Shown here: positions 1-64,000 of the stretch, one piece after another | How positions within the stretch are numbered: position 1 is the stretch's first letter | Layout: each line of letters starts with the position of its first letter | NCBI GenBank assembly: GCA_946539765.1 | Contig: CAMNHO010000001.1 | Span: 54,773-118,772 of the forward strand | Reading direction: 5' to 3' | DNA length: 64,000 nucleotides | From: an uncultured Faecalitalea sp. | GTDB taxonomy: Bacteria > Bacillota_I > Bacilli_A > Erysipelotrichales > Erysipelotrichaceae | Notes under the pieces: generated by a model | Database searches by the model: none | Seen by the model: the letters and a program-made list of their open reading frames with translations, nothing else | What the model was told of the DNA's origin: nothing | Program-made: the position numbers and the translations under genes

Positions 1-1
1 C

Positions 2-190
2 TTTACACCAATCCAGGAATGGCCGGGTATTCTTTGCCATGATCAGGATGAGCTGAAACAGGCAATTGAAAATCTGGAACCAGAACATTGTGCCCAAATT
101 GCCCGTCGCCATATTCGGCAGATGGGTTCATATGAGAATGAAAATGCCACGAAGATCGTATGCGATCGGATACGGCAATGGACGAAATAG
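2..190 (+). CDS. 3' end of an upstream CDS (partial); the tail resembles TagF-type CDP-glycerol/ribitol phosphotransferases
   Basis: Open frame from the window edge to TAG at 188-190 (...PGILCHDQDELKQAIENL...ENENATKIVCDRIRQW). Only 62 codons are visible, so the family call rests on the C-terminal tail alone. Confidence 0.3.
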   Translation, partial: FTPIQEWPGILCHDQDELKQAIENLEPEHCAQIARRHIRQMGSYENENATKIVCDRIRQWTK

Positions 191-199
191 AGGAAAAAT

Positions 200-1045
200 A
201 TGAAAATTTTAGTAACAGGATATAAGGGACAACTAGGTTATGATGTTGTCAACGAAGCCCACGCACGACAAATCGAAGCTGTGGGTGTCGATATCGATGA
301 AATGGATATTACCAATGCGCAGCAGGTACATGATGTCATTACTGCCGGAGCATATGATGCGGTAGTTCATTGTGCCGCCTGGACCGCTGTCGATAAAGCG
401 GAAGACATGGTGGATGTGGTCCGCAAGGTCAATGCCGAAGGAACGAAAAATATCGTGGAGGTATGCCGCCAGCTGGATATACCGGTCATGTACTTTTCCA
501 CTGATTATGTCTTTAACGGACAGGGAACGATACCATGGAAAGAATACGATCACAGAGAGCCGCTGAATGTATACGGACAGACCAAATACGAAGGGGAACT
601 GGCTGTGGAAAGCTATCCGAAGCATTTTATTATCCGTATTTCCTGGGTATTTGGAAAGAATGGCAACAATTTTATCAAAACGATGCTTCGCTTAGGAAAA
701 GAAAGAGGTGCTGTATCCGTGGTCAATGATCAGATCGGTATGGTGACCTATACCTATGATCTGGCCCGGCTGGTTGTCGATATGATCCAGACACAAGCTT
801 ATGGAACGTATCATGCGACCAATTCCGGTGATTTTATCAGCTGGTATGATTTTGCGTGTGAGATTTTTAAACAGGCGGGCATGGATGTGAAGGTTACACC
901 GGTTGACAGCAGCGCCTTTCCAGTTAAGGCGGTCCGTCCGAAAAACAGCCGGATGAACCAGAGCGAACTGGATGACCATGGCTTTGAAAGACTACCACAT
1001 TGGAAAGATGCGTTAGCTAGATATTTAGATGAATTAAAAGGATAG
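200..1045 (+). CDS. rfbD: dTDP-4-dehydrorhamnose reductase
   Basis: 281 aa. N-terminal MKILVTGxxGQLG Rossmann motif and a YGxTK catalytic motif (YGQTKYEGE), with length typical of RmlD. Confidence 0.9.
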   Translation: MKILVTGYKGQLGYDVVNEAHARQIEAVGVDIDEMDITNAQQVHDVITAGAYDAVVHCAAWTAVDKAEDMVDVVRKVNAEGTKNIVEVCRQLDIPVMYFSTDYVFNGQGTIPWKEYDHREPLNVYGQTKYEGELAVESYPKHFIIRISWVFGKNGNNFIKTMLRLGKERGAVSVVNDQIGMVTYTYDLARLVVDMIQTQAYGTYHATNSGDFISWYDFACEIFKQAGMDVKVTPVDSSAFPVKAVRPKNSRMNQSELDDHGFERLPHWKDALARYLDELKG

Positions 1046-1053
1046 GTGATTTC

Positions 1054-2220
1054 ATGGCTCAGACAATAAAAAAAGATATCTGTTTCTATGTGCCTTTTGG
1101 AATCTGGGCTTACTTCTCTGTATTCTGGCATACCTTTTTGTATCCGTATATCGCTATTTTTTACCTTCCTTTATCGATAGTATGCATGCTGGTGATCGGT
1201 CTGCGGGAATGCCTTTTTTTAAAGACCTATACATGGAAAGATATTCTGGGAGCCGCTTTTGCCATATTCGGCATGATTATAGCAATCCGGCTTCATGAGG
1301 GTACCGTCATGTATTCGTGCTTTTTGATCTTCTGTGGCCGGCATACTGATTTCAGGAACTTAATGAAAACGTGTCTGATCAGCTTTAGCCTGAGCTTGCT
1401 GACGATCGTTCTTTGTTCACAGATTGGTATGATCCCGGATTATATCCTAGATGCCGGCGGTGTTCGGCCACGTCACTTTCTAGGTTTCCGGTATGCCTTG
1501 TATGCACCGAGCATTTATTTTAATCTATGTGCTGTGCTGCTGTATCTGCGAAAACAGAAGATAACATGGATCGAATCTGCAGCTATGGCGGCCATTGCGC
1601 TCTATTTATACAAGATGACGGATTCCCGGTTATGTTTTGTTTGGACCTTGTTATTGATTGTCATCGGTCTTTTGTTGAAATACGGTTTTGATTTCTTCAG
1701 CCGTCGGACGCTTTTAAAGCTTTTAATGACCTTCTCGCTTCTTTTATCAGCATTGGTCAGTTATGGTCTGGTCTATGCATATCAGCAGAAGGTTCCAGTT
1801 ATCCTGACGTTAAATGACAAGCTGAGCAATCGTTTAGGCAAAGCGTCGCAATCATTGGAAGAAAATGGTTTATCATTACTGGATCATAACATCGAGTTCA
1901 ATGGCAATGGTTTGAATATGGATGGACAGTCCGGAAAAGATGAATCCGAAACAAAAGACAACTATGTAGATTGTTTCTATGTAAAGATGCTGCAGGAATA
2001 TGGTATTGTGTTTTTTTCCCTGGTTTTGATCTTGTATACCAAGGTATTATGGCATCTGCAGAAGAAAAATGAATTATATATACTGGCTATATTCAGCTTG
2101 ATAGCCTTGCATGGCATTTTGGATGACCTGATCTTCAAATTGTTCTATCATTCGTTCTGGATGGTAGGAAGCTTTGTGTTGATCCGTCACAACAGGAGGA
2201 CAGACGATGAGTATTTATGA
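1054..2220 (+). CDS. Wzy-type polysaccharide polymerase / O-antigen-ligase-like membrane protein (paralog A of 3)
   Basis: 388 aa and highly hydrophobic multi-pass. Shares blocks with the ORFs at 11826 and 13075: RHxLGFRYxLYxPxIYFNLCA, YKxTDSRLCF, NRLG, GNGLNM, YVDxFY..LQ.YG, LHGIxDDL. Confidence 0.6.
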   Translation: MAQTIKKDICFYVPFGIWAYFSVFWHTFLYPYIAIFYLPLSIVCMLVIGLRECLFLKTYTWKDILGAAFAIFGMIIAIRLHEGTVMYSCFLIFCGRHTDFRNLMKTCLISFSLSLLTIVLCSQIGMIPDYILDAGGVRPRHFLGFRYALYAPSIYFNLCAVLLYLRKQKITWIESAAMAAIALYLYKMTDSRLCFVWTLLLIVIGLLLKYGFDFFSRRTLLKLLMTFSLLLSALVSYGLVYAYQQKVPVILTLNDKLSNRLGKASQSLEENGLSLLDHNIEFNGNGLNMDGQSGKDESETKDNYVDCFYVKMLQEYGIVFFSLVLILYTKVLWHLQKKNELYILAIFSLIALHGILDDLIFKLFYHSFWMVGSFVLIRHNRRTDDEYL

Positions 2221-3259
2221 ACATACATTGTATCAGCAGGACCTGGCGGCTGTAGCCGGGCTGCATTATGACTGGAATCGATTAAAGGATGCTTCTTTTT
2301 TGATCACCGGAGCGACCGGCATGATCGGCAGCTTCCTGATTGATGTCCTGATGAAAAAGAATCAGGAGCAGCAGTTGAATTGTACGATCTTTGCGGTGGG
2401 ACGAAGCGAAGAAAAAGCCAGAAAACGGTTTGGCGATATCTTTGATTCCGACCAATTTCGTTTTCTTCAGCTGGATATCAACAAACCGTTTACACTTGAT
2501 GTGGAGTCTATGGATTATGTGCTGCATGCCGCATCCAATACGCATCCTAAAGCGTATGCGACCGATCCAATCGGTACGATCACAGCCAATGTGATCGCAA
2601 CTCATCAGCTGCTTGAACAAGCCAGCCAGAAACAATGTAAACGTTTTGTGTTCTTATCTTCCGTGGAAATATACGGTGAAAACCGTGGCGATGTGGATGC
2701 CTTTGATGAGAACTATCTTGGTTATATCAATTGTAATACGTTGCGAGCCGGCTACCCGGAAAGTAAACGAGTCGGAGAAGCTTTATGCCAGGCCTATATT
2801 TCGCAGAAAGGCATGGATATCGTCATTCCACGTTTATCGAGGGTCTATGGACCGACCATGCTGATGAGCGATTCCAAGGCATTATCACAGTTTATTAAAA
2901 AGGCCTTAAACGCGGAAGATATTGTGTTAAAGAGTGAAGGAAACCAGTTTTATTCGTATTCTTATGTAGCGGATATTGCTTCGGCAATCTTCAAGATCCT
3001 ATTCGATGGAAAAAACGGGGAAGCATATAATGTTTCCAACAGCGACATCACCTTAAAGGCGCTGGCCGGCATGATTGCCGAGAGCGTTGGACGTAAAGTG
3101 GTCTTTGAACTACCGGATGAAACAGAAAGAAAGGGATATTCCACCGCAACCAAAGCCATCCTGGATACCACGAAAGTACAAAAGCTTGGATGGGAACCTT
3201 TGTATACAATGGAACAGGGAATCCGCCGTACCATTGAGATATTAAAGGAAACAGAATGA
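2207..3259 (+). CDS. NAD-dependent epimerase/dehydratase (extended SDR)
   Basis: 350 aa. ITGATGMIGS glycine-rich motif and a YxxxK motif (YPESKRVGE). Overlaps the upstream ORF by 14 nt. Confidence 0.8.
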   Translation: MSIYEHTLYQQDLAAVAGLHYDWNRLKDASFLITGATGMIGSFLIDVLMKKNQEQQLNCTIFAVGRSEEKARKRFGDIFDSDQFRFLQLDINKPFTLDVESMDYVLHAASNTHPKAYATDPIGTITANVIATHQLLEQASQKQCKRFVFLSSVEIYGENRGDVDAFDENYLGYINCNTLRAGYPESKRVGEALCQAYISQKGMDIVIPRLSRVYGPTMLMSDSKALSQFIKKALNAEDIVLKSEGNQFYSYSYVADIASAIFKILFDGKNGEAYNVSNSDITLKALAGMIAESVGRKVVFELPDETERKGYSTATKAILDTTKVQKLGWEPLYTMEQGIRRTIEILKETE

Positions 3260-3346
3260 CACGGATCGATATCGATGAGAACTATTTGACGGAACGCATA
3301 AAAAAAGATATCGTAGTATTGGCGATTATTAGAAAAGGGCAGGATT

Positions 3347-4708
3347 ATGACACGAATTGGTTTTTTTAATTTTTTGATCAATGTATTGACCGCAGCTATT
3401 CTTTTGATTGTGTTTCCGTTTGATGCATTTTTTCCAAAGAGATTATTTGTGGTCTATTGTATTATGCAGATATTGATCGGCAGATATCAGAATACGGTAT
3501 TACTGGTATGGGATGAGATCAAGCTATGCATACAAAGTCATTTCTGGTTCTTTATCATTGGAACATTGATTATTTATCCGGATTATCCGCAGGATACATG
3601 GATCTTATTGTTGTTTACTGCAGCCTGTTTCTTTTTCTCGGTCTTTTTTGCCAGAAATACGCGGATCTGGTTTCGAAATCAATTTAAAAGAAGGGTTTGT
3701 GTCATCGGGATGGGGGCTTCGGCTTCCAAACTGATGGGCGTTGTGCACACAAACCGTTTTTCATTGTTAGACCTGAAATGTTTCATTGATTGTAATCATT
3801 CGACCTTCTTTGAGAATGTGCATTATCAGAACTGCATGATCCCGCAGGATCAAACCATCCTGCCGCTCGATCAACTGGAAATGGCATTAAAAAAATATCA
3901 GATTGATACCGTGATTGTGGCGATTACCGAAATGGATCGTGAAGATATGCAAAGGATCGTCAATCGTGTCAAGGATAAAGTGACCGATATCATGTATTTG
4001 CCACAGATGACCAATCTGGTGACATTCGATACCAAGTTCAAGGATTTTGACGGATTGATCTTGATATCCAGCAGTCATGGACCGATGAAGTTGATGTCGA
4101 TCATCTCCAAGCGGATTTTGGATATCGTTATATCCTTAGCGGGGATGTTGATGTTGATCCCACTGACGGTGTTTGTGTTCTTTAAGAATCGTTCACAGGG
4201 AGATACAGACCCGATCTTCTTTAAACAAGATCGGATCGGAAAGAATGGAAAAGTATTTCAAATCTACAAATATCGTACCATGGTACCGAATGCCGATCAG
4301 ATCCTGGAAGAGATGATGGCCAAGGATCCTGCCATCCGGGAAGAGTATGAAATTAATAAAAAGCTGGAAAACGATCCGAGAATTACCAAGGCCGGTGAGT
4401 TTTTGCGTGAGAAAAGTCTGGATGAATTTCCTCAGTTTATCAATGTGTTAAAAGGACAGATGTCTTTGATCGGACCGCGCCCGTATCTGGAACGGGAAAT
4501 CGAGGATATGGGAGAGTATTATGATATTGTAATTCAGTCTAAACCGGGGCTGACCGGTATGTGGCAGACACATGGTCGCAGCGATGTGGATTTCCAGACG
4601 CGTCTGGAACTGGATGATTATTATGTACACAACTGGAATTTCTGGATGGATGTTACTCTGTTTGTGAAGACCGTTCGAATTGTACTATATGGAAGTGGAG
4701 CAAGATAA
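3347..4708 (+). CDS. Undecaprenyl-phosphate sugar phosphotransferase (priming transferase, WbaP/CpsE type)
   Basis: 453 aa. N-terminal TM helices plus a C-terminal bacterial sugar transferase domain (KRILDIVISLAG..., DEFPQFINVLKGQMSLIGPRP, GLTGMWQ). Confidence 0.85.
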   Translation: MTRIGFFNFLINVLTAAILLIVFPFDAFFPKRLFVVYCIMQILIGRYQNTVLLVWDEIKLCIQSHFWFFIIGTLIIYPDYPQDTWILLLFTAACFFFSVFFARNTRIWFRNQFKRRVCVIGMGASASKLMGVVHTNRFSLLDLKCFIDCNHSTFFENVHYQNCMIPQDQTILPLDQLEMALKKYQIDTVIVAITEMDREDMQRIVNRVKDKVTDIMYLPQMTNLVTFDTKFKDFDGLILISSSHGPMKLMSIISKRILDIVISLAGMLMLIPLTVFVFFKNRSQGDTDPIFFKQDRIGKNGKVFQIYKYRTMVPNADQILEEMMAKDPAIREEYEINKKLENDPRITKAGEFLREKSLDEFPQFINVLKGQMSLIGPRPYLEREIEDMGEYYDIVIQSKPGLTGMWQTHGRSDVDFQTRLELDDYYVHNWNFWMDVTLFVKTVRIVLYGSGAR

Positions 4709-5508
4709 TGGATAATGTAAAAATTATTGTGGCGACGCATAAGGCTTATCGAATGCCAAAAGATCCGATGTATCTGCCTTTGCATGTAGGAGCACATGGA
4801 AAATCGTTGGATCTTGAATATGTCAAGGATGATATCGGAGATAATATTTCGGAAAAAAATCCGTATTATTGTGAGCTGACGGGTTTATACTGGGCCTGGA
4901 AGCATGTTCATGCCTCTTATATCGGACTGGTTCATTACCGTCGTTATTTCAAGGGGACGACCCCGTCAAAAGACAAATTTGAACAAGTGCTCAAAGAAGT
5001 GGAAATTCGTCAATATATACCAAAAATAAAGGTATTTGTACCAAAAAAACGAAATTACTATATTGAAACGCTATACACGCATTATGCGCATACACATTAT
5101 GCGGAACACCTGGATAAGACCCGACAGATCCTGGAAAACAAATACCCGGAATATGTTCCATATTATGACAAGGTCGTACAGCAGACCCATGGCTATATGT
5201 TCAATATGATGATCATGGAGCATGATCTGCTGGATATGTATTGTACATGGTTGTTTGATATTCTGGGGCAGCTGGAAACAAAGGTGGATACAGCAAAGCT
5301 GTCGGCTTTTCAATCACGTTTCTATGGCCGGGTCAGCGAGATCATCTTTAATGCCTGGCTGGCATATCAGATCGATCAGGGTACGATCCGTAACGATGAA
5401 ATCAAAGAGCTTCCTTTATTACAAATGGAATCGACAAACTGGATCAAAAAAGGCGGCTCATTTATAAAAGCCAAATTCTTTCATAAGAAATATGAGGGCA
5501 GCTTTTAG
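4708..5508 (+). CDS. DUF4422-type putative glycosyltransferase
   Basis: 266 aa. The N-terminus IIVATHKAYRMPKDPMYLPLHVGA and the EL(T)GLYWAWK motif are typical of the DUF4422 family found in polysaccharide loci. Confidence 0.65.
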   Translation: MDNVKIIVATHKAYRMPKDPMYLPLHVGAHGKSLDLEYVKDDIGDNISEKNPYYCELTGLYWAWKHVHASYIGLVHYRRYFKGTTPSKDKFEQVLKEVEIRQYIPKIKVFVPKKRNYYIETLYTHYAHTHYAEHLDKTRQILENKYPEYVPYYDKVVQQTHGYMFNMMIMEHDLLDMYCTWLFDILGQLETKVDTAKLSAFQSRFYGRVSEIIFNAWLAYQIDQGTIRNDEIKELPLLQMESTNWIKKGGSFIKAKFFHKKYEGSF

Positions 5509-5520
5509 AAAGGAATAGCT

Positions 5521-6237
5521 ATGAATATCGCAATTATTATTGCCGGTGGTTCCGGTTCAAGAATGGGGCAGGACATCCCGAAGCAGTTTATTAATGTCTA
5601 TGATAAACCGGTGTTGATCTATACGCTGGAGGGGTTTCAGAAACATCCGCAGATTGATGCCATCGAAGTCGTATGTATTGACGGCTGGCATGATATTGTG
5701 TGGGCCTACGCCAAACAATTCAATATCGATAAACTAAAATGGATCGTATCCGGAGGCCATACCGGTCAGGAATCTATACGTAACGGTGTCTATCATCTGG
5801 AAGGGATTGCCAAGGATGATGACAATATCATCATTCATGACGGCATTCGCCCGTTGGTCGATGAAACCGTTTTGTCGGATCTGATCATCAAATGTAACAA
5901 ATATGGCAATGCGGTGACATCTATGCCATATAATGAACAGATCTTTATCGTTGATGATGAGATTTCCACAGTACAGTATATTCCAAGAGAAACATTACGT
6001 CGTGTGGCGACACCACAGGCCTATAAATTTAAAAAGCTGGACTGGGCGTATCACGAGGCTTTTGAAAAAGAAATCGGTATTTATGGATCTTCTTATACAA
6101 ATACCATGATGGTGGAACTGGGAGAACGTTTATACTTTGCGGCTGGTTCCGATAAGAATATCAAACTGACCACAAAGGATGATCTGGAAATGTTTAAGGC
6201 ATATTTGAAATCCGATAAGGATAACTGGTTAAAGTAG
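5521..6237 (+). CDS. IspD/TarI-family cytidylyltransferase (probable alditol-phosphate, e.g. ribitol-5-P, cytidylyltransferase)
   Basis: 238 aa. The IIIAGGSGSRMG...PKQF N-terminal signature marks the IspD/TarI family. Placement inside a glycopolymer locus favours a TarI-like role. Confidence 0.75.
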   Translation: MNIAIIIAGGSGSRMGQDIPKQFINVYDKPVLIYTLEGFQKHPQIDAIEVVCIDGWHDIVWAYAKQFNIDKLKWIVSGGHTGQESIRNGVYHLEGIAKDDDNIIIHDGIRPLVDETVLSDLIIKCNKYGNAVTSMPYNEQIFIVDDEISTVQYIPRETLRRVATPQAYKFKKLDWAYHEAFEKEIGIYGSSYTNTMMVELGERLYFAAGSDKNIKLTTKDDLEMFKAYLKSDKDNWLK

Positions 6238-6245
6238 GTGAAAGA

Positions 6246-7232
6246 ATGGATAAGACATTAACGATCTCTGTGGCTGCCTATAATGTGGAACCGTTTTTGA
6301 AAAAATGTCTGGATTCCCTGGTTGTCGATGAAGTTCTTGAGGATCTGGATGTAATTATTGAGAATGACGGTTCTAAGGACAAAACTGCACAGATCGCAAA
6401 CGAATACGTGGAAATGTATCCGGATTCCTTCCGGCTGATCAATAAGGAAAACGGCGGCTATGGCTCCACTATCAATCAGAGCATTAAGCTGGCCAGAGGG
6501 AAATATTTTAAACTGCTGGATGGGGATGACTGGTTTGAAAAAGATGGCTTGATTTCTTTGATCCGGCGACTGAAAAAGCTGGATAGTGATTGTGTCATTA
6601 CGCGCTTTAACAAGGTAAAGGATGAAACATTCACTTATGAAGAAGTCGTTCCGGCCTACCATCCGTTAGAAGGGAATATTGTCAAGGTGGCGGCGATAAA
6701 AAAGCCGGTGATTTTTGGCCATTGGCAGTTAACTGTGAAAACTGAGCATCTAAAACATGAGAACATTTCCTTACCTGAGCATATGTTTTATACGGATCAG
6801 CTGTTTGTGGTCCATTCTTTATCTGGTATAGAAACGATTTCCTTTTTGGATTTTCCGGTCTATTCTTATCGGGTTGGCCGGGATGGACAAACAGTCAGTC
6901 GTCAAAGCCGGATCAAGAATGCAGACCAGGCGGTCACTGTCTTTAAATATATATTGGATGTATACAGCGAAAAGGTCGAACAAGGAAAATCAAATCCGGT
7001 ATTGCAGGCCAGAGTCGCGCGATACTATCACTATGTCATAAAGACCTTATTGTTGCTGCCGAGATCCATGAACGCATTTAAGCAGTTGATCAGCCTGGAA
7101 AAATATACAAAAGAGAAGTCCCCTGCAATCTATAAGGATGTATTTACGATGGGCCGGCCTGTTTCTGTTTTAAGAATGACAGGGTATCTGGTCTATTTCT
7201 ATGTAGGTGGGAAAATAAAGAATTGGGAATAA
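6246..7232 (+). CDS. Family 2 glycosyltransferase (tandem paralog 1)
   Basis: 328 aa. Motifs ISVAAYNVE..., IIENDGSKD, NGGYGSTIN and LDGDDW (DxD). Confidence 0.85.
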   Translation: MDKTLTISVAAYNVEPFLKKCLDSLVVDEVLEDLDVIIENDGSKDKTAQIANEYVEMYPDSFRLINKENGGYGSTINQSIKLARGKYFKLLDGDDWFEKDGLISLIRRLKKLDSDCVITRFNKVKDETFTYEEVVPAYHPLEGNIVKVAAIKKPVIFGHWQLTVKTEHLKHENISLPEHMFYTDQLFVVHSLSGIETISFLDFPVYSYRVGRDGQTVSRQSRIKNADQAVTVFKYILDVYSEKVEQGKSNPVLQARVARYYHYVIKTLLLLPRSMNAFKQLISLEKYTKEKSPAIYKDVFTMGRPVSVLRMTGYLVYFYVGGKIKNWE

Positions 7233-7234
7233 CA

Positions 7235-8206
7235 ATGAAAAAAATATTAACAATATCTATTGCAGCATACAATGTAGAGAAATTTATTCATCAGACACTG
7301 GATTCTTTATCGATTCCGGAAGTGATGGATCAGCTCGAAGTGATTATTGAAAATGATGGATCGAAGGATTCGACAGCCTCTATCGTGCAGGACTATGTTG
7401 ATAAATATCCACAGACGTTCCGATTGATCAATAAGCCCAACGGTGGGTATGGTTCAACGGTCAATCGCAGTATGACAGAGGCCACCGGCAAGTATTTTAA
7501 ACTGCTGGACGGCGATGACTGGGTAGATCCAAAAGGTTTGCAGCATCTGGTGGAACTGTTGGAAAACTGTGACTCCGACTGGGTGATGTCCCGGCGTTTT
7601 GACGCTGTTGAAGGACAGCCGTTAAAGGAGCATATTCCGACCTGGGCTAAATACGAAGGACAGACATTGCGGATGAAAGAGTATGAAGGTAACTTTTATC
7701 CGGGTATCTGGCACACTACGGTAAAAACCGAATTGTTGCAGAAACTGCATTTTCAATTACCGGAGCATACGCTATATACCGATCAGCTGTTTATTGCCTA
7801 TATGATGCCCTATGTGGACACGATAACGTGTGATGCCACACCGGTCTACTGTTACAGGCAGGGACGGGATGAGCAAAGTGTATCCAAGGCCAGCATGATC
7901 CGGAATTATAAAGATGAATTAAAGGTCCTGCATCTATTGGTGGATTACTATCATGATTGTCCGGCCATTACGGATGAAAACCGTAAACCGGTATTAAGTC
8001 GTTTTAAGTACTATTATAAGTATGGAATGGCATCTTTGCTGCTGGTGCCGAAATCTACGGGAATGTATAAAAATATCCGGGAGATCGAACAAAAGGCCAA
8101 GTTTTTAACACCGGATCTGTATAAAATCTCTACAGAAGGAGATATTCGTATCCGTTTGATGCATTGGACCGGTGGAAGGGCCTATTGGCTCGTCAAAGGG
8201 AAATAA
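7235..8206 (+). CDS. Family 2 glycosyltransferase (tandem paralog 2)
   Basis: Start moved to the ATG at 7235 (MKKILTISIAAYNVE), just after the upstream stop at 7230-7232. Its GT2 motifs are almost superimposable on those of the preceding ORF. Confidence 0.85.
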   Translation: MKKILTISIAAYNVEKFIHQTLDSLSIPEVMDQLEVIIENDGSKDSTASIVQDYVDKYPQTFRLINKPNGGYGSTVNRSMTEATGKYFKLLDGDDWVDPKGLQHLVELLENCDSDWVMSRRFDAVEGQPLKEHIPTWAKYEGQTLRMKEYEGNFYPGIWHTTVKTELLQKLHFQLPEHTLYTDQLFIAYMMPYVDTITCDATPVYCYRQGRDEQSVSKASMIRNYKDELKVLHLLVDYYHDCPAITDENRKPVLSRFKYYYKYGMASLLLVPKSTGMYKNIREIEQKAKFLTPDLYKISTEGDIRIRLMHWTGGRAYWLVKGK

Positions 8207-8221
8207 TGAAGGAAGAGGGTG

Positions 8222-9220
8222 ATGTCAATGAAGGAAAAAGAAATAGGAACCATCTATGAAAATGTAGAAGAGACCAATATCACATGCCGGCAGATCCTTT
8301 TCGTGCTCCGACGGGACTTCCTGAAGGTCATCGCCATTGTTCTTCTTGGCTTTGGCCTTGTGACGGGTTCCGCGCTTGTACGTCCCAAAACATATGCCAG
8401 TGAAGGGATCCTTTATTTTTCATCGGTCGATCAACAGGGAAACGCGTTGACCGAGGATCAGAAGACGACCAATATCGATCTGATCTATAATGTGAAGCAC
8501 TATATGATGAAGGATTCTATTTCCAAAGAGTTGATGGAACTGACAGGCTATGATAAACAGACATTGCGAAACAATCTGATCATAGTTCCAAAAACGAATT
8601 CTGGGGATGCTATGAATTCTTATGTGATCGTTCGTGGAAAAGCATTTACTCCGGAAATGGCATATCAGTTAACACAAAAGGCCATGGATGCATATATCAC
8701 CAATATATCCAAAGAAACATATGTAGATGTGCAGATAGCTGAACAGCCGACCGTCAATCCTGTGCCATTTACTCCCATTATGCATATTTTCTATCTGGTG
8801 GGCGCAGCAGCGGGAATTGCTTTAAGCTTGTTATATGTGATCATTCGCATTAATACCGATCCTCGCTTGTATTTTGTGCAGGATGCCGAGGCCTATCTGG
8901 GACTGCCTGTTATCAACATTGAAGACCAGTCTTTACGCACACAGGTCAAGCATTCCTTTACAAATCAGGAAAATCGAAAGATCTGCGTGATCCATGCGCC
9001 GGATCTTGAAATGACCGACCTGGTAGAAAAAATGACGGATATGGATGTTTCGGCTGTATCGACCGATGCAGTGGATGCGATGGTAGAACAGGGGCGAAAT
9101 GCTGATCTGCTGGTGCTGGCTATCAGCCGAGAAAAATCCAATAAAAAGAAATTAAAAAAGACGATCCAAACGGTAGATCGTCTGATTCCAACACCCATGA
9201 TCGGGGTGTATATGAAATAA
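8222..9220 (+). CDS. Wzz/CpsC-like chain-length determinant fused to a degenerate BY-kinase-like C-terminal tail
   Basis: Two TM helices flank a roughly 170-aa extracytoplasmic region. A DAEAYLGLPVI linker follows, then a tail resembling the end of CpsD-type kinases (ADLLVLAISREKS...MIGVYM). There is no Walker A and no C-terminal Tyr cluster. The start is ambiguous (GTG 8219, ATG 8222 or ATG 8228). Confidence 0.6.
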   Translation: MSMKEKEIGTIYENVEETNITCRQILFVLRRDFLKVIAIVLLGFGLVTGSALVRPKTYASEGILYFSSVDQQGNALTEDQKTTNIDLIYNVKHYMMKDSISKELMELTGYDKQTLRNNLIIVPKTNSGDAMNSYVIVRGKAFTPEMAYQLTQKAMDAYITNISKETYVDVQIAEQPTVNPVPFTPIMHIFYLVGAAAGIALSLLYVIIRINTDPRLYFVQDAEAYLGLPVINIEDQSLRTQVKHSFTNQENRKICVIHAPDLEMTDLVEKMTDMDVSAVSTDAVDAMVEQGRNADLLVLAISREKSNKKKLKKTIQTVDRLIPTPMIGVYMK

Positions 9221-9237
9221 CGAAAGGAGGATGTCAT

Positions 9238-10710
9238 ATGAAACAGCAGAAATCCATCAAGATGAATTTTATAATGAATGCATTGTTGACAATGTCTGCC
9301 TTTATTTTTCCATTGATCACGTTTCCGTATGTTTCAACCATTCTGACACCGACACGTTATGGTACCGTGCAGTTCGCGACATCGGTCATTTCCTACTTTA
9401 ATATGTTTGCCCAGCTGGGAATTCCAACCTATGGGATCCGGGCTGTGGCTCAGGTTCGGGACGATAAGGAGAAACTGTCAAGGACTGTACAGGAATTGTT
9501 CCTGATCAACTTTGCGATTGGATGTGTCTCCTATATTATCTTTTTTATTATGTTGGGGACCATTCCGAGAATGTCTGCCGAGAAACCTTTGTTCCTGATA
9601 ACAAGTTTGATGATCATATTCAGTTGTTTCGGAATGGAATGGCTGTATAAAGGACTGGAGCAGTATACGTATATTACGATTCGTTCTATTCTGTTTAAGT
9701 TTATTGCACTGCTGGGGATGTTTGCCCTGATCCATACCAAGGAAGACTATGTGATATACGGGGCGATTTCTATCTTTGCGGCCAGTGCATCCAATATATT
9801 GAATTTTATAAATGCACACCGCTATATTTCCTTCCGGCCGACAGGCAGCTACAATTTCAAAAAACATTTGAAAGCAGTCATGGTCTTTTTTGCGATGGCT
9901 TGTGCCACTACGGTATATACCCATCTGGATACGGTCATGCTGGGCTTTATGAAAACGGATGCTGATGTTGGTTACTATAATGCGGCTGTAAAGATCAAGA
10001 CTATATTGGTCAGTGTTGTTACATCGCTGGGAGCGGTCTTGCTGCCACGTGCTTCTTATTATATCAATCTAGGTAAGAAGGATGAATTCTTACGGATCAC
10101 AAAAAAAGCACTCAATTTTGTGTGGATCGTAGCTTTGCCGTTAACCGTTTATTTTATCTTCTTTGCCAGGGAGGGAATTTATTTTCTTTCGTCCAATGAT
10201 TTTACAGGGGCGATCGAACCGATGCAGTTGATCATGCCGACCGTCGTATTCATTGGTTTGACCAATATTATGGGAATCCAGATTTTAGTTCCGATTGGAA
10301 AGGAACGCTTTGTTCTGTATTCCGAGATTGCCGGTGCGGTGGTTGATTTTATCATTAATCTGCTGCTGATCCCGAGAATGGCCTCCAGCGGAGCAGCCAT
10401 TGGCACACTGGCTGCAGAAATAGTTGTCTGGATCGTTCAGTTTTACTACACAAAGGATATTGTGGCAGAAGTATATAAGAAGATCCATTACCGTTCATTG
10501 ATCTTGGGAATTGCTGGTGGCAGTATACTGGCCTTGCCGGTAAAACAGCTACAGTTGATAGAGAGCGTACGATGGAACAGTTTTATCGTTATTGCAATTT
10601 CAGGAATGATCTTTTTTGGAGTCTATGGACTTGTGTTGACATTGACCAAGGAACCGTTGGTCATTGAGATAGAAAATCAGATTTTCGGAAAAATAAGGAG
10701 AAAAGCATGA
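9238..10710 (+). CDS. Wzx-type oligosaccharide flippase (MOP superfamily), copy 1
   Basis: 490 aa with about 12-14 hydrophobic helices. N-terminal motif FPxITFPYVSxILxPxxYG, typical of polysaccharide biosynthesis/flippase proteins. Confidence 0.8.
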   Translation: MKQQKSIKMNFIMNALLTMSAFIFPLITFPYVSTILTPTRYGTVQFATSVISYFNMFAQLGIPTYGIRAVAQVRDDKEKLSRTVQELFLINFAIGCVSYIIFFIMLGTIPRMSAEKPLFLITSLMIIFSCFGMEWLYKGLEQYTYITIRSILFKFIALLGMFALIHTKEDYVIYGAISIFAASASNILNFINAHRYISFRPTGSYNFKKHLKAVMVFFAMACATTVYTHLDTVMLGFMKTDADVGYYNAAVKIKTILVSVVTSLGAVLLPRASYYINLGKKDEFLRITKKALNFVWIVALPLTVYFIFFAREGIYFLSSNDFTGAIEPMQLIMPTVVFIGLTNIMGIQILVPIGKERFVLYSEIAGAVVDFIINLLLIPRMASSGAAIGTLAAEIVVWIVQFYYTKDIVAEVYKKIHYRSLILGIAGGSILALPVKQLQLIESVRWNSFIVIAISGMIFFGVYGLVLTLTKEPLVIEIENQIFGKIRRKA

Positions 10711-11822
10711 AGTATGATTATTTAGTTGTAGGGACCGGATTATTCGGGTCGGTCTTTGCCCAGCAGGCAGCCAGCTATGGTAAAAAGGTATTGATAGTCG
10801 ATCGCCGAGACCATATTGCCGGAAATGTCTACACCCGGAAGGTGGAGGGAATCAATTTCCATCAATATGGAGCCCATATCTTCCATACCAACAACAAGGA
10901 AGTCTGGCAGTATGTAAACCAGTTTGCCGAATTTAACCGGTTTACCAACAGTCCGGTAGCCAATTATAAAGGAGAGCTCTATTCCATGCCTTTTAATATG
11001 TACACGTTCAATAAGATGTGGGGCGTGGTTACACCGCAGGAGGCTATGGAGAAGATCGATGAGCAGCGAAAAGAGGTACAGGGAGAACCAAAAAACCTTG
11101 AGGAACAGGCCATTTCCTTAGTCGGCCGGGATATTTATGAAAAGCTTGTTAAAGGATATACAGAGAAGCAATGGGGCCGTGACTGCAAAGATCTGCCGGC
11201 TTTCATTATCAAGCGTCTGCCGGTCCGATTCACATTCGACAATAATTATTTCAACGCTTTGTACCAGGGAATTCCTATGGGTGGTTATACCCAAATGGTG
11301 GAAAAGATGATTGCCGGTATCGAAGTGCGTTTGAATGTGGACTATCTTGAGAATAAAGAAGAGCTGGATGCTTTGGCCGATACGGTGGTATATACCGGTG
11401 CCATCGATGCTTATTTCCATTACGCACTGGGAAATCTTGAATATCGTTCGGTCCGCTTTGAAAATGAAATCCTCGATATGCCGAACTTCCAGGGAAATGC
11501 GGCCGTTAACTATACTGACCGGGAAACACCATGGACACGGATCATCGAACACAAATGGTTTGAATTCGGTAAGGATGAAGAAGGCAAGGATCTGCCGAAA
11601 ACGATCATTTCCAGAGAATACAGCAGCGAGTGGAAACCAGGCGATGAACCATATTATCCGGTCAACGATAAGAAAAACAGTGAATTATACGCAAAGTATA
11701 AAGAATTAGCAGATAAAGAAGAAAATGTCCGCTTTGGAGGAAGACTGGGAGAATACAAGTATTATGATATGGATGCAGTCATCGCATCCGCATTGGCATT
11801 CAGTAAAAAAGAGTTAGGATAG
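10707..11822 (+). CDS. glf: UDP-galactopyranose mutase
   Basis: 371 aa. N-terminal FAD fold YDYLVVGTGLFGSVFA, then GAHIFHTNN and the characteristic C-terminus GRLGEYKYYDMD. Confidence 0.95.
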   Translation: MKYDYLVVGTGLFGSVFAQQAASYGKKVLIVDRRDHIAGNVYTRKVEGINFHQYGAHIFHTNNKEVWQYVNQFAEFNRFTNSPVANYKGELYSMPFNMYTFNKMWGVVTPQEAMEKIDEQRKEVQGEPKNLEEQAISLVGRDIYEKLVKGYTEKQWGRDCKDLPAFIIKRLPVRFTFDNNYFNALYQGIPMGGYTQMVEKMIAGIEVRLNVDYLENKEELDALADTVVYTGAIDAYFHYALGNLEYRSVRFENEILDMPNFQGNAAVNYTDRETPWTRIIEHKWFEFGKDEEGKDLPKTIISREYSSEWKPGDEPYYPVNDKKNSELYAKYKELADKEENVRFGGRLGEYKYYDMDAVIASALAFSKKELG

Positions 11823-11825
11823 TAT

Positions 11826-13064
11826 ATGATGAAAAGAATAGTAGAGGGCATACAACTGGATCGGTTGAGTATGTTGGATCTATGGTATATCATTCCTTTT
11901 TCGGTATGGTTGATCCTTAGTTGTTTCAGCATATCCTTTTACTATACTTTTTTTTCTACTTATTTTGTCCTGGTCAACTGTCTATGTGCCTGGATCCTTT
12001 TGACAAGAGAGATATTTCTTCTGTCCTGGGCAAGAAAAAAGGACCTGCATGTACTGCTTCTGACGATTGTGATCATGTCGCTGTTCTTTCAAAATAAGAA
12101 TTATGTGCTGATGACACTGATCCTCATTATCTTTTGTATGCGCAATACGGATCTTAAAAAGATCGGATGGATCGTTTTTCTGATTACAGGAGCTTGTTTT
12201 CTGGCAATTGTGGTCAGTTCGAAAGTAGGAATCATTCAGGATTTTGTAGAAGCCGGAAGAAATCGTCATTATTTAGGATTTCGTTATTCTCTCTATGGAC
12301 CGACGATCTATTTTAACTTATGTGCCTTGTTGATCTATTTACGGAAAACAAAGATCCATTGGTTGACTTTGTGCCTTATGCTGGCAGGGAATATCCTCTT
12401 ATATAAGCTGACAGATGCCCGGTTATGTTTTGGGTTTACTGTCATTCTGCTTGTAATGGCAGGTATCTATAAAAAAAGTTATCATAGGCTGAAAGAATGG
12501 AACTGGATATATTGGTTGATGGCAGCTTCTTTTATCGGGTGTTTGATCGTGACCTTTGTGTTGATAAGGATCTATGATCCTTCCCATGAGATGCTGGCAA
12601 AGATCAACAGTCTTTTCGGTAACCGCCTGGGATACATAAAAGAATCCATACGCCGATACGGCTTTACCTGGCTGCCGCAGACTATACAGTGGGTAGGCAA
12701 CGGGCTGAACATGGAAGGGGTTCAGTCTGCTAAGGAATATTTGTATGTGGATAACTTTTATATTCATTATCTTCAGCAGTTCGGTGTTGTCATTTTCTCC
12801 ATCATTACGGCTATGGTCACAAAGCTGCTGGTTACATGTAAGAAATACAAAGATCTGTACCTGGCTTCCATTGTCAGCTTGTTGTGCTTACATGGAATCG
12901 TAGATGATCTGCTGTTCGCGGTGTATTATAATGCGTTCTTTATGATCAGTGTATACACATTTACCGACTCTAAAAAATTGAATATGATATATCAATGTTT
13001 GATGGTTGGATCCTATGCCTGGATCTTTTACATGATGGCCCGCTATTTTATGTTGTCAGTATGA
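11826..13064 (+). CDS. Wzy-type polysaccharide polymerase / O-antigen-ligase-like membrane protein (paralog B of 3)
   Basis: 412 aa multi-pass. Same motif blocks as 1054..2220: RHYLGFRYSLYGPTIYFNLCALLIYLRKTKI, YKLTDARLCF, GNGLNMEG, YVDNFYIHYLQQFGV, LHGIVDDLL. Confidence 0.6.
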   Translation: MMKRIVEGIQLDRLSMLDLWYIIPFSVWLILSCFSISFYYTFFSTYFVLVNCLCAWILLTREIFLLSWARKKDLHVLLLTIVIMSLFFQNKNYVLMTLILIIFCMRNTDLKKIGWIVFLITGACFLAIVVSSKVGIIQDFVEAGRNRHYLGFRYSLYGPTIYFNLCALLIYLRKTKIHWLTLCLMLAGNILLYKLTDARLCFGFTVILLVMAGIYKKSYHRLKEWNWIYWLMAASFIGCLIVTFVLIRIYDPSHEMLAKINSLFGNRLGYIKESIRRYGFTWLPQTIQWVGNGLNMEGVQSAKEYLYVDNFYIHYLQQFGVVIFSIITAMVTKLLVTCKKYKDLYLASIVSLLCLHGIVDDLLFAVYYNAFFMISVYTFTDSKKLNMIYQCLMVGSYAWIFYMMARYFMLSV

Positions 13065-13074
13065 AGGAGATACT

Positions 13075-14322
13075 ATGCTGGAAAAGATAGAAAAAAACCT
13101 ATGGGATATCTGGTTTTTGATTCCTTTCAGTATCTGGTTATGGTTTAATACATTGAATTCGACATTTTACTGTGCCGGGTATGGAGATGACTTTTTCCGT
13201 AATTTGTTATTTTGGACCGTCATCGTGTTAAGTCTGCGGGAAATCTTTATGTTGAAGAAGGTTTCCATACCACAGTTACTGGGTGCCTTGATCGTTTTGG
13301 AGATGATCATTCTTCTGTTGATGAATAATCGGATGAATATAGCAGTCCTGTTGTATATCATCTACTGCATGCGGAATACGGATTATAAAAAAGTATTGTG
13401 GGTTACGTTTGTGGTTGCCGGCATAGCCTTGTTGTATACAGTACTGTCCAGTGAGACAGGAAGGATCGAAGATTATGTTGCCGTTCAATCCGGGAATCGT
13501 GTCCGCCACTATCTTGGTTTTTTGTATGCTTTATATGCTCCGACCATTTTTCTAAATATATCTGCCATCTGGATTTATCTGCGACAGAGAAAAATCACCT
13601 GGATGGAGCTTTCTGCCATCATAGCAGGCAGTGTTGTCCTGTATCTAGCGACAAAAAGCCGTTTTGCTGTGTTGATGAATCTCTTGTTGGTGGGTCTGGC
13701 TTTTTTGTTAAAGACGTACGATGGTTTCGAGAAAAAGTGGATCTACCGTATACTTTCGTTTTCATTTATCGCTTGTACTCTCTTTAGCTTTTATGTAACA
13801 ATAAAGTATAATGATCAATATACTGTATGGGCCAAGCTGAATACTTTATTGAACAATCGTTTGTATTATGGGCAGGAATCCCTGCACCTGTATGGGATCG
13901 ATCCATTCCCGCAGGCAATCCATTTCGTAGGAGGTGGACTGTCAGCTTCCGGTGCCAAATCGTCTGCCCCTTATTTCTATGTAGATAACTTTTATATTCA
14001 TTATACACAGATGTACGGAACCCTGTTTTTTTCATTGCTGGGCTTTTGCATCACAGCTCGTCTTTGGATAAACGAGAAACGAAAGGATCTGTGGTTGTCG
14101 GCCTTGTTGTCGTTTTTCTGTATCCATGGAATTGTGGATGACTTATTATGGCCGGTTTATTATAATGCATTCTTCATGAGTGCTACATACTTGATGAATG
14201 GGCAGGATATTCACCATAAGCTTCTGCAACGGGTTGTTCGCATTCTCGTCTTTGCAACGACCGTCTGTATGGTTTATTTTATCTTGTATAGTCTGATCCA
14301 CGGCGTCAGTCTGTTTCAATAG
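13075..14322 (+). CDS. Wzy-type polysaccharide polymerase / O-antigen-ligase-like membrane protein (paralog C of 3)
   Basis: 415 aa multi-pass. Motifs RHYLGFLYALYAPTIFLNISA, NNRLYYG, YVDNFYIHYTQMYG and IHGIVDDLL. Sits directly adjacent to paralog B. Confidence 0.6.
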   Translation: MLEKIEKNLWDIWFLIPFSIWLWFNTLNSTFYCAGYGDDFFRNLLFWTVIVLSLREIFMLKKVSIPQLLGALIVLEMIILLLMNNRMNIAVLLYIIYCMRNTDYKKVLWVTFVVAGIALLYTVLSSETGRIEDYVAVQSGNRVRHYLGFLYALYAPTIFLNISAIWIYLRQRKITWMELSAIIAGSVVLYLATKSRFAVLMNLLLVGLAFLLKTYDGFEKKWIYRILSFSFIACTLFSFYVTIKYNDQYTVWAKLNTLLNNRLYYGQESLHLYGIDPFPQAIHFVGGGLSASGAKSSAPYFYVDNFYIHYTQMYGTLFFSLLGFCITARLWINEKRKDLWLSALLSFFCIHGIVDDLLWPVYYNAFFMSATYLMNGQDIHHKLLQRVVRILVFATTVCMVYFILYSLIHGVSLFQ

Positions 14323-14336
14323 GGAGGAGCAAGAAT

Positions 14337-14786
14337 ATGAAGGTTTGTCTGGTAAGTTCGTCCGGCGGACATTTAACTCAGCTATATATGTTAAAGCCTT
14401 TCTGGAAGAATAAAGAACGTTTCTGGGTCACTTTTGATAAAGTGGACGCAAGAAGTCTTTTAAAAGAAGAACGCATGATTCCTTGTTATTATCCGACCAA
14501 CCGTTCTTTAAAAGCCTTGTTGATCAATACGCGACTGGCCTTGAAAACATTACGAAAGGAAAAACCGGATCTGATCATATCTACCGGCGCGGCCATAGCA
14601 GTCCCTTTCTTCTATGTAGGAAAGCTCTTTGGTGCCAAATGTGTCTATATCGAAGTTTATGACCGTATTGATAGACCGACATTAACAGGTCGTCTGGTCC
14701 ATCCGGTGACCGACTTATTTATCGTACAGTGGAAAGAAATGGAAAAGGTATATAGGAAGGCCGTATATATCGGCAGTATATTTTAA
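14337..14786 (+). CDS. Alg14-like glycosyltransferase subunit (PssD/Cps14F type)
   Basis: 149 aa. Contains SSGGHLTQL and a STGAAIAVP motif. The size and its pairing with the following Alg13-like ORF are typical of this family. Confidence 0.8.
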   Translation: MKVCLVSSSGGHLTQLYMLKPFWKNKERFWVTFDKVDARSLLKEERMIPCYYPTNRSLKALLINTRLALKTLRKEKPDLIISTGAAIAVPFFYVGKLFGAKCVYIEVYDRIDRPTLTGRLVHPVTDLFIVQWKEMEKVYRKAVYIGSIF

Positions 14787-14800
14787 AGTGGAGAGAAGCT

Positions 14801-15295
14801 ATGATTTTTGTGACAGTGGGGACGCATGAACAGCCGTTTGATCGCTTGGTTTCGGAAATAGACCGATTAGTTGAACAAGCCTTCATTACTGAAGAAGTGA
14901 TCATACAGACAGGATTCTGTACGTATAAGCCAAAGTATTGTACCCACAGCAGGCTGTATCCTTATGAACAAATGGTGGATTTTAACCAACGAGCACGGAT
15001 CGTTATTACCCATGGTGGACCCTCTAGTTTTATTATGCCGCTGCAAATGGGAAAAATACCGATCGTGGTACCGAGGCAGAAGAGTTTTGAAGAGCATGTC
15101 AACGATCACCAGCTGTCATTTGCCCGCTATGTGGAAACACATCAAAAGAATATTATAGTCGTTGAAGACATTGCGGACCTGAAGACCGTCATTGAAAACT
15201 ATGATACGCTGACAAGGGCTATGAGCGCATCGCTTGGAAGTAATAATCAGCAGTTTAATGAAAAATTAGAGAAATTGGTCAACCGGTTATTTTAA
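14801..15295 (+). CDS. Alg13-like glycosyltransferase catalytic subunit (PssE/Cps14G type, GT28 C-terminal domain)
   Basis: 164 aa. Contains MIFVTVGTHEQPFDRL and ITHGGPSS motifs. Confidence 0.8.
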   Translation: MIFVTVGTHEQPFDRLVSEIDRLVEQAFITEEVIIQTGFCTYKPKYCTHSRLYPYEQMVDFNQRARIVITHGGPSSFIMPLQMGKIPIVVPRQKSFEEHVNDHQLSFARYVETHQKNIIVVEDIADLKTVIENYDTLTRAMSASLGSNNQQFNEKLEKLVNRLF

Positions 15296-15308
15296 GAGGT
15301 ATGAAGTT

Positions 15309-16463
15309 ATGAAAAATGTGCAGTTAAAGAAATTTTTAAAGGCAACTGTATGTAAACCTTTTTCTTTGTTGAATAAAATTGTCGGCAAACGGGATGATAT
15401 TGTACTGTTTTATTCTGCTAACGGTGGTATTGATTTCAATCTGAAACCGGTTTTTGAATATCTGCTGACACATCACTATAATCAGCATTATAAGATCTAC
15501 TGCGGGATCCGGGATATGAGCTATAAAGGTACAGAAGCCTTTCATGTGAAATACATATCCAGGCTCCGCTCTTTTTTCGTTTTACTTCGTTCGAAACATG
15601 TGTTTTATTCTGCAGGGCAGATTCCAGTCAAACCGACAAAAGACCAATGTGTCATGCATCTGACACATGGAGCGGTTTATTATAAGACGATGGGGCATTT
15701 AAGCAATATCAATAATGGAGATGAATACTTTTTTAATAAGATGATCACAACGTGTGAGCTCTTTCGTCCTATCTTGAAAAAAGCATATCTGTGCAAGGAT
15801 GAAGATATTTTCATTTGTAATGAACCAATGACAGATGTCTTTTTTCAGGATACAAAACCATATGATCTGCAGGGCTATGACAAGGTTCTGTTGTGGCTGC
15901 CGACCTTTCGCCAATCTGAAGCGTTGGGTTATGATAATTCTTCTTCTACGGATCCACTACTGATTTTTAAAGAATCAGACTATGAAAAGCTGAATGCGTT
16001 TCTGAAAGAAAAGAATATCTTGGTTATTGTCAAACTGCATCCGGCCCAGACTTTATTCAGGTACAGGGAACAGAAGTATTCACATCTGTACTTATATTCC
16101 AATACTGATTTCGTAAAAGAAGGATGGGAACTGTATCCTCTTTTAAAACAGGTGGATGCTTTGATTGGAGACTATTCATCGATTTCTCTGCAGTATTTAT
16201 TATTAAACAAGCCGATGGCTTTCGTTATTCCGGATATAGAAGATTATGCTCGACAGAGAGGGTTTGTGTTTGAAGAGCCTATGGAGTATATGCCGGGGCA
16301 TAAGATCCAAAAGAAAGAGGATTTTTATTTGTTTATTGAGGATATCGCCGGAAAAAGAGATCCATATCGAAAGGAAAGAGAGCAGATACGAGATCGTATC
16401 CATCGCTATAAGGATGGCAATGCCTGCCGGCGGATCTTAGAAATGAGCGGGATCCATGAATGA
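15309..16463 (+). CDS. TagF/TagB-family CDP-alditol (glycerol/ribitol) phosphotransferase
   Basis: 384 aa. Contains LWLPTFR, KLHP and IGDYSSISLQYLLLNKPMAF blocks, typical of the Glyphos_transf family. Confidence 0.8.
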   Translation: MKNVQLKKFLKATVCKPFSLLNKIVGKRDDIVLFYSANGGIDFNLKPVFEYLLTHHYNQHYKIYCGIRDMSYKGTEAFHVKYISRLRSFFVLLRSKHVFYSAGQIPVKPTKDQCVMHLTHGAVYYKTMGHLSNINNGDEYFFNKMITTCELFRPILKKAYLCKDEDIFICNEPMTDVFFQDTKPYDLQGYDKVLLWLPTFRQSEALGYDNSSSTDPLLIFKESDYEKLNAFLKEKNILVIVKLHPAQTLFRYREQKYSHLYLYSNTDFVKEGWELYPLLKQVDALIGDYSSISLQYLLLNKPMAFVIPDIEDYARQRGFVFEEPMEYMPGHKIQKKEDFYLFIEDIAGKRDPYRKEREQIRDRIHRYKDGNACRRILEMSGIHE

Positions 16464-16708
16464 AGACAATTTCCAGGGATTAATCCATTAGTGCAGTCTA
16501 TGTTTAGTTATAAAGATAGGTCCGCTGACCGAGTAAAATAGAATACTGGAATTGGATCCACAACATGGGGAATCCGTAACCTGTACAGTATGTATGGAAA
16601 GCTTTACTGGAAACAGGGACTGATGTATATTATTTTGACAAGGTTTATTGTTAGATAACTTGTGGCAGTGTATAGACGATATAAAAAGATCATCATTGGA
16701 GGTAAGGT

Positions 16709-17716
16709 ATGACAGTAGAAAACGATCCGGTGGATATTGTGATGACCTGGGTGGATGGCAATGATCCCGCATGGTTAAAGGAAAAAATGGCGTATTCACC
16801 TCAACATAAAACATTTAAGGCTGCTTCCAGCAATGTACGTTTTCGTGACTGGGATAATGTACAATACATATTCCGAGGCATTGAAAAGTTTATGCCCTGG
16901 GTCCATAAGGTCTATTTTGTGACATGGGGCCATGTTCCGGCATGGTTAAATACAGATTATGAAAAGCTGGTTGTGGTAAACCATAAGGATTTCATACCGG
17001 AAAAGTATTTACCTACGTTCAATACGAATGCGATCGAACTGAATTTTCACCGGATTCCGGGGTTATCGGAATGTTTTATTGATTTCAATGATGACATGTT
17101 TGTGATCGGGCCTACAAAGAAAGAAGATTTTTTTGTCGACGGAAAGCCGTGTACTACTGCTGTTCTCTCACCGTATCCGATCAATCCAAATGGAATTGCA
17201 GCATTGGAAACCAATAATATGGAAATAATCAATCAATATTTTTCTGTGAAAGATATTAAAAAGAATAAGAAAAAATGGATAAACAGGAAATATGGAAAAA
17301 AGGTATTGCGCACGCTTATTTTTATGCATTTTTCTACCATTCTGGGTATTTTTGAACCACATACCCAGCACAGCTTCAAAAAATCAACGTATGAGACAAT
17401 CTGGAAAAAGGAAGCGAAGCTTTTGGATGCAACCTCTAGTCATAAGTTTCGTACAAAGGAGGATGTGACGGACTGGTTGATTCGACATTGGCAGATCATG
17501 GAAGGTGATTTTGAACCAAGACGGATGGATTTTGAACAATTGTATACACTGCCTGATGAAGAAAAGGCTGTTTTAGAACGATTGAAGAACCCAGGTCCGG
17601 TACGTCTGATCTGTATCAATGACAGCCTGGATATCGAAGATTTCGAACGAATGAAAGAAACGATCAAGAAGGGGCTGAATGAACTGCTGCCGGAAAAGTC
17701 CGGCTTTGAACGATAG
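16709..17716 (+). CDS. Stealth-family capsular hexose-1-phosphate transferase
   Basis: 335 aa. CR1 is VDIVMTWVDGNDPAW. CR2 is VRFRDWDNVQYIFRGIEKFMPWVHKVYFVTWGHVPAWL...LPTFNTNAIELNFHRIPGLSECFIDFNDDMF. Confidence 0.85.
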   Translation: MTVENDPVDIVMTWVDGNDPAWLKEKMAYSPQHKTFKAASSNVRFRDWDNVQYIFRGIEKFMPWVHKVYFVTWGHVPAWLNTDYEKLVVVNHKDFIPEKYLPTFNTNAIELNFHRIPGLSECFIDFNDDMFVIGPTKKEDFFVDGKPCTTAVLSPYPINPNGIAALETNNMEIINQYFSVKDIKKNKKKWINRKYGKKVLRTLIFMHFSTILGIFEPHTQHSFKKSTYETIWKKEAKLLDATSSHKFRTKEDVTDWLIRHWQIMEGDFEPRRMDFEQLYTLPDEEKAVLERLKNPGPVRLICINDSLDIEDFERMKETIKKGLNELLPEKSGFER

Positions 17717-17727
17717 AAAGAGGTGCC

Positions 17728-18693
17728 ATGAAAACATCTGTCATAATCCCTGTCTATAATGGGGAAAAACATTTACATTCCTGTTTCCAGAGAATGGAAC
17801 AGCAGACAACACAAGATTTTGAAATGATCTATGTCGATGACGGATCCACGGACGGCACGGCCAATCTTCTGGATACGTATGCACTGGACAAGAAAAATGT
17901 TTCTGTGATCCATCAGAAGAATAAAGGCGTTTCCGGGGCCCGAAATACGGGATTGGAACATGTACATGGAGAGTACGTGATGTTCTTTGATGTGGATGAT
18001 ACCTGGGATCGGCATATGATCGAAGATATGACGTGCCTTATGGAAAGAACGAAGGGTACATTGGGTATCTGCGGTTATCAGGAAAAAGAAGATACTGTCA
18101 CATTTACGTTTCGTCCATCGCAGAAAAGATATTCGCAGGCAGACCTGATCGAACATATTTTAAAACGGCATGACATTCACTGCAGTCTCTGGAATAAGAT
18201 TTTTAGTGTCCGAAAGATACGAACGCATGCTATTCGTTTTGATGAAAGTATATCCATTGGGGAGGATATGTTGTTCTTGCTGCAGTACTGTTCCTATGTA
18301 GATACAGCGTTTGCGCTCAAAGCGTGCTACTATACTTACCAGAAAAATATAGATAGCGCGATGTTTTCCTTTAAAAAGGAAAAAAGCTTTCAAGAGAGCT
18401 GGCTGACGGAATGGGATGCCATTAGAAAAGCAGAATACGTATTAGATACGATGGGGTATCCATTATCCTTTCTATTGGAAAAGAAAGTCAATGTAGCCAA
18501 TAAGATCTTATATTTGATGGGTGTCTTTCATTATAAAGATCCGCGAATGGAAAAGGAACTGGTATATACCATTCGTCAACATTGGAAAGCATATATGAAA
18601 ACCAATTTGTCTTTAGTGCGAAAAGGCAGCATTACACTCAATGCCATCTCGCCACGAATGTGTCGCTGGATCAAAACGATCCGGGATCGATAA
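17728..18693 (+). CDS. Family 2 glycosyltransferase
   Basis: 321 aa. Contains SVIIPVYNGEKHL, YVDDGSTDGT and a DVDD motif. Confidence 0.85.
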   Translation: MKTSVIIPVYNGEKHLHSCFQRMEQQTTQDFEMIYVDDGSTDGTANLLDTYALDKKNVSVIHQKNKGVSGARNTGLEHVHGEYVMFFDVDDTWDRHMIEDMTCLMERTKGTLGICGYQEKEDTVTFTFRPSQKRYSQADLIEHILKRHDIHCSLWNKIFSVRKIRTHAIRFDESISIGEDMLFLLQYCSYVDTAFALKACYYTYQKNIDSAMFSFKKEKSFQESWLTEWDAIRKAEYVLDTMGYPLSFLLEKKVNVANKILYLMGVFHYKDPRMEKELVYTIRQHWKAYMKTNLSLVRKGSITLNAISPRMCRWIKTIRDR

Positions 18694-18714
18694 TAAAGGA
18701 AGGAGCGATTCTCA

Positions 18715-19782
18715 ATGAGAAAAAAGGTTGGGATCTGTACATTATATGACAATGAGAATATTGGGAATCGTCTTCAGAACTATGCGGTACAGTTTATTCT
18801 GGAACAGATGGGCTGCCAAACTGAGACATTGCCGATCGTCCGGGTTTACGGAAAAAGGGCTAAACTGAAACAATGGCTGCAGCATCTGTGTACGTCTGCT
18901 TCTAAAAGAGAACAACAAAAACGAAAACAGAAGCGGAAAAAAGCGATTACCGCCTTTACTAAGGAGTATATTCATCTTGGTCAACCGGTGAATAAATTTG
19001 ATTTACCAAAAGATCTGAAAGATCGGTACGATTATTTTGTGACTGGAAGTGACCAGGTATGGCGGAACTGGTCGGAAAAGAAAGAAGATCTGGATTTCTA
19101 CATGCTTCGCTTTTGTGAAAGGTCACAAAGGATAGCTTTAGCCCCCAGCTTTGGCAAAGATGAGATTACAACCAACAGGGATTTGTATGTGGAAGGATTA
19201 AAAGGATTTGATCATTTGTCTGTTCGGGAACAAAGTGGACAGCGACTGATTGAACAACTGACTGGACAGCAGGCTCGGGTATTGTTGGATCCTACCATGT
19301 TCGTCGATGTGAAACAGTGGTGTGCCATTGAAAAAAGACCGGATTGGCTGCCTCAGTCAAAATATATGGTTATCTACTCGCTAAGTGAAATAGATCCATC
19401 TGTTCAAATGTATTTGAAACGATTTGAATCGGAATATATGATGATCGAATTAAAGAATCCGAAGATAGAATCGTGGTATAATACAAGACCGGATGAATTT
19501 CTGTATTTGATCCATCATGCCAGTCTGGTTGTTACGGATTCATTTCATGCGTGTGTCTTTTCCATTTTATATCATACGGATTTTATCGTATATGAAAGGC
19601 AGCTGAAGAATTCCATGTTTTCAAGAATTGAAACATTGATGAAAACATTCGGACTAACAGATCGGATCTTTACAAACATGGATCCGAATGCATGGAACCA
19701 TACGGATTTTACCGGTGTTGCATCGGTGCTTGAAAAAGAAAGAGAGAAAGCGAAGGCTTTTATTGAACGATCATTGCGTTAA
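18715..19782 (+). CDS. Polysaccharide pyruvyl transferase
   Basis: 355 aa. Has the N-terminal NIGNRLQNYA motif and C-terminal VVTDSFHACVFSILYHTDFIV, typical of the PS_pyruv_trans (WcaK/CsaB-like) family. Confidence 0.75.
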   Translation: MRKKVGICTLYDNENIGNRLQNYAVQFILEQMGCQTETLPIVRVYGKRAKLKQWLQHLCTSASKREQQKRKQKRKKAITAFTKEYIHLGQPVNKFDLPKDLKDRYDYFVTGSDQVWRNWSEKKEDLDFYMLRFCERSQRIALAPSFGKDEITTNRDLYVEGLKGFDHLSVREQSGQRLIEQLTGQQARVLLDPTMFVDVKQWCAIEKRPDWLPQSKYMVIYSLSEIDPSVQMYLKRFESEYMMIELKNPKIESWYNTRPDEFLYLIHHASLVVTDSFHACVFSILYHTDFIVYERQLKNSMFSRIETLMKTFGLTDRIFTNMDPNAWNHTDFTGVASVLEKEREKAKAFIERSLR

Positions 19783-19792
19783 TGGAGGAGCT

Positions 19793-21313
19793 ATGAAGAA
19801 TCAACGGAAAATAGGTGTCATCTTATCCTATCTGTCACAAGGAGTACATATCCTTACCGGACTGATCTATACACCGGTGATGTTGCGTCTGTTGGGACAG
19901 AGTGAATATGGATTGTATCAACTGGTCGCTTCTGTTGTATCTTATCTTTCTTTATTGAGCTTTGGTTTTTCGGCTTCGTATGTGCGCTTTTATTCACGCT
20001 ATAATGAAAAAGGAGAATCAGAAAAGATCGAGCAGTTAAATGGAATGTTTCTGAGCATCTTTCTGCTGATCGCGCTCCTCTGTATCGTATGTGGTGTTGT
20101 GATGGTTCTCAACATTACCCGTATATTTGGAAGTGGACTGACAGAAGCCGAGTATGTGAAAGCCCGTATTCTGATGTTTATATTAGTGATCAACTTATCC
20201 CTGACATTTCCTATCAGTGTGTTTGATTGTATTACATCGGCCCATGAACGTTTTTTCTTCCAAAAGCTGGTCACATTTCTTCAAAACCTGCTTAACCCGT
20301 TTTTGTGTCTTCCTTTGTTGATCCTGGGCTTTGGGTCCATCGGGATGGTGATGGTCACAACCGGATTGACGGTTTGTCGTCTTTTATTGAATATGTACTA
20401 TGTTCTGAAAAAGATGAAGATCCGTTTTTCCTTCGGAGGTTTTGATTTTACGCTGTTTAAAGAAATGTTTGTGTTTACGTTCTTTATCTTCATTAATCAG
20501 ATCATTGACCAGGTGAACTGGAGCGTGGATAAATTCTTATTAGGACGTTTGTCCGGAACCACCGCTGTTGCGATATATGGTGTCGGAGCGACCATCAATA
20601 CGATGTATCTGCAATTTTCTACTTCGATTGCGCATGTCTTTATTCCCAAGGTCAATCGTATTATTGCCCATAACGAAAAATCACGACAGGTGACCGAATT
20701 ATTCGTAAAGGTTGGAAGAGTGCAGTATTTATTGTTGGGACTGATCATTACCGGCTTTATTTTCTTTGGCAAACCGTTTATGGAGCTATGGGCCGGAAAA
20801 AGCTATGACCAAGCGTATTATGTTGCCTTATTGCTGATCCTGCCGGTTACCGTGCCTTTGATCCAGAATATCGGAATCGAGATACAAAGAGCTATGAACA
20901 AACATCAGGTACGCTCGATCGTCTATTTATTGATTGCGATCGGAAATATTTTTATGAGTATTCCACTGATCCATCAAATGGGAGCAGCCGGAGCTGCCTT
21001 AGGAACGGCCATTTCTTTAACATTAGGGAATATTCTGTTTATGAACTGGTTTTATCACAGACATTTATATATCGATATTTTGTACTTCTGGAAGAACATA
21101 GGCCAAATTACTTTATCTTTTCTCCTTCCGATCCTGTGTGGATTGCTGCTAAACCACTATTTGGATGTATACCAGCCGAAATTCTTTGTTCTGGGGATTA
21201 TGATCTACACTCTTTGTTATTGTGGATCGATCTGGCGATTCGGTATGAATGAACAGGAAAAGGATATATTTTATTCGGTCATAAGAAAACTGGGGATCAA
21301 TCATGGAAAATAA
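19793..21313 (+). CDS. Wzx-type oligosaccharide flippase (MOP superfamily), copy 2
   Basis: Start moved to the ATG at 19793 (MKNQRKIGVILSYL...), preceded by GGAGG. The track ORF start at 19688 overlaps the upstream gene. The protein is multi-pass and has an LLGQSEYGLYQL motif. Confidence 0.75.
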   Translation: MKNQRKIGVILSYLSQGVHILTGLIYTPVMLRLLGQSEYGLYQLVASVVSYLSLLSFGFSASYVRFYSRYNEKGESEKIEQLNGMFLSIFLLIALLCIVCGVVMVLNITRIFGSGLTEAEYVKARILMFILVINLSLTFPISVFDCITSAHERFFFQKLVTFLQNLLNPFLCLPLLILGFGSIGMVMVTTGLTVCRLLLNMYYVLKKMKIRFSFGGFDFTLFKEMFVFTFFIFINQIIDQVNWSVDKFLLGRLSGTTAVAIYGVGATINTMYLQFSTSIAHVFIPKVNRIIAHNEKSRQVTELFVKVGRVQYLLLGLIITGFIFFGKPFMELWAGKSYDQAYYVALLLILPVTVPLIQNIGIEIQRAMNKHQVRSIVYLLIAIGNIFMSIPLIHQMGAAGAALGTAISLTLGNILFMNWFYHRHLYIDILYFWKNIGQITLSFLLPILCGLLLNHYLDVYQPKFFVLGIMIYTLCYCGSIWRFGMNEQEKDIFYSVIRKLGINHGK

Positions 21314-22253
21314 TCATATTCGATACATTGGCTGTATCAATAAAAAAGCAGAGATTCAAAAGAAAAGCTCCTCCGGAGGTGTCTTTTATGCACTCTGTGA
21401 GAAGATCATCGAGCAAGGTGGTGTCGTTTTCGGCGCGCGTTTTGATGCACAATGGAATGTAATCCATGATTGGGCGGATACCCTGGAGGGTGTTCTTCCG
21501 TTTCTAGGCAGTAAATATGTGCAATCAAAAACAGGGGATTCATATCAAAAGGCAGAAAGCTTTTTGAAACAAGGCCGATGGGTCTTGTTCAGTGGTACAC
21601 CTTGTCAGATTGCCGGCTTAAAAGGGTATCTGAAAACAGAGTATCAGAAACTGTTATGTGTGGATTGTATTTGTCATGGTGTGCCATCGGAAAAAGTATG
21701 GCAGCAGTATCTTCATGAAATCTCTCAAAATAAGACCATTGTTGATATTTCCTTCCGTGATAAAACAGATGGGTGGAAAGATTATGCGATGCGGATCGAC
21801 TATGCGGACGGGGCACAATACCGATGTCATCATTTACAGGATCCGTATATGAAGGGGTTTATCAAAAATCTTTATTTACGTCCTTCCTGTTACCAATGTC
21901 CGTTTAAAGGAAACAACTATCACTCCGATATAACCTTGGGGGACTTGTGGAATGCACAGAAAATGTATCGTGAACATTATGATGCGATGGGCGTTTCCTT
22001 GATTCTGACAAGGACTAAAAAGGGGTGGACAATGATGGAATCTATCCGTCAACAACTAAAAACGTTTGAAGTCGATGAACGCGTTTTTGAAGGGTTTCCG
22101 TCCGCTTTACAACCAGCGGCCCGACCGAAAGAAAGCGATGTGTTTGATTCGATGCCGGGAACGTTTTGTCAAAAAGTAGAGAAACTAACGAAAGTGCCAG
22201 TGAAGAAAAAAGCCATAAGGAAATTGAAAAGGATCTTAAAAAGGGTGACATGA
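21303..22253 (+). CDS. FrhB-like (coenzyme F420 hydrogenase/dehydrogenase beta-subunit family) protein
   Basis: 316 aa. Contains SSSGGVFYAL, GTPCQIAGLK and CxCHGVPS blocks. This family often accompanies pyruvyl transferases in EPS loci. No N-terminal ferredoxin domain is visible. Confidence 0.65.
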   Translation: MENNHIRYIGCINKKAEIQKKSSSGGVFYALCEKIIEQGGVVFGARFDAQWNVIHDWADTLEGVLPFLGSKYVQSKTGDSYQKAESFLKQGRWVLFSGTPCQIAGLKGYLKTEYQKLLCVDCICHGVPSEKVWQQYLHEISQNKTIVDISFRDKTDGWKDYAMRIDYADGAQYRCHHLQDPYMKGFIKNLYLRPSCYQCPFKGNNYHSDITLGDLWNAQKMYREHYDAMGVSLILTRTKKGWTMMESIRQQLKTFEVDERVFEGFPSALQPAARPKESDVFDSMPGTFCQKVEKLTKVPVKKKAIRKLKRILKRVT

Positions 22254-22336
22254 AATCGATTTCGGCATTCATGAAAAATGTAACAGATACAAACAATGTG
22301 AAAAGGCAGACCTTTATAAAAAGTTGGAATGCGAAT

Positions 22337-22372
22337 AAAAACAGGAATGGATCAAGCGTTCCTGTTTTTGTA
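22337..22372 (+). terminator. Putative rho-independent terminator at the end of the long glycopolymer operon
   Basis: The stem aaaaacaggaa / ttcctgttttt has an 11-nt loop and is followed by a T-run. Confidence 0.5.
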
Positions 22373-22440
22373 AAGTATTTGTATGAGAAGAAACAAGTAA
22401 AAGAAAAATGTGAATAAGTCTACTTATAAAACTGGTTTTA

Positions 22441-22468
22441 TTGACTGTGGATAAGATTTAGATATAAT
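22441..22468 (+). promoter_or_regulatory. Putative sigma-A promoter for the acyltransferase gene
   Basis: TTGACT (22441-22446), a 16-nt spacer, then TATAAT (22463-22468), about 95 nt upstream of the ATG at 22565. Confidence 0.4.
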
Positions 22469-22564
22469 ACTTATAGATTAGGAAGTATTATCGATAATAA
22501 GTATTTTACACCTGTTGATATCGGAGGTTTTTATGTTAATGAAAGGATTGCGGGATATAAAAAG

Positions 22565-23572
22565 ATGGAACAAATAAGAAAACGAATTGATTGGCTGGAT
22601 ATCTGTAAAGGCCTTGCCATTCTTTTAGTAATCGTTGGGCATATCTATGCGATTCCTTCTGAATTACGTCAGTTTATTTTTTCTTTTCATATGCCGTTGT
22701 TTATGATGGTCAATGGATTTCTGATTCACAATTACAACATAAAGGACACCTTCTTCAAGTCTTTGCGATCCCTGGTTAAGCCTTATGTCATTGTATGTGT
22801 CCTGCAAGCTGTTTTGGCAGCGGCTTTTGTACAAGGATGGAAGGCTAAAGAAAGCGTACTGATCCATTGTTTGATGGATATGGTCGGAGGAATGTCTAAA
22901 ATTTCCACTGTTTTTACACAGTTCCAATCGGTATGGTTGATTTGGTTTGTTGCTTGTCTGTTTGTGACAAGAAACTTGTATGTAGCGCTCCGATCCCTCA
23001 CCCAAAAGATACCTTCCATTTTTCAATTTCTAATTATTCTGGTTGTGGCATATTTGGGGTGGTATGTTGCTCAAACCATCGGATTTTTACCATGGTCTAT
23101 AGATGTTGCCATGGTTTCGATCCTATTTCTTGTTACAGGGGACTTTCTACGGATCCATCCTTTGAATGGTAAACTGAAAATATTAACGTTGCTTGTCACT
23201 ATCTTATTATGGATGATTTGTCTGCATAATGGGATTCAAATTGAACTGGCGACGAGAAGCTATCCGTATGGAATCCTTAGTATAGTCTGCGCAATTGCAG
23301 GCAGTCTTGTTATGATGGGGATTTCCCAGGGAATCGAACGAATCCCTGTACTATCTGATTTTCTGATTTGGGCAGGGAAGAACAGTATTGTTATTCTAGC
23401 TGTACATTGTCTTGAAATGCGTTTCTTTCAATGGCAGGAATGGATATATGAACCTTTACATATTAGCCCTGGCTGGAAAACCGATTGTATCATTCACATC
23501 ACAATGATTCTTCTTATCACATGGAGCTATACTGTTATACAAAATATAATAAAACAAAGGAATTCTTTATAA
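22565..23572 (+). CDS. Acyltransferase family 3 membrane protein (probable polysaccharide O-acetyltransferase)
   Basis: 335 aa multi-pass. The N-terminal WLDICKGLAILLVIVGH motif is typical of Acyl_transf_3. Confidence 0.8.
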   Translation: MEQIRKRIDWLDICKGLAILLVIVGHIYAIPSELRQFIFSFHMPLFMMVNGFLIHNYNIKDTFFKSLRSLVKPYVIVCVLQAVLAAAFVQGWKAKESVLIHCLMDMVGGMSKISTVFTQFQSVWLIWFVACLFVTRNLYVALRSLTQKIPSIFQFLIILVVAYLGWYVAQTIGFLPWSIDVAMVSILFLVTGDFLRIHPLNGKLKILTLLVTILLWMICLHNGIQIELATRSYPYGILSIVCAIAGSLVMMGISQGIERIPVLSDFLIWAGKNSIVILAVHCLEMRFFQWQEWIYEPLHISPGWKTDCIIHITMILLITWSYTVIQNIIKQRNSL

Positions 23573-23592
23573 GTCGAATTCCTTTGTTTTAT
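23555..23592. terminator. Bidirectional hairpin terminator between convergent genes
   Basis: The stem caaaggaattc / gaattcctttg is flanked by an A-run on one side and a T-run on the other. It lies between the 22565..23572 (+) and 23589..24350 (-) gene ends. Confidence 0.5.
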
Positions 23593-24350
23593 TTATAAAG
23601 GTTCTGCATATGATTGATGATATCATGACGCAGCATGGAAATACTTCGATCTGTATCATGATCCAGGTATTGTTCCAGCTGTCGTTCATATTCTTCCTGC
23701 AACATCAGGAAGGTGGTTTCTCTCTGCGCTTTTCTTGAACTGTGGATTAAAAGGATGATCAAGATCAGCTGTAGTAGGAGAATGACAATAGAAGCGATAA
23801 AACGTAAACCTGCGTATGCATTTTGGGCACCCAGATCAATAAAGAGAGTTGAAGAAATGTAAATCATAACGGTCTGCAGCACCAAACATAACCCAAAATA
23901 TACATGTTCCCTTTTCCGATTGAAGATGTCCACTTCAAAGCCACCAATAACACCATAATAAGCGATAAACATCAAAAGCCCCTGCAATATATATACGGGC
24001 AAGGTCGGCATCGCCTGATATGACTGGTGATAAATACCGAAATAGAATCCGACAATTGGAATCTCCACCAAGGCCATCACACCGAGCTCAAAAGGAAGAG
24101 CCCATAGCTTTTTGACCATTCTTTCCTCTGGAAAGAAAAGAAAGATAGAGATTGTAAAGAAGATCATCGATGACAAGAGTCGTACAAGGGGATCGTGAAA
24201 AAGAAAGAGCGTTGAACTGTTCACGATGATCTCATAGTAAAGAAAGACCTTTACAAAGGAAACAAAACGATTCTCCGAGTATAAAAAATAATCTAGAAAA
24301 TACGCAATCGCTATATTCTGCGGCGTCAGTAAGATATAGTCATACCACAT
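23589..24350 (-). CDS. Multi-pass membrane protein ending in an HPK10/AgrC-type H-box; no ATPase domain (paralog 4 of 4)
   Basis: 253 aa with about six hydrophobic helices. A coiled segment LQEEYERQLEQY follows, then MLRHDIINHMQNLYK-stop. SD AAGAGG lies 6 nt upstream. There is a 2-nt gap to the upstream ORF. Confidence 0.65.
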   Translation of the reverse strand: MWYDYILLTPQNIAIAYFLDYFLYSENRFVSFVKVFLYYEIIVNSSTLFLFHDPLVRLLSSMIFFTISIFLFFPEERMVKKLWALPFELGVMALVEIPIVGFYFGIYHQSYQAMPTLPVYILQGLLMFIAYYGVIGGFEVDIFNRKREHVYFGLCLVLQTVMIYISSTLFIDLGAQNAYAGLRFIASIVILLLQLILIILLIHSSRKAQRETTFLMLQEEYERQLEQYLDHDTDRSISMLRHDIINHMQNLYK

Positions 24351-24352
24351 GA

Positions 24353-25111
24353 TTAACCTCTTTCTTTCCAGTAATTCAATAAATCATGACGGAGCTGACG
24401 AATCTGGTCATCTTCGTTCAAATTCAGATACGCATTCAACTGGGATTCATATTCCTTTTGCAGCATCCACAGTGTTTTTTCTTTTTGTTGGTGACGGGAA
24501 TATCGGACCAGGGAATAAAGCAGGACCGACTGCACCAAAAGAATCGAGATATAGCTAATTCCCCGTACAGTCACAAAAGCCGGCTGATCGGGCTGATCCA
24601 TAAGCAGAGTGGCGGATATATATAATAGGGCAACTTGAATAACCAGACAGAATCCAAACAGGATATGTTCTTTCCGTGACTGAAACAGGCTGACATCAAA
24701 ATAACGGATGATCCAATAGTAGATCAGGGTCATGATCAAAGCCTGCAGCGTATATAAAGCCAAGGTTGGCAGTTCCTGCTGGGTATGGTGATAGATCCCA
24801 AAGTGAAAACCAATGGTCGGAACTTCAGACAACAACATGCCGCCAATTTCAAATAACAAAGCCCATATTTTTTTGGTTGTGCTTTCTTTTGGATACAAAA
24901 GAAAGATGCAACCTGCAAATAATGCGATATTGCCTACAAACCGAAGAAGGAAAGAATAGAACAAAAAATAAGTACAGGAATTGACCAGTATTTCATAGAA
25001 CAAAAATGTCTTGATAAAGGATATCATGCGATTGTCTGAATCTAGATAAAAAGACAGAAAATACGCAATCGGCAGATTTTGTAAAGACAGTAATAAGTAT
25101 TCTTCCAACAT
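24353..25111 (-). CDS. Multi-pass membrane protein ending in an HPK10/AgrC-type H-box; no ATPase domain (paralog 3 of 4)
   Basis: 252 aa. Ends with ...LQKEYESQLNAYLNLNEDDQIRQLRHDLLNYWKERG-stop. SD AAGGAG lies 8 nt upstream. There is a 4-nt gap to the upstream ORF. Confidence 0.65.
   Translation of the reverse strand: MLEEYLLLSLQNLPIAYFLSFYLDSDNRMISFIKTFLFYEILVNSCTYFLFYSFLLRFVGNIALFAGCIFLLYPKESTTKKIWALLFEIGGMLLSEVPTIGFHFGIYHHTQQELPTLALYTLQALIMTLIYYWIIRYFDVSLFQSRKEHILFGFCLVIQVALLYISATLLMDQPDQPAFVTVRGISYISILLVQSVLLYSLVRYSRHQQKEKTLWMLQKEYESQLNAYLNLNEDDQIRQLRHDLLNYWKERG
24366..24388 (-). repeat. 23-nt tract identical to 25129..25151 (3' coding end of paralog 3)
   Basis: ttccagtaattcaataaatcatg on the + strand encodes the ...HDLLNYW end of the H-box. 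Similarity continues at reduced identity for about 100 nt. Confidence 0.8.
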
Positions 25112-25115
25112 ACGA

Positions 25116-25892
25116 TCAACTCCTTGTGTTCCAGTAATTCAATAAATCATGGCGTAATCGACGAATCTGATCCTCTTCTTTTAAATCCATATAGTCATGC
25201 AGCTGCTGCTCATATTCCTTCTGCAGCATCAGGCGTGTCTGCTGACTTTGTTCTTTTTGTTTCTGTTTAAATAATAAATAGAAGGTATACAAAAACAATA
25301 ACAGACTTGCCAATAGAAACAGGATCAACATATACATATAGGCTTTGGTATAAAACAATCGGGTGAAGATCATGGTGCCCCCATACAAGTAACAAACCTG
25401 GATGATGCAGCAGATCAGGATATATCGCATAAATGAAGTGGATATAAACTGATCGCGGTTAAACAGACGGATCAAAACTGTATATAAGGTAAAAAACAGA
25501 ACAAACTGTATCAAATAGATATAGATCGGACCAAAGGTCTCTGGTGGATTACCTTCGATGACCAGATACACCCCGGTCAGCAGCATTTCCACGATCAGGA
25601 TCACAGCGACCAATAAGAAGCTGGCCAGGATCTTTCGAAACAATCGTTCCCGGCGAAAGAACAGAAAGATGCCGGTAGTCAGTAAAACCAGATTCATGAT
25701 AAACTTTGGCAACAGCCGGTACCACAGAAGAACAGAAGCCAAAGGAATCAGAATCTGATAGAACAGAGTGATCTGGAGAAAAGCTTTCTTTCGGTTTTCT
25801 GCATATAAGAACTGGCTGAGAAAGTATGCATATAATAAATTTTGTGGAAATTGAATCAAGAAGATCCTTATAAAAAATGAACCATCCGACAT
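25116..25892 (-). CDS. Multi-pass membrane protein ending in an HPK10/AgrC-type H-box; no ATPase domain (paralog 2 of 4)
   Basis: 258 aa. Ends with ...LQKEYEQQLHDYMDLKEEDQIRRLRHDLLNYWNTRS-stop. SD GGAGGA lies 8 nt upstream. The start abuts the upstream stop with a 0-nt gap, in the same frame. Confidence 0.65.
   Translation of the reverse strand: MSDGSFFIRIFLIQFPQNLLYAYFLSQFLYAENRKKAFLQITLFYQILIPLASVLLWYRLLPKFIMNLVLLTTGIFLFFRRERLFRKILASFLLVAVILIVEMLLTGVYLVIEGNPPETFGPIYIYLIQFVLFFTLYTVLIRLFNRDQFISTSFMRYILICCIIQVCYLYGGTMIFTRLFYTKAYMYMLILFLLASLLLFLYTFYLLFKQKQKEQSQQTRLMLQKEYEQQLHDYMDLKEEDQIRRLRHDLLNYWNTRS
25129..25151 (-). repeat. 23-nt tract identical to 24366..24388 (3' coding end of paralog 2)
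   Basis: The same 23-mer was read directly in both places. Confidence 0.8.
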
Positions 25893-26681
25893 CTAAGCTT
25901 CCTCCATCCAGTGGATCAGATCATGTCTCAACAAAGCCAGCTGTTCTTCATTATCCATCTGCATATATCGTTCCAGCTGCTGTTCATACTCCTTTTCCAA
26001 AAGCGATCGTGTCCGGTCTCTTTGTTCTTTTTGTTTCTGCTTATAGATCAGATAAAAAAGAATAAAGTAGGAACCAAAGATCAGCAATGTCAATACGGCC
26101 AGTACAACAGTAAATGCCGGTGTATAACTGAAATTGGTAAAGCTTAGCGAAGCCAGAAAACTCATTATGACCTGTATACAGAAACATAACAGCAGGTATC
26201 GTTTTCCATAACTTTCAAAAAAACGGCTGCGGTCAAACACTTTTAAGACCATCTGAAACAACAGAAAGAACAATACATACTGAAACAGATAGATCAGCGG
26301 TGACTGTGGTAAAGAAGAGGAAGGATCCACGGCTTTGACAGCGCCGTTGATCAAGGTGGTGCCGCCTAGCAAAAGCACTTCACTGCCTACGATCACAACT
26401 AATTGTAAAATGACGGACAATACTTTGCGATAAGTGGTTTCTTCTTTGAAGAACAAAAATACACAGAGCAACATCAGGCATGTATTAGCAATAAACTTTA
26501 CCGGAATGATATAGAAAAACATATAGGAGACCGGGGTTGTTACGATCTGATAGAATAAGAACACCTGCAGAAAGCTCTTTTTGCGGTTTGGGGTATACAG
26601 AAACCGACTGATAAAGTAAGCATAAATCAGATTCTGTACAAAGCTGATAGCCGAAATCTCCATCAACAGATGCCAATCCAT
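25893..26681 (-). CDS. Multi-pass membrane protein ending in an HPK10/AgrC-type H-box; no ATPase domain (paralog 1 of 4)
   Basis: Start placed at the ATG at 26681-26679 (MDWHLLMEIS...). It overlaps the upstream TAA as TAATG, and SD GGAGGA lies 10 nt upstream. The protein ends LEKEYEQQLERYMQMDNEEQLALLRHDLIHWMEEA-stop. Confidence 0.65.
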   Translation of the reverse strand: MDWHLLMEISAISFVQNLIYAYFISRFLYTPNRKKSFLQVFLFYQIVTTPVSYMFFYIIPVKFIANTCLMLLCVFLFFKEETTYRKVLSVILQLVVIVGSEVLLLGGTTLINGAVKAVDPSSSLPQSPLIYLFQYVLFFLLFQMVLKVFDRSRFFESYGKRYLLLCFCIQVIMSFLASLSFTNFSYTPAFTVVLAVLTLLIFGSYFILFYLIYKQKQKEQRDRTRSLLEKEYEQQLERYMQMDNEEQLALLRHDLIHWMEEA

Positions 26682-27538
26682 TAGTTTGTTTCCTCCAGTT
26701 TCAGCGTAGCTGCACAATAGACTTTGTCCTCTTTCATCTCAATGGTAAATTCACCATGGTGCTCTTTGCAGATCTGCTGAATGATCTGCAGACCAAATCC
26801 ATGACGTTCAAAATCCTTTTTGGTGGATAAGCCAAAGACGATCTTCGGATTGGTTTTCTTGTTGTAGGCATTCTGTACACGAATTATCAGATAGTTGGCC
26901 TGTATAAAGATTTTCACCTCGATCCTTCTTTGCAGGATATGGACATTCTGGTTGGCTTCGATGGCATTATCTAACAGATTGGTCAAAACAGACATGATTG
27001 CGTAATTGGACACTGGAATGTTTTCCGGGACAATGGCCTGGATGGCATACTTGATATGCAGCTTACGCATAATCAGGGTCTTGTTGTAAAGAATGGCATC
27101 AATCACTTTATTCGGACAATACTTGATAAAAACATCGGATGCATATTCTTCAATCAGCTGATTAGCTAAAGCCCGGTAATCAGTATTTGTATCGGTTTCC
27201 TGTTGCTTGGCAATTTCAAATAGCTTTTCCCGTTACCCATCCAGATCCTTGGATGCCTGCATACTGGCTAAAATATGCTCATTCTGGATTTCCTTTTGAC
27301 GTAAAAGGATCTCTTTTTCTGCATTCTGCCAAGCCTGGTAGGATAAGGATCTAAATACCTGGTATAAAAAATAAAAAGACAGGACACCCAATGTAAAAAG
27401 AAGGATGATAAATACCAGTAAAAAGGAGCTGTCTATAAAATGCTGGGTCAAAAGTATACTGATAAAGAATAAGATCTCAATGGTGAAAAAACCGATGATG
27501 GATCTTTCATTTTTCATATAGTAAAAGAATTCCTTCAT
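26681..27538 (-). pseudogene. Small GHKL (HATPase_c_5-like) sensor kinase interrupted by an in-frame TAA; the canonical H-box His is replaced
   Basis: One continuous frame holds 2 TM helices, a coiled region ...MQASKDLDG, TAA (27233-27235), then REKLFEIAKQ...NKVIDAILYNK...LTNLLDNAIEAN...HGFGLQII (ATPase N, G1 and G2 boxes). SKD sits where the paralogs have RHD. Confidence 0.7.
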
Positions 27539-28251
27539 AATGTCTCCTCAATTTAAAAGTATGTGTCAAATAGTATTGAAAAGATTGATTCACTTTCTTT
27601 GCGTAGCTTCGAGAAATCGGAACAAGCTGATCATTGATCAATATAAAATCCGTCCGTGTATGCTCCTTGACTTTATCAAAGTTGACAATAAAGCTTTGAT
27701 GACATTGTTGGAAACTATCTGTCAGGTCAGGGAATAATTCTTCAAAAGTCAATGCGACCCGCAGTGTCTGGGTCTTTCCATGAAGCAAGCTGTATCGTTT
27801 GATTCTTTCGATACAGTAAATCGAATGAATGGGAACCCGTACGGTTTGTTTCTACGACCAGCACCTTTTTCATCTCTGAACATAAAGCCATAGCTTTATC
27901 TAACGCCGGTTTCAGGCGCAGTTCGACCTCAGGCTTAAAAATAAAATAACAGTGCTCTGTTTCATAGACATCGGTTACTTTTTCCAGATAAGCACTGATA
28001 AAGATTATGACAGCACCGGCATCCGTCTGATGGATCTGTTTGGCAATGTCGATGCCACTGGCTTCTTTATCCAAAACAATATCCAACACATAAATATTCA
28101 TCCCTTTAAACCGGGACAGCTGATCCATCATATCCTGGGCATGAATATAAGAATAGAGCTGTATCAGAGAATCCGGATACAGATTTTTGATCCGGCTTTC
28201 CAAAGCGAGATTCTGGCGTAGATCGTCTTCTAAAAGAATTATGTTGTACAT
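27507..28251 (-). pseudogene. LytTR-family response regulator with a +1 frameshift between the receiver and DNA-binding domains
   Basis: The REC domain (MYNIILLEDD...VLDIVL...) reads in one frame as far as ...KKVLVVETNRT. The LytTR domain (RVPIHSIYCIERIKRYSLLHGKTQ...CHQSFIVNFDKV...ISRSY) continues in the +1 frame. The switch must lie within about 27836-27851. Confidence 0.75.
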
Positions 28252-28519
28252 AAAATCATCCTTTTCTGTCTAAAAAAATATATTATGAATAAATATACAT
28301 AAATAGTTATAATTAAGGGATTATTATTTAATTACTTTTGATATTGGGGACACTTTTTTTACTGTTTCGGACAAACAGAGGGATGAAAATGAGAAACCAT
28401 ATATAATAAATAACGAATAAAGAGATAGAAAAAACGAAAAATCGTAATTATACTAAAAAATACATTAAAAAACGTATATAATTATATTGAATCAATTTTT
28501 GAGGGTGTAGGAGAAGACT

Positions 28520-28720
28520 ATGTATCAGAACGTAATCAAAGAAATGAAGGAGAAACAAATCACGCTGGAAGACCTGGCCATGCAGCTACCTATGGATCTA
28601 GACTGTTTGAATGATAAAATTCAAGGAAAGCAGGCAATTACACTGGAGGAATGCATGGCTGTAAAAAAAGCATTAAAATCTCGGTTAGATATCGATATTT
28701 TATTTATAGAAGAAAAATAA
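28520..28720 (+). CDS. Small XRE-like helix-turn-helix protein
   Basis: 66 aa. The pattern ITLEDLAMQL...IQGKQAITLEECMAVKKAL resembles HTH_3-type regulators. SD GGAGAAG lies upstream. Confidence 0.45.
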   Translation: MYQNVIKEMKEKQITLEDLAMQLPMDLDCLNDKIQGKQAITLEECMAVKKALKSRLDIDILFIEEK

Positions 28721-28777
28721 ACCTTCTATTTAGATATTTCAGAATTGGTTTTAATTCATGAATGAAGGAGAATAAAC

Positions 28778-29413
28778 ATGAAGAAACTAATCTATGTCAT
28801 GTTGGTGGTCTGTTTACTGGTAGCTAATGCTTCCAATGTTAATGCTATTTCACCAGAAACAAATGAATATACTCAAAAGGGATACACAAAGGTCAAAGTT
28901 CCCATTCATAAGAACCGGTTTTATTTTACCAGTATGGATAAATAATCTTATTTTGAATTACCGGAGGGTGTGACCTTTGACTATTTTGAATCGACAGACC
29001 AAGGAATGGAATATCATTTTGATGTAGATATTCTATCAAAGGATATTGTGGATATCACTTTACATATTACGGATTGGGATTCGGAGGAATACTTTCCAGA
29101 GATCATGGCAGAATATCCAAAAAAATCAGATGCAGAAAGATTGATTCCGGAAGACATTCAACAGACACCGATGGGTTTGAATCAAATCGATGGCTCAGAA
29201 TCTAAGTATAAATATATGTTATCCCATATTGCACAAATGTATTATGTGCAGGAAACCTATGTTGTAGATACGAATTCTAAACACTTGTACATCATAATAG
29301 TAGAATGCCAGTATAAAGGAGATTTTGGTAGTTCGAGCTTAAGTGAAGAGGAGGGAAAGAAGCTAAATAGTTTCTGTAATCAGGTATATGACAACTGTGT
29401 TTTAAGAAAGTAA
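28778..29413 (+). pseudogene. Secreted hypothetical protein interrupted by an in-frame TAA
   Basis: The ATG at 28778 has SD AAGGAG and starts a Sec signal peptide (MKKLIYVMLVVCLLVANASNVNA). TAA at 28943-28945 is followed in the same frame by SYFELPEGVTFDYFEST..., which is the track ORF 28970..29413. Confidence 0.6.
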
Positions 29414-29417
29414 GGAT

Positions 29418-29457
29418 AAAAACAGCCTGTGGAGAATAGACTCCATGGGCTGTTTTA
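29418..29457. terminator. Bidirectional hairpin terminator
   Basis: The stem acagcctgtggag / ctccatgggctgt has a 2-nt internal mismatch, an A-run before and TTTT after. It lies between convergent genes. Confidence 0.5.
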
Positions 29458-30387
29458 TTAGGGCGCTATTTTCTTTTTCTTAGCCTTTAACCATGTTTTA
29501 ATGCGTTGTTTATCAAGGGAAGACTTCATATCCGGAACATCCTTTGAATGTTCAAGGATCCAGTGCAGCACTTCCTTTTTATCTTGTCTGGAAGGATTGG
29601 ATTGACCGAAATAATAATGGACAAGGATAAGCATTTGGCGTTTCCACCAGCTTTGTATCAGCATCGGATCGGCTTTATCCATTAAATGCTCCTTGACCCA
29701 TACTCTTTCTTCGAGATTCTGGATCAGAAAGTTCTTTTCAATATGGTTGGATATATTATCAGAATGCACCCTGTAGTTACCGACAAGTTCATCCAGTATA
29801 TATACGTTGCCGAATAAAAGAGCCCTTAAATAGATGGCATAGTCATTGACCATTTCCATATGTTCCAGATCGGCTTGTTTCAGCTTATCCGCAACAAATA
29901 ACGTGGTAAAGGTGGATAATGGCTTTTTATAAGGTGCATCCATATGGAGCAGATACTCGAGGCCATCCTTATAGTCGGTAAAACCAATGGAATGAGGATA
30001 GAGCTTATCTTGTAGAACATGATAGGAATTGGCATTGGCACTCACGAACACAAGATCCTTATCTTGATTGAAGGAAAAAGCTGTTATCGCATTATGAAAG
30101 AAGCTGGGGTCGATGTAGTAGTCATCGTCATCCAGAAAGATGATATAGTCCCCCTTAGCTTTTTTAAACCCGAAATTGCGGTTATAGCCGGGGCCTTTAT
30201 TTGTATCATTACGAAAATAACGGATCCGCGGCTCTTTCAGGCGCTGGACGGCTTTTTGCGTTCCGTCGGTGGAATGATCATCGACTAGGATAATTTCCCA
30301 ATTGGTATATGTCTGCCGACGGACACTATCAATGGCTTCCAGTAACATGGATTTTCGATTGTAGGTAGGGATGACAATACTGATCAT
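29458..30387 (-). CDS. Family 2 glycosyltransferase
   Basis: 309 aa. Contains ISIVIPTYNR, VDDHSTDGT and a LDDDD motif. Confidence 0.85.
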   Translation of the reverse strand: MISIVIPTYNRKSMLLEAIDSVRRQTYTNWEIILVDDHSTDGTQKAVQRLKEPRIRYFRNDTNKGPGYNRNFGFKKAKGDYIIFLDDDDYYIDPSFFHNAITAFSFNQDKDLVFVSANANSYHVLQDKLYPHSIGFTDYKDGLEYLLHMDAPYKKPLSTFTTLFVADKLKQADLEHMEMVNDYAIYLRALLFGNVYILDELVGNYRVHSDNISNHIEKNFLIQNLEERVWVKEHLMDKADPMLIQSWWKRQMLILVHYYFGQSNPSRQDKKEVLHWILEHSKDVPDMKSSLDKQRIKTWLKAKKKKIAP

Positions 30388-31445
30388 AAGGATCCTCCTT
30401 TATACAGAGCATCTAAGTCTTTAAAATGCTCAAAGGCCTTCTGTCGGATCTTGTCAATCGAACGCAAAGAGGCGGCCTCTTTTAAGATCTTTTCATAGGT
30501 GATGTCGGACAAGGATTCCAGAGAACAGCCAGGTTGTATATGCAAGTCTTTGCACACATTTTCGGTTTTATTGGAATAGGGTATGGAAAATACTCTACAG
30601 TTATAGATCCAGCCTAAGATCATGGCATGAAAACGGGTGGCTACCATGTATTCACTGGTTCGTATCTTATCCAGGCTTTGTTCAATATCTCCATCATAAA
30701 CATGAATATCGGCCTGGCTTTCAATTGTGGTTCCCTGGATGACCTTTTGAATACATTGATCATCCTTCTGGTACTTGGAAAAGCCTAAGATACGAACGAT
30801 CCAACCTTGTTCTAAAAAAGCCAGGATCGTTGTGCGCATAGACTGTATATATGTTTCTTTATATGCTTGTAATCTTACATCATGTGTCATATCCATCAAA
30901 GAAAAACAAATGCTCTTAGGAGCTTTCTGACAAGGTGCTTCTGGCAGGGTAAAAACAAGATCTGGTGCGTAATGTATGTGACTTATGTCTGAAAACAATT
31001 GATAGGTATCCATATCTCTTACACAGACATCATCGCATAAAGAGAAGAATGTATGATAATGATCTAGGAATTCCCGGCTGGTATAAGGGCCAAAATTGAT
31101 GCCCATTATGCTTATATGCCGGCTTTTATCCAGCATCTTTCGACGATATTCATAGACTTGTTTCCAATTCTCATTTTCCATGAACATAGAACCACCTATA
31201 AAAACAGTTCCATCGCATTTCTTGAGGATCCGGTTCTGTTTACCGAAGGATGTGTCAAGCTTTTTGTCCACTTTATCTAAGAAATCGTTGGGTAGTATCG
31301 TCAGATTAGGCAGGGACTGCAACGTTTGATTGGAAAAATCGCTGACCATATAAAACTGCACGTCCGGATATCTTTGTACCAGCTGTCGGATAAATAAATC
31401 ATCACCTAAGTTGTTTTTACAATATGCTATGATCCATAGTTTCAT
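30384..31445 (-). CDS. Polysaccharide pyruvyl transferase (CsaB-like)
   Basis: 353 aa. Has N-terminal NLGDDLF and C-terminal VATRFHAMILG motifs of the PS_pyruv_trans family. Overlaps the downstream GT2 gene by 4 nt. Confidence 0.7.
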   Translation of the reverse strand: MKLWIIAYCKNNLGDDLFIRQLVQRYPDVQFYMVSDFSNQTLQSLPNLTILPNDFLDKVDKKLDTSFGKQNRILKKCDGTVFIGGSMFMENENWKQVYEYRRKMLDKSRHISIMGINFGPYTSREFLDHYHTFFSLCDDVCVRDMDTYQLFSDISHIHYAPDLVFTLPEAPCQKAPKSICFSLMDMTHDVRLQAYKETYIQSMRTTILAFLEQGWIVRILGFSKYQKDDQCIQKVIQGTTIESQADIHVYDGDIEQSLDKIRTSEYMVATRFHAMILGWIYNCRVFSIPYSNKTENVCKDLHIQPGCSLESLSDITYEKILKEAASLRSIDKIRQKAFEHFKDLDALYKGGSL

Positions 31446-31587
31446 AGTTTCATTGTATTAAAAATCAGAATGAAAGGAAAGAATAATACGAAAGGAGCTG
31501 ATCATCCAAAATATAAAAATGAAAACCATTGTGAATAAAATAAGAAATGAAGTATAATTAAAGATAATTATGTATAAAAAATGATGA

Positions 31588-33873
31588 TTGAATTATAGAT
31601 TGAGCTTAGGGAGGAGACCTAAGAACAACACAAATCACAAACTTTTAAAAGCACTGGCCTATCCGGCCTCTGCCTATTTTGTACTAGCTGCAGCCGGGAC
31701 GGCCGTCTATGCCGAAGAAGCGCAGCCACAGGAAATAACGGAAAGCACAATCGTCGAATCAACGGAAGAAACCGTAATTTTAGAGGATCCGGAATATATG
31801 AATACAGAACCATCCGAAGATGCTAATGAAATGACGATTGATCAAACGGATGAACAAGAAGGTGTAAAGACACAGGATTCCAGTGGTACATGCGGTGAAC
31901 AAGTGTCATGGACCTTAACAGAGGATGGTACATTGACCATTTCTGGTACTGGGGTTATGTATGATTATTCTTCGGTTAATCGTTCTCCTTTTTATTATAA
32001 TGAAACGATTACCTCTGTCATTATTGAAGACGGTGTAACCAATATCGGCAATGATATGTTTGATAATTGCTCTGAACTGCGCTCTATCACCATTGCCAAA
32101 AGTGTTACCAGTATTGGCGACAAAGCCTTTACCAGCTGTGTGGGATTAACAGACATCACCTTACCGAAGGAAATGAGGATCATAGGAGAGCACGCTTTTG
32201 ACTTATGCACCGCTTTAAAATCAATAAGGATCCCGGAAGGTGTAACGACCATCGGTCGATATGCGTTCGATAACTGTGAAGGTCTGGAAACGGTTATAAT
32301 TCCTCGAACTGTTACTTCTTTAGAAGCTGGGGCATTCTATAACTGTATCAGTTTGACCGAGATAATAATCCCCGATACGATAACATCGATACAAGCGAGC
32401 TTGTTTGCCCGTTGTGCAAGTCTGACAACTGTAAAAATTCCGGAAAATGTCACTTCGATCGGAAATATGGCATTTCAGTATTGTGACAGCCTTTCTTCGA
32501 TAACCATACCTGAAAAAGTTACCTTTATTGGAAACTATGCTTTTGGAAGTTGTCCGAACTTAACATCAATAACGATTCCGGATAACGTAATTTCCATTGG
32601 AACGTATGCGTTCAATGCATGTCCGTCTTTAAAAGAAGTTACCATTGGGAAAAAAGTACGTGTGATAGGCCGGAATGCTTTCTTTGGAAACACAGCCTTG
32701 GAGGAAGTGATCTTACCGGATAGTCTGGTCACGATTCAGCGTAATGTATTTGAATCATGTACGAATCTGAAGAAGGTTGTGATTCCTAAAAGTGTGACAA
32801 CCATACAGGCGAATGTGTTTAAGGACTGCGACCAGCTTACACTGTATGTGTATCCGGATTCTAAAGGACATCAATATGCGATAGACAACTCCATTCGTTA
32901 TGTTCTCTTTGTTTCTTTGGATAAAGAAGAGATCCTGATGCCGATTGGCAAAACGGAGACGGTTTCTTTTACAAATTTACCGGAAGGCGCCTCAATGGAA
33001 AACGCTGTCTGGACCAGTAAAGATGACACAATTGCGACCGTTTCAAACGGTATGATTACCGGTGTGTCTGCAGGAACCACAGTGATTACGGCGACTTCGC
33101 AGGATGGAGCATATATAGCTGAATGTCAGGTCAAGGTCTATTTTGAGAAATTTATTGATGTGCCACAGGACAAATGGTATCACGATGTTGTCTATGAGGC
33201 CAATGATAAAGGTATAATGACCGGACTGAAAGATACGACGTTCGGACCAAATGATCCGATGACTCGGGCAATGGTAGCGGTCGTGATGTATCGGATGGCA
33301 GGGAAACCGGAAGTGACATATCAAAAATATTTCTCTGATGTGGAAAAGGGAAAATGGTATTCGAATGCGATCACATGGGCCTATGAGAACAATGTCATCA
33401 AAGGCTATATCAATGGAAAATTCGGTGTGAAGGACAATGTCACAAGAGAGCAGCTGGCAATCATTCTAAACCGATATGTCAAATCGTTGGGATTGGTCTA
33501 TACCGCAGATTATGACCTGAGCGAATTCACAGATGCCAATAAGATTGCCTCCTATGGCGTAGAACCGTTAAAATGGACAGCGGCCAACGGAATCATGTCG
33601 GGAAGCAAGGGAATGATGGACCCGAAGGGATATGCGACCCGGGCGATGTGCGCCAAGATGTTCTTAAAGACGTTGCAGTATATACGCAATGGAGGACCGG
33701 TCAGTGATTCACAAACCGGAAAGACAAGCCTGGCTGTAACGGAAGAAAAACCAATGGTTTTAGCCCAAAAGGCAATGAAGCTGACCAATCAGAAGCTGCG
33801 GCTGGATCTGGACACAAAGACAGAAAGCGGTACTTCGTTGATAGAAGGGGCAAAGAAACGAAACATAAATTAA
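31588..33873 (+). CDS. Cell-surface protein: signal peptide, BspA-type leucine-rich repeats, a Big_2 domain and three SLH domains
   Basis: Repeated ~23-aa units (I.IP..VTSIG..AF..C..L) span about 32010-32860. A Big_2-like segment (VSAGTTVITATSQDG) follows. Three SLH units start at FIDVPQDKWY, FSDVEKGKWY and FTDANKIASY (about 33151-33680). The start codon is unresolved (TTG at 31588 or 31600). Confidence 0.8.
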   Translation: MNYRLSLGRRPKNNTNHKLLKALAYPASAYFVLAAAGTAVYAEEAQPQEITESTIVESTEETVILEDPEYMNTEPSEDANEMTIDQTDEQEGVKTQDSSGTCGEQVSWTLTEDGTLTISGTGVMYDYSSVNRSPFYYNETITSVIIEDGVTNIGNDMFDNCSELRSITIAKSVTSIGDKAFTSCVGLTDITLPKEMRIIGEHAFDLCTALKSIRIPEGVTTIGRYAFDNCEGLETVIIPRTVTSLEAGAFYNCISLTEIIIPDTITSIQASLFARCASLTTVKIPENVTSIGNMAFQYCDSLSSITIPEKVTFIGNYAFGSCPNLTSITIPDNVISIGTYAFNACPSLKEVTIGKKVRVIGRNAFFGNTALEEVILPDSLVTIQRNVFESCTNLKKVVIPKSVTTIQANVFKDCDQLTLYVYPDSKGHQYAIDNSIRYVLFVSLDKEEILMPIGKTETVSFTNLPEGASMENAVWTSKDDTIATVSNGMITGVSAGTTVITATSQDGAYIAECQVKVYFEKFIDVPQDKWYHDVVYEANDKGIMTGLKDTTFGPNDPMTRAMVAVVMYRMAGKPEVTYQKYFSDVEKGKWYSNAITWAYENNVIKGYINGKFGVKDNVTREQLAIILNRYVKSLGLVYTADYDLSEFTDANKIASYGVEPLKWTAANGIMSGSKGMMDPKGYATRAMCAKMFLKTLQYIRNGGPVSDSQTGKTSLAVTEEKPMVLAQKAMKLTNQKLRLDLDTKTESGTSLIEGAKKRNIN

Positions 33874-33955
33874 CGAAAAGAAACGAACATTTTAGAACAT
33901 CTATGATATAATGGCTACAAGGAGGATAAACGATTATATCGTTTAAAAAGAGAAT

Positions 33956-34666
33956 ATGAAACCAGTAAAAAAAGCAAGTGAAATGACAGTGAAGGAACTC
34001 GCTTCCTATATTGATTATTCGGTATTAAAACCGGAATTTACCGAGCAGGAAATTATTGATCTGACTAAAGATGGGGTACAATTAGGCTGTGCAACTATCT
34101 GTATCAATCCAGGATATATGGATCTATGCGAACCTTATGTAAAAGGAACCGATACGATGTTATGTCCGGTAACGGATTTCCCGTTTGGGGATAGCAGCAC
34201 CGAAAGTCGTATACAACAAATTGAACAGGTCGCAAAATACGATACAGTCAAGGAAGTGGACATTGTTGCGAATTTTGGAAAGATCCGTTCCGGAAAGATG
34301 GATGAAGTCGTGGAGGATCTGAAGGCTTGTGCACAGGCAGCACATAAATATGGCCGTGAACTAAAGGTTATTCTTGAAACCGATGCATTAACGGATGAAC
34401 AGATCAAAGCCGGATGTGAGGCTGTCATTGCGGCAGGGGCTGATTTCATTAAAACAAGTACGGGATTTTTGACCGGGCATGAAGCTAAAGGCGCTGCCGT
34501 GGATGTCATCAAGATGATCATGGAAGTAAACCAGGGTCGTGTCAAGATCAAAGGAAGCGGATGTATCCGAACCAGAGAACATTTCTTACAGTTGATCGAT
34601 ATGGGCATTGACCGCATGGGTGTTGGATATCGGAGTGTGCCGGTGGTTTTGGATCTGAATAAATAG
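33956..34666 (+). CDS. DeoC/LacD-family class I aldolase (deoxyribose-phosphate aldolase-like)
   Basis: 236 aa. Contains IDYSVLKPE, CINPGY and the Schiff-base region FIKTSTGF. Confidence 0.75.
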   Translation: MKPVKKASEMTVKELASYIDYSVLKPEFTEQEIIDLTKDGVQLGCATICINPGYMDLCEPYVKGTDTMLCPVTDFPFGDSSTESRIQQIEQVAKYDTVKEVDIVANFGKIRSGKMDEVVEDLKACAQAAHKYGRELKVILETDALTDEQIKAGCEAVIAAGADFIKTSTGFLTGHEAKGAAVDVIKMIMEVNQGRVKIKGSGCIRTREHFLQLIDMGIDRMGVGYRSVPVVLDLNK

Positions 34667-34681
34667 ATAAGGAGGAATCCT

Positions 34682-37033
34682 ATGCGTACACAGCGTACAG
34701 AACGATTACGCCAGAAGATGGTACAAAGAAAAGCGACCCTTTGTTCACAAAGAGCAAAATTATATACGGAATCGTTTCAGCAGACGGAAGGACAATCGTA
34801 TATTCTTCGCAAAGCGAAAGCTTTTGCGTATACGTTGGAAAATATGTCCATCTATCTGGAACCGGATTCACTGATCTTTGGAAACCAGGCTTCGCGCAAT
34901 TTTGCGGCGCCGATCTTTCCGGAGTATTCGATCCAGTGGGTTGTGGATGAACTGGATTCCTTTTCCTTGCGGGAAGGGGATGTCTTCTATGTGGATGAAC
35001 AAACCAAAGAGGACATTCGGCAGATTGCCGGATACTGGATAGGAAAAACCCATGAAGACCGGGTGAATGCCCATCTGACAGAGGCCATCCGTCTGGCTGA
35101 AAAGCAGGGTGTTTTACACCGGGGCGGCATTTCGATGAGTGGAGATGGTCATATTGTTCCGGATCATGAAACCGTATTGAAAACCGGATTTCGTCAATTG
35201 ATCGAACAAGCCAGGCAGAAGCTGGAACAAGCGGATCTGACACGAGAAAATATCGATTTCTATACATCGGTGATCGTGTCTTTGGAAGGAGCCCTGGCGT
35301 TCTTTAAACGATATGCGGCTCTGGCTCGGAAAACCTATGAAACAAGCGGTGATCCGATGTTTTTGCAGATTGCGGATGTGGCGGACCATTTGATGGAACG
35401 GCCGGCCCAAAGCTTTTATGAAGCAGTGGAAGCGTGTTATATGATCCATGTTCTGCAGATGATCGAAAGTAACGGGCATTCTTTCTGCTACGGTCGGTTT
35501 GATCAATATATCTATCCATACTATCAAAACGATATCGATAAAGGGATCCTGACCAAAGAGCAGGCCTTGGAAATCATTGCGCATATGTTCATTATGAACT
35601 CTTCGTGTAATAAGGTACGTCCATATGGCCATACCAAGTTTTCGCAAGGGTATCCCCTATATTCCAACCTTGTGGTCGGTGGGCTGACACCACAGATGGA
35701 GGATGGAACCAATGAGGTGACGTATTTATGTATTGAAGCAATGCATCAATGCTCTTTAGCGGAACCGAATTTTTCAGCCCGTTATCATGAAAAAAGCCCG
35801 CGTTCTTATATCCGGGCCTGTGCTGAATTGATCCGGACCGGTTGTGGTATGCCGAGTATGTTTAATGACCATGTTGTCGCCAGAGGATTGATGGATCTGG
35901 GCATCCCGAAGGAAGATGCGTATGATTATTGTCCGATCGGTTGTGTCGAGACTGGTGTACAAGGAAAATATGGACATCGGGCTACCGGTATGACCTATGT
36001 GAACTGGGGCAAGGTATTTGAGATCATTCTTTATGGTGGTACCGATCCGAATACGGGAATCCACATGATGGATCTCGAGCATTCTTTAAATTCCTATGAG
36101 CATCTATGGAACGAATGGAAACGCTTCTTGAAGTTCTATTCTGATATCAGTGTGGAATGCGATGCCATCTGTGATGAGTCTCTGGCTATCTATGATGTGG
36201 ATCCGTTTGCATCCTGTCTGATCCAGAATGCCATGGTACTTGGGAAAACATTAAAGAACGGTGGCTGTAAATATGACGTGGTATCTCAGTCCAATATCGG
36301 ACCGGTAATCGTTGGAAATTCCTTATATGTGATGAAGAAGCTGGTCTATGAGCAAAAGAAGTTTACATTGGACGAGTTGATGAATGCCTTGAAGGATAAC
36401 TGGCAGTCAGATTCTTCCCGTTATATAAAGAAACAGATCGACCGGATCGACAAGTTTGGCAACGATGTGGATGAAGTGGACAGCATCGTAGCGGATGTGT
36501 TCCATTCGTATCTGGATCTGCTGCCGGATTATCAAACACTTCGTAAGGATCAAGGACCGCAGGTCAGTGCCTATACGATGTCCACCAGCAACATCACCTC
36601 GTATGTACCGAATGGATTTGTGGTGGGAGCGACCCCGGATGGCCGCTATGCCGGCACACCGTTAAACGAAGGCTGTTCGCCAACGCAGGGGACGGACCGG
36701 AATGGACCGACCAGTGTTATCAACAGTGTAGCGAAACTGCCGAATCACAAGGTAGCCGCCGGCCAGCTTTTGAATATGCGTTTTTCACCGGCAACCTTAC
36801 AGGGAGAAGAGAATCTGGAACGCTTTGTGGATTTTCTGATCGTCAGCAACCGAAAAGGGATCTACCATAACCAGTTTAATGTGGTCAGCAGCAACCAGCT
36901 GATGCAGGCAAAAAAGAATCCGGAACAATATGCCGACCTGATCGTACGGGTCGCCGGCTATTGTGCGCAGTTCGTTTCTCTAATGCCGCAGACGCAGGAC
37001 GCGATTATCGCCCGTACGGAGAATGTGTGGTAA
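34682..37033 (+). CDS. Glycyl radical enzyme of the PFL2 / dehydratase-lyase clade
   Basis: 783 aa. The C-terminal glycyl radical motif RVAGY is at 36947-36961. The active-site GCVE (Cys-x-Glu) is at 35939-35950. Confidence 0.85.
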   Translation: MRTQRTERLRQKMVQRKATLCSQRAKLYTESFQQTEGQSYILRKAKAFAYTLENMSIYLEPDSLIFGNQASRNFAAPIFPEYSIQWVVDELDSFSLREGDVFYVDEQTKEDIRQIAGYWIGKTHEDRVNAHLTEAIRLAEKQGVLHRGGISMSGDGHIVPDHETVLKTGFRQLIEQARQKLEQADLTRENIDFYTSVIVSLEGALAFFKRYAALARKTYETSGDPMFLQIADVADHLMERPAQSFYEAVEACYMIHVLQMIESNGHSFCYGRFDQYIYPYYQNDIDKGILTKEQALEIIAHMFIMNSSCNKVRPYGHTKFSQGYPLYSNLVVGGLTPQMEDGTNEVTYLCIEAMHQCSLAEPNFSARYHEKSPRSYIRACAELIRTGCGMPSMFNDHVVARGLMDLGIPKEDAYDYCPIGCVETGVQGKYGHRATGMTYVNWGKVFEIILYGGTDPNTGIHMMDLEHSLNSYEHLWNEWKRFLKFYSDISVECDAICDESLAIYDVDPFASCLIQNAMVLGKTLKNGGCKYDVVSQSNIGPVIVGNSLYVMKKLVYEQKKFTLDELMNALKDNWQSDSSRYIKKQIDRIDKFGNDVDEVDSIVADVFHSYLDLLPDYQTLRKDQGPQVSAYTMSTSNITSYVPNGFVVGATPDGRYAGTPLNEGCSPTQGTDRNGPTSVINSVAKLPNHKVAAGQLLNMRFSPATLQGEENLERFVDFLIVSNRKGIYHNQFNVVSSNQLMQAKKNPEQYADLIVRVAGYCAQFVSLMPQTQDAIIARTENVW

Positions 37034-37034
37034 T

Positions 37035-37808
37035 ATGCTGGCAACGGATAGAAAAGATTATATCCTGGCTTCTATCAAGCGGGTCGGAACGGTCACGGTA
37101 CGTCAGCTGGCATTGCAGCTGCATGTTACGGAAGTGACCATTCGTCGAGATCTGGAGGAAATGGAAGCCCAGGGCTTGTTGGAAAGGGTCCATGGAGGAG
37201 CCAGACGTCTGGAAAAGAAGGGAATCTTATCCTTTAGCAGTGAATACAAGATGATGGATCGCTTACAGTTCCATTATCCGCAAAAGGAGGCCATCTGTAA
37301 AAAGGCGGCTTCGATGATCGAGGATGGAGACTGTGTATTCATAGACGGAGGGACATCGTTATTGCCGATCCTTCCATACATCGCTTCCAAAAGGATCAAG
37401 ATCGTCACACACAACATTTTGATCCAGCAGACCTTTGAGAGCACGGAAGCGGAATTGTTCTGTTTAGGTGGACGAATGGTACCGGATTATAAAATGACGG
37501 TAGGTCCGATTGCCATGAAGGCGCTGGATGCCTTTAACTTCGATCTGACCTTGATTGGGTGTGCCGGGATCAATATGCACACACAGACTGTATATACAGC
37601 AGAAATGGATACGATGATCATCAAACAGAAAGCGATGCAAAATAGTCATAAGTCGTATTTACTGGTGGATTCATCCAAGACAAATGTAAAAGGATTTTGT
37701 AACTTTACGTCTTTCTCATCCTTTGATGGCATTTTGATCGATGAGAATCTGCAGACAAATGAATATCCTGCCAATTTCATTTTGGTCCCGACAAAAGATA
37801 CATTGTAA
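37035..37808 (+). CDS. DeoR-family transcriptional regulator
   Basis: Start moved to the ATG at 37035, 2 nt after the glycyl radical enzyme stop. Has an N-terminal HTH (TVRQLALQLHVTEVTIRRDLEEME) and a C-terminal sugar-phosphate sensor domain. Confidence 0.85.
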   Translation: MLATDRKDYILASIKRVGTVTVRQLALQLHVTEVTIRRDLEEMEAQGLLERVHGGARRLEKKGILSFSSEYKMMDRLQFHYPQKEAICKKAASMIEDGDCVFIDGGTSLLPILPYIASKRIKIVTHNILIQQTFESTEAELFCLGGRMVPDYKMTVGPIAMKALDAFNFDLTLIGCAGINMHTQTVYTAEMDTMIIKQKAMQNSHKSYLLVDSSKTNVKGFCNFTSFSSFDGILIDENLQTNEYPANFILVPTKDTL

Positions 37809-37847
37809 AGAAGAATTGTTTTTCAAAAAATGAAACAATTCTTTTTT
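37809..37847 (+). terminator. Rho-independent terminator
   Basis: The stem aagaattgttt / aaacaattctt is followed by TTTT. Confidence 0.6.
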
Positions 37848-37923
37848 ATAGATTAATGAATTTGTCCTGCATCGATGTTAGATCTTTTGGAAGCAGGACA
37901 AAACGAAAGGAGTATACAGGAAA

Positions 37924-38709
37924 ATGAAACAATACATCGTGGACGCTTTTACAGAGGCTCCATTTACCGGGAATCCGGCTGCTGTCTGTGTGATGGATCA
38001 TTGGTCGCAACAAAAGGCAATGATGAAACTAGCCATGGAGAACAACCTATCGGAAACCGCCTTTGTGGTCAAAGAAGGCAGCCGATATCGGCTTCGTTGG
38101 TTTACGCCGGTGACGGAAGTTGAATTATGTGGCCATGCCACCCTGGCATCGGCGTATGTCATCCTTACCCAGTATGAACCGGATCGGGATGAGGTGCAGT
38201 TTGAAACCATCAGCGGGCTCCTGACAGTAAAAAGGCAGAAGGATCAGTATGCGATGGATTTTCCGACATCTCCATTAAAAGACATACCAGTCACGGATGC
38301 GATGGAAGAAGCTTTCGGGATCCGGCCAAAGCGAGCAGTCCTGGGAATGGATCTGATCTGTGTATTTGAAAAGGAAGAGCAGATAAAGCAGATGCAGCCG
38401 GATTTCAATAAGCTGACAAAGATCGAAGGACGTATCCAGAATGCGACAGCACGAGGCAGCCATGTTGATTGTGTGTCCCGCAGCTTTGCTCCGAAGCTGG
38501 GGATCCATGAGGATCCGGTCTGTGGTTCCGCTCATTGCCAGATTGCTTCGTATTGAGCCCAAGAGCTCAAAAAGAAAGAGATCACCGCATTTCAGGCATC
38601 CAAAAGGACAGGTACTTTGTACTGCCATATACGTGAGAATGGTCGTATAACGATCTGCGGACAAGCGGTTCTGGTTTCCATCAACGAAATGTTTGTTGAT
38701 CTGGGATAG
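37924..38709 (+). pseudogene. PhzF-family isomerase with an in-frame TGA
   Basis: 261 codons in one frame. The N-terminus is VDAFTEAPFTGNPAAV. TGA at 38554-38556 sits in GSAHCQIASY-stop-AQELKKKEITAFQASKRTG, at the position where the family has a conserved Trp (YW). Confidence 0.7.
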
Positions 38710-38756
38710 GATTGTTATTTTAGACAGACTTTTATAAAAATGATAGAATAGCTCAT

Positions 38757-39434
38757 ATGATGAAAAAAACGATCCAAAAGGCTTTTATAACGTCTTTGCC
38801 TGTAATGGCAGGCTATATTGTATTGGGAATTGCCTTCGGTATTTTGTTAAAGGAGAAAGGATTTTCTATTGTATGGGCTTTTATGATGAGCTTGACGATT
38901 TATGCCGGATCGATGGAATTTGTGGCCATTCATCTGCTGGATGCCGGGGCCTCTCTTGTTTCGGCAGCGATGATGACCTTGTTGGTAAATGCTCGTCATT
39001 TGATCTATAGTTTATCCATGCTTGAACGATATCAGGATACCAGACCTTTTAAACCGTATTTGATCTTCGGATTGACCGATGAAACGTATGCGCTTGTATG
39101 CAACGGGGCTCCGGAGGATGTGGACGAAAAAGCCTATTATTTTTTTCTGACATTGTTTGATCAATGTTACTGGCTGACCGGAAGTGTGTTAGGGGCCTTT
39201 TTGGGTTCTTTTATACCGTTTGATACCACGGGTATCGATTTTTCTATGACAGCTTTGTTTATTACTATCTTTGTTGATCAGATCCTGAAAGCGGATTCCT
39301 GTATACCGGGAGTGATCGGGATCGGTTGTTCCGTGCTTTCCTTGTGCATTTTCGGTGCTTCCCGCTTTTTGATTCCAGCGATGATCGGGATCATCGGGCT
39401 GTTGATCCTGGTGGAACGGAAAGGAGACGACTAG
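38757..39434 (+). CDS. azlC: AzlC-family branched-chain amino acid transport protein
   Basis: 225 aa multi-pass. Contains the GSMEFVA motif and is followed by an AzlD-like ORF. Confidence 0.8.
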   Translation: MMKKTIQKAFITSLPVMAGYIVLGIAFGILLKEKGFSIVWAFMMSLTIYAGSMEFVAIHLLDAGASLVSAAMMTLLVNARHLIYSLSMLERYQDTRPFKPYLIFGLTDETYALVCNGAPEDVDEKAYYFFLTLFDQCYWLTGSVLGAFLGSFIPFDTTGIDFSMTALFITIFVDQILKADSCIPGVIGIGCSVLSLCIFGASRFLIPAMIGIIGLLILVERKGDD

Positions 39435-39436
39435 AG

Positions 39437-39760
39437 ATGAACCGCTCAGTAAGTATTGTCATTGTGATTGCAGCTGTTACCGCAATGACCCGCTTTTTGC
39501 CGTTTCTTCTTTTTCCATCAGGGAAAAAGGCACCTGCATTTCTGCAACAGATCACCGATCGATTACCGATGGCTGTCATGGGGATGCTGGTCGTCTATTG
39601 TTTGAAGGACGTTTCCCCATGGAGCTCGTCGCATGGGATCCCGGAATTCATTGCGGTTGTCATCGTCGTGCTTTCTTATGTATACAAAAGAAATGTGATC
39701 CTATCGATCGTATTGGGAACCCTTATCTATATGTTTTTGGTGCAGGGGGCTTTTTTATGA
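39437..39760 (+). CDS. azlD: AzlD-family branched-chain amino acid transport protein
   Basis: Start moved to the ATG at 39437 (MNRSVSIVIVIAAVTAMTRFLPF). It encodes about 107 aa of hydrophobic protein immediately after azlC. Confidence 0.75.
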   Translation: MNRSVSIVIVIAAVTAMTRFLPFLLFPSGKKAPAFLQQITDRLPMAVMGMLVVYCLKDVSPWSSSHGIPEFIAVVIVVLSYVYKRNVILSIVLGTLIYMFLVQGAFL

Positions 39761-40353
39761 TCGTATGGAGCGTACAGCCTAAAAGTGTTTTGGCAGACCT
39801 GGAACAGTATGGTACGATCCGATGTGATCCGTCCCGTTCCTTTAATTTGTCAAAAACAGATTCCTTGAAGCAGCCATACCAATGGTTGATGAAGAAGATG
39901 GAAGAAAGGATCGGGAAAAGACCAGAGGGGGTCTCCTATCCGATCTGGGCATGGCATACGTGGGATTTTGAAAGAAAGGCACCTCCATCGGACAGTGCCG
40001 CTTTCTTAGAACGGACCGAAGACAAGGTGGCATTCACACTTGATATTCCTAAAAAGGAAGTGGTATTGACAGATTTTGATGCCTGGCAGTATGTACTAAA
40101 TGGGTGGCTTTTGACACTGCCTTTGTCCGATCAGAAACAAAGGGCTCTGGAAACATATTTGGATACTCTAAACGAAAAACAATGGGTGGAAACGATCGAA
40201 GCTTCATGGAATTTGGTATTTTTAACCGATCCGGTCTGTACACCGGAATATCATCGTGGAAAATATGTGCAGGCGACCTTTTGGGAATTAAAAAAAGAGT
40301 ATATAATAAATAAGGTGATTTTAGAGAGGAAGGTTTCGGATGAACACGATTGA
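39757..40353 (+). CDS. DUF3841-family protein
   Basis: Start moved to the ATG at 39757, which forms an ATGA overlap with the azlD stop. The WSVQ...YQWLMKKM...YPIWAWH pattern is typical of DUF3841. Confidence 0.6.
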   Translation: MIVWSVQPKSVLADLEQYGTIRCDPSRSFNLSKTDSLKQPYQWLMKKMEERIGKRPEGVSYPIWAWHTWDFERKAPPSDSAAFLERTEDKVAFTLDIPKKEVVLTDFDAWQYVLNGWLLTLPLSDQKQRALETYLDTLNEKQWVETIEASWNLVFLTDPVCTPEYHRGKYVQATFWELKKEYIINKVILERKVSDEHD

Positions 40354-40648
40354 TTTTGATGTATTCTATAAGCAGTTTTCCAACAGGAGAATCAAGGAAA
40401 TGTCTTTTTATTTCACATTTGAAATTGTTGATGTGGAACACTATATTGGCTATAACAAGCGAAAAGGAAAACCTTTTTGGGTCGGTTTCTGTGATTTCCC
40501 GGATGGCTGTGCTTTTGATACGCCAGATCAGCTGGTGTTAGCAGACATTTTCCGTGGCAAGTCTTTAAAGGAATGGTGGCCAGAGATCCGTATTTACGAT
40601 ATTGACGGATTGTCCTGCCAGGACTGGCTGGCTTCTTTAGCCAAGTGA
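40340..40648 (+). CDS. Hypothetical protein
   Basis: 102-aa ORF overlapping the upstream gene by 14 nt. I recognised no family. Confidence 0.4.
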   Translation: MNTIDFDVFYKQFSNRRIKEMSFYFTFEIVDVEHYIGYNKRKGKPFWVGFCDFPDGCAFDTPDQLVLADIFRGKSLKEWWPEIRIYDIDGLSCQDWLASLAK

Positions 40649-40685
40649 TGGGGTTCCATCGCTTTTTTTATGGTAAAATAGCGGT

Positions 40686-41993
40686 ATGAAAAAAAATGAG
40701 CAATATACAGTGACATGTATAGATGATACCAATATGGGGTATGGCATCGCCCGGATCGATTCGATGGTCGTCTTTGTTCCTAAAGCGCTCAAAGGGGAAA
40801 CGGTTCGGATTGCCATTACCAAAGTAAAGAAGACATATGCCTATTGCCGGGTACTGGATATCGTGGCTCCCTCCAAGGATCGTTGTCAGCCTGTCTGCCA
40901 AAAGGCTCGTTTGTGCGGGGGCTGCCAGCTGCAGCACCTGTCCTATCCGGACCAGCTTACCTTTAAGCACCGACATCTATGTGCACTGTTCAAAGATATA
41001 CCGGTGTACCGGCCCATTGGAATGGAACCAGGACTGTACTATCGCAATAAAGCGCAGTTTCCGGTACAGATCAAGGACAATACAGTCCATATGGGATTTT
41101 ATCGGACGCATTCCAATGACATAGTTGATATCGATGTCTGTCCGATCCAGGATGAGACGATCAATCGTCTTTTTCGCACACTGAAAGAACAGTTGACTGT
41201 GGAGCTAGCAGATGGACTGCGTCATGTATTGATCCGCCATTCCATCCATACCGGGCAAAGCCAGGTGGTACTGATCGGATCAAAAAGGAACCGGTGGGAA
41301 CCGCTTGTGGATACCTGTGTCAAGCGATTTCCTTCGATCACAAGCTTTGTCTATAATCACAATGACCGAAAAGACAACGTGATCTTGGGGGATACATATG
41401 AAGTGCTGTTTGGTCATGATTCCATCACGGAAATGTGTAGAGGATATCGGTTCCAGCTTCATTTTAAATCTTTTTTTCAGGTCAATCCGATCCAGATGGA
41501 ACGGTTGTATCAGACGGCGTATGAGTTTGCCCGGTTGACCAAGGATATGACGATCGTTGATATGTATGCAGGGACCGGAACGATCGGAATCTGTGCCAGT
41601 GCCTATGTAAAAAAAGTTATCGGCGTGGAGATCGTGCAGGAAGCTGTTGAAAATGCCAGGAAAAACTGTGCCATCAATCATGTTTCCAATTGTGATTATG
41701 CTTGCCGGGATGCCACGGAATTTACCTGCCAAATGAAAGAGTCCAAAGAAAAGGTAGACGTTGTCTTTGTCGATCCGCCTCGAAAAGGAATGACGAAACA
41801 AGGAATCCAGGACATTTGTATCATGCAGCCAGCAAAAATAATCTATATATCCTGCAATCCGCAGACGTTAGCTAGGGATCTGCAGATTTATCGAGCTAAC
41901 GGTTATCATTGTCAACAAATCCAGCCTGTCGATATGTTCTGCCAGACTACGGGGATGGAATGCGTGAGTTTGTTGATCCGGCAAAACGGATAG
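40686..41993 (+). CDS. rlmD: 23S rRNA (uracil-5-)-methyltransferase, RumA/RlmD family
   Basis: 435 aa. It has an N-terminal TRAM domain, a Cys cluster (CGGCQLQH), the SAM motif DMYAGTGTIG, and C-terminal DPPRKG with a catalytic Cys region. Confidence 0.85.
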   Translation: MKKNEQYTVTCIDDTNMGYGIARIDSMVVFVPKALKGETVRIAITKVKKTYAYCRVLDIVAPSKDRCQPVCQKARLCGGCQLQHLSYPDQLTFKHRHLCALFKDIPVYRPIGMEPGLYYRNKAQFPVQIKDNTVHMGFYRTHSNDIVDIDVCPIQDETINRLFRTLKEQLTVELADGLRHVLIRHSIHTGQSQVVLIGSKRNRWEPLVDTCVKRFPSITSFVYNHNDRKDNVILGDTYEVLFGHDSITEMCRGYRFQLHFKSFFQVNPIQMERLYQTAYEFARLTKDMTIVDMYAGTGTIGICASAYVKKVIGVEIVQEAVENARKNCAINHVSNCDYACRDATEFTCQMKESKEKVDVVFVDPPRKGMTKQGIQDICIMQPAKIIYISCNPQTLARDLQIYRANGYHCQQIQPVDMFCQTTGMECVSLLIRQNG

Positions 41994-42089
41994 TTTCGAT
42001 TCCTCTTTCCATATCAAAATACGTTGATGTTCTGGCAGAATGTGTATTTGACAAAGGCCCCACCTTCTATTAAAATAGTAAAGGATTCC

Positions 42090-42175
42090 GGGGCCGTGGT
42101 GGAATGGTAGACACGCAACTTTGAGGGGGTTGTGAGCGTATGCTCGTGTGCGTTCAAATCGCATCGGCCTCACCA
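42090..42175 (+). tRNA. tRNA-Leu (anticodon GAG), CCA encoded
   Basis: Hand-folded cloverleaf: 7-bp acceptor stem GGGGCCG/CGGCCTC, anticodon loop TTGAGGG, a long variable arm (GAGC/GCTC stem), a T-loop TTCAAAT and a 3' CCA. Confidence 0.85.
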
Positions 42176-42187
42176 TCAGAAAAAGAT

Positions 42188-42217
42188 ACTGTAAAGATGA
42201 TTATCTTTGCAGTTTTT
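42188..42217 (+). terminator. Rho-independent terminator after the tRNA
   Basis: The stem ctgtaaagat / atctttgcag is followed by TTTTTT. Confidence 0.6.
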
Positions 42218-42287
42218 TAATGGGATTTTACTGGATTATAGAATAAAATGGGAGTAAAGTTGAACTAGATTCAGCGGAGGACTTACA

Positions 42288-42755
42288 ATGGACGCAAAGA
42301 TTCGCCAGTATCAGCATAATTTAATCTATAGCGGTGCAGCGACCATATTGTTTGGCATATGGGGAATCGTCAAAACCTGTTTGGTGATTTTTTTGAATGA
42401 AAGTACATATGACATGGCTGAGATTTCACAAGGTTTGCCCATCGAGGTTATGTATGTTATCTTTGGCGTTGTCTATATTATCATATTCGGTTTAGCGATG
42501 TTATTCCGTTTATATATCGGCATTTCTGCCATACAGGAGGGACATGGCCGAAAAAAAAGAGCAATCTATGTGATCATCACGTGTCTCTACCTTCTGTGGA
42601 TTGCGTTGATAAATGGATATATGGTCTATCTTGATCGAACACTGAATGATTGTATTACCATATTTCTGGATGTCACTTGCAACATTTGTATGGTTATGAT
42701 AGTATACTCCTCTTGGAACCTGAGAAAGCTGTTAAAGGAAAAAGGGAGGGTGTAA
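42288..42755 (+). CDS. Hypothetical 4-TM membrane protein
   Basis: 155-aa hydrophobic ORF with SD GGAGGA upstream. It is the first gene of a tightly spaced 4-gene set. Confidence 0.5.
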   Translation: MDAKIRQYQHNLIYSGAATILFGIWGIVKTCLVIFLNESTYDMAEISQGLPIEVMYVIFGVVYIIIFGLAMLFRLYIGISAIQEGHGRKKRAIYVIITCLYLLWIALINGYMVYLDRTLNDCITIFLDVTCNICMVMIVYSSWNLRKLLKEKGRV

Positions 42756-42758
42756 AGT

Positions 42759-43913
42759 ATGCAGATGGATTTTCATTACTATGCGACCTATTGCGCTGCT
42801 TATTTGGCTGGATACTCGCATCAGGACAGCCAGAGCATTGCTTACGCTGCACAGTTTGTGGACTGTTGTTCCCGCACATTTATAAAATCTGTAAAAGGAC
42901 CATCCATGGCTGCAACAACACAGCTGAGTATGGAAATGGCCGATGCGCATACGAATGTAACAGGTCTGCAGGATATTACCCGAATCTGGGCTAGTTTTCA
43001 TTTCCTTCCTTTTGATCTATATGCGCAGCTTCCGGATCGAAGCCATCGTTATATGCAAAAGTACCGGCTGATCTGTAATCCGAACGGAAGACTGGTGGCG
43101 GATACGGTCCAGCTGGCTAAAGGCCGAGGATTAGAAGCATGTGGTCTGGCTATGCATGTGCTTGCCGATACCTGGGCTCATCGATATTTTGCCGGTACTC
43201 CGAGCTTTGTAATCAATAATGCAACGCATTTTGTCGAATTGATAACAATAGACGGAGAAGAACAGGAACGTCCGATCCAGTTCAGTCATAATCCCAGGAC
43301 AGAAGAAGACGTGGAAAAGAATCATTTTGTGTCCAGCCTTTATCAAAATAATGAGAATTCCATGATGAACCTAGGGCATGGGCGAGCAGGGCATTTACCG
43401 GATTACAGCTTTATGCGTTATAGATTTCTTCCTGCCTGGGGCAACTATAAAGAAATTATCAAAGACAATCCAGACGATTATTATCACGCCTTTTGTCAGA
43501 TGGTGTATGCGTTGAAAACATTACGGGATGATCATCTGACTTTTGAAGTAGAAAGATATGATTACCAGGCTGTGGAACCTTACAAAGAAGAAATCTTAAG
43601 AATTTTGAAAAAACGGCAGGTCAATGCATGTGAAGACTGGAAAGCACTGGGTCAGAAAATGAGTGGCTGTTTGATCGATGACTTTGATATTAACCGATAT
43701 GCAAAAGAATATATGGAAGCGCCGGTCAGACATAAGAGTTTTCTTGGTCGTTTCTTTTTAGCGGCTATGGAGCAAAAGAGCATGGTGACCAGAAAGATCT
43801 TTGAATCCGGTAATCTTCTGGCTGGTATCTCTATCGATTATGAAAAGATGGGCTTCAAAGGAATGAAGGAGTTCAAGCGACTGGTCAAAGCGAAGGAGAG
43901 TAGGAAGCTATGA
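42759..43913 (+). CDS. Hypothetical soluble protein with His-rich, metal-site-like motifs
   Basis: 384 aa. Contains an N-terminal DFHYYATY motif plus HVLADTWAH and LGHGRAGHLPD. There may be a distant resemblance to the Zn-phospholipase C / P1 nuclease fold, but this is unverified. Confidence 0.45.
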   Translation: MQMDFHYYATYCAAYLAGYSHQDSQSIAYAAQFVDCCSRTFIKSVKGPSMAATTQLSMEMADAHTNVTGLQDITRIWASFHFLPFDLYAQLPDRSHRYMQKYRLICNPNGRLVADTVQLAKGRGLEACGLAMHVLADTWAHRYFAGTPSFVINNATHFVELITIDGEEQERPIQFSHNPRTEEDVEKNHFVSSLYQNNENSMMNLGHGRAGHLPDYSFMRYRFLPAWGNYKEIIKDNPDDYYHAFCQMVYALKTLRDDHLTFEVERYDYQAVEPYKEEILRILKKRQVNACEDWKALGQKMSGCLIDDFDINRYAKEYMEAPVRHKSFLGRFFLAAMEQKSMVTRKIFESGNLLAGISIDYEKMGFKGMKEFKRLVKAKESRKL

Positions 43914-44446
43914 CACGCGTCAAACGGTGGATATATTTTATTTCCGGCTTATTGTTACTGGGAATATGTGTCATCATCGATGCATTTCCGAATATCGGGT
44001 ACGGGCTCACTCTGCTGTTGATGGTATCCTCCATGATGATCCGCGGGCTGCAGAATTTGTTTTATTATTTCACGATGGCCAAATATACAGTTGGAGGAAT
44101 CGTGGTATTATATAAGGGGATCCTGTTTCTGGATGCCAGTTTGTTTGCGTTTAATTTAGATGATTTGCCAAAAGAATATGTGATGTTGTACCTTTTGGCC
44201 GGTATGCTGGCCAATGGGCTGATTGATCTGCTGCGGGTGCGGGAAGTGGTCCAGTCCGGATCCAGGCACTGGAAATACCAGCTGTTTACCGGGGCTTTTA
44301 AAATATTGATCAGCATCGTCAGCGTAGTATTTATCCATTCAGGAAAGATCCTGTCGATCGTCTATACCATTGGTCTGGCGCACACAGCCATTTCAAGGAT
44401 GGTCATGGCCGTACGGGACACATCCATTGTATACATCAAACCGTAG
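43910..44446 (+). CDS. Hypothetical membrane protein (possibly DUF308/HdeD-like)
   Basis: 178 aa with about 5-6 hydrophobic helices. Overlaps the upstream gene by 4 nt. Confidence 0.45.
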   Translation: MTRVKRWIYFISGLLLLGICVIIDAFPNIGYGLTLLLMVSSMMIRGLQNLFYYFTMAKYTVGGIVVLYKGILFLDASLFAFNLDDLPKEYVMLYLLAGMLANGLIDLLRVREVVQSGSRHWKYQLFTGAFKILISIVSVVFIHSGKILSIVYTIGLAHTAISRMVMAVRDTSIVYIKP

Positions 44447-44454
44447 GAGGTCCT

Positions 44455-44604
44455 ATGAAAAAAACAGAGAAGATCATAACCTTCACAGCACTAGCAGCTG
44501 CTGCAGCAGTCACCTTTACGGCTTGTCAGAACCGGCCGGTCGCTCTATATGGCCCGCCGGAGGACATGAATACGCAAAGTGTGGAGGTAGAGGATCAGGA
44601 ATAA
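44455..44604 (+). CDS. Small putative lipoprotein (49 aa)
   Basis: Absent from the ORF track because it is under 60 aa. SD GGAGG precedes the ATG at 44455. It has a signal peptide with a lipobox (AVTFTAC), and a strong terminator follows immediately. Confidence 0.45.
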   Translation: MKKTEKIITFTALAAAAAVTFTACQNRPVALYGPPEDMNTQSVEVEDQE

Positions 44605-44626
44605 AGAGGCATAGCCTCTTTTTTTG
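44604..44626 (+). terminator. Rho-independent terminator
   Basis: The stem aagaggc / gcctctt has a 3-nt loop and is followed by TTTTT. Confidence 0.6.
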
Positions 44627-44680
44627 GTGCTTCTTTTTCCTTGGCGTTAAAGCTAATAAGGCAGACATCAAGGAGGAAGG

Positions 44681-45553
44681 ATGAAAAGAAAGTTCTTAGT
44701 ATGGATGCTATGCATTCTCGCTCTAGGAAACAGGCTTGGGGCCAGTATCCAGGCAAAACAACCTGTAGATTATCTTTTGGAACGATCCAAACAGGAGGGA
44801 ATGATCCCGGTATTTGAAGATATGTATGACGATACCGGAGGAACCATTTCGTATCGTTGTACCAAAAAGGGAATTGTAGTGTATACATCCAAGGCTTATG
44901 AATATCGTGTAAAGGGACTCAAGATCCATCAGCTTGGCATCCAGGAACTGACCATTCAGCGCATCGGAAAGGACATTGTTTTAGAGGATCACATTACCGT
45001 GGATGTAAAGAAGAAACTGCTTTCGATATATGCCAAGCAGGATGTTATCCATATGACCCTGGGTCAAAAACCGGACTGGACACAATATGTGAGCGTTAAT
45101 GATCCGAACGCAAAGATCGTCTGTAAAGGCCAGCCAAGCCAGCAGCCGGGCATCTATACCATCGTGGTGCAGGCTCGAAGCGAAGATGGACAGAAAGCGC
45201 AGACGGAGCTGACTGTCTATGTGGAACCGGATGATTTCTACAATCAGATAGCCTTAGCGGCGCTAGAGCAGCTGGGCGTCAAGCAGGATTGCACGATGCT
45301 GGTAACAAATAGTCTGAAAGCTGTGGGTATTGATTTTCATGGAGCTCCGCAGGATTATATGCAGCTGGGAGAAAAGACAGATACGCCCATTGCTGGAGAT
45401 CTTATTATCTATGATGGACATGTTGCTGTCTATATTGGGGATCATATGGCGGTCCATGGGGGATGGAATCATGAGGATACCCAGGTACATGATGTGACAT
45501 GTTCTCAAAAGCTCCTTTGTTTTATTCATATTCGCAATAATCCATCTATGTAG
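44681..45553 (+). CDS. Secreted protein with a C-terminal NlpC/P60-type cysteine peptidase domain
   Basis: 290 aa with an N-terminal signal peptide. The C-terminal DCTMLVTNSLKAVGI...GDLIIYDGHVAVYIG...H pattern matches a Cys-His-His catalytic arrangement. Confidence 0.65.
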   Translation: MKRKFLVWMLCILALGNRLGASIQAKQPVDYLLERSKQEGMIPVFEDMYDDTGGTISYRCTKKGIVVYTSKAYEYRVKGLKIHQLGIQELTIQRIGKDIVLEDHITVDVKKKLLSIYAKQDVIHMTLGQKPDWTQYVSVNDPNAKIVCKGQPSQQPGIYTIVVQARSEDGQKAQTELTVYVEPDDFYNQIALAALEQLGVKQDCTMLVTNSLKAVGIDFHGAPQDYMQLGEKTDTPIAGDLIIYDGHVAVYIGDHMAVHGGWNHEDTQVHDVTCSQKLLCFIHIRNNPSM

Positions 45554-45626
45554 ACACAATTCTTGTTGGCATTCGTCATTCAATTGGATATAATAACAAA
45601 GTATGAATAAATGTCAGGAGGAAGTT

Positions 45627-46874
45627 ATGTTGGAATTTTGTCAATTGAGCCAGCAGGAATACGATGCATTTCAAAGAGTGCACCCGTATCGTAACTTTAT
45701 GAATACAGTCAAAGCGATGGAGGTAAAGCTTCATAATGGATGGGCTGTGGAATATGTCGGTGTAAAAAAAGACGGACAGCTTGTTTGTGCTACACCGCTG
45801 ACTTCGATCCCGGTTATGAAGATCTATCGATATTTCTATGCCCAGAGAGGCTTTCTGATGGATTATGCAGATCAGGAGGTCCTGGATTTCTTTGCAAAGA
45901 ATTTGAAGAAGCATTGTAAGAAACAAAAGGGATTGTATCTGGTATGCGATCCGAATGTGATGTATAAGGAAAGAGACATTGACGGCAATCTTGTCGAAGG
46001 TGGATTTGATCATTCCTATGTCGTGGATCATATGATCAAGGCAGGGTTTGAGCATCAGGGCTTTACTATCGGTTATAACGATGTCAGCCAGGTCCGTTGG
46101 ATGTTCTCTTTGTATCTGGATGGAAAAGATGAAAAAACGATATTGAAGCAATGCCATCAGCAGACACGCTGGTCCATTAACAAAACATTAAAGCAGGGCA
46201 TTGAGGTCCGGGAAATGTCTTTGGATGAGATGGACATCTTCTATCGTATGATGGATGAAACGGCCAAACGACGCGGCTTTGCGGAAAGAGAACATGAATT
46301 CTATCGTTCACAGATGGAAATTTACGGGGATATGGGAAAACTGCTGGTCGCTTATCTGGATGTCCAGGATTTCCGTCAAAAGAATCAGTTAGAGAAAGAA
46401 CAGCTGGATATCGAAATGGCAGAAGTCGAGAAGAAGCTGGAAGAGGTAGCTAACAGCAAGAAGTTCCTTAAAAAGAAAAAGGTATTGATGGAGGCTTACC
46501 AGCTGAATGAAAAGAAACAAAAGGAAGCCGATGAACTGGAAGAAAAATATGGATCTGTTATCTATATGGCCAGTACCTATTTTGTGATCAATGATAACGA
46601 GATCACTTATCTGTACAGTGCAACAGATGATACGTTCCGTAAATACAATGCACCGTATGCGCTGCAATGGTATATGATCCGTTATGGGTTAGAACACCAT
46701 ATTCCGAAATATAACTTTTATGGAATCAGCGGTAACTTTGATAAAGAAGCTGTTGACTATGGGGTTTATGATTTTAAACGCGGATTCAACGGAGTCGTAG
46801 AAGAGCTGGTCGGAGAATTTGTATTGCCGATCAATCCTCCTATGTATAATCTATATAAATCCATTAAGAAATAA
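45627..46874 (+). CDS. FemAB-family peptidoglycan interpeptide-bridge aminoacyltransferase
   Basis: Start moved to the ATG at 45627, preceded by AGGAGG. It shows the FemAB pattern with a central coiled-coil insertion (QLEKEQLDIEMAEVEKKLEE) and C-terminal YNFYGISG...GVYDFKRGF. Confidence 0.85.
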   Translation: MLEFCQLSQQEYDAFQRVHPYRNFMNTVKAMEVKLHNGWAVEYVGVKKDGQLVCATPLTSIPVMKIYRYFYAQRGFLMDYADQEVLDFFAKNLKKHCKKQKGLYLVCDPNVMYKERDIDGNLVEGGFDHSYVVDHMIKAGFEHQGFTIGYNDVSQVRWMFSLYLDGKDEKTILKQCHQQTRWSINKTLKQGIEVREMSLDEMDIFYRMMDETAKRRGFAEREHEFYRSQMEIYGDMGKLLVAYLDVQDFRQKNQLEKEQLDIEMAEVEKKLEEVANSKKFLKKKKVLMEAYQLNEKKQKEADELEEKYGSVIYMASTYFVINDNEITYLYSATDDTFRKYNAPYALQWYMIRYGLEHHIPKYNFYGISGNFDKEAVDYGVYDFKRGFNGVVEELVGEFVLPINPPMYNLYKSIKK

Positions 46875-46907
46875 AAAAGCTGGGAGCCTAGGCTTCCAGC
46901 AATTTTT
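46873..46907. terminator. Bidirectional hairpin between the convergent femAB-like and asd genes
   Basis: The stem gctgggagcc / ggcttccagc has one mismatch and is flanked by an A-run and a T-run. The 3' arm overlaps the end of asd. Confidence 0.4.
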
Positions 46908-47874
46908 GTAAGATCTGTACAGCGTTGGTTGCAGCGCCTTTTCGGATCTGGTCTCCACAGCAGAATAATGATAGGCTGTGTCCGCTTGGATCGGAGATAT
47001 CTTTACGAATACGTCCGACAAATACAAGGTCTTGATCGGTCGTATCTAAAGGCATTGGATATACGGCATGCTTCGGATCATCCTTTAATACGCATCCTTC
47101 GGCTTTTTCAATCAATGTCCGAGCTTGTGCCACATCGACTTCCTTCTCACATTCGATCAGAATGGATTCGGAATGGGAACGATAAATAGGAACACGAACA
47201 CATGTACAGCTGACAAGCAGATCGTCATGATGCCAGATTTTACGTCCCTCGTTTTGCATCTTCCATTCCTCTTTGGAAATTCCCAGATCATCAAAGCTGC
47301 CAATCTGTGGAATCAGGTTATAGGCAATCTGATAAGGGAAGGCTGTTGGTTTGCTGCTTGGATCCTTAGTCTGGTTATCCAGATCGGCAATTCCTTTCAC
47401 ACCGGCACCGGATACAGCCTGGTAAGTAGAGCAGATGATCTTCTTTACGTGATATTCTTTATGCAGCGCATTCAATGCCATTAAGGCAATGATCGTCGCA
47501 CAGTTTGGATTGGCGATAATACCGTGATGGGTAAAGATATCCTCCGGATTGATTTCCGGAATGACCAACGGTACATCTTTGTCCAGGCGATAGGCGCTGG
47601 AATTGTCAACAACGACGACATTTTCTTTCTGTGCCCAAGGCATCCACATCTGCGTGATATCGTTTTCTGTGGCACCTAAAGCATAATCGACATCTTTAAA
47701 GCTGTCTTCACATAATTCTTCTACAACTAAATCTTGTCCTTTATAAGGGAATACTTTTCCTTTGGAACGGGCCGATGCCAGCAGCTTGATATCGCCCGGA
47801 ACATTTCTTTCTTCCAGACATTTCAGCATTTGCTGACCAACAGCACCCGTAGCACCTACAATTGCGATTTTCAT
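46888..47874 (-). CDS. asd: Aspartate-semialdehyde dehydrogenase
   Basis: 328 aa. Contains MKIAIVGATGAVGQ, the active site NPNCATI and a SGAG motif. Confidence 0.9.
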   Translation of the reverse strand: MKIAIVGATGAVGQQMLKCLEERNVPGDIKLLASARSKGKVFPYKGQDLVVEELCEDSFKDVDYALGATENDITQMWMPWAQKENVVVVDNSSAYRLDKDVPLVIPEINPEDIFTHHGIIANPNCATIIALMALNALHKEYHVKKIICSTYQAVSGAGVKGIADLDNQTKDPSSKPTAFPYQIAYNLIPQIGSFDDLGISKEEWKMQNEGRKIWHHDDLLVSCTCVRVPIYRSHSESILIECEKEVDVAQARTLIEKAEGCVLKDDPKHAVYPMPLDTTDQDLVFVGRIRKDISDPSGHSLSLFCCGDQIRKGAATNAVQILQKLLEA

Positions 47875-47878
47875 AGTT

Positions 47879-49195
47879 TTATTCTTCCTTTCCTACAAAT
47901 GTGTTATATATCACACGAATGGTCTTTTTAAAATCTTCGGATCTGACACCGACGGTAATATTCATTTCATCACTGCCCTGGGCAATCATGACAATGTTGA
48001 TCTTGTTTTGGCCTAAGGCACCAAACAGCTGTCCGCTGATTCCCGGTCGGCTGGACATGTTTCGTCCGACCGTGGAGATCAAGGCCAGATCCTGGGTTAC
48101 TTTGACGCGGTCCGGTTTAACACGTTTTTTGATTTCCGCTACCATCTCATACAAAATGTCTTCGATATCGCTGTCGGCTACTACCAAACTGAAGGAGTCA
48201 ATGCTGCTTGGAATATGTTCGACGCTGACATTATATTCTTCCAGTACGGATAATACTTTTCGGATATAGCCGATCTCACTGGACATATGCTTCTTATAAA
48301 TATAGATACTGGTAAATCCGGTCTTTCCGGCGATACCGGTAATTGGATATGGGGATTTATACTGCATATCCTCCTGAATGATCGTTCCTTTATCCTGGGG
48401 ACGATTTGTGTTCAGGATATGGATCGGAATGTTGGCTTCCTTGGCCGGGAAGATGGCTTCCTCATGCAGAACACTGGCTCCCATGTAAGATAATTCACGC
48501 AGCTCGGAATAGGTGATGCGTTCGATTTCCTTTGGATTCTTTACGATCCGTGGATCTGCCATCAGAAAGCCGGATACATCGGTCCAGTTTTCATAGATGT
48601 CGGCATGCATACAGCGAGCCAGAATGGCACCTGTGATGTCTCCACCGCCACGAGGCATGATCATAATACTGCCGTTAGAACTGCTTCCGTAGAAACCAGG
48701 GAAGACAAAGCGTTCATATTGCTGACACTTGGCATGGATCTTAGCCATGGTGGCATCCCAGTCAATGGATTTATCCAGACGGAAGCGAATCACATCTTTG
48801 GCATCCACAAAGGCATAACCGAGGTATTCAGCCATCAGCTTGGCGCAGAAGTATTCACCGCGGGAAACGATCTCAGCCTGTGTCATCTTATTAATATTGG
48901 CAAAAAAATCATCTAATTCTTTTTCAATCGGTTGTTTCAGTCCCAATTCCTGTTTGATTCCTACAAAACGGGAACGAATCAGTTTTGTGACGTTGGAGGC
49001 ATCGACATGATATTGTCGATGGGCATCGAGCAGAAACAGAAGATCGGTGATCTTGTTGTCGCTGGACTTTCGTTTGCCGGGTGCACTGACGACGACATAC
49101 TGACGCGACTTGTCTGCCTCCACAATTGATTTAACTTTTTTAAACTGTTCGGCATTGGCAACACTGCTGCCACCGAATTTGGTGATTTTCAACAT
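47879..49195 (-). CDS. Aspartate kinase
   Basis: 438 aa. It starts KFGGSS, has an amino-acid kinase fold and carries C-terminal ACT-like repeats (ISTVGRNM..., IAQGSDEMNITV). Confidence 0.85.
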   Translation of the reverse strand: MLKITKFGGSSVANAEQFKKVKSIVEADKSRQYVVVSAPGKRKSSDNKITDLLFLLDAHRQYHVDASNVTKLIRSRFVGIKQELGLKQPIEKELDDFFANINKMTQAEIVSRGEYFCAKLMAEYLGYAFVDAKDVIRFRLDKSIDWDATMAKIHAKCQQYERFVFPGFYGSSSNGSIMIMPRGGGDITGAILARCMHADIYENWTDVSGFLMADPRIVKNPKEIERITYSELRELSYMGASVLHEEAIFPAKEANIPIHILNTNRPQDKGTIIQEDMQYKSPYPITGIAGKTGFTSIYIYKKHMSSEIGYIRKVLSVLEEYNVSVEHIPSSIDSFSLVVADSDIEDILYEMVAEIKKRVKPDRVKVTQDLALISTVGRNMSSRPGISGQLFGALGQNKINIVMIAQGSDEMNITVGVRSEDFKKTIRVIYNTFVGKEE

Positions 49196-49276
49196 AATCC
49201 TTCTCCATTTTTTTAATAGTCATTATTATAGCGACTTTATTTATGAAATACTAGTCAAACTTTAATTACAAATGAA

Positions 49277-49297
49277 ATGTACAAAGATATGTACAAA
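49277..49297. promoter_or_regulatory. Tandem 9-bp direct repeat in the divergent aspartokinase/thrC control region (possible operator)
   Basis: ATGTACAAA gat ATGTACAAA at 49277-49285 and 49289-49297. Confidence 0.25.
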
Positions 49298-49367
49298 TTG
49301 AAAACACTTGTGTTTAAAGCGTGAACATTGTATCATGAGATATATAGATTTTCAAGGAGGATCTGAC

Positions 49368-50843
49368 ATGCACGAAATATATGAATCAACACGTGATCAT
49401 GCACGTAAAATCAGTGGAAAACAAGCGATTATTGAAGGCATTTCTCCGGATGGCGGACTGTATGTATGGCCAGGTTTAGCCGATGTTTCATTGGATCTTT
49501 CGGTCATCTGCAAACAAAGCTATCAAGAGAATGCAGTCTATATTTTGCGACATCTGCTGCCCGATTATACAGAAGAGGAGCTGAAGACCTGTGTCCGGAA
49601 TGCCTATGGTCATTCCTTTGCCAGTCCGGATGTCACCCCGTTACGAAAAGTGGATGATGTCTATGTGCTGGAATTGTTCCATGGACCGACCAGCGCTTTT
49701 AAGGATGTGGCGCTGACTTTACTGCCATGGCTGATGTCTACAGCTTTGAAGCAGTATCATCAGAAAGCATTGATCTTGACAGCGACCAGCGGGGATACCG
49801 GGAAAGCGGCTCTGTCCGGCTTCCAGGACGTCGATGATACAGGCATCATCGTCTTTTATCCGGATGGAAAGGTTTCGCAGACACAATATCGCCAGATGGC
49901 AACGCAGCGTGGAAACAATGTCAAGGTATTCGGTGTGAAGGGAAACTTTGACGATGCCCAATCACAGGTGAAACGGCTGTTCCTGGATGAATCGCTTCGC
50001 CAGATTGCCGCGGATCATAAAGTATTGCTGTCCAGTGCCAACAGTATCAATATAGGAAGACTGGTTCCGCAGATCGTCTATTACTTTGAAAGCTATAAGC
50101 AGCTGGTTGCACAAGGGGTCATTTCAATTGGAGATAAGATCAGCTTCAGCGTGCCGACCGGAAACTTCGGCGATGTACTGGCTGGCTATTATGGTTATTT
50201 AATGGGCTTGCCTGTAGAAAAATTCTATGTTGCCAGCAATGCCAACCATATCCTGACGGATTTCCTTACGACAGGCGTTTATGATAAGAATCGTGACTTT
50301 ATCCAGACGATCTCACCAAGCATGGATATCCTGATCTCCTCTAACCTGGAGCGGTTACTGTATTATGCATCGGGCTGTGATACGGCATTTGTTTCCCAAT
50401 GTATGCAGGATCTGCAGACAACGGGTCGTTATGAAGTATCCAAAGAGGTATTAGAGACCATCCAGTCGCTGTTTGCGTGCGGGTATGTAGACGATGCGCA
50501 GACCAAAGAGGTGATCGGAAAAACATATGAGCAAACAGGCATTGTGTTAGATCCACATTCAGCCATTGGCTATGAAATCGGCAAGCAGGCTGCCAGCCGA
50601 CCTATGGTCACGTTGGCAACGGCTTCTCCGTATAAGTTCAGCCGGGATGTATTATCATCGGTCGGGGTTGCGTGTGACGATGAATTTGAAGCGATGAAAA
50701 AACTGGCTGATATCAACCAGGATCCGATGCCGGTCGGTCTTGCCCAGTTGGAAAGTCTGCCTATTTTACATGAGGATGTCATCGCGATCGAAGACATGAA
50801 AGAGAATGTAGCTGATTATATAAGGAAATGGTTCCATGATTAA
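49368..50843 (+). CDS. thrC: Threonine synthase
   Basis: Start moved to the ATG at 49368, after AAGGAGG. Contains the GISPDGGLYV N-terminus and the PLP-lysine motif GPTSAFKD. Confidence 0.9.
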   Translation: MHEIYESTRDHARKISGKQAIIEGISPDGGLYVWPGLADVSLDLSVICKQSYQENAVYILRHLLPDYTEEELKTCVRNAYGHSFASPDVTPLRKVDDVYVLELFHGPTSAFKDVALTLLPWLMSTALKQYHQKALILTATSGDTGKAALSGFQDVDDTGIIVFYPDGKVSQTQYRQMATQRGNNVKVFGVKGNFDDAQSQVKRLFLDESLRQIAADHKVLLSSANSINIGRLVPQIVYYFESYKQLVAQGVISIGDKISFSVPTGNFGDVLAGYYGYLMGLPVEKFYVASNANHILTDFLTTGVYDKNRDFIQTISPSMDILISSNLERLLYYASGCDTAFVSQCMQDLQTTGRYEVSKEVLETIQSLFACGYVDDAQTKEVIGKTYEQTGIVLDPHSAIGYEIGKQAASRPMVTLATASPYKFSRDVLSSVGVACDDEFEAMKKLADINQDPMPVGLAQLESLPILHEDVIAIEDMKENVADYIRKWFHD

Positions 50844-51705
50844 GGTTAAAGTACCTGCTACGACAGCCAATCTGTGCATTGGTTATGATTGTTTAGGTAT
50901 GGCATTGGACTGGTGGTCTACCTTTACCTTTGAACAAAGCACACAACTTCGCATCACAGGATGTGATCCCCGTTTTCAGACAGAAGATAATCTGGTGCTT
51001 CGTGCTTTCTATACGACATGCGACTATTTACAAAAAGAGAAACCGGTATTTCATCTGGATATACAAACAGATATACCGAATTCCCGGGGATTCGGATCGA
51101 GTGCCATGTGCATTGTTGCCGGTATCGTTGGCTGTGATGCCTGGTTCCATGCCGGTTTGAACCGGATTGAAATGCTGGAGATTGCCACCGGGATCGAAGG
51201 GCATCCGGATAATGTGGGACCGGCTATTTTCGGCCAGGCATTGACAGCTTTTATCGAGAATGAACAAACCAGTGCCATGGTGATCCCTTGTGCCGACTGG
51301 ACCGTTCTGGCGATGATCCCGGATTATGAGATTCCGACCAAACAAGCTCGTAAGGTGCTGCCGAAAAGTCTTCCTCATGGACATGCTGTCAAACAAGTGG
51401 CGCATGCGTTAGGATTCGTACAGGCTTTACAAGTCGGCAATGAAAAGGTATTGGTTGCATCCTGTCAGGATTATTTACATGAACCTTACCGGCGAAAGCT
51501 TTTACCGGAATATGACAAGGTCCGTCCCTTCTGTCAGAAAAACGAGATTGCCCATTGGATTTCCGGTAGTGGAAGTGCCATGGTCTTTATGAGCATGGAG
51601 AAAAAAAAGCTGGAAGCGTTGAAAGAATATATAGAGAAAGAACTGCAGGTTTCGTGTCGAAGCATGCAGATTGCCCGGAAAGGAGCCTATGCGAAATATG
51701 AGTAA
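50836..51705 (+). CDS. thrB: Homoserine kinase
   Basis: 289 aa. Contains VKVPATTANLCIGYDCLG and the GHMP kinase motif PNSRGFGSSA. Overlaps thrC by 8 nt. Confidence 0.9.
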   Translation: MIKVKVPATTANLCIGYDCLGMALDWWSTFTFEQSTQLRITGCDPRFQTEDNLVLRAFYTTCDYLQKEKPVFHLDIQTDIPNSRGFGSSAMCIVAGIVGCDAWFHAGLNRIEMLEIATGIEGHPDNVGPAIFGQALTAFIENEQTSAMVIPCADWTVLAMIPDYEIPTKQARKVLPKSLPHGHAVKQVAHALGFVQALQVGNEKVLVASCQDYLHEPYRRKLLPEYDKVRPFCQKNEIAHWISGSGSAMVFMSMEKKKLEALKEYIEKELQVSCRSMQIARKGAYAKYE

Positions 51706-52132
51706 ATTTTTTGTGGTCTCTTCAGACATATTGCCGGATGTACTGGAAAAGGTCATCGAAGCAAGATCTTTACTGCAGTCCGGGAAAGTAAAACGAATCA
51801 GCGAAGCGGTCAAAAGAGTGGGTGTATCCCGTGGTACCTATTATAAATACAAGGATACGGTCTTTGCCTTCGACCAAGAGCAATCGCGGCGCAAGGCCAT
51901 CATTACCATGATCATCAGCAGCGAGAAGGGATCCTTGGTGCAGCTTTTAAATGTGGTGGCAGAAAACCAGGGGAATATTCTGGCTATCAATCAAACCATA
52001 CCGATCAACGGGGTGCATACCTTGTCATTGACATTAGATATCACGGATATGGAACAAAGCATTGAGGCTTTTTTGTCCCAGTTAAACGATATGACAGTCA
52101 TAGATAAAGTGAATCTGGTGGCCATCGAATAA
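51698..52132 (+). CDS. UPF0735 ACT-domain protein
   Basis: Start moved to the ATG at 51698 (MSKFFVVSSDILPDVLEKV...GVSRGTYYKYKDTVFAF), followed by an ACT domain. Confidence 0.75.
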   Translation: MSKFFVVSSDILPDVLEKVIEARSLLQSGKVKRISEAVKRVGVSRGTYYKYKDTVFAFDQEQSRRKAIITMIISSEKGSLVQLLNVVAENQGNILAINQTIPINGVHTLSLTLDITDMEQSIEAFLSQLNDMTVIDKVNLVAIE

Positions 52133-52806
52133 TGAAAACAAAATTGTCGTTTGTGTTCGGCCTTGCCTTTACTGTGATGTGTCTGCTGGGTTCTGTACGG
52201 CTATGGGCGCTGAATGAACATTTTTATATTCAAAAATACCAGCAGATGGATTTGGCTGCCTCCTTGCGTGTAGAATCCGGGGATCTGGAACACTGTATTA
52301 CCGTTCTGATGGATTATCTTCACGATAACAGAGATGATATTCATGTAAATATCACCCAGGATGGAACCGAAAGAGAAGCGTTTGATCAAAGGGAGACCAT
52401 TCACATGGTGGATGTGAAAGCCCTGTATCAAAATGCCATGAAAGTCTGGATCGGCAGCATTGTGCTGACGGTCGGTCTGGGTATTTATCTGTTTCGGCAG
52501 ACGGATGGTCAAGTCTATGTAGCCAGAGGTATCATAGCGGCCGGCATCTGTTTTCTGTTTTTTATCACATGGATCGGTATCTGGATCGCAACGGACTTTA
52601 CGGATTTCTGGACCCGTTTCCATCTGCTATTCTTCGATAACGATTACTGGCTGTTAACTCCGGGTGTGGATTTTATGATCGACATGCTGCCCGAGCAAGT
52701 TTTTGAGGCCCTTGTGATTCGTATTGTCGTTACCTTGACAGCCCTTCTTGGCACAGCCAATATACTGGCCTTATTCACCTTAAAAAGGAGGAAAGCGCTT
52801 TTATGA
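52132..52806 (+). CDS. TIGR01906/DUF1461-family integral membrane protein (Lit-like)
   Basis: 224 aa. Contains ETIHMVDVKAL and FHLLFFDNDYWLL motifs, with N- and C-terminal TM helices. Confidence 0.65.
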   Translation: MKTKLSFVFGLAFTVMCLLGSVRLWALNEHFYIQKYQQMDLAASLRVESGDLEHCITVLMDYLHDNRDDIHVNITQDGTEREAFDQRETIHMVDVKALYQNAMKVWIGSIVLTVGLGIYLFRQTDGQVYVARGIIAAGICFLFFITWIGIWIATDFTDFWTRFHLLFFDNDYWLLTPGVDFMIDMLPEQVFEALVIRIVVTLTALLGTANILALFTLKRRKALL

Positions 52807-53351
52807 AGATCGTCTTAGCATCCCAGTCACCAAGAAGAAAACAACTGTTGGAAGAAGAGGGCATTGAGTGTATCATTCATCCCAGCAAGAGCCAGGAAAT
52901 CTTTGATCCTTCGGTTTCCATCGATGAAGCTCTAAAAAAAGTAGCCTATCAGAAGGCTAAGGATGTTGCGGATCTCTATCCGGAATATGTGACCCTGGCC
53001 GCTGATACCATCGTTCTTTTCAATGGGCAAAGGCTGGGTAAGCCAAAGGATGCCAAACAGGCTTACAGCTTTCTTCAGGCGCTATCCGGCACATCTCACG
53101 AAGTCAAAACAGGGGTATGTTTTATGAACGGGCAGAGGGTGCATACATTTGTAGATACAACGGAAGTGCACTTTCGTACATTGAGTTCGTTTGAAATAAA
53201 ACAATATGTCAACAGTGGAAGATGTATGGACAAAGCCGGTGCTTATGGGATCCAGGAGTGTGATTTTGTCGAGTGGATCGATGGGTCATTGACAAATGTG
53301 ATCGGACTGCCGATGGAAAGAGTTCGATTATTTATGAAAAAGTACGCTTAA
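52803..53351 (+). CDS. maf: Maf-family nucleoside triphosphate pyrophosphatase
   Basis: 182 aa. Contains LASQSPRRKQLL, ADT(I)V and GAYGIQ motifs. Confidence 0.9.
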   Translation: MKIVLASQSPRRKQLLEEEGIECIIHPSKSQEIFDPSVSIDEALKKVAYQKAKDVADLYPEYVTLAADTIVLFNGQRLGKPKDAKQAYSFLQALSGTSHEVKTGVCFMNGQRVHTFVDTTEVHFRTLSSFEIKQYVNSGRCMDKAGAYGIQECDFVEWIDGSLTNVIGLPMERVRLFMKKYA

Positions 53352-53410
53352 TTCTTTATTTTTCCAATCGACAGTGTTACAATCATTCATGCTAATAGGA
53401 GGAAAACAGA

Positions 53411-53689
53411 ATGATTTTAAATAAAAAAGAATTATCAACAAAATTAGCCGAAGAATATGGCTTAACAGGAAAAGAAGCAACGGCTTATGTACAGTTTGTA
53501 TTTGATACAGTAGCTGAAACATTAAAAGACAGTGGAACCGTAGATATCTATGGCTTCGGTAAATTCTCTATCGCGGAAAGAGCCGCTCGTACAGGAATCA
53601 ACCCGCAGACAAAAGAAAAGATCGAAATTGCGGCCAGCAAGAGCGTTAAGTTTAAAGCCAGCAAAGCTTTAAAAGATTCCATTCAGTAA
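53411..53689 (+). CDS. hup: HU-family DNA-binding protein
   Basis: 92 aa. Shows the pattern NKKEL...GFGKFSIAERAARTGINPQT...KFKASKALKD. Confidence 0.9.
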   Translation: MILNKKELSTKLAEEYGLTGKEATAYVQFVFDTVAETLKDSGTVDIYGFGKFSIAERAARTGINPQTKEKIEIAASKSVKFKASKALKDSIQ

Positions 53690-53705
53690 GAAATTGATTC
53701 AATTT

Positions 53706-53766
53706 GCTCCCTTTGTGAAAAACAGTGCACAAGAAACACTGCAAATCATGAAGGGAGTTTTTATAT
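53706..53766 (+). terminator. Probable terminator after hup
   Basis: The stem ctccctt / aagggag encloses an inner hairpin (cagtg/cactg) and is followed by TTTTT. A second hairpin plus T-run lies about 53775-53830. Confidence 0.4.
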
Positions 53767-53885
53767 ACACCGAATAGAGAAGAAGCCTGTCGATCACGGT
53801 TTTTACAAGGATGGCAGACCTTCTCTTTTTTAATAAAAAAGTTATAGAAATTTAAGAACTATATGGAGAAAAGCCTAGTATTTTT

Positions 53886-53894
53886 TGCTATAAT
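53886..53894 (+). promoter_or_regulatory. Extended -10 promoter element upstream of the pyrophosphatase gene
   Basis: TGcTATAAT lies 37 nt upstream of the ATG at 53931. The -35 is weak. Confidence 0.35.
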
Positions 53895-53930
53895 ATTTTT
53901 AATGAATACAAGTATGAAAGGGGTATAAAA

Positions 53931-55529
53931 ATGAGTTTACCTATATACGTGGTTGGACACAAACATCCGGACACAGATGCAATCTGCTCAGCCTTAGCGT
54001 TGGCTGCCCTGAAACAAAGACTGGGTCAGGATGTCGTAGCCGGACGGATCGGAAAGGTGAATCCAGAAACATCATTTATCCTGAAGAAAGTGGGTGTGGA
54101 ACCACCGGTATACCTTTCCAGTGCGAAATGCACATTATCCGAGATCGATATTGATCCGGCCATTGTCGTCTATCATCAGGAAACAATCCGAGTAGCATGG
54201 GAATTCTGTGTGGACCATCATGTAAAGACGCTGTATGTGGTCGATGATCTTGGAAACTATATAGGTGTAGTGACAATCGGAGAGATTTCCAGGGTTCAGA
54301 TGCAGGATCTGAATATTACCAAAGATTTATTGAAGGAGACACCATTGGATAATTTAATGGACGTTGTACATGGTGAATTTATTCATAAGGGAACATTGCC
54401 AAGAAGCGGCTATGTTCGTATCTTTGATAAAAAAGCAATGGAAAGAGATCTGGAAGGCGTGATCATGGTCCTTCGTGATCATGAAGATGAAATGATCAAA
54501 AGCATGGGTCGTGGCTGTTCGGTCATCGTGATTGCTGAAAACTATACACCGAGCGACTATATTATCCAGATGGCCAAACAAATGGGGGTAACGATGATCC
54601 GTACACCGTATAATACGATGAAGATCATCCAGATGATCTATCGTGCGATCCCGGTTGAACTGATCATGACGCCTAAAGACCAGGCTGTTTATTTCAACAG
54701 TACAGAGTATGTGGAAGACGTGGAAAAAGAAATGCTGAAAACACGGCACTCCAGTTATCCTGTTTTATCCTCCGGACGCTTAGTTGGTTCGGTTGCACGA
54801 TATAATTTATTGAAATCCGAAAAGAAACGTTTTATTTTGGTAGATCACAATGAAAAGAAACAGACCATCGATGATATTGAAGAAGGTGAGGTCGTTGAGA
54901 TCGTTGACCACCATCGCATCGGTGATATTGAAACCAGCAATCCGATCATGTTCAGAAACATGATCGTAGGAAGTACATGTACGATCGTGGAAATGATGTA
55001 TCGGGAACGAGGACTGCGCATGTCGGATGAAGTGGCACAATTAGTCGCTTATGGTGTGATCAGTGATACGATGAATTTCCATTCTCCGACGTGTACCCAG
55101 ATCGACCTGGATATGCGGGATCGTTTGGAAAAAGAGTATGGGCTTGATCTGCAGGCTATGGCAACAGATCTCTTTGAAAACACGGCAACCATCAAGGGAA
55201 AAGACTTTAAGAGCTTATTGTATAACGACACAAAGGAATATGCTCTTAACGGCAATCGTATCAATGTATCACAGGTGTTTACCTTTAACCTGAAGGATGT
55301 AGATGAGATCAAAGACGATTTCCTTGAATTCATGAAACAAGAAAACAAGAAATATAACTATGATCTGATGGTTATTGCGTTTACCAATATTGAAGGCAAC
55401 GGTTCTAAATTCCTGTATGTCGGAAAACTTGCCAAGGATGTTGATAAAGCAGTTGAAAATTTTGAAAAGAACCAGTTCGTATCCAGAAAGAAACAGATCG
55501 TTCCGGGACTGGCACAGGCATTGTCCTAA
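53931..55529 (+). CDS. CBS-domain-containing family II (DHH/DHHA2) inorganic pyrophosphatase
   Basis: 532 aa. It has the N-terminal VVGHKHPDTDAICSA DHH motif, an internal CBS/DRTGG insertion, a DHH motif VDHHRIG and a DHHA2 C-terminus. Confidence 0.8.
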   Translation: MSLPIYVVGHKHPDTDAICSALALAALKQRLGQDVVAGRIGKVNPETSFILKKVGVEPPVYLSSAKCTLSEIDIDPAIVVYHQETIRVAWEFCVDHHVKTLYVVDDLGNYIGVVTIGEISRVQMQDLNITKDLLKETPLDNLMDVVHGEFIHKGTLPRSGYVRIFDKKAMERDLEGVIMVLRDHEDEMIKSMGRGCSVIVIAENYTPSDYIIQMAKQMGVTMIRTPYNTMKIIQMIYRAIPVELIMTPKDQAVYFNSTEYVEDVEKEMLKTRHSSYPVLSSGRLVGSVARYNLLKSEKKRFILVDHNEKKQTIDDIEEGEVVEIVDHHRIGDIETSNPIMFRNMIVGSTCTIVEMMYRERGLRMSDEVAQLVAYGVISDTMNFHSPTCTQIDLDMRDRLEKEYGLDLQAMATDLFENTATIKGKDFKSLLYNDTKEYALNGNRINVSQVFTFNLKDVDEIKDDFLEFMKQENKKYNYDLMVIAFTNIEGNGSKFLYVGKLAKDVDKAVENFEKNQFVSRKKQIVPGLAQALS

Positions 55530-56719
55530 TGAGTGTTGAACAAAAACTGCTCCATTTTGTTTCGATCGATACACAGTCCGATGAAAGCTCACAGACAATA
55601 CCGAGTACCATGAAACAGAAGGATCTGGCCAAGGTATTGGAGAAGATATGTATCGAGATTGGTTTTGATGAGGTGTTTGTTTCAAACAGTGGAATAGTCT
55701 ATGCGACGCTGTATGGACAAAACGACCTTCCATCCGTCGGCTTTTGTGCACATATGGATACTGCTACGGAGCTGACAGGGGCTAATGTACGGCCACGTCG
55801 GATAAAGGAATACGATGGCAAAACGATTCGCTTAAATGATCAGTACAGCATGTCACCGGAAGATTTTCCGGTTCTGAAAACCGTAATCGGTCACGATCTG
55901 ATCGTAACGGATGGAAATACATTATTAGGCGGGGATGATAAGGCAGGCATTGCGATCATTCTGCAGGCAGTGCAGGAAGTGATCCGTGAAGGGCTTCCTC
56001 ATGGAAATGTCGTTGTGGTCTTTACTGTAGATGAGGAGATTGGCCGGGGCACAGATCATTTTGAACTGGACCGGTTTCAAGTGGACCATGCATATACGGT
56101 AGATGGAAGCAGGATTGATAATGTGGAATACGAAAATTTCAATGCTGCCAAAGCTGTCATCACCTTTACCGGGACTAGTATCCACCCGGGCGAAGGGAAA
56201 GGAAAACTGATCAATGCATCTTTAGCGGCGATGGATTATGCAAAAAGAGTGCCGAATGAAACCCCTTATAATACCGAAGGCCGCCAAGGATTTTATCATC
56301 TGGTGGAAATGAAAGGGTCGGTTGAGCAAGCCACATTGGTTTATTTGATCCGCGACCATCGTATGGATCGTTTTGAAAATCGCAAACAGATACTATCGGA
56401 GATCGTTGGACGTATGGATCCGATTTATCGAAATACCGTTTCCATTCAAATACAGGATCAGTATTATAACATGGATCGGTTTTTTGAAGGGGATCCCGCC
56501 ACGGTTGAAAGAGCCAAGGCTGCGATCCGCGCTGTTGGATACAAACCGGTTTCCATTCCAGTACGCGGAGGGACAGACGGTGCGATGCTCAGTGCCAAGG
56601 GGTGTTTTTGTCCGAATCTGGGCACCGGTACCTACCATCACCATGGACGTTATGAATTTGCGTCGATCCGGCAAATGGAACAAATGGTGCAGATCTTAAA
56701 ACATATCATGATCATATAG
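55529..56719 (+). CDS. pepT: Peptidase T (M20B tripeptide aminopeptidase)
   Basis: 396 aa. Contains FVSIDTQSDE, HMDTA and GGDDKAGIA motifs. Confidence 0.85.
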   Translation: MSVEQKLLHFVSIDTQSDESSQTIPSTMKQKDLAKVLEKICIEIGFDEVFVSNSGIVYATLYGQNDLPSVGFCAHMDTATELTGANVRPRRIKEYDGKTIRLNDQYSMSPEDFPVLKTVIGHDLIVTDGNTLLGGDDKAGIAIILQAVQEVIREGLPHGNVVVVFTVDEEIGRGTDHFELDRFQVDHAYTVDGSRIDNVEYENFNAAKAVITFTGTSIHPGEGKGKLINASLAAMDYAKRVPNETPYNTEGRQGFYHLVEMKGSVEQATLVYLIRDHRMDRFENRKQILSEIVGRMDPIYRNTVSIQIQDQYYNMDRFFEGDPATVERAKAAIRAVGYKPVSIPVRGGTDGAMLSAKGCFCPNLGTGTYHHHGRYEFASIRQMEQMVQILKHIMII

Positions 56720-56729
56720 AGGAGGAATT

Positions 56730-57620
56730 ATGAAAAGAGTTTTTCAGCTTTTACTTAGCCTTGCGATGACATTGACAATGCTGAGCCCAACCGTATTTGC
56801 CAAGGACAATAGTTTAAAGGTCCGGCAATACAAGCGGGAACAGGATGCCTTGTACACGACACTGACATTTCTGTATGTCGATGATACCATCTGGATGCAA
56901 ATGGCAGAAAACATCATATATTATGATGATCTGGATGTGTCATCGAAAGAGGAGGCACAGGAATTTTTGCAGGATGCACTGGGAGATACCATAGATGAGT
57001 ACAATGCCCAGGAAGGCGTATATTACTATCTGAACTATGAGGCAGATTGCGTCGTGGAAAACATCTCTGTAGATTATACAAAGGCGGATCTGAAGAAACT
57101 GGAGCTTGTGGAAGGTTTCGAGGACACGACGGAAAAGATCTATGTCAGTATGGAAAAAACCGGAAAGTCCTTGGAAAAAGAGAACTATAAGCTGGATGGG
57201 GAATACGATGGAAGGATCTTCATCAACGATGGAAAAGATGTGGAATCCGTATTAGCGTTCTATTGTGACGGAGACCGCGTTGCCGTGCAGACAGCAGAAA
57301 ATACCATGTATTATGACGATCTAAATGTATCCGATGCCCAGCAGGCTCAGAATCAATTTGGACCAACCTTTGATGAATATGCTGCCCAATACGAAGGTGT
57401 CAAGGGGGTTCACTATACCATTGTTTACCAGGACGACAGTTTAGTAGAGGAAATCTCTGTCGATTACAACCAGGTGGACATGGATGATGTAAAGAATATT
57501 GAAGGATTTAATTTTAACGGTTCACAGGATGCCGACTATATCAGTATGAAAAAGACATTAGAGACATTAGAATCCAGTGGTTACAGAGAGGTTCCGGATT
57601 TCTCTTTTGTACTAGAGTAA
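56730..57620 (+). CDS. Secreted protein with two DUF1307(YehR)-like domains (array member 1)
   Basis: 296 aa with a signal peptide ending VFAKD. The module is internally duplicated: (S)TL.F.Y/CDGD.V..Q.AEN..YYDDL.VS...EAQ...YA/NAQ.EGV.G..Y...Y.D....E.ISVDY...D....IEGF. Confidence 0.6.
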   Translation: MKRVFQLLLSLAMTLTMLSPTVFAKDNSLKVRQYKREQDALYTTLTFLYVDDTIWMQMAENIIYYDDLDVSSKEEAQEFLQDALGDTIDEYNAQEGVYYYLNYEADCVVENISVDYTKADLKKLELVEGFEDTTEKIYVSMEKTGKSLEKENYKLDGEYDGRIFINDGKDVESVLAFYCDGDRVAVQTAENTMYYDDLNVSDAQQAQNQFGPTFDEYAAQYEGVKGVHYTIVYQDDSLVEEISVDYNQVDMDDVKNIEGFNFNGSQDADYISMKKTLETLESSGYREVPDFSFVLE

Positions 57621-57633
57621 ATAGGGAGTGCAA

Positions 57634-58515
57634 ATGAAAAGAGTTTTAAAGACGATCATCAGCCTGTTCATGGCTGTAATGATGATCAACCCGGCAGTAT
57701 ATGCCAAAGATGATGTAAAGATGCGTTCATATACCAAAGAATCAGATAATGTGTATTCAACATTGGTTTTTATCTATGTTGGCGATGAAGTATGGATGCA
57801 GACAGCTGAAAATGTATTATATTATGATGATTTCGATCTTTCCGGACCGGAGGATGCCAAAGAGCAGATCGGCAGCCAGCTGGAAAGTACGCAGGCACAG
57901 TACGATGCGATCGACGGAACTACGTATGAATTGATTTATGAAGATGATTACATGATGGAGCGTATTGCGGTCTATTATGATGAAGTAGATCTGAAGGATA
58001 TGCAGGGAGTCGATGGCTTTGATTCCGATGGTAACGTTGATGCGGATTTTGTCAGTATGGATAAAACCGATCAGATGCTGCAGGATGAAGGTTATGAAAA
58101 GGGTGAAGAATACACTGTACGTATCTTTACCAGCCATGAAAATCATGTAGATTCTACATTGATGTTCTTCTGCGATGGAGACCGTGTGGTAATGCAGACA
58201 ACGGAAAATGTGATCATGTATGATGATATCGATGGTGTCAGCAATGCCCAGGAAGCTGAAGATGTCATTGGTCCGCAGATGGAAGATTATGCAGCACAAT
58301 ATGATGGCGTGGACGGAGTAGTCTATGCACTGACTTATGAAGAAGACCGTGTTCTTGAAAGCATTGAAGTGAATTATGATGAGATCGATATGGAAGATGT
58401 ACAGAATATCGAAGGCTTCAATTATGAGGGCAGCAAGGATGCTACTTATATCAGCATGAAAAAGACCTTATCAACGTTGAAAAGTCAGGGATATAAAGAA
58501 TTTACGGATTTCTAA
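57634..58515 (+). CDS. Secreted protein with two DUF1307(YehR)-like domains (array member 2)
   Basis: Start moved to the ATG at 57634, after GGGAG. It has the same two-module architecture and a signal peptide ending VYAKDD. Confidence 0.6.
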   Translation: MKRVLKTIISLFMAVMMINPAVYAKDDVKMRSYTKESDNVYSTLVFIYVGDEVWMQTAENVLYYDDFDLSGPEDAKEQIGSQLESTQAQYDAIDGTTYELIYEDDYMMERIAVYYDEVDLKDMQGVDGFDSDGNVDADFVSMDKTDQMLQDEGYEKGEEYTVRIFTSHENHVDSTLMFFCDGDRVVMQTTENVIMYDDIDGVSNAQEAEDVIGPQMEDYAAQYDGVDGVVYALTYEEDRVLESIEVNYDEIDMEDVQNIEGFNYEGSKDATYISMKKTLSTLKSQGYKEFTDF

Positions 58516-58560
58516 TCAACCTATGATATACTATAAGTAATCATATAGGAGGTTTGAACT

Positions 58561-59034
58561 ATGAAAAGATTTATTCGCTTGCTGGCAGGATTATTTCTGG
58601 CATTGGCAATGGTAGCTTGTGGTGGAAAAGCAGAAACAACGACAAGAACTTTTACGCAGACTACTAATAATGTTGAATCGACATTGGTGTTCACATGTGA
58701 TGGGGATAAAGTTGTTAAGCAGACTGCTAAAAATGTCATGAAATACGATGATTTTGGTCTAACAGACAAAGATGAAGCAAAGGAATTGATCGAACCACAA
58801 TTAGAAGATTATGCGAAACAATACGAAGGTATTGATGGCGTTACATATGAACTGGATTTCCAGGATGACCGCGTGGTTGAAAACATTTCTGTTGACTATA
58901 CCGTTGCCAGTCTAAGTGATCTGAAAGACATTCAAGGCTTTACAATGGATGACAACGACGGCAAAGCAAACTTTGTGAGCATGGAGAAAACATTGGAAAC
59001 TCTGGAAGCACAAGGTTACGAAGAGGTAAAATAA
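58561..59034 (+). CDS. DUF1307(YehR)-like lipoprotein, single domain (array member 3)
   Basis: 157 aa with a lipobox (LAMVACGG). It carries one copy of the module shared with the two preceding ORFs. Confidence 0.65.
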   Translation: MKRFIRLLAGLFLALAMVACGGKAETTTRTFTQTTNNVESTLVFTCDGDKVVKQTAKNVMKYDDFGLTDKDEAKELIEPQLEDYAKQYEGIDGVTYELDFQDDRVVENISVDYTVASLSDLKDIQGFTMDDNDGKANFVSMEKTLETLEAQGYEEVK

Positions 59035-59044
59035 ACACAAAGAC

Positions 59045-59075
59045 AAAGAAGGATCGTCTGATCCTTCTTTTTTTA
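59045..59075. terminator. Bidirectional rho-independent terminator
   Basis: The stem aaagaaggatc / gatccttcttt has a 4-nt loop and a T-run. It lies between convergent genes. Confidence 0.6.
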
Positions 59076-59891
59076 TTGGAGATGGAGAACGTCTCTGGCA
59101 TACGCAACGCTTTGGGCTACGCAGTCCTGTTCGTATTGGATCGTTTGTTCGTGTGTTTCCTTGCGGTCGATATAAAGCTCCAGGAAGGCGTGGCCGTTAA
59201 AGCCGGCTTGATCCAGGATCTCCTTGACTTTGTTGAAGTTGACCATTCCTTGTCCTAATGGAACCCCATAGATGATATCTCCTGAGGGATCGAGCTTGAC
59301 GATATAATCCTTGATATGTACTTGTTTGGCATAAGGAGCCAAGGTAGAAACGACTTCTTCGGTCGGTGTAATAAAGCAGGTGGAATTGCACGTATCGATC
59401 ACAGCTCCGAAATGCGGGTCGTTGACTCCTTCGATGATTGCCTTGACTTCCTGGATCGTGATGACCTTGGTATTTTCAATACCAATCTCTACACCATATG
59501 CATTTGCAATCTGCATCAGCTTTTTCATCGTCTCTATACCATTTTGAACTTGTTTGTCAAGATTGGTTGTACGGTCCATATCCCAGCCGACCCGTAATAT
59601 TTTGGCACCAAGCAGATGACAGATCTCCAGCATTCTTTTAAAATATTCTTGATCGACGCCACGGGCTCCGACCTCAACGTCTATTTTTTCTTTGTCCAGA
59701 TGTTCTTTGATTTCCAGTATCTGTGCATCGCTTAATGTGTGAAGCTCGATATTGTTGCATAAAAGTACAGCATGCAGCTTAAACCGAACGCACTGGTCGA
59801 TCAATGCATGCACATCCATCGGATCCTTTGGTCGATAATAAGGGCGTCCTATGGCCCATCGATAAGCAAAAGATCCCATTCCCAGTTTCAT
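59073..59891 (-). CDS. Sugar phosphate isomerase/epimerase (xylose isomerase-like TIM barrel)
   Basis: 272 aa with an AP_endonuc_2-like pattern (LGAKILRV..., IENT..., HIKD...). Confidence 0.7.
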   Translation of the reverse strand: MKLGMGSFAYRWAIGRPYYRPKDPMDVHALIDQCVRFKLHAVLLCNNIELHTLSDAQILEIKEHLDKEKIDVEVGARGVDQEYFKRMLEICHLLGAKILRVGWDMDRTTNLDKQVQNGIETMKKLMQIANAYGVEIGIENTKVITIQEVKAIIEGVNDPHFGAVIDTCNSTCFITPTEEVVSTLAPYAKQVHIKDYIVKLDPSGDIIYGVPLGQGMVNFNKVKEILDQAGFNGHAFLELYIDRKETHEQTIQYEQDCVAQSVAYARDVLHLQ

Positions 59892-60040
59892 TATGATTCC
59901 TCTTTTCTTTTTTCATTATATTAAAAAGGATGAGAATTTAACATATGAAAAATGAGTATTTGTATATCCTATTAAATTGATTCCACTATTTCTTTTTTTT
60001 ATGGAATACTGTAAAATAACAAGTTGAAGTAGGTGAGAAT

Positions 60041-61204
60041 ATGGATTATATGAAAGAAGCAATCCGTTGTCATAAAGAATGGAACGGAAAACTGGAAACA
60101 GTTCCGAAGATGAAAATTGAAACAAAAGACGATTTGTCTGTTGCGTACACACCGGGTGTTGCGGCCCCTTGTTTGGAAATTGCCAAGGATCCAGCATTGA
60201 GCTACACATACACCGGAAGATCCAATACTGTGGCGGTCATCAGTGATGGTTCGGCTGTCCTGGGTTTGGGAAATATCGGAGGACTGGCCGGCATGCCGGT
60301 CATGGAAGGAAAGTGTGTTCTATTTAAAGCCTTATCTGGGCTGAACGCCATCCCTTTATGTCTGAATACACAGGACACGGATGAAATCGTTAAAATCGTA
60401 CAGGCGCTGGAGCCTAGCTTTGGCGGTATCAATCTGGAGGATATCGCAGCGCCTCGCTGTTTTGAAGTAGAAGCAAGATTAAAAGAAACGATGCAGATCC
60501 CGGTATTCCATGATGATCAGCATGGAACGGCGATTGTTGTATGTGCAGCCTTGGTCAATGCGCTGAAGATCGTGAAAAAAGATGATCCAACGATTGTGAT
60601 CAATGGCGCCGGTTCCGCCGGTTGCGCTATTGCCAAGCTGATCCTGGATATGGGATTGGGACAGGTGATCCTGTTAAACAGCAAAGGCATCCTGCACGAG
60701 GGAATGAAATTATCTTCTATGCAGAAACAACTGATGCCGCGCATCAATCCAAACCACATTCAGGGGGGCTTGAAAGAAGCTATTGCTGATGCCGATGTAT
60801 TTATCGGTGTCAGTGTCGGACACATTCTGACCAAGGAAATGGTACAGACGATGCATGAGGATGCCATCGTATTGGCTATGGCTAATCCGATCCCGGAGAT
60901 TGAACCGGAGCAGGCTCTGGCCGGCGGGGCTCGTATTGTCGGCACCGGACGGAGCGATCATCCGAACCAGATCAACAATCTTCTGGCATTCCCCGGCATT
61001 TTTAAAGGTGCCATGGATGTCAGGGCCCGTTGTATCAACGAACCGATGAAACAGGCGGCTGTCATGGCAATCGCTTCCTTGGTCAAGGAAGAACAGCTCA
61101 ATGAGCAGCACATTATTGCCTCAGCATTGGATGCCGGAGTGGCAGATGTTGTGGCGAAAGCAGTAGGAAAGGCTGCAATCGATTCAGGCGTCTGCGGTGA
61201 GTAA
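60041..61204 (+). CDS. NAD(P)-dependent malic enzyme (short form)
   Basis: 387 aa. Contains LSVAYTPGVA, FGGINLEDI, VFHDDQHGTA and GAGSAG motifs. Confidence 0.9.
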   Translation: MDYMKEAIRCHKEWNGKLETVPKMKIETKDDLSVAYTPGVAAPCLEIAKDPALSYTYTGRSNTVAVISDGSAVLGLGNIGGLAGMPVMEGKCVLFKALSGLNAIPLCLNTQDTDEIVKIVQALEPSFGGINLEDIAAPRCFEVEARLKETMQIPVFHDDQHGTAIVVCAALVNALKIVKKDDPTIVINGAGSAGCAIAKLILDMGLGQVILLNSKGILHEGMKLSSMQKQLMPRINPNHIQGGLKEAIADADVFIGVSVGHILTKEMVQTMHEDAIVLAMANPIPEIEPEQALAGGARIVGTGRSDHPNQINNLLAFPGIFKGAMDVRARCINEPMKQAAVMAIASLVKEEQLNEQHIIASALDAGVADVVAKAVGKAAIDSGVCGE

Positions 61205-61206
61205 CT

Positions 61207-62058
61207 ATGGAAAAGGTAGGATTGGTCGTTGAAGGCGGTGGAACCAAAGCCGCCTATTCAGCCGGTGCATTAAAGTGTTTTCTGGAACATAAGATTTATA
61301 CGCCCTACGCTGTCGGTATATCCGCCGGCAGTGAGCTGTTGACATCGTATGTAGCCAGACAGACACATCGTATGGAAATCACCGGTATTGATGCGCCTTG
61401 TCAGAAAGGCGTTGTCGGATTACGGCCCTTGATCAAGGAGCGCAGTGCTTTTGGGATCGAGGCAACCTATCAGTTTATTGAATCGCAGGCTCCTTTAGAT
61501 CTGGAGGCTCTGCATTCTAGTTCCACCAAAATGGAAATAGGTCTGTATGATGTGAAAACACATGAGGTTCGTTATTATGACCAGTCATATGTGGATAAAG
61601 AACAGACATTGGTGCGGGCAAGCTGTGCTTTGCTGATCCTTTGTCCGACCTATCAGTTTTTAGGTAGAGAAGTGATGGATGCGGGCCTGATCGATATGAT
61701 CAGCATCTGCCAGAGCATTTACCATGGAAATGAAAAACATATCATACTGTCGACCAAGGAAGAAGGTTATGTGCGCAAACCGGCTCCGAGCTATCAGTTG
61801 TGGCTGGCTAAGCATATGTATCATGATGATCATATTGTAGAAGATCTCAGAAAACGTCATGAACGGTATAATGAGCAATGGGCCGTCATCGAAGAACTGA
61901 AACAGGAGGGCAAAGCTCTCGTTCTGCGGCCGAGCAAGGATCTTGGAGTAACCCGCTATACAACGGATCCGGCTAAATTGCGACCATGGTTCCAGTTAGG
62001 TTATGATGAAACGGAAGCCCGTATAGACGAAATCAAAGCGTTTTGCGGGATAGAATAA
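61207..62058 (+). CDS. Patatin-like phospholipase family protein
   Basis: 283 aa. Contains the GLVVEGGGTKAAY oxyanion motif and the GISAGS nucleophile elbow. Confidence 0.75.
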   Translation: MEKVGLVVEGGGTKAAYSAGALKCFLEHKIYTPYAVGISAGSELLTSYVARQTHRMEITGIDAPCQKGVVGLRPLIKERSAFGIEATYQFIESQAPLDLEALHSSSTKMEIGLYDVKTHEVRYYDQSYVDKEQTLVRASCALLILCPTYQFLGREVMDAGLIDMISICQSIYHGNEKHIILSTKEEGYVRKPAPSYQLWLAKHMYHDDHIVEDLRKRHERYNEQWAVIEELKQEGKALVLRPSKDLGVTRYTTDPAKLRPWFQLGYDETEARIDEIKAFCGIE

Positions 62059-62092
62059 AGAATCCTTTAGGAGAATATGGTACAATAATTCT

Positions 62093-62836
62093 ATGAAAAA
62101 ATTTTTATACAGATTCATATTGTTGATTTGTATCGGCGTATTTGGATTCAGCGCTTATCAGCTGTATACAATTTATGCTGAAAAACATCAGGTAGAAAAA
62201 GAAAACAACACATATACGGAAATGGCAACATCGAAAAAAGAGGATCATAAAGAACTGGATCCGGACTGGGAAGCCTTACGTGCGGAAAACGGCGAGATTA
62301 TCGGCTGGATCTATGTACCGGACTGTGGGGATATTTCCTTTCCGGTCGTTCAAACGACGGATAACTCATATTATCTGAATCATACGGTCAGTCGTGCCGA
62401 TAATATCCGGGGTGCTATATTCCTGGATTATGCAGCCGATCCGTATTTCACGGACGATAATTCCATTATTTATGGACATTCGGTTGACGAAGGTGGAATG
62501 TTCACCGATCTGAAAAAGTTTGCGGATGAATCGTATTTTGATTCTCATCCGAATTTCTACTTGTTGACGCCGTCCGGTAACTATATCTGTCACGTATTTG
62601 TCTTTTCCAAGACGACGGATTCGTCCGTATACTATACAACCAATTTCGGGGATTATCCGGAAGAAGTGATTGAAAATATGCGTGCTCAGGCTACATATTA
62701 CAATGATGTGGATACCAGTCTGCCGATGGTGACATTATCCACTTGTAATCTGGACTATGGTTTTAACAGCGATCAGCGTTATGTTCTGGTCGGCGTTTTA
62801 GAACCAACGGATGAGCCGATTATGTTAGAAGATTAA
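62093..62836 (+). CDS. srtB: Class B sortase
   Basis: 247 aa. It has an N-terminal TM anchor, NGEIIGWIYVPDC.ISFPVVQ, IIYGHS and TLSTC catalytic motifs. Confidence 0.8.
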   Translation: MKKFLYRFILLICIGVFGFSAYQLYTIYAEKHQVEKENNTYTEMATSKKEDHKELDPDWEALRAENGEIIGWIYVPDCGDISFPVVQTTDNSYYLNHTVSRADNIRGAIFLDYAADPYFTDDNSIIYGHSVDEGGMFTDLKKFADESYFDSHPNFYLLTPSGNYICHVFVFSKTTDSSVYYTTNFGDYPEEVIENMRAQATYYNDVDTSLPMVTLSTCNLDYGFNSDQRYVLVGVLEPTDEPIMLED

Positions 62837-62865
62837 CTGGAGATAGTTTTGATAAGGTTTTTATT

Positions 62866-63939
62866 ATGAGAATTTGTATTGTAACAGGCGGAACAGGGGG
62901 TCATATTTATCCGGCACTTGCGTTGGCGGATTCTTTTCGACGCCTTTATCCGAAATGTAAAATATTGTTTATAGGAAATGATGACCGTATGGAGGCTAGC
63001 GTCATACCGGCTGCCGGTTACGACTTCAGATCCCTGCATACATCCGGTCTGGTGGGAAATATCATCCAAAAAGGCCGGGCTGTTGCACAGCTGGTGAAAG
63101 CACGCGGCATTGCCAAGGGATATCTGCGTGATTTTGCCCCGGATATCGTGATTGGTTTTGGTGGCTATGTCAGTGCCCCGGTTATGATGGCAGCAGCAGC
63201 TTTGAAGATCCCGACTATGATCCATGAACAGAATTCCATTGTCGGTAAATCCAATCAGCTGGTTATGAATAAAGTGGATGCCATCGTTACGTGCTATGAA
63301 AAATGTGAAGAGGTGTTTCCGAAAGAGAAGGTACACCTGTTGGGAAATCCGCGGGCTACTACCGCAAAAGAGTCGGTTTTCGATCCGGATTATTTTGCAT
63401 CTTTAGGATTGGAACCGGGGAAGAAGACGATCTTGATCATGATGGGCTCATTGGGCTCAAGCAGTGTCAATGAGCTGATGACCAATGCGCTAAAGAATCT
63501 GGATCCATCTTTACAGTTTATTTACGCTTGCGGAAAAGACAACAGTGAGAATCTGCACTTGTTTGATGACCAGCCGGCTGTACATGTCGTGGATTTTGTC
63601 GATTCGTTAAAAGTATACAAGGGCATTGACGGATTGATTTGTCGGGCCGGGGCAACGACCATTGCGGAATTGACCAGTCTTGGGATTCCGGCCATCTTGA
63701 TCCCATCACCTTATGTGGCAAACAACCATCAGTTTTACAATGCCAGCGTCCTTGTGGATGCCGGAGCTGCCTCTATGATCGAGGAAAAAGATTTAAATGA
63801 AAAGACCTTGCATGATGCGATAGAAAATCTGTTTCTGGATCCGGAGCAATGGGAGAAAACGGCGCAGAATGCCCGTAAGCTCGGCAAGCCGGCGGCAGCC
63901 TATGATATTATACGATTATGTGAATCACTAATAAAATAG
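62866..63939 (+). CDS. murG: UDP-N-acetylglucosamine--N-acetylmuramyl-(pentapeptide) pyrophosphoryl-undecaprenol GlcNAc transferase
   Basis: 357 aa. Contains TGGTGGHIYPALA, the GGYVS motif and AGATTIAEL. Confidence 0.9.
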   Translation: MRICIVTGGTGGHIYPALALADSFRRLYPKCKILFIGNDDRMEASVIPAAGYDFRSLHTSGLVGNIIQKGRAVAQLVKARGIAKGYLRDFAPDIVIGFGGYVSAPVMMAAAALKIPTMIHEQNSIVGKSNQLVMNKVDAIVTCYEKCEEVFPKEKVHLLGNPRATTAKESVFDPDYFASLGLEPGKKTILIMMGSLGSSSVNELMTNALKNLDPSLQFIYACGKDNSENLHLFDDQPAVHVVDFVDSLKVYKGIDGLICRAGATTIAELTSLGIPAILIPSPYVANNHQFYNASVLVDAGAASMIEEKDLNEKTLHDAIENLFLDPEQWEKTAQNARKLGKPAAAYDIIRLCESLIK

Positions 63940-63952
63940 TAGGAGTGAGAAT

Positions 63953-64000
63953 ATGGATATATTAAACCGATTGGAAACGTATGCAAAGGTTCTGAGCCAG
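63953..64000 (+). CDS. 5' end of a CDS running off the window (unidentified)
   Basis: The ATG at 63953 is preceded by AGGAG. Only 16 codons are visible (MDILNRLETYAKVLSQ). Confidence 0.3.
   Translation, partial: MDILNRLETYAKVLSQ

Follow-up and report, generated by a model that had tools for sequence, protein, structure and literature searches.

The locus described here is best explained as a two-protein kinase of the AgrC type (HPK10-like), in which a catalytic protein, K, would trans-phosphorylate a separate membrane protein, T, and phosphorylated T would serve as the donor for a LytTR response regulator. Judging from gene neighborhoods, protein alignments and structure models, we give this reading a probability of roughly 0.6. 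If the reading is true, several membrane sensors feed one catalytic subunit and one regulator. The putative module is conserved in gut Erysipelotrichaceae and in some high-GC bacteria.

The locus in the window and in sibling strains

The window is the full 64,000-nt stretch of DNA that was analyzed. Within it, T1 to T4 denote four sensor/H-box paralogs, K a small GHKL kinase, and RR a REC-LytTR regulator. The features are as follows.

27507 to 28251, minus strand: RR, REC-LytTR response regulator, a pseudogene here (Pfam Response_reg and LytTR; NCBIfam AgrA-like)
26681 to 27538, minus strand: K, two-TM kinase, a pseudogene here (HATPase_c_5, AlphaFold2, Foldseek, ortholog)
25893 to 26681, minus strand: T1, sensor and H-box, 262 aa, C-terminus LRHDLIHWMEEA (ORF, paralog alignment)
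25116 to 25892, minus strand: T2, sensor and H-box, 258 aa, C-terminus LRHDLLNYWNTRS (ORF, paralog alignment, AlphaFold2)
24353 to 25111, minus strand: T3, sensor and H-box, 252 aa, C-terminus LRHDLLNYWKERG (ORF, paralog alignment)
23589 to 24350, minus strand: T4, sensor and H-box, 253 aa, C-terminus LRHDIINHMQNLYK (ORF, paralog alignment)
23541 to 23588, minus strand: probable intrinsic terminator closing the operon (sequence inspection)

The four tightly packed reading frames of the original prediction were confirmed from the sequence at the same positions. The T1 ATG overlaps the K stop codon as TAATG, the T1-T2, T2-T3 and T3-T4 gaps are 0, 4 and 2 nt, and T1 to T4 each have their own Shine-Dalgarno site (GGAGGA, GGAGGA, AAGGAG and AAGAGG). 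A 274-aa form of T1 beginning at a TTG was rejected as an ORF-finder artefact; T1 is 262 aa long from its ATG. Directly after the T4 stop, the probable terminator consists of a 13-bp stem (AACAAAGGAATTC / GAATTCCTTTGTT), a 10-nt loop and a T-rich tail, and is absent from the consensus scanner output because the scanner accepts loops of at most 8 nt. The terminator region is shared with the 3' end of a convergent acyltransferase gene.

T1 to T4 are 29-47% identical to one another and have a common layout in which a polytopic membrane domain is followed by a cytoplasmic helix and then by an LRHDxxN H-box, with C-termini 9-11 residues past the His. The paralog alignment contains the motifs LQKEYExQL..Y and LRHD in all four, as had been noted before for an LQKEYEQQL..Y-type segment and the H-box. 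None of the four proteins matched any Pfam or NCBIfam model, and the catalytic domain is found on K; DHp helix 2 and HATPase_c_5 are thus not on the same chain as the His. An AlphaFold2 model of T2 (pLDDT 91.4, pTM 0.82) has seven TM helices, one more than the approximately six hydrophobic helices originally counted per paralog, and had no fold match in the PDB. TM7 runs on in the cytoplasm as a helix up to residue 236, and the H-box helix is separate, at residues 240-257; with a 3-residue break between the two helices, the orientation of the H-box helix in this monomer model is uncertain.

The regulator and kinase upstream had been suspected of being inactivated, and both carry clear lesions. 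RR is split into a REC frame (27742-28251) and a LytTR frame (27507-27788) by an 8-bp deletion near 27847/27848, located by alignment to intact 236-aa orthologs at L009 and L010, and its stop codon is also lost (TAG to TTG at 27549-27551). K is a single 285-codon frame (26681-27538) broken by an in-frame TAA at 27233-27235 that is TTA in sibling strains; it is 98% identical to P0105, an intact ortholog of 285 aa. RR and K are both intact on two sibling-strain contigs. Because K and RR are pseudogenes here, T1 to T4 cannot work as a split kinase in this strain, and with these disabling mutations the signaling circuit is probably dead in it.

For this strain taken alone, it is probable that the locus is decaying and that its four T genes are functionless relics of a family that is real elsewhere. 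This is compatible with a split kinase as the explanation for the family and does not compete with it. In its favor, the RR deletion, the lost RR stop and the K nonsense codon amount to three changes in 750 bp that are otherwise ~99% identical to the siblings, and all three nonsynonymous differences between T1 and its L009 ortholog fall on the window branch (pairwise counts with L002 as outgroup). However, with 3 nonsynonymous and 2 synonymous T1 changes, that branch offers too few counts to demonstrate relaxed selection, all four T frames are intact with their ribosome-binding sites kept, and a K-like kinase elsewhere in the genome might serve the T proteins. The T1 cluster has nine members, eight of them 262 aa long. 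Ortholog dN/dS was 0.03-0.07 for T1 against L002 and 0.05, 0.09 and 0.10 for T2, T3 and T4, respectively, against L001. All four paralogs are under purifying selection, an outcome in favor of the original prediction.

T and K across genomes

An exhaustive search with the T profile gave 104 matches. Of these, 68 are T-type proteins 230-335 aa long, each representing a 50%-identity cluster, and the H-box lies near the C-terminus in 67 of the 68, with a median of 17 residues past the His. Full-length HATPase_c_5 kinases of 400-440 aa, with or without SPOB_a, appeared only among the weakest matches, aligned over profile positions ~15-255 with E-values of 1e-7 to 1e-3. The stop just past the H-box is a conserved property of the family and not the product of random decay of full-length kinases, as the original prediction had argued from the shared stop position of the four paralogs; related loci have the same T/K split, not full-length kinases.

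Across an alignment of 49 diverse T proteins, the only invariant columns are the His (49/49) and the start Met. The Arg at -1 is present in 48/49, position +1 is Asp in 45 and Glu in 4, and the Asn at +4 is present in 48/49. The phosphatase motif H-E/D-x-x-N/T is present on T, as H-D-L-L-N in T proteins of the window and with D/E in 49/49 and N in 48/49 family-wide. The number of T copies per locus is 1, 2 or 4. At L008 one T paralog has lost its His (LRRD), and at L015 one T copy is reduced to the TM region. At L004 the membrane parts of the two T paralogs share 30-60% identity, whereas the C-terminal 39 residues are the same in both proteins (100%) although the corresponding nucleotides agree to only 94%.

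K proved to be more than the bare CA fragment that had been pictured for it. Its order is TM1, a TM2 continuous with DHp helix 1 (carrying the degenerate H-box LREK), DHp helix 2 and HATPase_c_5; the last of these was matched by Pfam in the ORF at 26681-27106, which is part of K (E 1.7e-21). The AlphaFold2 model comprises TM2-alpha1, alpha2 and CA, and its Foldseek matches include 6e52, the DHp-CA module of AgrC, with a TM-score of 0.54-0.57 on the target, and 4bxi, the CA domain of AgrC, with a TM-score of 0.80. The model, the Foldseek matches and the profile alignment agree that K keeps a full DHp hairpin without the His. BceS in the BceAB-S complex was also among the Foldseek matches.

When the K profile was aligned to AgrC 6e52, l-k-e-e-i of K lay opposite F-R-H-D-Y of AgrC. 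In an alignment of 44 K proteins, the column opposite AgrC His239 holds E12, D11, N6, A5, Q4 and H2; the N-box and G-box residues are invariant, and outside the G1 box there is no conserved His. Position 88 is His or Tyr in 38/44 (21 H, 17 Y), and a His persists at or beside the H-box position in a small number of K proteins (IKHD in P0145, KHR in P0110). The original description of the kinase frame was therefore right that the ATPase boxes are present and the phospho-acceptor His is missing, the latter family-wide, but placed SKD in the wrong register: the counterpart of the H-box is LREK, and SKD lies six residues upstream (K profile against 6e52; alignment of the T-HMM with K). The nonsense codon in the window takes the place of the Leu in LREK.

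Wherever the flanking sequence is long enough, T and K are neighbors (12/12 independent loci), whether the locus was found via T (L003, L004, L005, L008, L016 and L017) or via K (L009/L010, L011/L012, L013, L014 and L015). RR, K and T lie together in 11 independent loci, and in a twelfth no RR was called beside T and K; a LytTR regulator with a canonical receiver adjoins T/K in all loci except L003. Both gene orders occur, stop and start codons often overlap, and the genomes range from 26 to 62% GC. At L016, T and K are naturally fused into one 632-aa protein, P0081, beside a LytTR regulator. The regulators retain D9, D57 and K106, invariant in 8 loci, and therefore depend on a donor with His~P; within the module, no protein other than T supplies a conserved His. 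The distance from membrane to His in T (median 38 residues) matches that from membrane to pseudo-H-box in K (median 39), a correspondence also expected from common ancestry alone. AgrB/AgrD-type genes were neither called nor visible in the window, L004, L005, L008 or L013-L017.

A proposed split kinase and its alternatives

T and K appear to descend from one full-length kinase, as copies that have degenerated in complementary ways. T retains the polytopic sensor, the juxtamembrane helix and the H-box His, with DHp helix 2 and the ATPase domain lost; K retains only two membrane helices, together with an ATPase domain that is intact and a complete DHp hairpin in which the His has been replaced (by Glu here). 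The two proteins could sit next to each other in the membrane and pair through parallel juxtamembrane helices, which would put the T His at the position that K's own would occupy. The ATPase domain of K would then phosphorylate T in trans and T~P would hand its phosphoryl group on to the regulator at Asp57, and free T with its H-D-x-x-N may also dephosphorylate the regulator. With several T genes per K (four here), differently tuned sensors could share one catalytic subunit and one regulator and might even compete for them. George Cisar et al. reportedly found in 2009 that AgrC autophosphorylates in trans within dimers and that H-minus and CA-minus mutants complement each other.

Some observations fit a split kinase less well. 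Without DHp helix 2 in the Erysipelotrichaceae T, pairing of T with K would give a heterodimer with only three helices in its core, which is unusual, and the docking site of the regulator is hard to place on a helix ending 9-20 residues past the His. In addition, a His occurs at or beside the H-box position in P0145 and P0110 among the K proteins, and one T paralog at L008 has lost its own.

It is unlikely that the T proteins are signal-controlled phosphatases or anti-kinases whose H-box helix binds the regulator or K and lowers the level of phosphorylated regulator, with another kinase or acetyl phosphate as the source of phosphate for the regulator itself. H-D-x-x-N on T is the motif taken as the sign of phosphatase activity in HisKA-only proteins (PMC3591291), T is without DHp helix 2, and paralogs without the His persist (LRRD at L008, the TM-only copy at L015). 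Yet K has no conserved His, which would leave the module without any phosphodonor although the regulator's receiver is canonical, and the ATPase domain, which is conserved, apparently active, always next to T and in some cases fused to it, would be left without a role. The invariance of the His in T (49/49) also speaks against such a function; when HisKA proteins act as phosphatases, the neighboring residues matter more than the His.

We consider it more doubtful still that T proteins are accessory membrane sensors acting only allosterically on K, with K signaling without the T His, for example through a non-canonical acceptor. The minimal two-TM layout of K is typical of intramembrane-sensing kinases, BceS is among its Foldseek matches, and the frequent His or Tyr at position 88 could be taken for such an acceptor. 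However, position 88 is not conserved as His, the K residue opposite AgrC His239 is acidic or an amide, and the invariant R-H-D-x-x-N of T is left unexplained. Finally, RR and K in the window are truly disrupted, but the idea that the short T frames are kinase fragments from assembly, frameshift or gene-calling errors is refuted by a stop position shared by 67 proteins that each represent a different 50%-identity cluster, in genomes from 26% to 62% GC, by dN/dS of 0.03-0.10, and by T-T gaps of 0-4 nt, too short to hold leftovers of an ATPase domain.

Relation to known signaling systems

The original prediction knew of no described system of this kind. As a general statement this was too broad, since split kinases are known as a concept: CheA3/CheA4 of Rhodobacter sphaeroides is a functional split histidine kinase, and HisKA-only split kinases have been predicted (PMC3591291). 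Our literature search found nothing on a split kinase of the AgrC/LytTR type, and in that narrower sense a split AgrC-type module with multiple sensors is apparently undescribed.

The closest relatives are the AgrC/HPK10 kinases with their LytTR regulators. The T profile reaches full-length HATPase_c_5 kinases and the H-box reads R-H-D-x-x-N; K corresponds to the DHp-CA module and CA domain of AgrC both in its profile and in its model, and the REC-LytTR partner resembles AgrA. Unlike in AgrC, the His and the ATPase domain of the module belong to separate proteins, K is anchored by two TM helices of its own and has a DHp that lacks the His, and the Erysipelotrichaceae T is without DHp helix 2. 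There are also up to four sensors per catalytic subunit, and AgrB/AgrD genes were not called in the loci.

The module shares with CheA3/CheA4 and the predicted HisKA-only systems a His protein without a catalytic domain and a catalytic protein without the His, and both T and the HisKA-only His protein have the H-E/D-x-x-N/T phosphatase motif (PMC3591291). CheA is soluble, Hpt-type (P1) and coupled to chemoreceptors, whereas T and K, known from sequence, are both AgrC-type membrane proteins, and T is itself the sensor and can form a tandem array. As in BceS-BceAB, LiaS-LiaF and SaeS-SaePQ, K is a minimal two-TM protein without an ectodomain whose input would need a membrane partner, but those kinases keep their own His and their partners have no H-box. 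Chemoreceptor arrays with CheA have no sequence relationship to T or K, and the chemotaxis His is carried by the kinase, not by the receptor; they resemble the module in that many interchangeable membrane sensors feed one catalytic kinase.

The locus in the window

The locus in the window is an operon-like block on the minus strand, which begins with a REC-LytTR response regulator (RR), continues with a small GHKL kinase with two transmembrane helices and a HATPase_c_5 domain (K), and closes with four paralogous proteins (T1 to T4) that combine a membrane sensor with a predicted phospho-acceptor histidine box, or H-box. The wider family of such proteins is referred to here as T.

Open reading frames of the operon-like block
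27742-28251, minus: REC domain ORF, first in the block, in a frame different from that of the LytTR ORF
27507-27788, minus: LytTR domain ORF
27233-27538, minus: 101-aa ORF with two hydrophobic helices and a coiled segment
26681-27106, minus: HATPase_c_5 ORF (E 1.7e-21), past a TAA and in the same frame as the 101-aa ORF, open from 27232
T1 to T4, minus: ORFs of 262, 258, 252 and 253 aa, closing the block

The tight packing described in the original prediction was confirmed. The kinase and T1 overlap at TAATG, as read from the junction sequence, the gaps between successive T genes are 0, 4 and 2 nt, and the ribosome-binding sites of the T genes are GGAGGA, GGAGGA, AAGGAG and AAGAGG. Directly 3' of T4 comes a 13-bp hairpin whose tail is rich in T.

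When the window was aligned to two sibling-strain contigs (L009 and L010, about 99% identical), the window K was found to carry a TTA to TAA change at 27233-27235, and its regulator an 8-bp deletion as well as a stop codon altered from TAG to TTG. In the siblings both genes are intact, the regulator at 236 aa and the kinase (P0105) at 285 aa. Sequencing error is an unlikely source of these defects, which comprise three independent changes including the 8-bp deletion. Because K and the regulator are pseudogenes in this strain, its four T genes are probably orphaned. On the window branch, T1 has 3 nonsynonymous and 2 synonymous changes inferred from pairwise counts, numbers too small to judge.

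Polysaccharide-biosynthesis genes on both sides of the block (18715-23572 and 29458-31445) form a surface-polysaccharide cluster that includes two polysaccharide pyruvyl transferases, a Polysacc_synt flippase, an FrhB/FdhB-like protein, an Acyl_transf_3 acyltransferase and a family-2 glycosyltransferase, and GC falls to 0.35-0.39 between positions 22 and 30 kb of the window. Three small plus-strand ORFs at 28520-29413 diverge from the regulator, an arrangement also found in L009; one product, of 66 aa, is Xre-like (phrog_3 repressor, E 6e-5), another, of 55 aa, has an N-terminus resembling a signal peptide, and the third, of 147 aa, has no family match. The gene at 31588-33873 encodes a large surface protein, in which leucine-rich repeats of the BspA type are combined with a Big_2 domain and three SLH domains. 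Downstream of T4, the related locus L001 has genes unlike those of the window (Peptidase_C69, ACT, acetyltransferases), and synonymous divergence from the window climbs from T1 to T4 (dS 0.22 to 0.69), which together suggest recombination at the T4-side end of the locus.

A family of short sensor proteins

T1 to T4 share 29-47% pairwise identity, and each stops 9-11 residues past the His of its LRHD box. The four had no match in Pfam or NCBIfam, PADLOC and PHROGs scans of T proteins gave no meaningful family, and word-indexed protein searches, with a single sequence or a profile, returned almost nothing but orthologs. Back-translated patterns found one locus among GTDB representative genomes and two in a metagenome collection. 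The only search to reveal the family was an exhaustive one in which a HMMER profile was run against 1.84 billion cluster representatives and matched 104 proteins. Sixty-eight of these are 230-335 aa long, and in all but one (67/68) the H-box lies close to the C-terminus, the His being followed by a median of 17 residues and, in 52 of the 67, by fewer than 30. Proteins in one subgroup, about 290 aa long and found in high-GC organisms, keep the second helix of the DHp, the helical hairpin that normally bears the phospho-acceptor His (weak SPOB_a matches), and have no ATPase domain; kinases of 400-440 aa (HATPase_c_5 with or without SPOB_a) occur only among the weakest matches. Across 49 aligned diverse T proteins the sole invariant columns are the His and the start Met, while Arg at -1, Asp or Glu at +1, Asn at +4 and a Glu within membrane helix 4 are near-invariant.

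Between-strain dN/dS for T1 to T4 is 0.03-0.10; paralog-versus-paralog ratios are uninformative, as synonymous sites are saturated. The original prediction had weighed an array of genuine short proteins against the wreckage of full-length kinases, and the conserved C-terminal H-box together with these low ratios shows that the short form is a conserved, selected family and not decay. In L004, a locus with two T genes, the paralogs are 30-60% identical in the membrane part, and their last 39 residues are identical in protein yet 6% different in nucleotides. The tails point to constraint on a putative shared output end and not to a recent gene conversion.

In the AlphaFold2 model of T2 (pLDDT 91, pTM 0.82), seven helices span the membrane, joined on the outside by very short loops. 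The final membrane helix runs on for about 30 residues into the cytoplasm, and the His sits on an 18-residue helix set off from the preceding one by a three-residue break. No structural match to the fold was found in the PDB, nor any significant PDB sequence match to the tail alone.

Individual copies depart from this form. A degenerate paralog at L008 6973-7959 has LRRD in place of LRHD, and a T-like ORF at L015 2574-3251 consists of the membrane region only, without the cytoplasmic helix or the H-box. One public source calls a member of the P0278 cluster, that of T1, a 'TRAP-type C4-dicarboxylate transport system permease small subunit', a name unsupported by our analysis.

The kinase partner and its linkage to the sensors

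K proteins are 260-315 aa long and appear in databases as 'GHKL domain-containing protein' (Amedibacillus), 'ATP-binding protein' (Thomasclavelia) or 'sensor histidine kinase' (Faecalibaculum rodentium). Across 44 K proteins the residues of the N-box and the G-box do not vary, and no conserved His was found outside the G1 box. In the AlphaFold2 model (pLDDT 83), TM1 is followed by a TM2 that extends into a long helix; past a loop come a short second helix and then the ATPase domain. The model matches histidine-kinase cytoplasmic modules, among them the AgrC DHp-CA module 6e52 and the AgrC CA (ATPase) domain 4bxi. In a profile-to-AgrC alignment the AgrC 'F-R-H-D-Y' faces the K consensus 'l-k-e-e-i', by which K has a full predicted DHp hairpin with its His replaced. 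The original prediction had taken 'SKD' as the H-box position of K; this assignment does not hold, as the window K reads 'LREK' there. The residues replacing His among the 44 proteins include Glu (12), Asp (11), Asn (6), Ala (5) and Gln (4), with His itself in 2, and rare K proteins retain a His at the box. The His of the K motif 'QNEHIL' was rejected as a LytS-type acceptor, since its column is divided between His (21) and Tyr (17) over the same 44.

An hhalign comparison of the T and K profiles aligned a transmembrane stretch alone, at 15% probability. Weaker HMM matches (best E 1.3e-9, in L014) and the AgrC alignment suggest a relationship between the N-terminus of K and the C-terminus of T. 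The median distance from the membrane is 38 residues to the His in T and 39 to the degenerate box in K.

T adjoins K in every locus with enough flanking sequence, whichever of the two was used to find it.

Gene order in related loci
Found via T
L003, Merdibacter: T-K, overlapping at ATGCGTAG, no RR called adjacent
L004: RR-K-T-T
L005: RR-K-T
L008: RR-K-T-T, one T paralog without the His
L016: RR, then a 632-aa T-K fusion
L017: RR-T-K
Found via K
L009/L010: RR-K-T1-T2...
L011/L012: RR-T-[IS]-K
L013, Amedibacillus: RR-K-T
L014, Thomasclavelia: RR-T-K
L015, Faecalibaculum: RR-K-T, plus a T-like copy without the H-box

The loci belong to lineages of the human and animal gut (Thomasclavelia, Faecalibaculum, Amedibacillus, Merdibacter). 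GC across the loci runs from 26% to 62%, and they carry 1, 2 or 4 copies of T. No AgrB/AgrD-type genes are called in them. The regulators retain the acidic pocket Asp, the acceptor Asp57 and Lys106, so a phospho-histidine donor should be needed, and within the module only T offers a conserved His.

The natural fusion (P0081, L016 5001-6899) lies beside a LytTR regulator in a 62% GC genome (GCA_029076695.1); its T-type part has a second DHp helix, and a low-complexity linker connects this part to a K-type one that keeps its own two membrane helices. The genes between T and K at L011 5337-7783 and L012 5452-6714 are IS genes (DDE_Tnp_IS240, rve). At mid-membrane, T2 residue 102 (about 25587-25589, helix 4) is Glu in 45 and Asp in 3 of 49 T proteins, and K residue 21 (about 27476-27478, helix 1) is Gln or Glu in 37 of 44 K proteins; these polar residues could be a ligand site or a T-K contact.

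A candidate split receptor kinase

The conserved architecture is close to certain, and T and K resemble two degenerate, mutually complementary copies of a single AgrC-type kinase. We propose, with a probability of roughly 0.6, that T would lie beside K in the membrane, where parallel juxtamembrane helices would put the T His at the site of the one K has lost; the K ATPase domain would phosphorylate this His in trans, and T would then donate its phosphoryl group to the LytTR regulator. With T genes in arrays, several sensors would draw on one common catalytic subunit and one regulator. As the Erysipelotrichaceae T proteins have no DHp helix 2, the heterodimer would have an unusual core and an unusual docking site for the regulator. 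A more tentative extension, which we rate as somewhat less likely than not, is a combinatorial receptor kinase that would have arisen by duplication of an AgrC-type kinase and complementary loss of parts. His-bearing sensors would compete to form asymmetric heterodimers with one His-less catalytic subunit, several signals would be integrated or chosen through a single regulator, and free sensors acting as phosphatases would make the response switch-like.

A natural receptor kinase in which one membrane protein supplies the sensor and the His, and a second the ATPase, would lend itself directly to tests of trans-phosphorylation and asymmetry in the AgrC class, of the ultrasensitive or bistable responses that theory predicts for split kinases, and of the wiring of several inputs to one output through sensor-gene expansion alone. 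It also bears on annotation: T proteins are at present unnamed or misnamed, and K proteins are called 'sensor histidine kinase' despite having no acceptor His, so that counts of two-component systems in gut Erysipelotrichaceae are misleading.

Histidine kinases are usually regarded as homodimeric, one-chain enzymes, and mutant complementation is known for AgrC dimers, the logic of which the proposed T-K trans-phosphorylation mirrors. The AgrC/HPK10-like parts and the idea of a split kinase are already known. In the literature we found no description of a split kinase of the AgrC/LytTR class, of a sensor carrying the His with the ATPase on a separate membrane-anchored protein, or of tandem sensor arrays per catalytic subunit, and no biochemically studied split kinase besides CheA3/CheA4. 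For that soluble chemotaxis pair the split kinase definition has been established experimentally, and the same paper raises the possibility that proteins with a His domain alone, where they have an H-E/D-x-x-N/T motif, are bifunctional split kinases (PMC3591291). T has H-D-x-x-N, and the proposed T-K mechanism fits the CheA3/CheA4 definition.

Follow-up and report, generated by a model that had tools for sequence, protein, structure and literature searches.

The window (the whole stretch of 64,000 nucleotides that was analysed) carries a signalling operon in which both the kinase gene and the regulator gene are interrupted. From 28251 to 23589 on the minus strand, the genes form a single tightly packed operon, in the order LytTR regulator, short GHKL kinase, and four sensors (P1 to P4). 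A gene for a secreted protein diverges from it on the plus strand. The features of the locus are:

27507..28251, minus strand: LytTR response regulator, a pseudogene with three derived changes (the sister allele is intact at 236 aa)

26681..27538, minus strand: kinase pseudogene, a His-less catalytic subunit (HATPase_c_5, hhalign, AF2, and Foldseek)

27233..27235, minus strand: in-frame TAA at kinase codon 102, derived from TTA (Leu) according to the comparison with sister contigs

27227..27229, minus strand: kinase codon 104 (Glu), the counterpart of the phospho-acceptor His column of AgrC-type kinases (hhalign, column compositions, and register scan)

25893..26681, minus strand: sensor subunit P1, 262 aa, intact; a polytopic membrane domain and a cytoplasmic helix, ending at RHD plus 9 residues

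25116..25892, minus strand: sensor subunit P2, 258 aa, intact; in the AF2 model, seven membrane helices, a long cytoplasmic helix, and a terminal H-box helix

24353..25111, minus strand: sensor subunit P3, 252 aa, intact in the window and frameshifted in strain L115

23589..24350, minus strand: sensor subunit P4, 253 aa, intact

28778..29413, plus strand: divergent secreted-protein gene, 211 aa in sister strains, cut by a TAA at 28943-28945

The stop codon of the kinase gene (TAA at 26681-26683) shares a base with the ATG of P1, as TAATG, and P1 and P2 abut. The kinase frame is open over 285 codons save for one TAA at codon 102. This in-frame TAA had been noticed in a first-pass annotation of the sequence, and it does interrupt the kinase ORF, on the minus strand at 27235..27233, in the helix that enters the DHp hairpin. 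The four sensors are tandem paralogs of 252-262 aa (26681-23589), and none of them matched any family in Pfam or NCBIfam.

We sought LytTR-type direct repeats in the intergenic region (28252-28520) and found none, and a scan for promoters and terminators gave nothing that exceeded background. A 66-aa ORF with the look of a helix-turn-helix protein lies at 28520-28720, between the operon and the divergent gene. The divergent secreted protein may be a target of the regulator.

An ATPase subunit and its separate sensors

The kinase matches the Pfam family HATPase_c_5 (PF14501) with E = 1.7e-21, and the motifs NLLDNAIEA and HGxG (the N and G boxes) are invariant in the family of short kinases to which it belongs. 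With hhalign, the short kinases aligned at 100% probability to the final 270 residues of full-length AgrC-like kinases, a region that spans their last two TM helices, DHp, and ATPase domain. When the AF2 model of the kinase was searched with Foldseek, it matched the cytoplasmic domains of histidine kinases, including AgrC (6E52, 6E95, and 4BXI). The kinase has just two TM helices, and its DHp-like hairpin lacks the acceptor His. Across the 34 members of the short-kinase family, we found no conserved His ahead of the ATPase domain. At residue 104, which corresponds to the His column, 31 of the 34 short kinases have E, D, or N; the window's kinase has Glu. The composition of this column (acidic or amide) is not random, and such residues might mimic or repel a phosphorylated partner. 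Set against a single-chain HPK10/AgrC kinase, the short kinase has the expected HATPase_c_5 domain with its N and G boxes, and the ATPase chain has neither the RHDxxN His nor a polytopic sensor with 6-7 TM helices.

The missing parts are found in the paralogs, which matched the first 280 residues of those full-length AgrC-like kinases (hhalign probability of 99.6%). In the confident structural model of a sensor (pLDDT 89.6), seven helices in the membrane are followed by a long helix in the cytoplasm, and the invariant RHDxxN is on a short helix at the end. Searching the PDB with this model by Foldseek gave no match. Word-indexed searches for the sensor family returned almost nothing, while a full HMMER scan identified 104 representative clusters, mostly of 250-300 aa. 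The weaker HMMER matches were kinases of 407-441 aa that carry HATPase_c_5.

Separate genes, whose co-occurrence is conserved, thus encode the DHp helix with the His and the ATP-binding domain. The trio of a regulator, a His-less kinase, and one to four RHDxxN sensors is present at no fewer than 12 loci in different genera; it recurs in Erysipelotrichaceae-like genomes, and the gene order varies. Matches of sensor length were found in about 17 of the 201 genomes that we sampled from the order. Some variants, from Blautia, a Clostridium MAG, Longicatena, and Olsenella uli, have a His-less kinase whose sensor domain is still complete.

Some individual loci deserve mention. A His-less kinase occurs with one or two ATPase-less RHDxxN sensors in L041 (Blautia sp.), L026 (Clostridium MAG), L028 (Olsenella uli), L024 (Longicatena caecimuris), and L079. 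The kinases of L041 and L026 still have a full-length membrane domain, and in L041 the replacement of the His is visible, with RHDM in the sensor and SKEM in the kinase. At an orthologous locus (L020/L021, from GCA_964261755.1 and Logan SRR30550132), an IS element (DDE_Tnp_IS240) lies between the sensor and short-kinase genes.

The kinase and the sensors overlap in homology, as both have the two final TM helices and the initial helix of the DHp. The arrangement therefore looks less like a simple fission than like a gene duplication after which each copy lost a complementary part. The first-pass annotation had raised the idea that the sensor part with its His and the ATPase part might be separated. 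That separation exists, and the system is naturally in two pieces, but the division is made by separate genes and not by the internal TAA. By analogy with FasB/FasC, described below, we infer that the ATPase subunit acts in trans: it would pair with a sensor via the DHp helices and phosphorylate the sensor's His, and the phosphate would then go to the LytTR regulator.

The closest studied system is FasB/FasC/FasA of Streptococcus pyogenes. There, residues 1-286 of FasC (TM and DHp, with H246) and residues 216-448 of FasB (DHp and HATPase) suffice, and FasB and FasC heterodimerise (PMC12675982, Mol Microbiol 2025). The likeness lies in the architecture: both systems have a LytTR (ComE-like) regulator and AgrC-like membrane proteins that divide the labour, two of them in FasBCA. 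However, FasB and FasC are full-length proteins (6 TM helices, DHp, and HATPase) in which the dispensable parts are still encoded. In the window's operon these parts are gone: the sensors stop 9-11 residues past the His, and the ATPase subunit has two TM helices and a Glu at the His column. Also, a single ATPase subunit faces four sensor paralogs.

The operon resembles AgrC/AgrA and other HPK10 kinases (ComD, PlnB, and FsrC) in having HATPase_c_5, an H-box of the RHDxxN type, a LytTR partner, and a polytopic membrane sensor without an extracellular domain. The difference is that AgrC is one homodimerising chain, whereas here the sensor with its His and the ATPase are on separate chains. We saw no AgrB- or AgrD-like genes adjoining the operon.

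More distant parallels come from other kinase classes. In Rv0600c/Rv0601c/TcrA, the His and the ATP-binding domain reportedly lie on different polypeptides that combine to phosphorylate one regulator. This system and CheA3/CheA4 share with the window's operon the placement of the phosphorylatable His and the ATP-binding domain on different polypeptides that serve one regulator. They differ from it in kinase class (CheA P1/P4 or HisKA type), in being cytoplasmic or otherwise anchored, and in having no multiple alternative sensor subunits. CheA3/CheA4 of Rhodobacter sphaeroides is a split histidine kinase (PMC3591291), and Rv0600c/Rv0601c/TcrA of Mycobacterium tuberculosis is a three-protein system (PMC3544749). 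In our search of the literature for HPK10 kinases that went from a single chain to a split form, we found only FasBCA and general papers on split kinases.

Origin and position of the internal stop codon

Six contigs that belong to this species or a sister species (nucleotide identity to the window of 98% and 90%) encode an intact kinase of 285 aa. Codons 101-102 read GGG TAA in the window and in contigs L109-L112, GCG TTA in L018, L019, L115, and L116, and ACG TTA in L113 and L114, which represent the more distant lineage (90% identity). When the kinase sequence translated through the stop was used as a query, it retrieved P0001 (285 aa; 98% identity), in which Ala-Leu stands in place of the window's Gly-stop; its contigs share 98% nucleotide identity with the window. 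The cluster at 90% identity contains seven distinct intact alleles of 285 aa, all with Leu102. More broadly, in 33 database relatives and in the orthologues from six other genomes of the family or order, the residue in this column is I, L, V, M, or A, once Y, and never a stop.

Since the sister contigs have TTA and the orthologues have no stop, the TAA is the derived state: one T of a Leu codon has changed to A. As would be expected of a recent nonsense pseudogene, the lesion is missing from the close relatives and the orthologues. The adjacent codon 101 has changed as well, from GCG to GGG. The ancestral codon had been proposed to be Tyr (TAT or TAC); the strain comparison gives TTA instead. 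It had also been suggested that simple recent inactivation would be indicated by sister strains with an intact Tyr codon and a canonical His. The sister strains do have an intact codon, although for Leu and not for Tyr, and they have no His, since the His-less state is native to the family.

Lesions of this kind are familiar. In agr-defective S. aureus, sublineages have become fixed for single-base nonsense mutations or small indels that hit the kinase or the regulator of a LytTR system for peptide sensing. The TAA in the kinase belongs to the same category as these nonsense pseudogenes, with no difference in kind. It is an ordinary loss-of-function allele, and no new mechanism is needed to account for it.

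The position of the stop relative to the H-box depends on the register of the alignment. We aligned the short kinases (an alignment of 16 sequences) by hhalign with the sensors (an alignment of 28 sequences) and with 18 full-length AgrC-like kinases, and the His column fell on kinase residue 104 or 105. The column compositions agree. The kinases have 99[MLI]..102[ILV] 103[KR] 104[EDN] 105[ES] 106[IL] 107[YLF]..110[LIM], and the counterpart in the sensors is -5[IL]..-2 L, -1 R, 0 H, +1 D, +2[LI], +3[LIM]..+6[IL]. A gapless register scan that left out the His column itself gave a score of 9.5 at residue 104, and the runner-up scored -0.8. (Matching an HMM of the sensor C terminus to single kinases gave a match too weak to place the His.) In these alignments, the His column is kinase residue 104, and the TAA replaces the Leu at His-2. 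In the AF2 model, the TAA falls in the first DHp helix, within a long helix (37-112) that runs from TM2 into the DHp hairpin.

This register differs from the one first proposed, in which SKDLDG-TAA was aligned to RHDLLNY, with K97 at the His column and the stop on the Tyr at His+5. The hhalign results, the column compositions, and the gapless scan all rule out K97. The apparent match arose because that register is off by exactly seven residues, or one heptad of a coiled coil, which keeps the hydrophobic pattern. We also considered His88 (in NEH) as a hidden acceptor and rejected it, as its column is Tyr in 18 of 34 relatives.

With the corrected register, the stop is no longer at the position where the paralogs end: it lies ahead of the His column and 12-14 codons upstream of their natural stops. 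P1 to P4 end at His+9 to His+11, after the invariant RHDxxN, and in the wider family this tail is 9 to 54 residues. The earlier observation that five of five sensor-type modules end after the H-box therefore holds for the four paralogs, which end 9-11 residues past RHDxxN, and not for the kinase, which has two TM helices, natively lacks the His, and is not a fifth sensor module. One nonsense codon in a gene of 285 codons would have roughly a 10% chance of lying within about 15 codons of a given landmark, so coincidence suffices to explain its nearness to the H-box.

Decay of the signalling module

The regulator is broken as well. An 8-bp deletion between 27847 and 27848 shifts the frame between the receiver and LytTR domains. 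Within the LytTR domain, the conserved HRS motif (27696-27698) has become HQS by a change of CGA to CAA (Arg to Gln). The natural stop, TAG, has changed to TTG at 27549-27551. In the sister contigs, the regulator is intact at 236 aa. In the secreted-protein gene, a TCA (Ser) codon has become TAA at 28943-28945 in the broken haplotype. Thus, the stop in the kinase is accompanied by decay of functionally linked genes (the regulator and the secreted protein), as would be expected of a recent nonsense pseudogene.

The kinase stop, the 8-bp deletion, the Arg-to-Gln change, and the stop in the secreted protein are common to all of the broken haplotypes. The loss of the regulator's stop is private to the window's sub-branch, and contig L110 keeps TAG, which indicates that this change came later than the other lesions and that the signalling module decayed stepwise in one sublineage.

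GGG TAA is also present in four independent metagenome contigs (SRR5322687, ERZ28612951, ERZ12302821, and JGI 3300002641). The linked 8-bp deletion in the regulator is present in the first three of these; the JGI 3300002641 contig has the same stop but is too short to reach the regulator. Exact kinase fragments of 101 aa and 141 aa are on record from several sources. Overall, the broken haplotype is represented by at least five assemblies and has itself diversified.

We conclude, with high confidence, that Leu102 (TTA) of the ATP-binding subunit was genuinely turned into a stop (TAA) by a nonsense mutation specific to one lineage, that this mutation is part of a stepwise knockout of a three-component LytTR operon in one sublineage of a gut Erysipelotrichaceae-like species, and that its nearness to the H-box is coincidental. 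A coincidental nonsense mutation, or pseudogenisation, was one of the two options in the first-pass annotation. It is borne out by the intact Leu codon in six contigs and seven alleles and by the broken regulator in the same haplotype.

The truncated kinase would consist of two TM helices and about 40 residues of helix, without the pseudo-H-box, the second DHp helix, or any of the ATPase domain. Because the ATPase domain is lost, no kinase activity should reach the four sensors or the regulator, and the broken lineage would be signal-blind. For the kinase, pN/pS between the window and the intact strains is 0.14-0.21, and there are few changes within the broken lineage. Such a low ratio implies that most of the divergence predates the lesion and that relaxed selection is not yet visible, in keeping with a lesion that arose late compared with the split between the strains. 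All four sensor genes (about 1,040 codons) remain intact in the broken lineage, and this and the low ratio are points that speak against decay of the module.

In strain L115, P3 has a 1-bp deletion and is called as a protein of 224 aa (L115 7428-8102, Logan SRR30684046); the kinase and the regulator are intact in this strain. Different strains thus erode different genes of the operon.

The loss might have been adaptive, with selection favoring a signal-blind haplotype rather than neutral decay. This would refine the explanation of the TAA as a nonsense allele, and we consider it possible, if rather unlikely. Selection would fit with the persistence of the diversified haplotype (at least five assemblies) in several hosts and with the uneven distribution of damage, as there are three inactivating lesions in the regulator, the kinase, and the divergent gene as compared to none in about 1,040 codons of sensor genes. 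On the other hand, once one component is lost the other genes drift, so linked lesions are expected under neutrality too, and the broken sensor gene in the otherwise intact strain L115 points to general erosion of the locus. There are precedents for lineages of this type. In S. aureus, agr-defective strains are an example of signal-blind lineages that were selected. In serotype M3 S. pyogenes, a natural 4-bp deletion in fasC silences Fas (PMC12675982), which parallels the lineage-specific knockout in the window.

A broader version of this idea combines several claims. In it, the split HPK10 kinase is hard-wired, with one His-less ATPase subunit and four alternative His-bearing sensors; the haplotype with the TAA and the 8-bp deletion is a circulating signal-blind knockout that selection has favored; and the sensors have been kept for a role that does not depend on the kinase, such as an HDxxN phosphatase, a decoy, or a partner for another kinase. 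Taken as a whole, we find this combination doubtful.

The added interest of the TAA is only that it marks a lineage in which a split kinase with several sensors has been knocked out naturally. It shows that this unusual kind of kinase is dispensable in at least one circulating gut lineage. The matched natural haplotypes, intact and dead at 98% identity, offer a way to delimit the regulon and to learn what the four sensors do. The corrected register also fixes which residues to change in mutants for trans-phosphorylation, as the His column corresponds in the ATPase subunit to residue 104, where the native amino acid is Glu, Asp, or Asn.

Readthrough, reinitiation, and assembly error

The other option in the first-pass annotation was that separation at the stop is a feature of the system. 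In that case, the stop would release a sensor-like N-terminal module, mirroring the ends of the paralogs, and the ATPase part would be made by readthrough or reinitiation. Some aspects of the locus are compatible with this: the stop is in the first DHp helix, about 12-14 aligned codons from the ends of the paralogs, and the system is otherwise built of separate sensor and ATPase polypeptides. Also, the base that follows the internal stop is C (GGG-TAA-CGG). In E. coli, C after a stop codon is the weakest context for termination, so trace readthrough would be possible judging by these bases alone.

Neither route to the ATPase part is supported by the genome. If readthrough were programmed, we would expect the stop to be conserved at this site, and no relative has it: it is missing from every orthologue and sister strain. 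Using ARAGORN, we identified 34 tRNAs in the source genome (96.6% complete), and none has the anticodon UUA, CUA, or UCA. TAA is also the normal terminator of the same kinase gene (26681-26683). Because TAA ends this gene and there is no tRNA that would read a stop, we reject a suppressor tRNA or an altered code (a reassigned TAA).

As for reinitiation, there is no in-frame ATG, GTG, or TTG between the TAA and the GTG at 27106, and we confirmed the earlier report that this GTG, the first downstream in-frame start, is not preceded by a Shine-Dalgarno sequence. In the AF2 model of the kinase, the hairpin is formed by helices 37-112 and 121-136, and the second DHp helix precedes the product that would start at this GTG. 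We therefore rejected an independent ATPase ORF from 27106, which would lack both a Shine-Dalgarno sequence and the hairpin, so that its ATPase domain would have no docking partner. Nor did we find any Shine-Dalgarno sequence or start codon that would yield a fragment with the second DHp helix.

Two further observations argue against designed separation. The stop precedes the column equivalent to the His, which is natively Glu in this protein, and the same haplotype has a frameshift in the cognate regulator, so that a designed variant of the kinase would have no output. Given that the stop is absent from the orthologues, that there is no suppressor tRNA, and that there is no usable restart, we consider designed separation to be very improbable.

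A search of the source genome for a second short kinase found none. The only other match to the sensor profile in this genome is a weak one on contig C27 (10934-11146), inside an ORF of 438 aa that is probably an ordinary full-length kinase.

Finally, the proposal that the organism truly has TTA and that the TAA and the 8-bp gap are errors of sequencing or assembly is almost certainly wrong: the source genome is a draft of 40 contigs and our evidence is from assemblies rather than raw reads, but the stop recurs in four independent contigs from other samples, three lesions recur across samples and pipelines (Logan, ENA, and JGI), including in one contig that is 0.4% diverged elsewhere, and a substitution that creates a stop and 8-bp deletions outside of homopolymers are atypical of assembly errors. 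The diverged contig, L110, carries the broken haplotype and differs from the window at 13 other sites. Eleven of these 13 differences are packed into a 150-bp stretch of the kinase's ATPase region (26738-26885 in the window), a clustering that suggests a recombination tract.
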